NCBI GenBank assembly: GCA_020536535.1
Contig: JAHLWZ010000466.1
Coordinates: 1-39,655 of the forward strand
Direction of reading: 5' to 3'
DNA length: 39,655 bases
Origin: Pelomyxa schiedti
Lineage: Eukaryota; Protista; Evosea
Each line of letters begins with the position of its first letter. Position 1 is the first letter of the stretch. The notes beneath the pieces were generated by a model. It was not told the origin of the DNA, ran no database searches, and saw only the letters and a program-made list of their open reading frames with translations. Shown here piece after piece: positions 1 through 39,655 of this stretch. The translations under genes and the position numbers were made by a program.

Positions 1-1101
1 TTTGGAACAGGGTGATCCCGATCTGTGGCTCTCCAAATTGCTCAAAGCGTAACCACTGTGGGGCTTTTCTCCCAAAGTGGACCCATTTACTGGAGGGTGG
101 GAACACTTTGACTTTAGGGTGAGGGCGCGGGCGCGGGATCGCGCACACCAGCCTATTCGCGATCGGGATCTCGCCGCTGATTACGGGAATCACGCACGAG
201 CTAGTGGTGCGGGAGGGAGGCAACCACGACCAGAGGGTGGGCGTGACCAGGGGCCTCAACTGGCAGAACACTTTCTCTGGGGGCTGGGACCAGAGGGTTT
301 ACTTGGATGATGAGGGCGAGGGTGGCGCTTCAGCACGGCGAGAGGGGCAAGGGGCTGGGCTTCCCGATGTGCGCCAATGGGAAGTGGTTCATGTTCTACG
401 CGAAAAAGGACAGCGTTGAGGTTGGGCTCTTTTCCCCTCTGGATCGTTCGTCTCAAGTTGTAACGCTGTCAGTCCCTGACTCCTGGAAAATTAGCTTCGC
501 CTGCTGCAACCCTATTATGGAATGCGAGGCACTGACAGTTGTGTCTAATGGTGAAGGCTTGGCTTCACTTTGGTCAGTAGACCTCGCTGAATCTTTCAGG
601 ACCAAAGCCTTCTGCATTGTAAACACTGTCAATCTTCACAGTATCCCACCCCCAAGCAACATCTTCTGCGTACTAGCAATGAGGAAAAGAAACGGGAAAC
701 CCATCTTCATCATTACATTCTCTGGTCTCTCAAGCAACTCATGGGACGCAGTCTATTCAGTGGAGCCATCTGATTTCCTCACGCCTGCTGTGACCAAGGT
801 CAAGAGCACAAGAGATGTATGGTTGCGCCAAGTGAGCACATCAAAGTTCTGCATCGTTGGAAAGAGCCAGGCGTATCTCTGGGACTGTGACAACTTGAAA
901 AAGCCGATCATGTGCATCCAATTGAACAGGATGCAGGACTTCATGGCCGGCCTTGGGTTCTTTCTCAGAGTGAGCGAGGACAAGAGGACAATACACGTTA
1001 TTGAGGCATCGGCGGAGATGAAGTGTGTTGCCACAGTTGAGTTCCTCCTCCCTGATTGCTCTTTTTGTGGTTTTGTTCCAAACAGCTCTCTCATTTCATG
1101 A
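1..1101 (+). pseudogene. Lineage-specific hypothetical protein family member (5'-partial), frameshifted; paralog of the gene at 1195-2396
   Basis: Frame of 150-300 (SLFAIGISPLITGITHELVVREG) and frame of ORF 307-1101 (GFPMCANGKW...SLWSVDLAESF...LWDCDNLKKP) each align with the neighbouring gene but are in different frames; in-frame TGA at 120. Confidence 0.55.
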
Positions 1102-1194
1102 CCTGCCCGCTGTCTCTTGTTTTGGCGCCTTTTTCAAAACAAAAAAAAACCAACTTGTCTGTTTTTTCATGAGGAACACAAACCACAATTCAAG

Positions 1195-2396
1195 ATGAGC
1201 GACGTCCCGCTGCCACCGGCACACAAGAGACCAAGGAAAGCTACCACGCCCACGGGACACAAGTTGACGGGGACGCGCGCGCGGGACCAAGTTGGCGCGC
1301 TGCTGATGGCGACGCACCCTCGGTGCGGGAGGGCGAGCCCAGCAGGCCGCGGGAGGGTGTCCGGGCAGGTGGTGAGGCACTTATGGGACGAGTTCGTGAC
1401 GAAGTGCGTGTGCTGGCTCGGCGTCGAGAACAATGTGTGGTGCTCTGGGAATGGAGTAGAGGAGAACGGGCTGTTTGTGATTGGGATTTCGAGAATGTTG
1501 ATGGGAATCACGCACGAGCTGGCGGTGAGGGAGGGAAGGGCCTACGACATGAGGGTGGATTTGTTCAGGGGGCTGAGGTTTGTGGAGATTTGGCCAGATA
1601 TATCGATTCAGATTTATATGGAAAATGACGCTCTGGGGCGTGAAGTGCTCCATCACTCGATTGGTCCAGTTGTTGCCAACAGCCAGTGGGTCATGATTCA
1701 TGGGAAACGTATTCCAACTTTTGTTGTTCTCGGGAGTCTTTCGGCAACTGCTGAGGTGGTTCCATTACAAGTACCAAACACCTGCTCTATTGGGAGGGTA
1801 TGCTTTAACCAGTTCCTCGAAAGTGAAGCTTTGATGCTTCTATTCAATTCTGCGTCCCCTTCTGACAGGCCTTTGGGGCCCAATCGTGGACCATACTCCC
1901 TGTGGATAATAGATGTAGCTGCCTCCTTCCAAGCACAAGAGATCAAGATCGTGAACTTCCTAAATTGGGGTCGTGCAAGCACTCCAAACCCCAGCAATTG
2001 TACTGGCATTCTGAAGCTGAGAAAAAGAGATGGCCAAAGCGTATTCATCACGTCATTTTGCACATGTTGGGAAAATTCCTGGTATACAACTTATGCAGTG
2101 GAACAACCCTCAGAGAACCAAACACAAGCTGTTGTGACCAAGGTAACAAGCACTAGAGATCCAGCTCTGTATCAAGTCGGCCCTTCAATGTTCTGTGTCA
2201 TGGGAAAGGCCCAAGTGTTTATCTGGGACTGTGACAATCTGCTCAAGCCTCTTTCCTGCATCAACGTGTCCACGACAAGAGGAAAATTCATGTGATTTCG
2301 GCGTCATCAGAGATGAAGTGTGTTGCCACCGTTGAGATCCTCCTCCCTGGCTGTTTCTTTGGTGCCTTTCTTCCACATAGTTCTCTCATTTTCTGA
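1195..2396 (+). pseudogene. Lineage-specific hypothetical protein (RARDQVGALLMATHPRCGRASP N-terminal motif); 3' end frameshifted by a deletion
   Basis: ORF from ATG 1195 to 2295; the homologous C-terminus DKRKIHVISASSEMKCVATVEILLPGCFFGAFLPHSSLIF* continues in another frame to 2396; net 49-nt deletion relative to the paralog. Confidence 0.65.
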
Positions 2397-2531
2397 TCAA
2401 AGTCTGGTGTGAGACACATTTCTAAATGTTAGTGTGGGCTCCGAGAAACCAGCAAGGATACAAAGCTTGATCAATTGTAAATCAAATAAAACTTTGTTTT
2501 GTTTTCTTCTCTTTTCACAGAGTACAGGGAT

Positions 2532-4137
2532 TTAGGGAGGAAGGACACCCTTGGCCTTGCCAATCTCAATGAAGGCATCTACGGCCTTGTCAATCTGCGC
2601 GATGGTGTGGGCTGCGGAGAGCTGGACACGGATGCGGGCCAATCCACGGGGTACAACAGGGAAGCTGAACCCAATGACATAGATGCCCTTCTGGAGCATG
2701 TCATTGCTGTAAGGGTGGTTAGGGCCGCGGTAAAAGAAACAGAGGGTACATACGCGAACTCAGTGGCCAATCTGGCGTCGCCTAGCATAACTGGGGCAAT
2801 TGGTGCAACGTCGTCACCGCGGAGGTTGAAGCCGGCAGCCTTCATGCGTTTGCGGAAGTGGAGGGTGTTTCGCTCCAACGTGTCGCGGAGCTCGGTGGAG
2901 GAGGAGAGGATATCGAACACCTTCAGGTAGGCACCAACAAGTGGTGGGGGTACACTGTTGGAGAACAGGTATGGGCGAGAGCGTTGCCTGAGGATCTCAA
3001 TGATGTCCCTGACAAGTATTAGTTGGTGATAAAACTTCAGGCCGGGTCTTACCTCCTGCCGGTTGTGTAGCCACCACTGGCTCCGCCAAGAGCTTTGCCA
3101 AGGGTGCTATTGATGATGTCAACCCTGTCCATGACTCCACAGTGCTCGCATGCACCGCGGCCAGTCCTTCCGAGGAAACCAGCAGCGTGGGACTCGTCAA
3201 CCATCAGAATAGCGTCGTACTTGGCTGCATATTCAAGTTAATGGTAATGTTGCTGACCATTGTAGACATACCACACAGGTCACAGATTGCAGCAAGTGGG
3301 GCAATGGTTCCGTCCATGGAAAAGACGCCATCTGTGCAAACACAGCGGATCCTCTGTGCTTGGGCCTCCTTGAGTTTTGCCTCCAAATCGGCCAAGTCAC
3401 GGTGCAAGTAGCGGTAGCGAACGGCCTTGCAGAGCCTCACACCATCAATAATTGAAGCGTGGTTAAGCTCATCAGAAATGATGGCATCCTGATCGGTAAG
3501 GAAGGCCTCGAAGAGTCCAGCATTGGCATCGAAGCAGCTAGCATAGAGAATAGTATCCTCAGTGCGGTGGAACTCACTGATCTGAACGTGATTAAGCAAA
3601 TGGTAACACGTGCGCCGAAAGTACCTTATTCTCGAGTTGCTTGTGGATATCCTGAGTTCCGCAAATGAATCTCACGGAGCTCATGCCAAAGCCACGCTCG
3701 TCCATGATTCTCTTGGCCTCAGCGATAAGAGTTGGGTTATCAGAAAGACCTATCCCACGGTTAACTCGACTTAAACTTAGATTGGAAAAAAAATACCCAA
3801 GTAGTTGTTGGCGCACATGCACAGTACCTCTTCAGTGGAAGTTGTAACACCGAGGTTAGCCCTAGGAAAGAAAGTGAATTAAGTGTTACACTCAACACAA
3901 AATGAACATAAAAAAAAAAAAAAAACAAATGCAAGTAAAAGTAATTATAATAAGGCGACAAACACACAAACACACGCACCTCTGAGCGGTGTTAATGATC
4001 CTCTCGGCCTTGTAGGTACCGGCGTTCTTGATGTCGGTGACCAACTGCTGCAGTGCGCGACCACACGTGTCGTTCCTGGCTCCCCCCGGCGTGCTGGGTG
4101 TCGTACTTGTCGCAGTTACGGGCGTGCTCGTGGCCAT
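2532..4137 (-). CDS. GCAT: 2-amino-3-ketobutyrate CoA ligase / glycine C-acetyltransferase (PLP class II aminotransferase), multi-exon
   Basis: Motifs [109 protein letters not shown]; stop after GVLPP. Confidence 0.95.
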
Positions 4138-4240
4138 TCTGATGTGTCGGGTTTTTTTGGTTTTGTGAAAAAGAGACAACTGCGTCTTTTCTTTAGCCTC
4201 TGAGATTTGTGGAATAGGAGAGAATCTGGATGATCAACTG

Positions 4241-5088
4241 ATGTACCCTGTGGCCATCTTGATAACCAATCAATCTGGAAGAAGGGGGCACCCGTTCGTC
4301 TCAGAGTCTTTCACAGGCCTAGCAGCAATCCCTTCCGGATTGCCCTCACAAGAGATCATAGCAGGAATTAGGAGACCGTTTCAGGTAAGGAGCAATGACC
4401 CACTTGCGTTACCCTCTCTGGGGCCTGGGTCCTATTACGCGGTCCCACCAAGGTTTGGTGGTGCCCAACATTGTAAACTTGCTAATGATGCCCAGGGCAT
4501 AGACATACACGCACCACCCAAAGTGCAAGAAGAAGAGATGGAGTTTTGGAAAGTGTCTTGTTGCCGATGCGATTAAGGTTAGAATTTCTTTTATTAAAAA
4601 GTCCTTCAGAGTTACCCCGGTTCAAGGCTGAAGTTGAAATCCACTAAAGGCAGCAGGTGCTGCACTTTTCATTCTAAAACCCCAGGGTACCCACAAAAAC
4701 AGAGGGCCAAGAGAATGACGGAAGCAGAAAGTAGATTACCGAAACTACAGAAAGAAATTGCGAAGATGAAAATACAAATGGTGAAAATGAAAGGAAAAAT
4801 GGCAGAAACGAAGAGCCAGCTGGCAAGTCTTGTGGTAACCTCGTCTCACAAAATCTACAAGTGCAACTCACTGAACTGAAGAGTGAAAATGCAACTCGCT
4901 GGAAGGAAAATGAAGCTTTGGAAGTAACACTCCTTAGAACCAAGACTCAAATCACGGAATTGACTCGTCAAGTGAATGAAGCAACCAAGCAAGTGAAGGA
5001 CGTGATGAGTCAATTGAATGAACTGAGGAAAGACACCGAAAGTCAACAGGTAACTTTTTTCCGCCATCCAACCTATTCTCACCCCTAA
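4241..5088 (+). CDS. Hypothetical protein with C-terminal coiled coil (exon structure uncertain)
   Basis: ORFs 4241-4576, 4634-4879 and 4861-5088 separated by intron-like segments; heptad-rich sequence (LPKLQKEIAKMKIQMVKMK, QITELTRQVNEATKQV). Confidence 0.45.
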
Positions 5089-5449
5089 TGCAAGGAAAAC
5101 CTTCACTTCCTTCCGGTATTTTCGCTTCTTCCCATTGAATATCTCATCCCAACAGGATTACTATGTGATAAACTTGTGTGACGAAATATTCACTCAGTCA
5201 CTAATGGTGGTGGCACAGGAGATATCAAGCACTCCCGAGCTCTAATCACTTTATATTCACCTTGCAAACTACTCTACCAGTGTCTCCACCGACAACAACT
5301 CAACCCGAGATTGTTGGTCCGAACAAAACCCACCAGCCAACATCAGTTCCCATTGTAGAAAGGAGGGTGAACAAAGAAAAGCCAACGCGTTCCCTGACTT
5401 TCGCTGTAATTCCAACTTTTTGTCCTTCCGAAAGTTCGGGGTGTTTGTG

Positions 5450-8257
5450 ATGGACCCAATCGACATCGACGGCGTGGATGTGCCGGCGGGGCTGCCGCCC
5501 CCTCCCGACGTCCCGGCGCCGCCGCCGCCCTCCCACCTGCCCGCCTCGCCGCCACCCCCTCCCCCGCCCTCCTCCCTCTCCGCCCCAACCATCTTCCAGC
5601 CTCCCTCCTTCGAGGCGCCCTCCCCGCCTCGCCCCTCCCGCGCCCCCCCGACCCTCGGCGCCGCGACTGGCTCCCCGCCGCATACACAGCCCCGCGGCCC
5701 CGTGGTGGAGGCGGAGGGCAGCGCCGCGGCCGTGGCTGATACACCGGGCCGGTGCACTGCGACCACCCCCTCGCCGTCTCCGCCTGGCTCGCCCTCGCCT
5801 CCGCTCCCGATGTGCCTGCTGCCTTGCCATTCGTGGTCCTCTGCCTCTTCGTCCTCCTCGACGTCTGCGTCTTCGTCGGCTTCGGCGTCGCCGTCGACGT
5901 CGCCACCCACAATGGGGTTTGGTTGCGGCGTAGGCGTGGCCACTATCACGTTCGGGGGGATCCAGCACCCTGTCGTTCCGTCGTTAGGATCCAAGCCCGT
6001 GAGGCCTTTGCTTGGAAGGAGGCCTGCTAATCAAGAACATCACAATCAGCAGCAGCAGGAACAACAGGTGTCACTACTACCAGCATCGGCCTCCTCACAA
6101 ATGAGTACGAGTACTGTATCCACGAGTATCTCGGCGTCAAGTGCATGTGGGAGTTCGGGGAAGTCGAGTGCTGGAAGGGCGCTTGGCAAGAGGTCTACTA
6201 CCATGGACAACTTGATGGAGATAGTCAACACTTTCAAGAGCGCTCTCCTCACAATTCATCGTACTATCTTATTTGGCTCTGTTTTGTTTAAAACTAACAG
6301 GCTTGTGTTTTATATTGACACTGTATGTACAAGTTACGGGTGGAACCAATCTGAAAACAAAAGGAGGAAAAGCAAGGCCGTCAACATTCTGTGAAATTTA
6401 CCTTTTGGATGGCACACCGACTTCCCCAACACCGAAAAAGAATCGGTCCAAGTTAATTGAAAGCGACTCCAATCCAGTCTGGTGGGTTTTACTGTTCATT
6501 GCCAGTATTGATAACATAATAGGGATGAAGAATTTTCCATGTGAGTGATGTGTTGCCTCAATACCACTTCATAATTGCGTCTATTTTTCAGAGAAGTTCC
6601 GCCAAGTACAAAAGCTCTGAGGATTGATGTACAAAGCTGTGGAAAACTCTCGAAGGACAAACTTGTTGGATATGTGGAAGTACCGTTTGCGGATTTCTCC
6701 CATTGGCAAAGGTTTTATTGGTTTCAATAATATAATCTAAAAGAAACAGCAATGGTGTAGCCCCTATGTGCGTGGAGAAGGGTAGCAAGGCTACGGGAGA
6801 AATATCGTTTTCTTTGAGTTTCACAACAGCTATGGATCGCAATAAATACCTGAGAATTTCTAAAGATTCCTATGATCAACTTCAGTCTGTTGTCTCCACA
6901 TCAGCAGGCATACCCTCACTTTCTTCAGATCCTCACCAATCCCGATTTATTCATCATCATGGCCATCTGCAGAGCTTTGTGGAATTCACTAGAAGATGCT
7001 TTTTCACTCGCCTTGATTCGATTGTTTCAGCAGAAAGGTTTGGCGAGGATTCTTGTAGTTAAACTGTTGACAAGAGAAGTCACTATGGGTATGCGAAGTT
7101 AGCACTGCCAATGTTGACGGCATCACCTCAGCTTCTGAAACAACCTTCCTACGGCAAAATACCCTGGCAACAAGGGTTACCATGCATTATTTTAAGCTAA
7201 TAGGCTTTGGTTATATTACAGCTGTTCTCAAACCACATATAGAAAATCTTCTGGCGGACGCTTCTGTGGGAGCTGACCTTAAGTATAAAAGTTGCTCTTA
7301 TCTTCATTTAACTTCAAACAAGAGAAGGGGATGGTTTTGCAGCAAATGTACGGCTGGCTGTATTATCCCAGGCCATACTTGACAGTCTTTTTCAAACCAC
7401 CAACCTAATGCCCCTGTATGAAATGCATCGTCTCCATACCATTCAACCATGAATACAAGGAACATGCGCCTTGTACTATGGGAAGTGAAGCAAATATTGA
7501 TAGAGCAAGGACGATCACAATTATCTTCCACGTTAGCTATCGCAATTTTCTTTTTAAGATATTTCTGTCCTGCTGGTACGAATTTTCCATCTTCACTTTA
7601 ATCTGATGTAAGACGCAGTTTTCTTCCCGGAACAGTTTTATATTACCTCAGGTTACACAGATTGACAAGGTTTTTGTTGTGTCCATTTACTTCGATTAGC
7701 ACCGATAACTCCCGAGTCTCGTCGTGCCCTTACACTGATTGCAAAAGTCATTCAAAGTTTAGCAAATGCCTCGCGGCAAGAGTGCGTAACTGAATCTTTT
7801 TCCGCCTTGAAACTGATGGATTTACAGTGACCCGCACGAAAATTCCCACATGGAAATAATTACTCAACTTATAGAGCCTCTCAGGGAACCCATGGACCGA
7901 TTCACCATTAGCATAATGGTTGAACCTTCCCTCTTTTTGCCCACTCCTGACCTTTTACCCAGGAAAAACCGGAATCTGGGCCCCCTGATGAAACCCACTC
8001 CCAGTTGGAAGAAGAGGACTATCCTAAGTTGATGGCTATAGTGGTACCAATGCCCAAATCGATTCCAACTTCCCCTCATTACCTGCATAGGTCAGAAAAC
8101 TTGCTGAAAACTTCACTAACATTGAAGAATCAATCAAAACAAGCAATGACACATGTGCCGAGGACTACCTCGCCATAGTATGCACACATCACCCTATTCT
8201 TATCTGATAATAATACAGGCCGAATTCGAAGTGTTGAAGTCCATAATCATTGGCTAA
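5450..8257 (+). CDS. Ras GTPase-activating protein with Pro/Ser-rich N-terminus and C2 domain
   Basis: C2-like exon (GGTNLK...TFCEIYL...SKLIESDSNPVW); RasGAP arginine finger TFLRQNTLATR near 7140-7175 and signature FLFLRYFCPA near 7545-7575; RRALTLIAKVIQSLAN. Confidence 0.88.
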
Positions 8258-8379
8258 CCAAAAACTACTACTATTGTTGTAATTTAGGCAAAAAAAAAAA
8301 GCAATCAATCTGCCATCAATTTCCCCTAACAAGACACGTAACGAAAAACAAAATTTCTTCCGAAAGACAGGGGCACAGT

Positions 8380-11300
8380 ATGCACCACCACCTCGGACCA
8401 GACGAATTCAACACGATACTGCACTGCCTCCGAGCAGACGAATTCAACAACGACTGGGCGCAGGGGCACCACCAGCAACAGCTACCCCAAGGGCTCCACG
8501 GCAAGGTGGACGGCAGGGTCGGGGACTACGTGTTGCGGAGGTGGCTGGGCCGCGGCACCTCCGCCGAGGTCTGGGCCGCCGTCCGCAGCCCCCTGCCCCA
8601 CCACGCCCCGCCGCCCCCGCGTGCCCCGCCCCCGACCCACTACTACACCCCGTCCGCGGGCGCCCCCTCCGCGGCGTCCTCGGACCTCTCGTCGTCTCTG
8701 CTGCGCCTGCCCGCTGCGGTCGCCACGGCCACGACGGTGTCGGCGCCCCCGGCGCAGCGGGTCGCGGCGGCCACGCCCCCCGCGATGCCCCGCCCCTCCT
8801 GCTGCGACTCCCTGCCGTCGGACGACTTGCTGAGATCCTCCAGGATATTCGTGGCAGATGAAGCCCGCCATCCATCAAATGATCGAGGGAACATGAACGA
8901 GCGAGAGCGAGAGCGGGGCGAGTCTGAAGCGGAGCCGGAGCCGGAGGGGGTGCCGGAGGTGGTGGCGGAGGAGGAGGTTGCTGTTAAGATAATAGATATG
9001 AATGTTCTGTGCCTAAACAAGCCGGATATGGCGAGGCTTGTGCGGAGGGAGATACAGGTGCATTCTGCTGTGCGGCATGAGAACATTGTCAGGTTGATCG
9101 ATCACTTTGTATGTTGCCTGTATGGAGAAATTGGTCTGGTTTATGTATCTCTACATTGAGTGGGGTGGGGGGGATTCAGTGTTTAAGCAGGGAGGGATGA
9201 AGAACAACTCATTGAGTTGCACTCACAAATTCCAAACCAAGCGATGTGGCGACCAGAATAAATTTTGTGTACTGGTCTTGGAGCTTTGTGACGAAACTCT
9301 TGAGCAGGCGTTGCATAGAGGATCATTTAGTGAAGATGAGGTGCGGTATTATGCGTGCCAATTGGGTATGCGTCCCTTTCTCTTATTTTTCTTCTTCTTA
9401 CTATTTCCCAGCTGATGCGCTCTTTCTGCTTGATCAGCATAGTATGTAGTCTGTTACGAAGATGGCTTAATAATCTTCTACAGAGGTTGCACACAGAGAC
9501 CTGAAGCCAGCAAATGTTGTGTATTGTACTCCACTTCATCACTGACATACTTCAGATAATGTTGAAAAGATGTGGCACTACAACGATTTTGAAATGTACC
9601 ACGCCCCCCTCTTTTGTGTTTTGGATCCTAATGCGCAATAGTGGCAGACTTCGTAATTCTTTTCCATTTTTGACCTCTGTGGGCTCTAATTACTTTAAAA
9701 GGGGTTTGCAAGGAACTGTAGCGGGCCTATGGTCACTACTGCTGGTTTCTTCTTTACGTCCTTTTCTTTTTTCCGAACTTTTCCAGGCACAGAGAAGTAC
9801 ATGGCCCCGGAAATTTGGAGGGGCTGGCAAGGTTATGATAATAGATGTGATATGTGGAGCTTGGGTGTTGTTCTTACTGAGGTTTGCTATTTCTGCCCCA
9901 AAAAACCAAACCACTTGTGTCCAGATACTCGGGCACCCGATTTTCCCCGGAAATACATATTCCTGGAACCCAGACTATGAGAATCCGCCTTTCCCGCGCC
10001 CTGATGATCCTACAAAGAATGCATTGTCCCCTAATTTCGTGGAACTTATCCGTCAGCTAATGAAAAAGTGGGACAAGTATTTCTCTTCGCCATATAGTTT
10101 ACATCAAAAATCCAGAGATCCTGCAAAACGCCTCCCGGTCACAAAACTTGTGCAACACCAATTCATCCGGCTGCCACAATTTCTTGTTCTGAAGACCACC
10201 AGCCCTCCCTTTGGGTGGCCAGTCTTGGAACAAGTAAAAATCCACCCATGCAATGCCAGGAATAAAACAGTTACTGAATTTAATGTAAGTGTTCTACCAA
10301 GGGGCAACCCTTTTTAATTATGCCAATTACAGCGTGAAGTTCGTCCCAATGAGTGTGCTCCTGATGATGTCTTCATACTGATGGGGTCTTCTCCACAAAA
10401 TGAAACTGAAGAACCTCAGCTTGATCCCAGAGTCTTGTGTGGAACCACAACCATTTCAAATGGTGTTTTTGATCAGGTGGATTCAGTGACCTTTTTACAT
10501 GTCTAATGCCATGCCTTTTTTTTTGGTTAAGATGTGTGCATTTGGTCTGTTGATCATCCCAGCTGATTTGGGCACTTTTTCCTTTGGATCAGTACCATAC
10601 TCCTCTGAGGTATCGTTTCTTCCATTTCATGTTTTAATCACAATGTTCAGCCCGCTTGGATTGACTTCAACATCAAAGCGAGCACATTTTTTTCTTCCCA
10701 GCAAGGACTTTTGCTGTCAGTCATGCACACCCTATTTTCAATTCTTTTTCCAAGGTTTTTCCCTCCTTTTTTTCCCTCCAATCACATGAAATACAGGGAA
10801 ATTCAACAGGAATGGGGCACTCACAGGCACGAATGCAGACAAGCCCTGGCAAGTCTCAAGGAACTCATAGGAAAGGTTCTAATACAATGCCATGAATATG
10901 TTCTCATTTCTTTTAAGCTCGATATTACCTCAACTCCCTTCAGCCCTGAAGACCTTGATAATCTCAAACAAAATATTGCTGACCTTGAGGTGTTTCACGG
11001 TGCCACGGGTACTTTGCTCCTTTTTGTTTCCCCTTTTCCGTAATTCTTCCAAAGATTCTGCATTCATATTGTATTGTGAAGTGCAACAACTGTATAACTT
11101 TTATACTCTTGCCAAGGATTTCACCATAAGTAGGGTCACGGAGCAGAAGATTATTGCACAACAAACTTGGGAAGCATTTCATAACATAGATGACCCAGCT
11201 CCAAATAACAACCAACAAACTGAAATTTCTGAAAAAAAACGACTCCTGTATGCCGACATCCACAACTGTGTCGATGCGACGGTTCTTTTCCCTCAAGTGT

Positions 11301-12008
11301 TTCCTCTTCTAAAACCGGAACAAGGAAACCATATGGCGAAGATTTTTAGAGTTATTTCACTTTTATTGCCACCCAGTGCAGAAGAAATTTGTTTTGGGTG
11401 AGTTGTTTTTTTTTTTCAAACTCTATTTTCACCGGATTCACTCCGTGAAAGGAAAGGAGCTTCTCGAAGGAATCAACAGCACCATTGCACACATTAACAA
11501 GCTGTGCATCGTTGTATCTGAAGAGGACATTGCCTCTAACGTGGAACGGTCCTTACGTGAAAGCCATGAAACTTTGGCCCGGTATTTTATTTATTTCAAA
11601 ATCAACTTGCTTCCTTATCAAATGTCCTTCAGGGAATTCTCTTCCAGAAATATTCCATACCAACCACCCCGAACAATACCATCACACAGCGAGATACTGA
11701 GTGCTTTGAGCGGGTCCAATGCCACTCCCACAGGTAACAAAACACTCTTCCCTTTTGACTTGGCTTTCATTATTTAACACACTGTAGGAACCCCCACTCT
11801 ATCACCGACGGTTTCCACCCTGAGCTTCTCTAGTGCCCGCACATCCAGCCCTTGCATTACACAGAGCTCCCTACTTAGAAGCAGCATGCTAAAACCAATT
11901 CAAACACCGGGTAACCCAGGTTGCATCAAGTGCATAGAGGAGCAAATCTTCAATGACAAACTATCTCAGATATACAGAGCCCGCCAAGTCGTCAGCAAAT
12001 TTCTCTGA
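8380..12008 (+). CDS. Serine/threonine protein kinase with long helical C-terminal region
   Basis: LGRGTSAEV, VAVK, REIQVH..VRHENIVRL, HRDLKPAN, spliced LADFGFAR, GTEKYMAPE, CDMWSLGV, DPAKRL; 3' end inferred from the last open exon. Confidence 0.88.
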
Positions 12009-12201
12009 GGTACTTCCACGACTGTATCCCATTTGTAGCACTAAATTCCTCCTCACTCTCCACCCAGAGGGGGTGAAATGAAGAATGATGATGCCTGTAA
12101 AGTAGCCTAAGTGAGATTTAAACAATGCGGGGTGATGACACCATCGACTTTAAAAAAAGAAAACAAAGAGATCTTGTGATTTGATCATTACCAGAAAATT
12201 G

Positions 12202-13041
12202 ATGATGGAAGCAGCGAACCCGACGCCGGAAGTGTTTTCAGTACAGGTGCAAACTAGGGAGCCGTCCGCGTCAGATTACGACGACAACATACGGGACAAG
12301 TTCGACCCTCTGGAGATCTACGGTAAGGTACAAATTGCGCTAACAAAACAACACTCTCACAACAACAACACTATCGTCGGTAGGGTCGTGTGTGTTGGGT
12401 TAGCATGCATGTCGTCACCTACTAATTTTTTTTTTGCTTATTTTTTATCAGAGATTCTACGTACGGTGAAGGACCCCGAACACCCTGTCACACTGGAACA
12501 GTTGAAAGTCATTTCCGTCGAACAAATCAAAGTGGATGACGCTGCTAGCACCATCGAGGTTCAATTCACACCGACTGTGGCTCACTGCACCATGGCAACA
12601 CTCATAGGCCTATGCATTCGTGTGAAACTGCTTAGGTTGCTGCCCCGCAGATTTAAGGTGTGGCTTTTTTTCCTTACATATTATTGAAGGAATGTAAATG
12701 CTATGTGGAGGTTAATAGTGCGTGAGTTGTTTACTAAAACCGGCCTGTTAGGTACAAATTCTACTCTCCGAGGGCTCACATTCCTCTGAAGAAGATGGTA
12801 TTTCATGCACCTAACTTTCGCCAAACAACGAACTCACTTGTGGCAGTAAACAAGCAATTGAATGATAAAGAGAGAATCGCTGCAGGTAAACAAACCCTCA
12901 TAAATACCCTTTCTCTCACTTTGTGAAATAACTTATTGTTGCAATTTCATTCAAGCCATGGAGAACACCAACCTTCTTAACGTCGTGAACAACTGCCTAT
13001 CTGAGAAGCCCATAACAGATGAACTCCCTGCCCTGTACTAG
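12202..13041 (+). CDS. CIA2: Cytosolic Fe-S assembly component CIA2 (MIP18/FAM96B family)
   Basis: VKDPEHPVTLEQL, FTPTVAHCTMATLIGLCIRVKL, spliced VNKQLNDKERIAAAMEN. Confidence 0.95.
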
Positions 13042-13125
13042 ACCATTCAACCTTCACACAACCACAAGCAAAAACAGCCAAACACAAAAAACGAAACCTA
13101 AGAATTAGACAGTAACAACAAATCT

Positions 13126-13778
13126 CTATTTTCTGTTCGCAGCCTCAAATTCCCTGAGCTGTGCCACAATGGCAGAGTCAGGTCCCACTCCCGGAATTGA
13201 GTTTGGCATCGCAACCCCTGCCTTGATTAGCAGCTTAGCGCAGCCGGCCTGGTCGTTGTAGATGGCGAACAGCAGGGGAGTGGTGCCATCGCTGTCAGGC
13301 CGGTTGAGCTCCGCGCCCCGGCTTATGAGAAGCGCGAGGGTCTCCTCGTCGCCGTCGCCGCAGCACATGGAGAGGGCCGATCGGCCCGACTCGGAGCCGA
13401 CGAGCGAGGGGTCGCAGTGGCCCTCGTTTAGCAGAATCGGGATGATCTGGCGGCGCAGGACGATGCCGCCCTCGTAGTTGAGGAACGTCGCGGCGACGAT
13501 CGGGGGCGACGTCGGCGGCAGGCGGACGTCGGCGCCGCGGGCGAGGAGGAGGCGGACCATGTCGATTTGGCCGTCGGTGCTGGCGAGGCTAAGGGGTGTG
13601 TTGAAGTCATCGGATACGACGTTGATTTCGCCAGGGAACTGGTCCAGTATTTCCGTCACCTTTTGGTTTTTGATGTTATTGATTTGTTTAGTATTTCGGC
13701 ACACCTTGGCCAAGTCGTTGGCCTTCACTGCCTCAAAAAAGTTGGTCTTGAGTGACGGGCTGGAAACCCCGTTGCCAT
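13126..13778 (-). CDS. Ankyrin repeat protein (about 4-5 repeats); start codon unresolved
   Basis: NTPLSLAS.DGQIDMVRLLLARGA, GRSALSMCC..GDEETLALLISRGA, DGTTPLLFAI..DQAGCAKLLIKAG; one intron near 13660-13705. Confidence 0.85.
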
Positions 13779-14021
13779 CGTCTTCGAAGTGTTTGTTTTT
13801 CTTGTTCTTTTAGTTTTCTTGGTTAGTTCCTCGGTTTGGTTCTTTCCAGGAACCCAGTTTCGAAGAAGCCTGTTGATCAACTCACAGCTTCCTGGGATGC
13901 CAAGAATAATTTTGTGAGGAGACTCGAAGACTCCAACGCTCGAGTTTTTCCGAGTTTTTTTGTCTCAAAACTTGGTTTTTCTGAAGTTTGTTTTTTATCT
14001 TACAAAAAGAAACACGTTTGA

Positions 14022-17000
14022 ATGGCTACAAGTGGCAGCAATGTGGTACCACAGTCGACCACAACAACACCCTGTGACCCAGTTTCCATTGTCAACAACA
14101 CAAGTTGTTTGTCCACCACGGTCAGTGCCTCGGCCACTCCGTCAAACAAATCTGAGGCCACATCTGCAGCTACAACAACAACTAGCGGCATAAATGGAAG
14201 CAATTGCGGCGAGTGTGGGGGTGATCAAGTGGTGGCAAAAGCATTGTTACCCCCGTCAAAGGAGTTGAGGTGTGTACTAAAAAAAAAACAAATCTTGATA
14301 GAGGAAGAAACACGCGGGAGGGATTCGCCTATTGTGTATTGACAAAATTTGTTTCGTTTTTGTTTAGGCCGTATCAACTTGAACTGTTGGAAATATGTAA
14401 AAGGGGAAATACCATTATATCGTTAGATACAAATACTGGTAAAACTCTAATCGCGGTGGCACTTGCCAAGTGGATGCATAGCCAATATCCCCGAAAAAAG
14501 GGTATGTTGAAATTTTATTTGCCTCTTTCTAACAATACGAAGTCTTTTTCATCGTGCAAAATATTAACTTGGCCACACAACAAGCAAGAGAGTTCATAGC
14601 CAATTGCGAATTAGAGTATGAATGAGCTTGCATGTATTTCCTCTAACACAGGACTCCAGAGTTGACGATATGTTTGGAGGACACTGTGGTAATTGGAATT
14701 TCATGATGAAGACCAATGACGTTCTTGCTTTTACTGCTCAAGTTTTGTGTAACGAACTGCCAAACAACCCAGATTTATTGGATGATGTATCTTTAATTGT
14801 ACGCTGATCCACTTTTCCTAGTTCTTACTTGTGCAGATATTTGATGAATGCCATCACACACTCAAGGGGCACCCTTTCAAAATAATCATGGATCATCTCA
14901 ACTCCCAGCACAAACTTGGAAAGGCCGTTCCATTGGTAACTCATACAAAGCTACGATTCCGTTAGCTAAGAACTCTCTGAGATTCTTGGTCTTACTGCTA
15001 GCCTTGCTTCGAGGGAAACCTTGGGTGAAACTATAATCTCAACACTCAATATGTGCTCCAATCTTCGTTCAGTTGTCTGCACTGCTGATACTACCTCATA
15101 TTATGAGCTTACTCAGGTTGAATCACCCCTGTGGGAGTAAATAACTAACAGATCTAACCAGGAAGATGTCTACGAATTGATGATGGATGGTTCTTCTGTA
15201 ATTCTTCACGATGTTATAATCTCTATTATGCGAGAGCTAACTCGGAAACTTTCTTTGTGCAAAGTATCTACGTCTATGTTATCTTTCTTCATATAGAACT
15301 CATCTTTTCCAGAGTTCATTTTCCCAGGGTTTTGAGCCGGGTTCGGAGAATTTTTCGCAATGGGCTAAAGGACAAAAGAGAGTACTTCCCAGAGAAGATA
15401 TATCAATACAGAGGGCGGCGTTCCCTCTTTTGAAAGTCCTCAGGATATTGAATAGAGGCCTTATATTCCTTGATGAAATCTCATGTAAATCGGCGTGCGT
15501 TTCCTCTTATTTTTTCTTTACCTCATGAGTATCCAGCTGGGATTATGTGAAAAGGGAACTCGGCCAAGAAGAAACTAACGCTGAAGCGAAGTTGCTTTGT
15601 ATAGAAACCCTGGAGAAAATTAGGGGGTCTCTTTTTAAAGAGAAGATCAGCGAAGACACTCTTCCACTTGAATCGGCCAAATTGCACCAACTCCGAGACA
15701 TCTTGGCAATGGTGTGAATACCATTTTCCCTAGATCAATTTTCTGACCATCACTAAACTCAGATGCACAATAAATCCCACAAAATCCTCCTCTTTGTAAA
15801 GACACGTAAAAGTGTTAGTGAACTTCTTGGTATACTTGAAAAAGATCTGCCCATTACATCTCGGGGTATAACCGGTCATGGGAGCAAGAAAATGACCCCC
15901 ACAGCTCAACGAGAAATCCTCGACCAGTTTCATGCTGGGAAGTTTGACATGTAGGACCGCCACATTTTTTGTGTGATTCTCGGACTCATCTTGTCCCAGG
16001 TTAATAACAACCTCCGTAGTTGAAGAGGGGTTAAATGTACCCAAATGCAACATGGTAATTAGATATGACGCAATAAGTTCCACTCTCTCTCTTATTCAGT
16101 CCCGGGGAAGGGCTCGGCAACCTGGCAGCAGGTTCAATTATTGCCTGAATTACGTCTCCTTATTTCTCCTAGGTTTCTCGTGATTTACCATAAGATTGAA
16201 AGTAATTCCCACAGAGTACAAACAATACTACATATTTGACTGTTTCTTCAGAGGGTCAATGGTATGAGATGAAGAAACGGGAATCTCTGATGAAGAGGGC
16301 TATTGGCATTGTATCGAAGGGATTACGAACAATCGACCTCTCTACCAATGAAATACCACTCACTTTAAGCTCTCCCTTATGGAGTATTGTTCTTGAGGAT
16401 ACACAGAAGAACCTAGAAATACAGGGAGAAAGAGCCATGAAGGTGCTTTGTGCCCCGAAACAGGTTTTTCTTCAGGTTTTTTTTTGATGATTTTACTCAC
16501 TTTTTGCTCCAGTATTTGATAAACACCTGCTCAGTTCTTTTTGGTGAGAATATCAAGACAACATTCACGCAGTCCGGACCCTATTTTTCATGCACTCTTC
16601 AAGCCGGGTTGGGACTACAGAGTTTCATGGCCTGCACTGACAACTTTTTATTAGGCCTTGTGAGTTTTCATCACTTAATCAATCACTCAGGCAGTCTGAA
16701 GCAGAGAACCAAGCTGTCAATGCGGGGATCACTTTTTTCCTGAAACGTGACTTGGTAGTCATGTCAATAAAAGTATGAAATAGTCCTTTATTTTTCTTGA
16801 TCACTTCTTTGTAGGGTTGCACACAGGCTCAAACACCACTGAAAACACCCATTATGGTCCTTGGGGAGCGCTGCAAAAGTTTCGATTTGGAGTATCAACG
16901 ACTCTAACATGTGTTGAACTTATGTTCCTTCTCCTAGGCCTCCGCAGTACGTAACACTCCCTGCTGACGTTGCAGGGCAGCTCAAATGGCGCTCAACCGT

Positions 17001-17732
17001 TACAATTTTACTACCATACGAACCGATTAGTGTATGTGGTACCTACTCTGCTACCAAGAAGGGTGCTGAGGAAGATGCCGCCACCGCGGGCTTGGAGAAA
17101 CTCGAAAGCGTAATTGGGGACTTGATACCAACAGCACCCCCTTCGTCCACAGGCACCACCGCTCCTGAGTTAGGCAGAATCAAGTCCAAGTTAAATATGT
17201 TTTGCCAAAAGAACCGGCTCAGGTTTTCTTCCCGCTCCCCTACACCCGTTCTAATCCCGGTTATATACCGGAACTGTACAGCCTGCCGCAATATGAAACC
17301 ATAGCAGCACCAAGACCGCAAAGGGTCCCGCTATTCTACTGTTCAATCAGCATTCCACCCAGAACATGGACCACACCCACCGGTTCTACATCAAAGAAAG
17401 AAGCCGAGGATTCCGCCGCAGCACTGGTTCTAGCCGACCTAGAAGACCCCCTCACAGCCGTCACCACCTCACAATCATCACAGTCACAATCACCATCAGC
17501 AACAACGAACCCACAGGCGCGCCTCAACCACACTTTACAAATGGCAAGGGGCAAAGTGGGCATGTCAGAATCATGTACTGCTACAGCACCGTTTGTTGCA
17601 CGACTTACAATAACGGCACTGGGCAAGGATCACGTTTGCGCGTCTGATCCTTGCAGGTCAAAGGCTATGGCCAAGTCACAGGCTGCACAGAGGGCTTGTG
17701 ACTTGTTGGCCCAGTTGGGCCTGCTTATTTAA
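14022..17732 (+). CDS. Dicer/RIG-I-family (SF2 DECH-box) RNA helicase with 3-4 C-terminal double-stranded RNA-binding domains
   Basis: Q motif LRPYQLEL; motif I DTNTGKT; Ia NLATQQ; [10 protein letters not shown]; III ILGLTAS; [10 protein letters not shown]; [14 protein letters not shown]; VI QSRGRAR; dsRBD signatures [21 protein letters not shown]...[18 protein letters not shown]...[14 protein letters not shown]. Confidence 0.9.
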
Positions 17733-17762
17733 AACAAGAGAATGTATTTATAAATAGAATGT

Positions 17763-18960
17763 TTATTTGTTTTCTCTTAGAATTGCTGAGTTATACAAGA
17801 GAGGAGGCATAGGAGGCATAGGATCCACAAAACTATGAATAAAGTGTTGAGGGAGGACTCACTTGGGCACCAGTCCAGAGGAAAAACATAATCAAGTTCG
17901 CAACGCCCATTTTCGCGTGGGTAACCAACCTAAATGGATATTAATGGAATGAATACTGTGAGAAAGGTAGTACCTGGTTACTTTTGCATAGTACACCATT
18001 TATGGTGTCTTCTCGTGAGTAGTGAGTGTGGCCATAGAACCAAGCCTTTACCGGGGAGTTCATCATGTGCCGGAGGTCTGTTTCAAACGCGGAATTGGCC
18101 GGGTACCCAATGTACTTTGGATGTGCATTGGGAATGGGAGCGTGGTGAGTGAGCACAATAACCCGTTTGCAATCGGCTTTGGCTTTTTTGATCTGAGTCT
18201 CTAGCCAGACCCGAGATTGGTCATGCCAGCCGTTTGTATCGTCTACTGTTATTTCCTTATGCCCGATTAAGTGAAATGAACAAATATTTTATTAGCGGCA
18301 GTAATATACCTTGGCTTCACCAGCGGGTGAAAGTGCCCTAATGAGTCGGTAGTCATTCAGAGTTGCAGTCACACACCGAGCACTCTGGGGAGGCACATGC
18401 GACCACAGTGTGCAGCCCAGGATTCTCCAGTTCGTTTCTGGAATATCAAAGCTATTGTTTTCGAGAATCACGATGTTAGGTAGGCTTCCAACAATTTCAG
18501 CAATGAGTGACTTGCACTCCCCAGTCTCACTCCCATAGAACTGCACTTATATTGTTGTTATAAGGTATTGCGATATTGTTAAACAAAAACAAAAACAAAA
18601 AAAGATGACATACTTCATGATTTCCATAAAGAAGGAACACCTTGTCAAACTGTTTGCTGACCTTTAATTTGTGAGCGAGGTCCAAACCACAAAAAAAGAA
18701 AAAAGAAATTGTGATACCTACTCTAAGGAGGAACTCCTTGTAGAATTGAATTGCCTTTCCATAAACAACACAAATATCACCCAACAAGGCCAAATACCTC
18801 CCACATCCTCCAATACAAAACTCTTCCATGTTGGTCCGGTGCTCCTATGTCCCGTAAGTCGTTTTCAACCACGTCCACTTATGCATAAAAAAGGTACCAA
18901 ATGAGTATCAGACAACACTTGCAGCCCGTTTACAGTGACCTCCGGTGCAACGGCCGACAT
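17763..18960 (-). CDS. Calcineurin-like metallophosphoesterase
   Basis: All five metal-binding motifs after splicing: LSDTHL, LLGDI, YGNHE, LTHHAP, FYGHTH; also ILGCTLWS and SNQ(V)GY. Confidence 0.9.
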
Positions 18961-19160
18961 CTTTATGGGAAGACTCCAAGTTTCTGTGAATCATCAAAAG
19001 AGAATTGAGAAGTCTCAGTCTGGACTGTTCCGCGAGCTGCAAACGACGCTCGGCCGTATCGTCATTTTGGGGTGGATGGTTTTTGTAGGGGTGTTCCACC
19101 AAGGCACATTACCATCATTTGGGGTTGCCGTAAGAAAAGAAAAAAGCGTTTGGGTTTCGA

Positions 19161-20210
19161 ATGGACGCCAACAAGGTCAGCGTGGAGCCGTTTCAGGTGA
19201 TGGCGTCGCTGTGCACCACAACCGTAATTGTGGGTGCTGTACTCCCGAATGGTGCAGTATTTTTTTTTCCCTTATTCGTGCAGCTTTTCGTTTCTAAATT
19301 ACATGTATTACGTTTGCAGGAAAACCAAACTTCATGGCTATTGCATGGTGTTGTCCAGCATCACACCAGCCACCTTCGTTGTTGATTTGCTCCGCCAGGA
19401 GGCACCTCACCAACTCGGCCATATTGGCAAACAAGGCATTTAGTATCAGCATACCATCCAGGGCATTGGGTTTGTTCTTCTCCTGCGGACTTATTCTAAT
19501 TTATTGTACAGTTGAGAAGTTGGACTTCGCCGGTATTAAATCAGGCTCGGCAACTGACAAAAGCACTGTACAGGCTTTTTTTCTCTTCTTTTCTTCCCCA
19601 CTCAAGATTGGTAAATACGTAGTTGTTTCAAACCTTTGAATGCCCGCTAAAGGGTGCTCCGCTGCTGAAGGAGTGCCCAGTTACTATTGCCTGCAGTCTC
19701 TCAAAGCACTTCGAAATGGAGGCCCACGAAATATTTGTTGGTAAGATAGAGCACGTATATGCCAATTCCTCTATCACCACAAATGGTGCCGTTGACGCCC
19801 TCAAGGTACACATGCATTTTCCTTCTTTTCTGTTAAATTAAAATAAAATTTTGAAATTTAAACTAGTTCCCTTTTTCTAATATATCACCTAGATGGACCC
19901 CTGCCTATTTTCCTTCTCCGGACCATCGTACTTCCAGCTAGGGCCCAAGTTTGCGATTCCATGGTCAGTGGGGGGTGGATACAACCCAGCATCAGCCACC
20001 ACAACCACATCAGCTTCCGCAGCGCGGCCCTTCCCACACGTTGACACTAGCGTGTGTGTTGGGTGCGGCGCATGTGCCGGTTCGTGCGTGGCAAACCCAA
20101 CACTTTGGACTATGGATGCTGAGGGTCATGCCACCTTCGCCGTGGAGCGTGTGAATGATTGCGTGAGGTGCGGCCACTGTGTGGAAGGGTGCCCTGTCTC
20201 TGCCGTATGA
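19161..20210 (+). CDS. Flavin reductase-like (flavoredoxin) domain fused to a C-terminal 2x[4Fe-4S] ferredoxin
   Basis: Spliced GKPNFMAIAW, HLTNSAILANKAFSISIP, LDFAGIKSG..DKS, APLLKECPVTIAC, HEIFVGKI; T/S/A linker; CVGCGACAGSC and CVRCGHCVEGCP; four GT-AG introns. Confidence 0.9.
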
Positions 20211-20744
20211 TTCCTACATATTTTCCACACAACTGAATTCAAATTAAGATATCCATGAAGCTGTAGTGAGAGTATCCTAGCACCAGAAGCAGTACAACTT
20301 GCCAACCATTTAATCACAACAGCAATACAGTACAAGATACCCCCTCCACCAAAAAAAAAAAAAAAAAATAAAAACAAAAAAGTGCCACTTGTATTGTGTT
20401 TTTTTTTGAACTACCAAATGTAAGGGAGAGCTGCAGACCATCCTTCCGTACTCACATTTCCCCGTTGCGTGCTCCAGGATTTTCAGTTTTACCCCCATTC
20501 CCCTCGGGTTAATTACATCCAGTTTCTCCCGGAAGCCGCATTATGGGACATAGTGCCGGTGTAAGAAAAGGGGCTGTGTTAAGAAAAGAAGGAAACTCCG
20601 AAGCAGTATGCGCTTTGGGGGGCTGCTCAGGTTTGTGTGTGGGTGGTTGTTGTAGTTGTAGCTGTATCTGGTGCACTGTCGTGCAACTGGGTTGTGTTTG
20701 GTTGGGTGGGCGCTGCTGTGGTACCGCCAGGTTGCTCCTGCCCG

Positions 20745-22235
20745 TCAGCTGCAGAGGTGCCCCGCGCTATTGTTGGAGGGAATCTTGGGACGCTCCCCTT
20801 CAACAACCACTTTCTGGTATATTTCATTTTCTGCCATGGTTTGGAAAAGGGTCTGCTCGGAAAACAGCTGCCATAACGTGAGGCCAATGGCATATCTTGT
20901 GTTTTGGTTAGTCAGATATTAGGGAAGAAGACACTTCACTTACGTATCTGATGCTGTACTGGCACTCTTTCCATTCCACAATTCTGGTGATAGGTATATA
21001 GCTTTAGCACGGATAAGTAAGTGGTTAAGTGGTTAACCGGTAAAACCCATGATACATACGGGTTCCCCCATCGCCTTTGGAAGGAGCTCCCCCTGTGATC
21101 AACCTGCTAAATCCAAAATCGGAAACCTAATTATGTTAAAAGGAAACTAACATCCAGAAAAAAAACCTTCAAATGAAGACTGGAGGTGACCAGAAAGTTT
21201 TCTGGTTTCAGGTCACTGGTGGAGTGAGTAGAAAGGTAACAAGGTTTATTGTTGTTTTTGGTTAGGGTGCTACCAATGCGCCATTCCCAATTTGATATGC
21301 ATATAAGTAATGCCACCTGCCTGCACGGAAGTGGGTTAAGTTCTGGTAGTGTCACCAAACAATACCATTTCCTGTGCCATTTGAAGCTTTTGGTTATATG
21401 TAACTTTTCGGCTGTAGATTATAGTGTGAAGATCGCACTCCATCTGTTCCATGATTATATACACCTTAGGTTCTTCCACACAAACGCCTTAACAATAATC
21501 AGTCAGCAACAAGAAGTGGAACAAAGCGGCAAACCAATGAACTGAACCATTGCAGGATGAATAATAGTCCTAAGTACAATTTACATTAAAAACAAATAGA
21601 AGTCCAGGGAAGGAATGGTACACAAGGTTGCGGGCTTCCCTGGTAATGGCATCAATGTTGTCGGACTTAACAGCTATAACTTTAACAGCCACAGGTGTAC
21701 TTTTATAAAGCTTGGCTGATAGCATAGCCAGGAAGCAGAATAAACACATTAGTACACACAAGATATGCTACTAGTAGGGATAGTAAAAATACCTCTATAA
21801 ACTTGACCAAAAGCACCATGGCTAATCCGATCACGGCTCTCATCATACGATATATCTCCACGTTGATAAACAAGTGTTGATGAAATCTTGAGACTCTCGC
21901 CCTCCGCGTCGACGGCGGCGGCCGCGGTCGATGTCTGCGAGCCCCTTTGTTGTCTTGATGCCGCTCGCTGCTTTTTCGGGAGCTCGGCGACGCGGACACT
22001 GTCCCACAAGTGCGGGCCCCTGTCGGTTGATCGCGCCAATGTGTGTGGCTGCTGCGTCACCGCCCAGTGCACGCCCGCCCACGACGAGAACCGGACAGCG
22101 GCGCGGCCAGTCACACAGGGGAAAAAATTACCTGATCTCGGGATCAGTCTCGAAAACCTGCCGCACCTCTGTGCTTGTGACGTCGCGGGGGAGCCCTGTT
22201 ACCAGCAGTTGCGGGATTGTGTCGTCGAAGTCCAT
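20745..22235 (-). CDS. Tyrosine-kinase-like non-RD protein kinase with a putative N-terminal RRM; apparently disrupted (possible pseudogene)
   Basis: ISHGAFGQVYR, VAVK, spliced HCDLKPEN, VSDFGFSR, YLSPE, YAIGLTLWQL, GERPKIP then TGA with no subdomain XI; N-terminal LLVTGLPRDVTSTEVRQVF / GRAAVRF RRM-like segments in different frames. Confidence 0.7.
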
Positions 22236-22312
22236 GCTCCGGTATCGGATGTGGTAAAGGGCCTTTTCCAAAAAAAATTTACATCTTTAAACTTTTCCAG
22301 ATGGTATCTGTG

Positions 22313-23558
22313 TTAGACACACTTGTGTACAATTGATGGTCCTGATTCGTCATACTGAGAAGATGTCAACCACATGTCTTGGAATTTGCTGAGAGAAGCC
22401 AGGATTGAACCACCAACCCACGCAGCCTTGTTGGCAACAGGTTTAATAGTGACTTGCATCTGCCTAGTCGCTGGTGCAAGTTTGGTTAGCTCCTTATGCA
22501 TTCTGCCAATGATTCCAGGGAATAGTGACCCCCCAGACAGTATCACGTTGCTGAACATTGATTCTTGTATATCCTGATCGCACTTCGTTATTGCAGTGTG
22601 ACAGGCCACGTGGATTCCAACTAATGGCTTTTCAAGAAGAACTTCTGGTTGAAATAGGCACTCTGGGCCGCGGAATCGCTCCTCAGCAACTGTGACGGAC
22701 TGGCCATCGGGTAGTGTATACTGCATTGCAATAGGCGACGGAGCTACTGCGGAGGATTCCCTCATCTCGGAATCAAAATCTTGAGCTACATATCCAAGGG
22801 TCTCTTTGATTCCGGTAACTCTTTGCCGGTCCAATGGCTGGGGGCTGCGAATAATCTTGGTCATGTAGTCAGTGATATCGCAGCCTCCAAGGTCCAACCT
22901 TTGTATTGCGTGAGGAATTGCATTGCCTTCAAGTACCGGTACTATCTGAGTTACCCCATCGCCAACTTCCACAGCAATTCCAGTTGTGCACCCAGCTGCA
23001 AATACTGAAAGAGTTCCCTGTGTGTGAATATACAGGGCGGGTACACCCCAGCATTCGAACAATATCTGTGCAAGCTTCTCGCGCTGTTGCCTCGGAGTGA
23101 ACGGTGGGTCAGTTAAGAATAGCGGCTGTTCATTGCCATCCACTCTCATTTCCGCCATGATGATATGTGACAGTAATGTCTCCAGCTCATTCCAGCGTGT
23201 GACCACACCGCGATTGACAGGGAACTTCATATCCAAATTCAACCGCTTGGACCTGGTCATCGCCTCATCGCCAACATAATCCGGCATTGATCCCATTCCA
23301 CCCATGATTGGCACGTGGGACTTTGGTGTACCAACAACAGTCTGGGAAACACAACAAGTCCCACATTAAGTAATAAAAATATATCCACCACACACACGAT
23401 ATTCAAGATTAATGGTGCGCAGGGAAGTGGTATTAAAAATAACATCGACGCACGGGGAACATTGCAGGTTCGTCTGTTCCAGCCCTACCGCATTTGGTGA
23501 CCCCACTCCCCATGTCGATCACAATCGGTCTCGTGTCCGCCCCATCGACAGCTGCCAT
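22313..23558 (-). CDS. Divergent actin / actin-related protein (about 377 aa, one intron)
   Basis: IVIDMGSGVTKCG, YVGDEA, GIAVEVGDGVTQIVP, RLDLGGCDITDY, YTLPDGQ, ERFRGPECLFQP, AWVGGSILASL, YDESGPSIVHKCV*. Confidence 0.93.
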
Positions 23559-23747
23559 TCCTCCGGTTGTTCGTTCGTGGAAGTACGGCGTTCAAGAACC
23601 TGGGAGAATATCATAGAGTTCGAACCTTGGGTTTTCCTGCTGTGGAAGCTGTGAGCGACAGTGCCAATGTGTGGCATGTAGTATTGTCTCAAAGCAAGGC
23701 TAAAAATGGCCAGCATCATCAATCAATTCCACTAACAGGTAATTAAA

Positions 23748-24922
<1,175 letters not shown>

Positions 24923-25013
24923 GCACACACTCACTAATCACCCAAACAAAAAAAAAAGACATACCATCCCACCATCTTTTCGGTTCTTTTGGCTTTTTGT
25001 CTAATAATCAAAA

Positions 25014-26133
25014 ATGGAGAAATGGATGAGCCGCATGACCCTTGGCGTAGACGATGACGACGAAGAAGACCTGGGAGGAGGAGGAGGAGCCGACAAGGAG
25101 GACCACCACTACCACGACGCAACGGCCGGAGCCGCGACATGCACCACCACCAGCACCAGCACTACGAGCACAACGTCAAGCGAGGGAGAGCAGGGCATCA
25201 GCAGCAGCAGGGGCGGCGGCGATGGGGAGCCCCAACCCCCAGTGGCCGAGGCGGAGGCGGAGGCGGAGGCGGAAGCGGAGGCGGAGGAGGAGGCGGAGGA
25301 GGAGCGAGTGTACAGGGAGGAGGAGGTGGAGGCGGCGATGACGATGGGGGCGGGGCTGGTGTGCAGGCGGAGCAAGGGGAAGGGCTTCGGGGTGTTCGCA
25401 ACCGTGGCCATGCCCCCCGGCCACCTCGTGTCCCGCTGCCCGGTGCTACTGATGAAGGGCCAGCGTATGTCGCCGTCGCCGTTGCAGTTGCTGTTGTGGT
25501 TATTGTTATGATTAGTATTATTATTACTATTTGTTGTTATGTTTATTTTCTACTTCTTATTTCATTTGCTCTGTTGGAGGAGACTCCCACAGGAGTGGGA
25601 TGTTGTGTTGTGGTAGTTACTTAGACGCTAAGCTAATTTGGTGTCGGACAGATGAGAAAATTGTGAATTCTTCTCTGAGGAATTATTTCTGTGTGAGCTC
25701 CGTTCTCGTTGCCACAAGATTTCTTGCGTACTGATACTTTTAATGCATCAAAACATTAGATGAATGGGAGAGACTTGACATTGATGCTGCAATTGCCTGG
25801 GGCCCCGGCTCGGTATTCCTTTCCGAAGAAGGTCCACTGAACTAACTCCCTGTTTTAAGGTTTTCAACCATTCCCACAACGCAAACCTGCAGTACGTGAA
25901 AAGATTCCACCTCAATTGCATTGATTATGTTGCATGCCGTGACATCGCTCCGGGTGAAGAAGTATGAGTTCCCCATACCTTCAAAATCTGATAACATACA
26001 CCTTTTTTTTCTCAAATCATTGCAGCTCACGATCAACTACAACGGAACAACTCCTGATGACAAAACACCTCTAACAGCAAAAGGGTACACGTGGACTGCC
26101 AAAATGACTGATGAAGCAAGTGAGTCCCATTGA
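25014..26133 (+). CDS. Minimal SET-domain lysine methyltransferase with acidic N-terminal extension
   Basis: SKGKGFGVFA (motif I), spliced AIAWGPGSVFNHSHNANL, RDIAPGEE|LTINY; no post-SET cysteines. Confidence 0.88.
25245..25300 (+). repeat. Coding (GAGGCG)n hexanucleotide repeat encoding poly-(Glu-Ala)
   Basis: AEAEAEAEAEAEAEEEAEEE in the SET protein N-terminus. Confidence 0.8.
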
Positions 26134-26204
26134 GGAGACTGTTTGTAATGCCAGACAAAGTGAAGAAAGAGGAAAGAATCATTCTATTCAAAGTACAATT
26201 TTCG

Positions 26205-29200
26205 TTATGGATTGTGTGTTGCAGTAGGACGAGGTTCCGCAATAAGTGAAAGGTCAAAGCACTCCTTTTCAGAGACACCCTTCACATGCTGGTTCAGGAA
26301 GGTGTAAATACTGCACAAGCAAGGCGGATCAGTAAGGCTTATACAATACTTGTTGGGGAGAACCTTTCAACTTTGGCAAAATTGTAAGGCTGTTGTTGGT
26401 ATCTCTGCAGTTCCTGTATTACGCCAGCCACCATGGCAAATTTGCAATAGTTAACAAGGCCTGCTTCTGTTGTATCTGGATTTCCCTCCTCTGCAGTATA
26501 GTATTAGAACCTGCCATTGGGTAAAAAAAAAAAGGAATACACACCAATGAATGTGAGGTCACTGAGATATACCCCAAGGTAAGGGATGCATGGTGGATTG
26601 GCTCTTCTTACGGCATCTCGGTATGCCGCGAAGTTGCCCGTGGGTGCTGTAAGTGTAGAAACTTTGTCCATCACTTTGTTGTTGTCTTTGAACTTGAAAT
26701 GGAAGTTGTAAGTGATATACTTCAATGCAGAAAATAATCGGATTGCACTACTAACCTCAGCCCACATTATTTTGAGCCGGCCGACGGAGGAAGAGCTAAG
26801 TCCGGATGAAATTTCAAATACAGCATTCAGATTGTTCAATTTGATAAGCTCCTGTAGTGAGGTTTAGATGGGAAATAAAATGGAGCAGAATGGGCTGGAA
26901 CTCACTTCCAGTACTTTAGTGAATCGCTTTAAAATGCCAAGCCTTCTTTTTAGAAGTGGTTCTTTGCAAATAGTATAAGAAACCCAGTTGCTTATCTGGA
27001 TCCTTGCTAAATACACTAAAGTTTGAAAGGATATCTGCACACTGTGTTGAATTTATGGATCATGGCAAGTAGATTGGGGCTCTTGAGCTCCTTATCTTTC
27101 TTAGACCAGGAAAGAGAAAACATCTCTTTTGCTTGTATGGTCTATTTGTGTATGAGAATCAAAAAACTCCTAACGGAAAACTTACCCGGAATATATCGAA
27201 TTCCATCAGTGAGAGCTGCCTGGCAATCTCAATTGGATCCATATCCTCAAATCCTGGCCTAGCAGTAGGAGGCAATATAGAAGCGGGCGGTGGTTGACTG
27301 AAAACATAAGGCCTGGGTAAGTGGGAGTTCTACAGAAACGTGTACAGTTAGATCGAATCCAAGGAGTCTCCTACGTACAAAAGGGGCAATAACTTTCTTC
27401 TCGAAATTAGTTCGTAATGTTGCTACAATGGTGTCATTCTTCTGGTTCTTGTCAAGAAACTCTTTGGTTGCTTCAATCACCGAATCTTCTTCAAAGTCAT
27501 GCCAGTAGTGGTCCACCCACCGTTTCACAATGTTTACGATTCTACCGGTGTGAAATTAACGTTCAAGGAGTATTTGGATTGTAATGACCTCAGCCGGGTC
27601 TTCTTCTTGTTTAAAACTTTGTCTGCCACGGACTGGAAAAGAAGTGTTAGTTGCACCCAAATAAATTTAATGGAACAAACCCCATCCGCTATTTCAGCAG
27701 CACTACTCAAGTTGTCTTCATATCTGAGGGAATTTAGTACTAATGACATAAGTGGTAACACCCACGCTTTAAACAAAATACGCAGGACTGTTAATGTCTC
27801 AGTGAAACTTCTGAATATAAGCATAAAAATAACAGAATATGTGCCTGAAAGTAACTCAGTAATGGAACGATTGCCTTGGAGAAAGCAAACAAATCACCAT
27901 CAGCATTGGGGGAAAATAAAAGCTCAACCAGTTTCTGGACGGTTCCTGGACAGTGGTTGGAAACGATTCATCGTCAAAAGGGAGACTCTTGAAACCTGCT
28001 TTGAGTTCTCTGGTTTCCACGCCATTTTTGGTCTCCAATGCGTAAACAAGTCCTTCCTCTTGTTGCACTCCAGACTGTAAAAAAAAATCAGTCAAAGCTA
28101 TTGGTTTCAGTTTTGAAAATCACAGTGGGTGTAGTTTCTGCAGCCTCTGCTTCGGCTGTGGATGTTGGAGTGGGTGCCGGTGGAGTAAGCATTTCTTTTA
28201 GGTGGTCTTTCTAAATCTTGTAAGTTTTAAGTGCGGTTCAACAACAATATTTTACTTGCTCTGGTGTTAGAAGAGACATTGCTGTAGAGTGCTCTTCAGA
28301 TAAGATAAGAATATTTTTCTGAGGATGGATTTGTTACATGTAAAGAGTGGTGGGAAATACGAACCAATGTAATCACATTGGAAAGTAATGATAGTAACTC
28401 AAACCGTCGAATTGTATTTTCTAACTTAGCGCTTGCCATATAAACTTCAGGATGAATTGCTTTGCTGTGCATCTGGACTGCATTATATATTTGAGTGATA
28501 ATGCCACTCTGTTCAGGAAATCGTTTCAGTCCACTTTTTGTTTTGTTAAAACGATTAACAAAGAGAGCTTTTCCTCAAGTACATACATTTCTTTAAGAAT
28601 GGAAAGATTAGCATGCAATGAGAGAATATCAGTGGACAGCATCTTGTTTTCATCAACAACGCTCTCTAAATTTGTTAAAACCGGAAAGAATTCTGCTTCT
28701 ATTACCAATGCTACTTGTTTTTAGTTGCCATCTAGAAGATATCTCTTCAAGAAGACTGCCTCCCACTTGCTTGATATTCACCCTGAATTAAAGTTACGAA
28801 TCTGAACAATTGCAAAATTGAGATACGTTGCTGAAGTTGAGGATCGCAGTGGGGTTGAGCTAGCTGGAAGCGGATTTATTGCTAATTGAGAAACACCTGA
28901 GGAAAGTGACACAGTATGCCTATAAGAGGCAGGTGGTTGTGGTCTACCAGGGTTTGAAGGTGACATGTTTGATGAGGACAGACTTTTTGGTGGCTGTGGT
29001 CTGTTTGCAGGAGTGACTGGACTGGAAGAAATGTGCGAAGCAGTGGAGCTTGGTGGGTGAGGTGAAAGAGGTGGAGAAACAGATAGCGGGCCAGGGCCCG
29101 GCGGCAAAGGGGCTGGAGCAGTTGGCTTGGAAGGACACCATATTGGACTTTCTGCCAATATTTGTTAGGTCAGAAGTACATGTTGTGTCTTACGAACCTT

Positions 29201-31020
29201 TTAAAATTCCCTTCTGCACAACTTCTTCGGGAGTGATTCTGGTTTCCAGAAATTCAGAAATCACTTCACAGACTTCGTCTTTATTCTGTAGTGGAAGAAC
29301 GTTCTCCTTAGGCATATCTGGGGGTTTTGGGACCGTTGCGGAAGGAGATCTTGGTGGTGGTAACGTTGGGGGAAAACCTACACTTGCTTGAGAAATTCAG
29401 TGTGTTTCACTGGGGAATTTTACCCTTTCCAATTGGTGGCAATGATAGACGATTAGCTGTCTTGTTTGGCTAGGGAATATGAGATCGAAAAGGGAAAGGA
29501 AATTTGGTTACCATGTCTGCTGGTTTTGCAATAACTGCTGGGCCTTTGACGTTGGACGTTGAGTTACGCAAAGGTTGATTAGATAAGAGAAGTGATGAGA
29601 CATTAGAAGATGGTGTCACAGTTGGTGAAGGAGGAGAGTTTTTCCCTATAACAGCAAGTGACGCTGCTCTTCTTAAGGGTGGTTGCGTCTTGTGTTTGTC
29701 TACTGAAAGGGTTACACAAGATAAAAAAAAAGGTGGGGCGTGGGTGGGGGGCTGCCTGCTATTTGGAAACTGTTTCGCAGAGCTGCAACCACTGGAGGAG
29801 GAGATGTTTCAGTATGTCTTGGCAGCGCACCAGGTGATTGCTGACTGGGAGGACCTATCTTTGGTGACGGGTTGCTTGTTTGAGATAGAGGAGGAGGGCC
29901 AATATGCTGGGGAGGTGGAGGGCCAATTGGTTGCGGAGGTGGGGGACCAATTGGCTGGGACGGCGGGGGGCCAACTGGTTGTGGAGGTGGTGGACCAACA
30001 GGCTGCGGAGGCGGAGGGCCTACTGGCTGGGGAGGTGGCGGCCCAATTGGTTGCACAGGGGTGTCAACTGGAGGTGGCGGTCCAATTGGTTGCAGTGGGG
30101 GTGGAGGAGCTGTAATTGGTTGGGGAGCGATTGGCTGAGGAGGGGGAAAATTAATCATATCTGGAGGTGGTGGTAGGTCAGGTGTAGCAGGAGGTGAAGG
30201 AACATCGGGTTGAAGTGGAGTGGGGGGTGGGGTAGAGGGGGGAAGTGGAGCTGGTGCCAAAACTGGAGGTGGTGCCGGCGTGAACAGGACAGGAGGTGGT
30301 CCAAATGACTCTAGAGAAAGCGGAGCAACTTGTGGTGGGAGAGATGGGGGCCGAGGAGAGGTTGAGGGCAAAGGAGGGTGTGGACTATTTGTGTTCTGAA
30401 AGTTGTCACTAACAGGAGGCTGAGGGATTGGTGGTGCTGGGGATGCCTGTGGAGGAGTTCCGGTTTGAATCCCTTTAATGGCTGCCAGTGCAGCAAGACA
30501 CCGGTAGACCTAGAGTTGTTAAAATGGAATGACAAAAAGTATTATGCTGAGTGCCTGTGGAATGTTGTATTCGTTGTACAGATCAGTTACACTAAATATA
30601 TCATCTTTTGACACCCCGAGAGTTTTACATGCAGTGAGGAAATTCTCAATATTGATCTGAGAAGATATTGGGATTTTATTTATTCGGTCCTGTAGCACTT
30701 TACCTTGTGGTGCAAAACACTTGGCTTGGGTGCAGGTGCTATGTTTGGTGATATAGTATTTACAGCACTATTTAAGAATCAATATACATAACCAAACCAA
30801 GGTTGTTACAGACTTGATTAAAATTACACCAGACCGAATGGCCTTTGGCAGAGTTGCAGGATCCAGAGTTGATAACGCGGTATCAGAAGGCAGGCATGTC
30901 TGAAGGAACTTCAGTGTCCCTAAGTCCCTTCATTATCATATTGCAAATGAAATAACAACAAACAAACACGCAGGGAATTGTTGTAAAAATTGTTGACGTT
31001 CACACACCCCCAGCGTCCAT
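26205..31020 (-). CDS. Ras guanine nucleotide exchange factor with N-terminal calponin-homology domain and long proline-rich region
   Basis: CDC25 core NNLNAVFEISSGL, NFAAYR...PPCIPYLGVYLSDLTFI|EEGNPD; REM-like VKRWVDHYWHDF; CH-like AIRSGVIL...INIENFLTACKTLGVSKDDIFSVTDLY; start approximate. Confidence 0.87.
29890..30125 (-). repeat. Coding tandem repeat, 24-nt unit encoding P(I/V)GPPPPQ, about 7-8 copies
   Basis: Translation QPIGPPPPQPVGPPPPQPVGPPPPQPVGPPPSQPIGPPPPQPIGPPPPQHIGPPP with synonymous variation between units. Confidence 0.9.
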
Positions 31021-31214
31021 CGTCCAACTGTTCGAAAAACAGAGAGTTTTTTTTACCGCGAACTGATTTCTCCAAGCAACAACCACGAAGGAGAAAAGCC
31101 GGTAATCAAAAACCACAAAACGAAAATGGCAGTCTGCTATTCTCAGTATTGTGGGGGACAGGAGAGACGGTGTCCCATGATCACGGCAAACGGGGACCCT
31201 CCTTGCACTTGAAT

Positions 31215-32912
31215 TTATCTTGTACCCTTGTTTCCGGCTCGGCGTAACTCTGTGGATGAAATCTGTTGTTTTGTATCCTGGTTAGACAGATAAAAAAAAA
31301 AGAAGGAATATACATCAAGCCGGAACGGCAGTTCTGAGAGCAAGCCATGGAATTGTTGCATTGGCAGTGTTGGTAGCAATGTGGTCAGTGTTTGGTAGCC
31401 ATTGTCCATCTTCCGGCCGGCAACAAGGAATTTGCAGCCCAGAGACTGTATCTCGCCCAGAACCCGCGTTGCTTCTTCCTCGGAATTGTTGTAGTACTTG
31501 GTGTTCAACAACCTGCAGAATAGAGGTTTGTATGTGTTTCGTTCGGTGTGTTTGTTGTGCAAACCTCACAACTGTGTCAGTTCCGACTAGGAAGGTACTT
31601 CCAGGGTATAAGCGGGCTTTATCAATAAAAAGTGCAGTCCTTGACAGCAGAAGCGGCCATCGCCCTGTGCGAGAATGTTAACATTTATTGAATGATAAAA
31701 ACAAACCTGCAAACTGAGCTGCTCTGACCAAAGTTTCGGCCGCCGAAAGACCGGGTTTATCTGCATTGGTAACACCAAGTTCGGCATAGACAGTAGGTGA
31801 CCCAAGTTGGCTTTCGGCTTCACTACTCGTTGGTTAATACTCGCCAAAGAAAGTTGTGGCAAGGGAAAAAAACCGCATGAGAGCTCGGTGGCCAATATGA
31901 AACGGGTTGAAAGACCCCGTGAAAATGATTCTATTCCCTGGTGGCAACCTGAAACTTCATTGAGTGTATCGAAATGAAGAGGAAAAGCAAACGTTGACAC
32001 CACTTGGCCATTGGGAGGTAATAGTAAAAGGTTTGTATTTCCAGACAACAGAGATTCCACATGTTGCAAGAGAGAACATACAGTGGGTGTCACGGCGGGC
32101 CTGTCAACGATCTATGGTGCAAAAAGCGTGAGTTTTCCCTTAAAGGAAAGGTAAAATAAATGCTCCTTGCCAGAGACTTAAGGACAACCGTGGCTTGTAA
32201 CAGAGGCAATGCCATCGATGTCACAATGGAGGATAAGTGCCTTACATCACTGACTTCGGCTGACACGTGACTGTCACCTTAGCATAGGTTAAAACAAAAA
32301 TAGAATCGAGGTTGTCCACAAGAATAGTGTATCCCAAAATGATTCCGATAAAAAGGGTAAGTGCAATCCACAAATTGAGTACCAAACACACCCAAATCAC
32401 TACATGTATTTCAGTTTTCTTAACTTCCTCAATAGGAAATATAACAATCCCCACCCCTATTGCCTTGCCGCTTATCCCGTAGGGATTGGGATCCAGCTGT
32501 AGAGCCTTGGTGAAGGCTCTGCCTGTTTAATATATTATAACGGATTCGTGAGGAACCCTATACATGGAGCTCCCAGCCGACCATACCAGCAAACATGTGG
32601 CACAGGTCACGCGGACTTCTTTCCACACGCGAATTTTTAAGGCCCAACAGCCTGGACGCAGCACTATCACACGTGACTGCGACCGATTGTAACACACACC
32701 CACCAACTCCAATCTATCTTCTATGTCAGTACTGTGTGACTTGATTCATGCTTATATATATGCGCTTTTTAAGATAAACATACGTCTTTGAACAATGGGG
32801 TTAACCAACAGTTGCCGTGTGTCACCACGGAAACGCCCCTTCCCATAATCGCAGCGGCAGTATCCGCCGCAACTACATCCTGCAACAGGCTCCTCGTGTC
32901 CCCTGTGGTCAT
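31215..32912 (-). CDS. HIGH-motif nucleotidyltransferase (cytidylyltransferase/NMNAT-like) with an additional N-terminal domain
   Basis: IIFTGSFNPFHIGH near 31885-31930, SITNADKP, FIDKARLYPGSTFLVGTDTVVR|LL, FLVAGR, C-terminal ISSTELR. Confidence 0.85.
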
Positions 32913-33097
32913 TCCCTCGTCTCTTTGTCGTTTGGTTTGGTGAGTCTAATCTATTGAGGGGACGAAGAGCAGTTTGCTTCCTTAGGAAATGGGGCTGAAA
33001 AGCACCAATGAAGCACTGTGTTAGGTTGGATCACTAAATCTTTGCTCCTCAGTTTCGCTGCAACGAGCAGGAAAAAACAAAATAATCACGAGGTGAC

Positions 33098-34419
<1,322 letters not shown>

Positions 34420-34604
34420 GTTACAAACACACCTCCAATTTCGTCCCTTTCTATTCCATGACTTACCATAGTTGTTGGCAACAAGTTAACAGCCAACCAA
34501 CACAACCCCACCAACTTGTTCCTGCCATGCTCATGGACTTTTCGTCTAACTGCACAGCACGAAAACAAACAACAAAAAACCAAAAAGCAAAGTCGAAAGT
34601 TGAA

Positions 34605-36071
34605 ATGGCAGCACACACTGTTTCGGTTTCCCCGGCGCGCATAACATACCTCAGTACGCGTACTTTCAACCTCCTCCCCCATAATGGCATTCCCTAACGT
34701 CGTGCGTTACACACATACGCCAACAAAACAAACAGCACGCACGGATGAGCCGAGCATCGAGGTGACCAACCACGGCACGACTGCCGTGGCTGTAAAAGTT
34801 AAGACAGCGGCCCCCGGCAGGTACACGGCGTCGCCCCCTCGCGCTGTGCTATTGGCCGGTCAGACTGTGAAGTTCACAGGTACCCCCCGCCGGCGACAAC
34901 TGTTTATTATCCGAATTAATGTGTACATTAATTAAGATTAAGATTAAGATTAATCGCCCACTGTTTTTGTGTTGTTCTTCTTGTTCCTCCTATTTACTTT
35001 AGAGACTGAACATACCTTCTTTGTTTACTAAGTCGATTTTCAGTTGGCCTCAGCGCATCAGAAGAAGAGTTCAAAAAGCTGTCTGGAGACAGTATATTTT
35101 TCGTATGGACACCAATGAATGACCCAAGTGAGGATGTACAAAAGCTAGTATGTTTTAGCCAAAAGGCATTCCTTTTAACTAAGCCTCCACACAGTGGGCA
35201 GCTACAAAGAATCCTCCAATGGAAGGTGTGCAAGTACTTTTCCGTAAGGTATCTTCCCGGTTTTTAGACAAACAAACAAAAGGTTAATATTAAATTAGTC
35301 CATGCTTGTATCTGTAGTGGATAATCCCCCACCAGTGTGTTTACATTCCATTTTTTCTGTTCAACTTCACTAACAACCTTTTAGACTATGATGACNNNNN
35401 NNNNNNNNNNNNNNNNNNNNNNNNNNNNNNNNNNNNNNNNNNNNNNNNNNNNNNNNNNNNNNNNNNNNNNNNNNNNNNNNNNNNNNNNNNNNNNNAACAA
35501 AAGGTTAATATTAAATTAGTCCATGCTTGTATCTGTAGTGGATAATCCCCCACCAGTGTGTTTACATTCCATTTTTTCTGTTCAACTTCACTAACAACCT
35601 TTTAGACTATGATGACAATGTCAGCAGTGAACAATATGTCTTCCTCTTCCAGCGCCGCTGGAGAGGATCCATTTGCTGTGGTAAAACAGATTTATACACC
35701 CACAGTGTCACTTACCTTCAACAAAGTTATCTGCCCAACTTGTATCCCTGACTGAAGAAAACGAGAGACTGAAAGCGGCTTTAAATGAAGCTTCTTCCAA
35801 AGCTCTGTCTGAACCAAAGCTCAGCACTGAGCAGCACTCCCTTGTTGCGGAAGAAAATTCCCAACTGAAGGCAACACTCACAGAGCAAGCAGCAGAATTC
35901 AACAAAATGAAGGAAACACTTACACAGAGGGACCAGGAACTTCTGGCTGAGAAGGCACAACACACAATTGAAACCCTCAAGAACACCAAAGTAATTAAAG
36001 TTCTCTGTGCAGTCCTTGGAATTGCACTCGTGCTCCTATTCCTCATTGCATTTATTCCATCAAACCACTGA
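34605..36071 (+). CDS. MSP-domain, coiled-coil, C-terminal TM protein (VAP/Scs2-like); spans an assembly gap
   Basis: IEVTNHGTTAVAVKVKTAAPGRYTASPPRAVL (MSP motif), coiled coil near 35740-35980, tail anchor VLCAVLGIALVLLFLIAFI. Confidence 0.75.
34931..34954 (+). repeat. Intronic (ATTAAG)n microsatellite, about 4 units
   Basis: attaagattaagattaagattaat. Confidence 0.7.
35275..35616. other. 100-N scaffold gap flanked by an exact 121-nt direct duplication (assembly artefact)
   Basis: 35275-35395 is identical to 35496-35616. Confidence 0.9.
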
Positions 36072-36140
36072 TAAAAAAACACAATGTTGTGTAATACCGT
36101 TTTCTTTCTTTTTTTTTTTTTTGGAAATTTATCTTTTCTT

Positions 36141-36654
36141 TCACAGGGAAGTCTCAACACCCAGACTTCTCATGTAGTCCTGTACTCGTTTTTTCACCCA
36201 ATCCTTGGGATATGGCAAGTATGCAAATACCCGAGGGTCATAACTGTGTACACATTAGGTTTTTGTGTGCCATTCGGAGAAAGGAAATAATTGAAATAAA
36301 GACCGCAACAGAAAGGGAGCAAAGCGAACGAGGAGAGGATGTACGTACACTAAGCAAGATAAGTCGGTGAGGTTATCAATCCACTTGAGAAGGTCAGCAA
36401 CGTCGTAGCGAATTTCCCTGACATTAGGCTGTGATTGTTGCAGCTTATGCTCAAAAAGCCTGCACACAGCTACGAGTGGGGGAAAAAAAAGGTAGGCCAG
36501 TGAGTGATTCATAGATTCCAGTAGGGTAGATACCTTCGGCTGCAGCAGAAATAGAGGGGAAATCATAGTAAACTCGGGAAGATACGGCGGAGTGGAACTG
36601 AACCAGCACAATCGTGTGTCGGTTGTCTTCAGTAGCGCTGGCAGATGTTGCCAT
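36141..36654 (-). CDS. ERH: Enhancer of rudimentary homolog
   Basis: HTIVLVQ..SRVYYDF.SISAAAEG|VCRLFEHKL...IRYDVADLLKWIDNLTDLSCLV|YDP...YLPYPKDWVK; two introns. Confidence 0.95.
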
Positions 36655-36800
36655 TTTTTGGTGTGTTTCTTTGTTTGCTGTGTAGTATTGTTATGTTATT
36701 CCAAAAAATATATTTTCTCCTTTTCCCTTCCATTGCTACAATACAGTTCGCGCACCAAGGTAAGAAGGAAAAAAAATCAACAACAACAATTCAATCGCAA

Positions 36801-37142
36801 TCGCTCAATCAAAAAAACCAAGTCACCTATCCAACGATCTCAGTCCCTCTTCGCGTCTCCCTTCCCTTCTCTACTTTTCTCGGGTGCGGTGCCCTGTCTC
36901 GGTGTCGCCGCTCCTATCACTNNNNNNNNNNNNNNNNNNNNNNNNNNNNNNNNNNNNNNNNNNNNNNNNNNNNNNNNNNNNNNNNNNNNNNNNNNNNNNN
37001 NNNNNNNNNNNNNNNNNNNNNTCGCTCAATCAAAAAAACCAAGTCACCTATCCAACGATCTCAGTCCCTCTTCGCGTCTCCCTTCCCTTCTCTACTTTTC
37101 TCGGGTGCGGTGCCCTGTCTCGGTGTCGCCGCTCCTATCACT
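36801..37142. other. 100-N scaffold gap flanked by an exact 121-nt direct duplication (assembly artefact)
   Basis: 36801-36921 is identical to 37022-37142. Confidence 0.9.
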
Positions 37143-37219
37143 ATTCCAACGCGTTGATGAACTCCGCAGATCTCAGGGCCTCAACAAAAATAATTCTTCC
37201 TGATAGACACAACCCTCAA

Positions 37220-37990
37220 ATGGGAACGAGGGTCTTATCATCAGTACATACAGGAGCCTCTGAGGTCACTGTCAAGGTGACCTTTTCCCAAACCGAAAAT
37301 CTTGGTTGGTTTGGCGGCGGGGGATACAAGGAAAGGCAGTTCCTGTGAATGGCCGGCTATGTCCCGAACTAAGTTTCCCAATGGAACTTGCTCTGACACT
37401 GAGAACCGTGGGTTCTTTTCCTCATCCAGAGACTCAGAAGGAGATTTCGGAAACAATAATCAATCTGGGGTAATGGAATCGGAAAATTTGCTCCGGTGCA
37501 CGCAAAGTCTGACTTTAACCGTCACGCCAATAAGGATCTGAGCACGTTCTCAAAATGGGAGCTTTCCTCTGTTGGTTCGTTTCATTTCTTCAGATTAATT
37601 TACCCTTCAAACGATGAGTGTCTACTTGCATTTCTTGTGCGGCTGGCATCCAAGGGCCGGTATTTTGGACACGCGCACTTCCGCTCACTTGGTGTTTTGA
37701 CTGGGTTGTAAAACAGGAGCGCAGAGCTTGATGACCAAAACCAATGTCTCTGCTGATATCGGTGTGGGTATCGTGAGGATATTGATTGACAACATAGAAA
37801 AACGATGTGTGAATTGTAACGGAATTTACACCCAGGCCACAAATGCAAACGATGCATGCCGCTATCACCCGGTATCATTCACTCCTCTTGCCATGTTTTT
37901 TTTTTTCTGGACTAACATGCACTGAAAGGGGGTATGTCCCAACAATCTCTTTATTCCAATCCATGGTTTCATTTGTCTAACTCTTCTCCT
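37220..37990 (+). CDS. Hypothetical protein with a CxxC...CRYHP zinc-binding (CHORD-like) motif; structure unresolved
   Basis: Exon KRCVNCNGIYTQATNANDACRYHP followed by a GT donor near 37872. Confidence 0.35.
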
Positions 37991-38781
37991 GTTTGGTGGT
38001 GTTGATTTGATTCAGAACGTATGGTTTTTTCTTTTTCCCTTTGTTGGACTAATTTCTGGCACAGTGTGTATGTGTTTGATCGTTGCTTCTTTTATTTGAC
38101 ATATTTCCTCGTTGTCTTGATATTCTAACCTCTCTTGGCCGCCTATTGCAGGAGGTACGTCCCAACAATTGTTGTGTCATTGCACTCACGTGAAATTAGT
38201 CTGTATCCTTTGTGTGTACATGAAGTCCAACCAAACATATTTCTAATTGAACTTTGTGCACCGTCTTATTCCACAGCACAATGTATATGCTCAAACCTTC
38301 TCTTTTTACTTCAGATAACAATTCCTACGTCACAGGATGTGTGTCCTTTCCACTTTCCCTTGCTTTTCTTGTCTCCAACTGATGGTTGGTTCAAATTGGG
38401 TTTCTAATTCCAGGGAGTGCGTTCTACAATCTATCCTCCCTTCCACCACCCCCCACAACCACGCACCAATCATTGCCCAACCAAATAGGACCGTGATGAC
38501 CACTGGTCTTGCTGTGGATTCTCAGTTAGGCCCTGCACAGTGGGGCGCCACGTTTCTGTTCGGCCGAAAACTGAATCAACCTGACGGTATGTATTGCCCA
38601 CAGTTCCTATTTACATCCCTAATTCCGCGCAGACACAATGCGGGCACATGAAACTGCGGAGACAACATCACCAACACCACTCGGCCATCCGGCCCCACTT
38701 TCTCCAAAGCAGGGAAAAAAAATTTGAGATTTCTCCGTAGGCAGCAACACCCAACACCACGACACACCCCCTCACCACCAC

Positions 38782-39489
38782 GTGTCCACCACCACGACGA
38801 CCACCTCCGCCACCGCGAAACAACGGATCTTGTGGGTGTCGCGTGTTCTGTGGGACCAAGTCGTCGTGCCGTGGGTCCTCCGGCCCGACAGCGTCCCTTA
38901 CGGGGCGGCCTTGGACCCCGAGGTGGTGTCGTGCGTGCTGCGGGTCGGGGAGGCCGCGTTCCCCCTCGTGGCCCTGTGCTGCCGCGCGGTGGCCCCGCGC
39001 CCCGACGCGCCGATGAGGGGGCTGCACAGGACCACCGTGGAGGTCAGCGAGCACTACCGCGCCATCGAGGACGCCGCAGCGGCCAACTGCCCCCGCTGCG
39101 TAGCCTGGATAATCGCACACAACAACAATAACGACGACGACGACGGCGGCGCTGGTGCGGAGCCAGAGGCTGGCGGGAGCAGGAGCAGGAGGAGGAGGCG
39201 TAAGGCCAAGGAGCAGATCGCGGTGGTGACGGGGCTGTGCCGCGGGGGCCACCTGGGCACAGTGAAGGCGTTTGTTGGCAGCCGCGGGGCGTGTGAGTGC
39301 TGGGTGGTGCGGGAGGGAGAGGGCCTGGGGGCCGGGAGGGAAAGTGTGCTCCCGTTGTGGAAAGCACCATCACGTTTGGCGGCTTCTTCAGTGCGAGATA
39401 CAGAGGCCGAAGTGGCTGTGGTGTGTTTGATTTATTATATGTTATTCTTGTATGGGCACGCTACTTTATGGTGTTTTGTGCATAAATAA
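38782..39489 (+). CDS. Lineage-specific hypothetical family member with degenerate ankyrin-like motif; probably truncated
   Basis: GC-rich ORF VSRVLWDQVVVPWVL...AAFPLVALCCR...GLCRGGHLGTVK; no ATG found at the 5' end; runs into AT-rich non-coding sequence. Confidence 0.45.
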   Translation: MSTTTTTTSATAKQRILWVSRVLWDQVVVPWVLRPDSVPYGAALDPEVVSCVLRVGEAAFPLVALCCRAVAPRPDAPMRGLHRTTVEVSEHYRAIEDAAAANCPRCVAWIIAHNNNNDDDDGGAGAEPEAGGSRSRRRRRKAKEQIAVVTGLCRGGHLGTVKAFVGSRGACECWVVREGEGLGAGRESVLPLWKAPSRLAASSVRDTEAEVAVVCLIYYMLFLYGHATLWCFVHK

Positions 39490-39655
39490 ATTCGGAATTT
39501 CACAATAATAATATAAAAACATGAACTAACTGTCAAGTGAAGGGAACATCACTGATGAATTGGAATTCCGTGGCCACAACAACCAACATGGGAACGGAAC
39601 CAATTTTAAGTGAGGAATTCTGGAGTGAAAGGGGAGTCTTCAAACTCACACATGA

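Follow-up and report, generated by a model that had tools for sequence, protein, structure and literature searches.

Dicer helicases and RLRs are the two arms of one ancient dsRNA-activated motor family. In a 39,655-nucleotide stretch of DNA from the anaerobic archamoeba Pelomyxa schiedti (contig JAHLWZ010000466.1, positions 1 to 39,655; hereafter the window), an earlier note made from the sequence alone had pointed to a gene in which such a motor is followed by an array of dsRBDs, and had read it either as a subunit working in trans with a minimal RNase III or as a sensor of viral dsRNA. The locus raises the question of what a free-standing motor of this type, carrying its own dsRBDs, might do in an amoeba. 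The gene is of note because the Dicers of this amoeba themselves seem to have dead motors.

Gene structure

The gene lies on the plus strand at 14022-17732 and comprises 18 exons with an intact reading frame, separated by 17 introns of 38-98 nt, all of them GT-AG, across which frames and phases are unbroken throughout. Our hand-built model agrees exon by exon with KAH3762313.1, a public 957-aa P. schiedti protein (P0001), the in-frame peptide of each exon having been located at its expected place in that protein. Full-length protein analyses were run on KAH3762313.1, and our own exons were searched singly.

14022..17732, plus strand: coding region, 18 exons; 957 codons plus stop
14022-14269, 14368-14501, 14543-14615, 14660-14798, 14837-14935, 14982-15116, 15162-15263, 15313-15494, 15537-15711, plus strand: exons 1-9
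15763-15950, 16000-16131, 16173-16201, 16252-16463, 16513-16607, 16655-16772, 16815-16891, 16938-17222, 17282-17732, plus strand: exons 10-18
14022..14269, plus strand: exon 1, a Ser/Thr-rich, disordered N-terminal region of ~80 aa, without recognisable domain

Exon 1 matched no Pfam family at E <= 10. An alternative splicing of the first dsRBD-fold unit (exon 16513-16659, 35-nt intron) was dropped: with the junctions of the public protein, a conserved Gly is followed by 13 residues whose length and pattern are shared by all three Pelomyxa paralogs (see below). The stop codon (17730-17732) is followed 31 nt on, at 17763, by the end of a convergent minus-strand ORF, much as the earlier note had placed it (~30 nt), and every element listed in that note is present at or within ~20 nt of the coordinates given there. 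The sequencing runs that contain the locus yielded only collinear DNA contigs, all from a single sample that probably gave rise to the assembly. Read from the DNA and the public protein, the gene is intact and looks expressed. In the public records the three paralogs bear names ('MDA5', 'Dicer 3') that mislead, KAH3762313.1 having been automatically named 'MDA5'.

A helicase core of the Dicer/RLR type

The helicase motifs, the helical insert between the lobes and the pincer-like helix that had been noticed in the DNA are borne out by the translation and a structure model. The translation contains RPYQLEL, TNTGKT (Walker A), DECHH, ILGLTAS, ITGHG..MT...Q.EIL.QF..G, a further motif stretch of 16 residues, QSRGRAR and a last stretch of 10 residues, and Pfam finds ResIII (4e-17), Helicase_C (2e-19) and dsrm (3e-18) on KAH3762313.1. 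The core model, built from a 67-sequence alignment (pLDDT 90.6), has two RecA lobes separated by an insert of five helices, and Hel2 is followed by a long helix.

14368..15179, plus strand: Hel1, first RecA lobe, aa ~83-282; Pfam ResIII/DEAD, model, Foldseek to RIG-I/MDA5
15189..15633, plus strand: Hel2i-type five-helix insertion, aa ~286-403; model residues 211-328, mostly pLDDT >88
15676..16191, plus strand: Hel2, second RecA lobe, aa ~418-542; Helicase_C 2e-19, model
16257..16319, plus strand: pincer-type long helix after Hel2, aa 548-568 (21 residues); model residues 473-493

Hel1 carries motifs Q/I (PYQ..TNTGKT), Ia, II (DECHH) and III (TAS); Hel2, in which a 29-nt micro-exon (16173-16201) falls, carries motifs IV, V (an 11-residue stretch) and VI (QSRGRAR). 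The Hel2i region has a weak match to Pfam RIG-I_C (PF18119, 1.4e-3), and the pincer helix is conserved in 3/3 paralogs. By Foldseek the core model is closest to RIG-I, MDA5 and LGP2 (TMq 0.71-0.77, in alignments spanning ~530-580 columns), with DRH-1 at 0.74 and an ancestral Dicer helicase at 0.68; the best sequence match among solved structures is AncD1D2, the ancestral Dicer helicase (8e-43), and others are RIG-I (3e-39), DCL1 (9e-38) and MDA5 (1e-35). A look-up in the ESM Atlas returned generic helicase clusters only. Taken together, the parts identify the core as a predicted 'duplex-RNA-activated ATPase' of the Dicer/RLR type, with Hel1, Hel2i, Hel2 and pincer in place and all ATPase motifs kept; since the Walker A motif reads TNTGKT and not TGxGKT, ATPase competence is presumed.

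Four dsRBD folds in place of nuclease and sensor domains

Downstream of the pincer, the four dsRBD-like units proposed at 16435-16740, 16830-17105, 17178-17440 and 17505-17720 were refined to the following boundaries.

16455..16745, plus strand: dsRBD-fold unit 1, aa 614-678; alpha-beta-beta-beta-alpha model, pLDDT 75-89
16848..17118, plus strand: dsRBD-fold unit 2, aa 699-773; model pLDDT 71-87; dsrm 0.01 on exon 17
17182..17441, plus strand: dsRBD unit 3, aa 795-861, canonical dsrm; Pfam dsrm 1e-12, DND1_DSRM 8.5e-9
17514..17717, plus strand: dsRBD-fold unit 4, aa 886-953, C-terminal; model pLDDT 81-90; Dicer_dimer 2.6e-4, dsrm 1.5e-3

That these repeats have the dsRBD fold is borne out for units 1, 2 and 4 by alpha-beta-beta-beta-alpha models (pLDDT 70-90 overall) and is predicted for unit 3 from its Pfam dsrm match. 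Unit 3 is found in this paralog only, the others having no counterpart at that position. The best Foldseek matches of the tail model are TRBP (in the Dicer complex), DCL3, R2D2, DRB4 and Loqs, with HYL1 also found, so that the idea of an RDE-4/TRBP-like array joined to a motor in one chain gains from the presence of the Dicer partners TRBP, R2D2, Loqs and DRB4 among the array's top folds. A basic, KKxAK-like motif occurs at the N-terminus of helix 2 in unit 2 (TKKGAE), unit 3 (SKKEAE) and unit 4 (RSKAMAK); unit 1 reads RQSEAE and thus lacks a motif of this kind. Three of the four modules therefore bear a basic helix-2 motif of the type used for dsRNA contact, as far as can be judged from the residues.

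Unit 1, which has no Pfam match, sits where Dicers have DUF283 and RLRs the CTD. As a candidate for 'the' DUF283 of this protein it is not favoured over units 2 and 4, hhalign against the DUF283 profile giving it a probability of 27% vs 93% (E 4e-7) for unit 2 and 92% for unit 4. In unit 4 a 14-residue stretch leading to GLL resembles DUF283, and Pfam Dicer_dimer on KAH3762313.1 as a whole is below cut-off. Beyond these folds, Pfam found no PAZ, RNase III (PF00636), CARD or RIG-I_C-RD (PF11648) on KAH3762313.1 at E <= 1, in agreement with what had been noted from the DNA, and no Dicer_platform, ERCC4 or HhH; the spacing between the dsRBD units leaves no room for a platform/PAZ. PF11648 also had no match genome-wide, in a search run without a positive control.

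Paralogs, relatives and phylogenetic placement

Two further paralogs of ~40% identity and the same helicase-to-dsRBD layout are encoded on contigs C887 and C1051. The three genes are unlinked, and the junction regions between helicase and dsRBDs are conserved among them; in the public model of one paralog (P0003), N-terminal exons that the DNA contains are missing. Outside Pelomyxa, 5.8 billion proteins yielded no relatives of this trio; the next-best matches were RLRs and fungal Dicers, which tied, and a search with exon 10 among 1.84 billion representatives returned the gene's own protein alone. On these comparisons the family is one of three (perhaps four) paralogs, restricted to Pelomyxa. 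The layout itself, 'helicase + C-terminal dsRBDs, no RNase III', turns up widely, in dinoflagellates, Chromera, diatoms, Euglena and other protists. The uniqueness implied by the earlier note is not supported, as the gene is already in GenBank, two paralogs and the dinoflagellate/Chromera-type proteins share its layout, and Dictyostelium HelF, too, has a dsRBD; of the possibility that the architecture was already described and widespread, the second half proved true, and for the first we found no paper describing these proteins.

Trees of 67 and 32 rows both recover the trio as monophyletic (100/100) and separate it from Hef (100/100), which agrees with the proposal of a free-standing helicase of the Dicer/RLR clade. 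An affinity to Hef/FANCM is ruled out by both trees, and ERCC4 and HhH are absent as well. Within the superfamily the 67-row tree places the trio as sister to RLRs (70/31), while a careful 32-row tree places it as sister to Dicer plus free helicases (96/91). In AU tests on the 32-row set, grouping of the trio with RLRs was not rejected (p 0.081), whereas a joint clade with the dinoflagellate-type proteins P0025, P0124 and P0131 and their relatives was (delta lnL 18.7, p 0.007), and orthology with that helicase-dsRBD family was discarded accordingly. The trio appears to be neither RLR, Dicer nor Hef/FANCM helicase but a deep-branching lineage inside the Dicer/RLR superfamily, whose placement beside RLRs or Dicers differs between trees.

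RNAi genes of the Pelomyxa genome

The RNAi setting supposed for the protein is present, Argonaute, RdRP and Dicer genes all being found in the genome. There are at least four Piwi loci and helicase-RdRP fusion genes, one of which (contig C351) encodes the helicase closest to KAH3762313.1 in its own genome outside the trio. RNase III matches are confined to contigs C275 and C866. Two full-length Dicer-like genes retain their helicase region with degenerate ATPase motifs: read on genomic exons, both are without GKT, and DDFH or DFCS replaces DECH. The Pelomyxa Dicers thus seem to have dead ATPase motors, and the supposition of a minimal RNase III lacking a helicase has to be given up in favour of Dicers that keep a helicase region, though a degenerate one. 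A tblastn search with KAH3762313.1 against these two genes gave no matches, and a recent duplication of a Pelomyxa Dicer was ruled out as the origin of the protein.

Possible roles

By analogy with known systems, the protein may act as an ATP-driven, dsRNA-binding RNAi cofactor that serves the Dicer-like enzymes in trans, a reading that we find likeliest, at about an even chance. The dsRBD array would capture long dsRNA, and the helicase would clamp the duplex and travel along it on ATP, so that the protein could serve the two Pelomyxa Dicer-like enzymes, which seem to lack ATPase motifs of their own, by recognising dsRNA, holding it or passing it on to them; the arrangement would be akin to DRH-1 plus RDE-4 with DCR-1 in Caenorhabditis elegans, but in a single chain. 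We infer the link to the Pelomyxa Dicers from co-occurrence in one genome and from analogy. Taken further, and more doubtfully, the whole might amount to a functionally 'split' Dicer, in which ATPase-dead Dicers receive dsRNA recognition and threading in trans from free motors with a TRBP/RDE-4-like array, these motors being perhaps the sister group of RLRs.

Three other explanations have to be weighed against a cofactor of the Dicers. An RLR-like, stand-alone cytosolic sensor of viral dsRNA, whose helicase and dsRBD array would bind long or foreign dsRNA and so set off a defence response through an adaptor, independently of dicing, would fit the best fold matches of the core, which are RLRs, the presence of RLRs among the top sequence matches outside Pelomyxa (where fungal Dicers tie), and the sister relationship to RLRs in the 67-row tree, weak as it is (70/31) and left standing by the AU test (p 0.081). 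The divergence of the three paralogs (~40% identical) is compatible with an arms race and so with an antiviral sensor, which counts against the cofactor role. KAH3762313.1 nevertheless lacks a CARD, any other signalling domain and the RLR CTD, PF11648 is without matches in the genome (subject to the missing positive control), in the 32-row tree the trio falls among the Dicers' side of the family (96/91), and we know of no MAVS-like pathway in Amoebozoa; we consider such a sensor improbable. At the other extreme, the protein might be an artefact, either a truncated or mis-joined Dicer model or neighbouring helicase and dsRBD genes fused by the annotator. Sequencing runs that offer only collinear DNA contigs, and public paralog models as imperfect as P0003, leave some room for this, but the continuous frames and phases across 17 short GT-AG introns, the same order of helicase and dsRBDs with conserved junction regions in three unlinked paralogs, the stop codon with a convergent ORF ending 31 nt on, and the restriction of RNase III matches to other contigs make it a very slim prospect.

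The remaining alternative is that the protein modulates RNAi rather than supplying Dicer with dsRNA: like HelF, it could be a negative regulator, by sequestering or remodelling dsRNA, or it could, like DRH-3, partner the helicase-RdRPs in making secondary small RNAs. Dictyostelium HelF is a Dicer-related helicase bearing a dsRBD (PMC4894637, Fig. 2); its deletion renders cells hypersensitive to RNAi, and it is reported as an RNAi suppressor (PMC2175303); RdRPs are encoded in the Pelomyxa genome, and the RdRP-fused helicase on C351 is the closest of its helicases outside the trio. Against this, the dsRBD of HelF is N-terminal and known to us by description, HelF was absent among the best 120 matches of each search, and the Pelomyxa RdRPs already bear a helicase of their own, and we regard modulation as rather unlikely. 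That HelF, the nearest characterised amoebozoan analogue, suppresses rather than helps RNAi (PMC2175303) also counts against the cofactor role.

Whichever role applies, the trio represents a deep-branching free-standing motor outside animals in which dsRBDs replace the RLR CTD, and as such bears on the split between sensors and Dicers and would give one more reference for rooting the tree of RLRs and Dicers. Were the trio truly sister to animal RLRs, helicases of the free RLR type would be older than animals, and dsRBDs would be their original RNA-recognition tail. With dsRBDs in place of the CTD, and with Dicer motors that are apparently dead, Pelomyxa offers a natural test case for outsourced helicase function.

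Comparison with known systems

With RLRs (RIG-I, MDA5, LGP2 and DRH-1) the Pelomyxa protein shares a DECH-type SF2 core, Hel2i, a pincer, and a free-standing, nuclease-free state, at 25-31% identity over the whole core. It differs in having four dsRBD folds instead of a zinc-binding CTD, and in lacking CARDs and a DRH-1-type N-terminal domain; among RLRs, N-terminal tandem CARDs are themselves confined to RIG-I and MDA5. With Dicers (fungal, DCL1, AncD1D2) it has in common a dsRBD-fold module after the pincer, in the position of DUF283, but not the platform/PAZ or the RNase III domains. In C. elegans, DCR-1, DRH-1 and RDE-4 are reported to form one complex in which DRH-1 does most of the ATP hydrolysis (PMC11095941); motor and multi-dsRBD protein are separate there and one chain in Pelomyxa, and the likeness is one of analogy only.

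HelF is likewise an amoebozoan, free-standing, Dicer-related helicase with a dsRBD and a genetic tie to RNAi (PMC4894637, PMC2175303), but in its 837 aa it has one N-terminal dsRBD where the Pelomyxa protein has four C-terminal ones, a comparison made by description only (PMC4894637). The dinoflagellate-type helicases (P0025, P0124, P0131, P0136), all uncharacterised, also consist of a helicase core followed by one or two dsrm without RNase III; they are ~28% identical to the Pelomyxa protein, some have an N-terminal Z-alpha, and their layout looks to be of independent origin. Set beside these systems, the Pelomyxa protein is a variant built from known parts and specific to its lineage.

Gene model, public protein and neighbours

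Three-frame translation of 14000-17760 reveals a chain of short coding segments separated by GT-AG introns, and our hand-built 18-exon model encodes 955 aa. Exon 10 alone, searched against the 1.84-billion representative library, returned a single match, P0001 (957 aa, 100% identity over the exon), deposited in GenBank as KAH3762313.1, 'melanoma differentiation associated protein-5 [Pelomyxa schiedti]'. The two versions differ only in the first dsRBD-like unit, where we preferred the public junctions: they do away with a 35-nt intron of the hand-built model, and the residues they encode are constant in length and pattern across the three paralogs (below). With exons 16513-16607 and 16655-16772, the peptide of each exon falls at its expected place in P0001, on which all full-length analyses were run.

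The genome assembly (52.4 Mb, 5337 contigs) is the single-cell assembly of PMC8887013, a paper that gives 7.4 introns per gene, used transcript data for its gene models and makes no mention of RNAi genes. Four sequencing runs contain the helicase locus, all as collinear DNA contigs from one sample, which is probably the source of the assembly. Splicing is thus predicted from the unbroken reading frame, from conservation among the paralogs and from the public gene model. The helicase gene is real, in confirmation of the earlier note's observation, and an artefact is unlikely. The locus and its neighbours are as follows.

13126-13728, minus strand: ankyrin-repeat protein (Ank, 9e-17)
14022-17732, plus strand: helicase gene, 18 exons
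17763-18830, minus strand: convergent multi-exon gene, ending 31 nt past the helicase-gene stop codon

The ankyrin-repeat gene and the helicase gene diverge, with about 290 nt of intergenic DNA ahead of the helicase-gene ATG. One exon of the convergent gene contains GHTHYSRED and has a metallophosphoesterase-like look; Pfam searches of its single exons gave no match.

An intact helicase core

P0001 retains motifs I, Ia, II (DECHH), III (TAS), IV, V and VI (QSRGRAR), and all three paralogs have TNTGKT as their Walker A sequence. Pfam places two domains in the core.

P0001 aa 80-237: ResIII
P0001 aa 419-530: Helicase_C

Searched against solved structures, the P0001 sequence gave these E-values.

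Matches of P0001 to solved structures
Ancestral Dicer helicase AncD1D2: 8e-43
RIG-I: 3e-39
DCL1: 9e-38
MDA5: 1e-35
LGP2: 8e-35
Human Dicer: 1e-31
Hef: 5e-28
DRH: 4e-25
FANCM: 3e-18

In the AlphaFold2 model of aa 76-600 (67-sequence alignment; pLDDT 90.6, pTM 0.88), Hel1 and Hel2 flank an insertion of five helices, and a long helix contains [10 protein letters not shown]. The earlier note had read the helical insert between the RecA lobes and the pincer correctly. By Foldseek, this model aligns with RIG-I, MDA5 and LGP2 over ~530-580 columns (TMq 0.71-0.77), with values of 0.74 for DRH-1, 0.68 for the ancestral Dicer helicase and 0.66 for DCL4.

The dsRBD tail

In a model of the tail (aa 575-957, 3-sequence alignment, mean pLDDT 59), three alpha-beta-beta-beta-alpha units are predicted with confidence (pLDDT 70-90), spanning aa 614-678, 699-773 and 886-953. 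Between these lies unit 3 (aa 795-861), which has no confident fold in the model and is absent from the paralogs, but is a canonical Pfam dsrm (1e-12); the proposed C-terminal dsRBD array therefore stands, three units by model and one by Pfam. Units 2, 3 and 4 retain a basic motif where helix 2 begins; on sequence reading, unit 1 lacks it. TARBP2 in a Dicer complex is the top Foldseek match of the tail (2.7e-8), with DCL3, TRBP dsRBD1-2, R2D2, DCL4, DRB4 and Loqs-PB among its further best matches. Against a DUF283 profile of nine Dicers, units 1, 2 and 4 gave hhalign probabilities of 27%, 93% and 92%, so that a DUF283 homologue cannot be assigned to any one unit; taken whole, the tail does have a Dicer-like flavour. 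Pfam detected no PAZ, RNase III, CARD or RLR CTD on P0001, as the earlier note had it.

Paralogs and phylogenetic position

Two more full paralogs, P0003 (contig C887) and P0002 (C1051), each ~40% identical to P0001, share its layout of helicase, pincer and dsRBDs, with unit 3 missing. Their automatic names are inconsistent (P0001 and P0003 'MDA5', P0002 'endoribonuclease Dicer 3'). Public P0003 lacks N-terminal Hel1 exons that exist in the DNA (L011 ~1973-2600), and P0002 lacks part of its last dsRBD unit. The Walker A helicase exon occurs twice near the end of C1051 (L012 6445-6320 and 5804-5649), and the small contigs C3300 and C2630 carry extra fragments with near-identical paralog exons; the duplicate exon and the fragments probably reflect either a fourth copy or redundancy in an assembly made from single cells after whole-genome amplification.

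In a 67-row tree from a careful search, the three proteins grouped together (100/100) outside Hef, which upholds their placement in the Dicer/RLR superfamily rather than with Hef/FANCM. The same tree made them sister to RLRs, weakly (70/31), a grouping that the AU test did not reject (p 0.081), while a 32-row tree made them sister to Dicers plus free helicases (96/91). A single group with the dinoflagellate-type free Dicer-like helicases was rejected (AU test, p 0.007). Within the superfamily the trio forms a deep lineage of its own on a long branch, and its placement on the RLR or the Dicer side differs between trees.

RNAi genes and proposed role

The genome contains at least four Piwi/Argonaute loci and RdRPs on C351 and C602, the genes whose presence was to be checked, along with two full-length Dicer-like genes.

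C351 ~48900-53300 (L013), plus strand: helicase-RdRP gene (RdRP PF05183, 4e-160, one 1280-aa open frame)
C866 ~4000-8300 (L014), minus strand: Dicer-like gene; RNase IIIa/IIIb, C-terminal dsRBD, weak PAZ match
C275 ~29200-34100 (L015), plus strand: Dicer-like gene; RNase IIIa/IIIb signatures, C-terminal dsRBD

On C351 the RdRP is immediately preceded by a Dicer-type helicase and is probably fused to it, an arrangement resembling the Dictyostelium Rrp proteins; this helicase is the most similar to P0001 outside the trio. Read directly from the exons, the helicase regions of both Dicer-like genes are degenerate: GKT is absent, the DECH position reads DDFH or DFCS, and LGLTTM or VGLVCM stands in place of LGLTAS. 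A tblastn search with P0001 gave no match on either locus. The premise of a helicase-less RNase III thus does not hold in detail, but something related does: judging from their sequence, the Pelomyxa Dicers probably have dead helicase motors.

P0001 joins an intact dsRNA-type motor to a dsRBD array in an RNAi-competent genome. We infer that it would bind long dsRNA, spend ATP on moving along it or discriminating it, and cooperate with the Pelomyxa Dicers, by analogy with DCR-1/DRH-1/RDE-4 as outlined in PMC11095941. It may instead be a stand-alone sensor, or a HelF-like or DRH-3-like modulator.

Similar layouts elsewhere

A three-paralog profile run against 5.8 billion proteins fell from 1353 to 196 bits, at which an annelid RLR and a fungal Dicer scored equally; no orthologue outside Pelomyxa was found among these proteins in the length range 526-1675 aa. 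We know of no published description of the Pelomyxa protein, which GenBank already holds under a misleading name. With the MMETSP protein P0025 as query, we recovered a large family of free Dicer-like helicases (600-1100 aa) in dinoflagellates, Chromera, diatoms, brown algae, Euglena, Mesostigma and others, many with C-terminal dsrm domains and some with an N-terminal Z-alpha (PF02295). This family (P0025, P0121-P0207) is apparently uncharacterised, and several members are auto-named 'Dicer-like protein'. The layout itself is thus not unique. Dictyostelium HelF, too, combines a dsRBD, in its case N-terminal, with such a Dicer-related helicase (PMC4894637). The helicase gene is a variant specific to its lineage, put together from modules already known.
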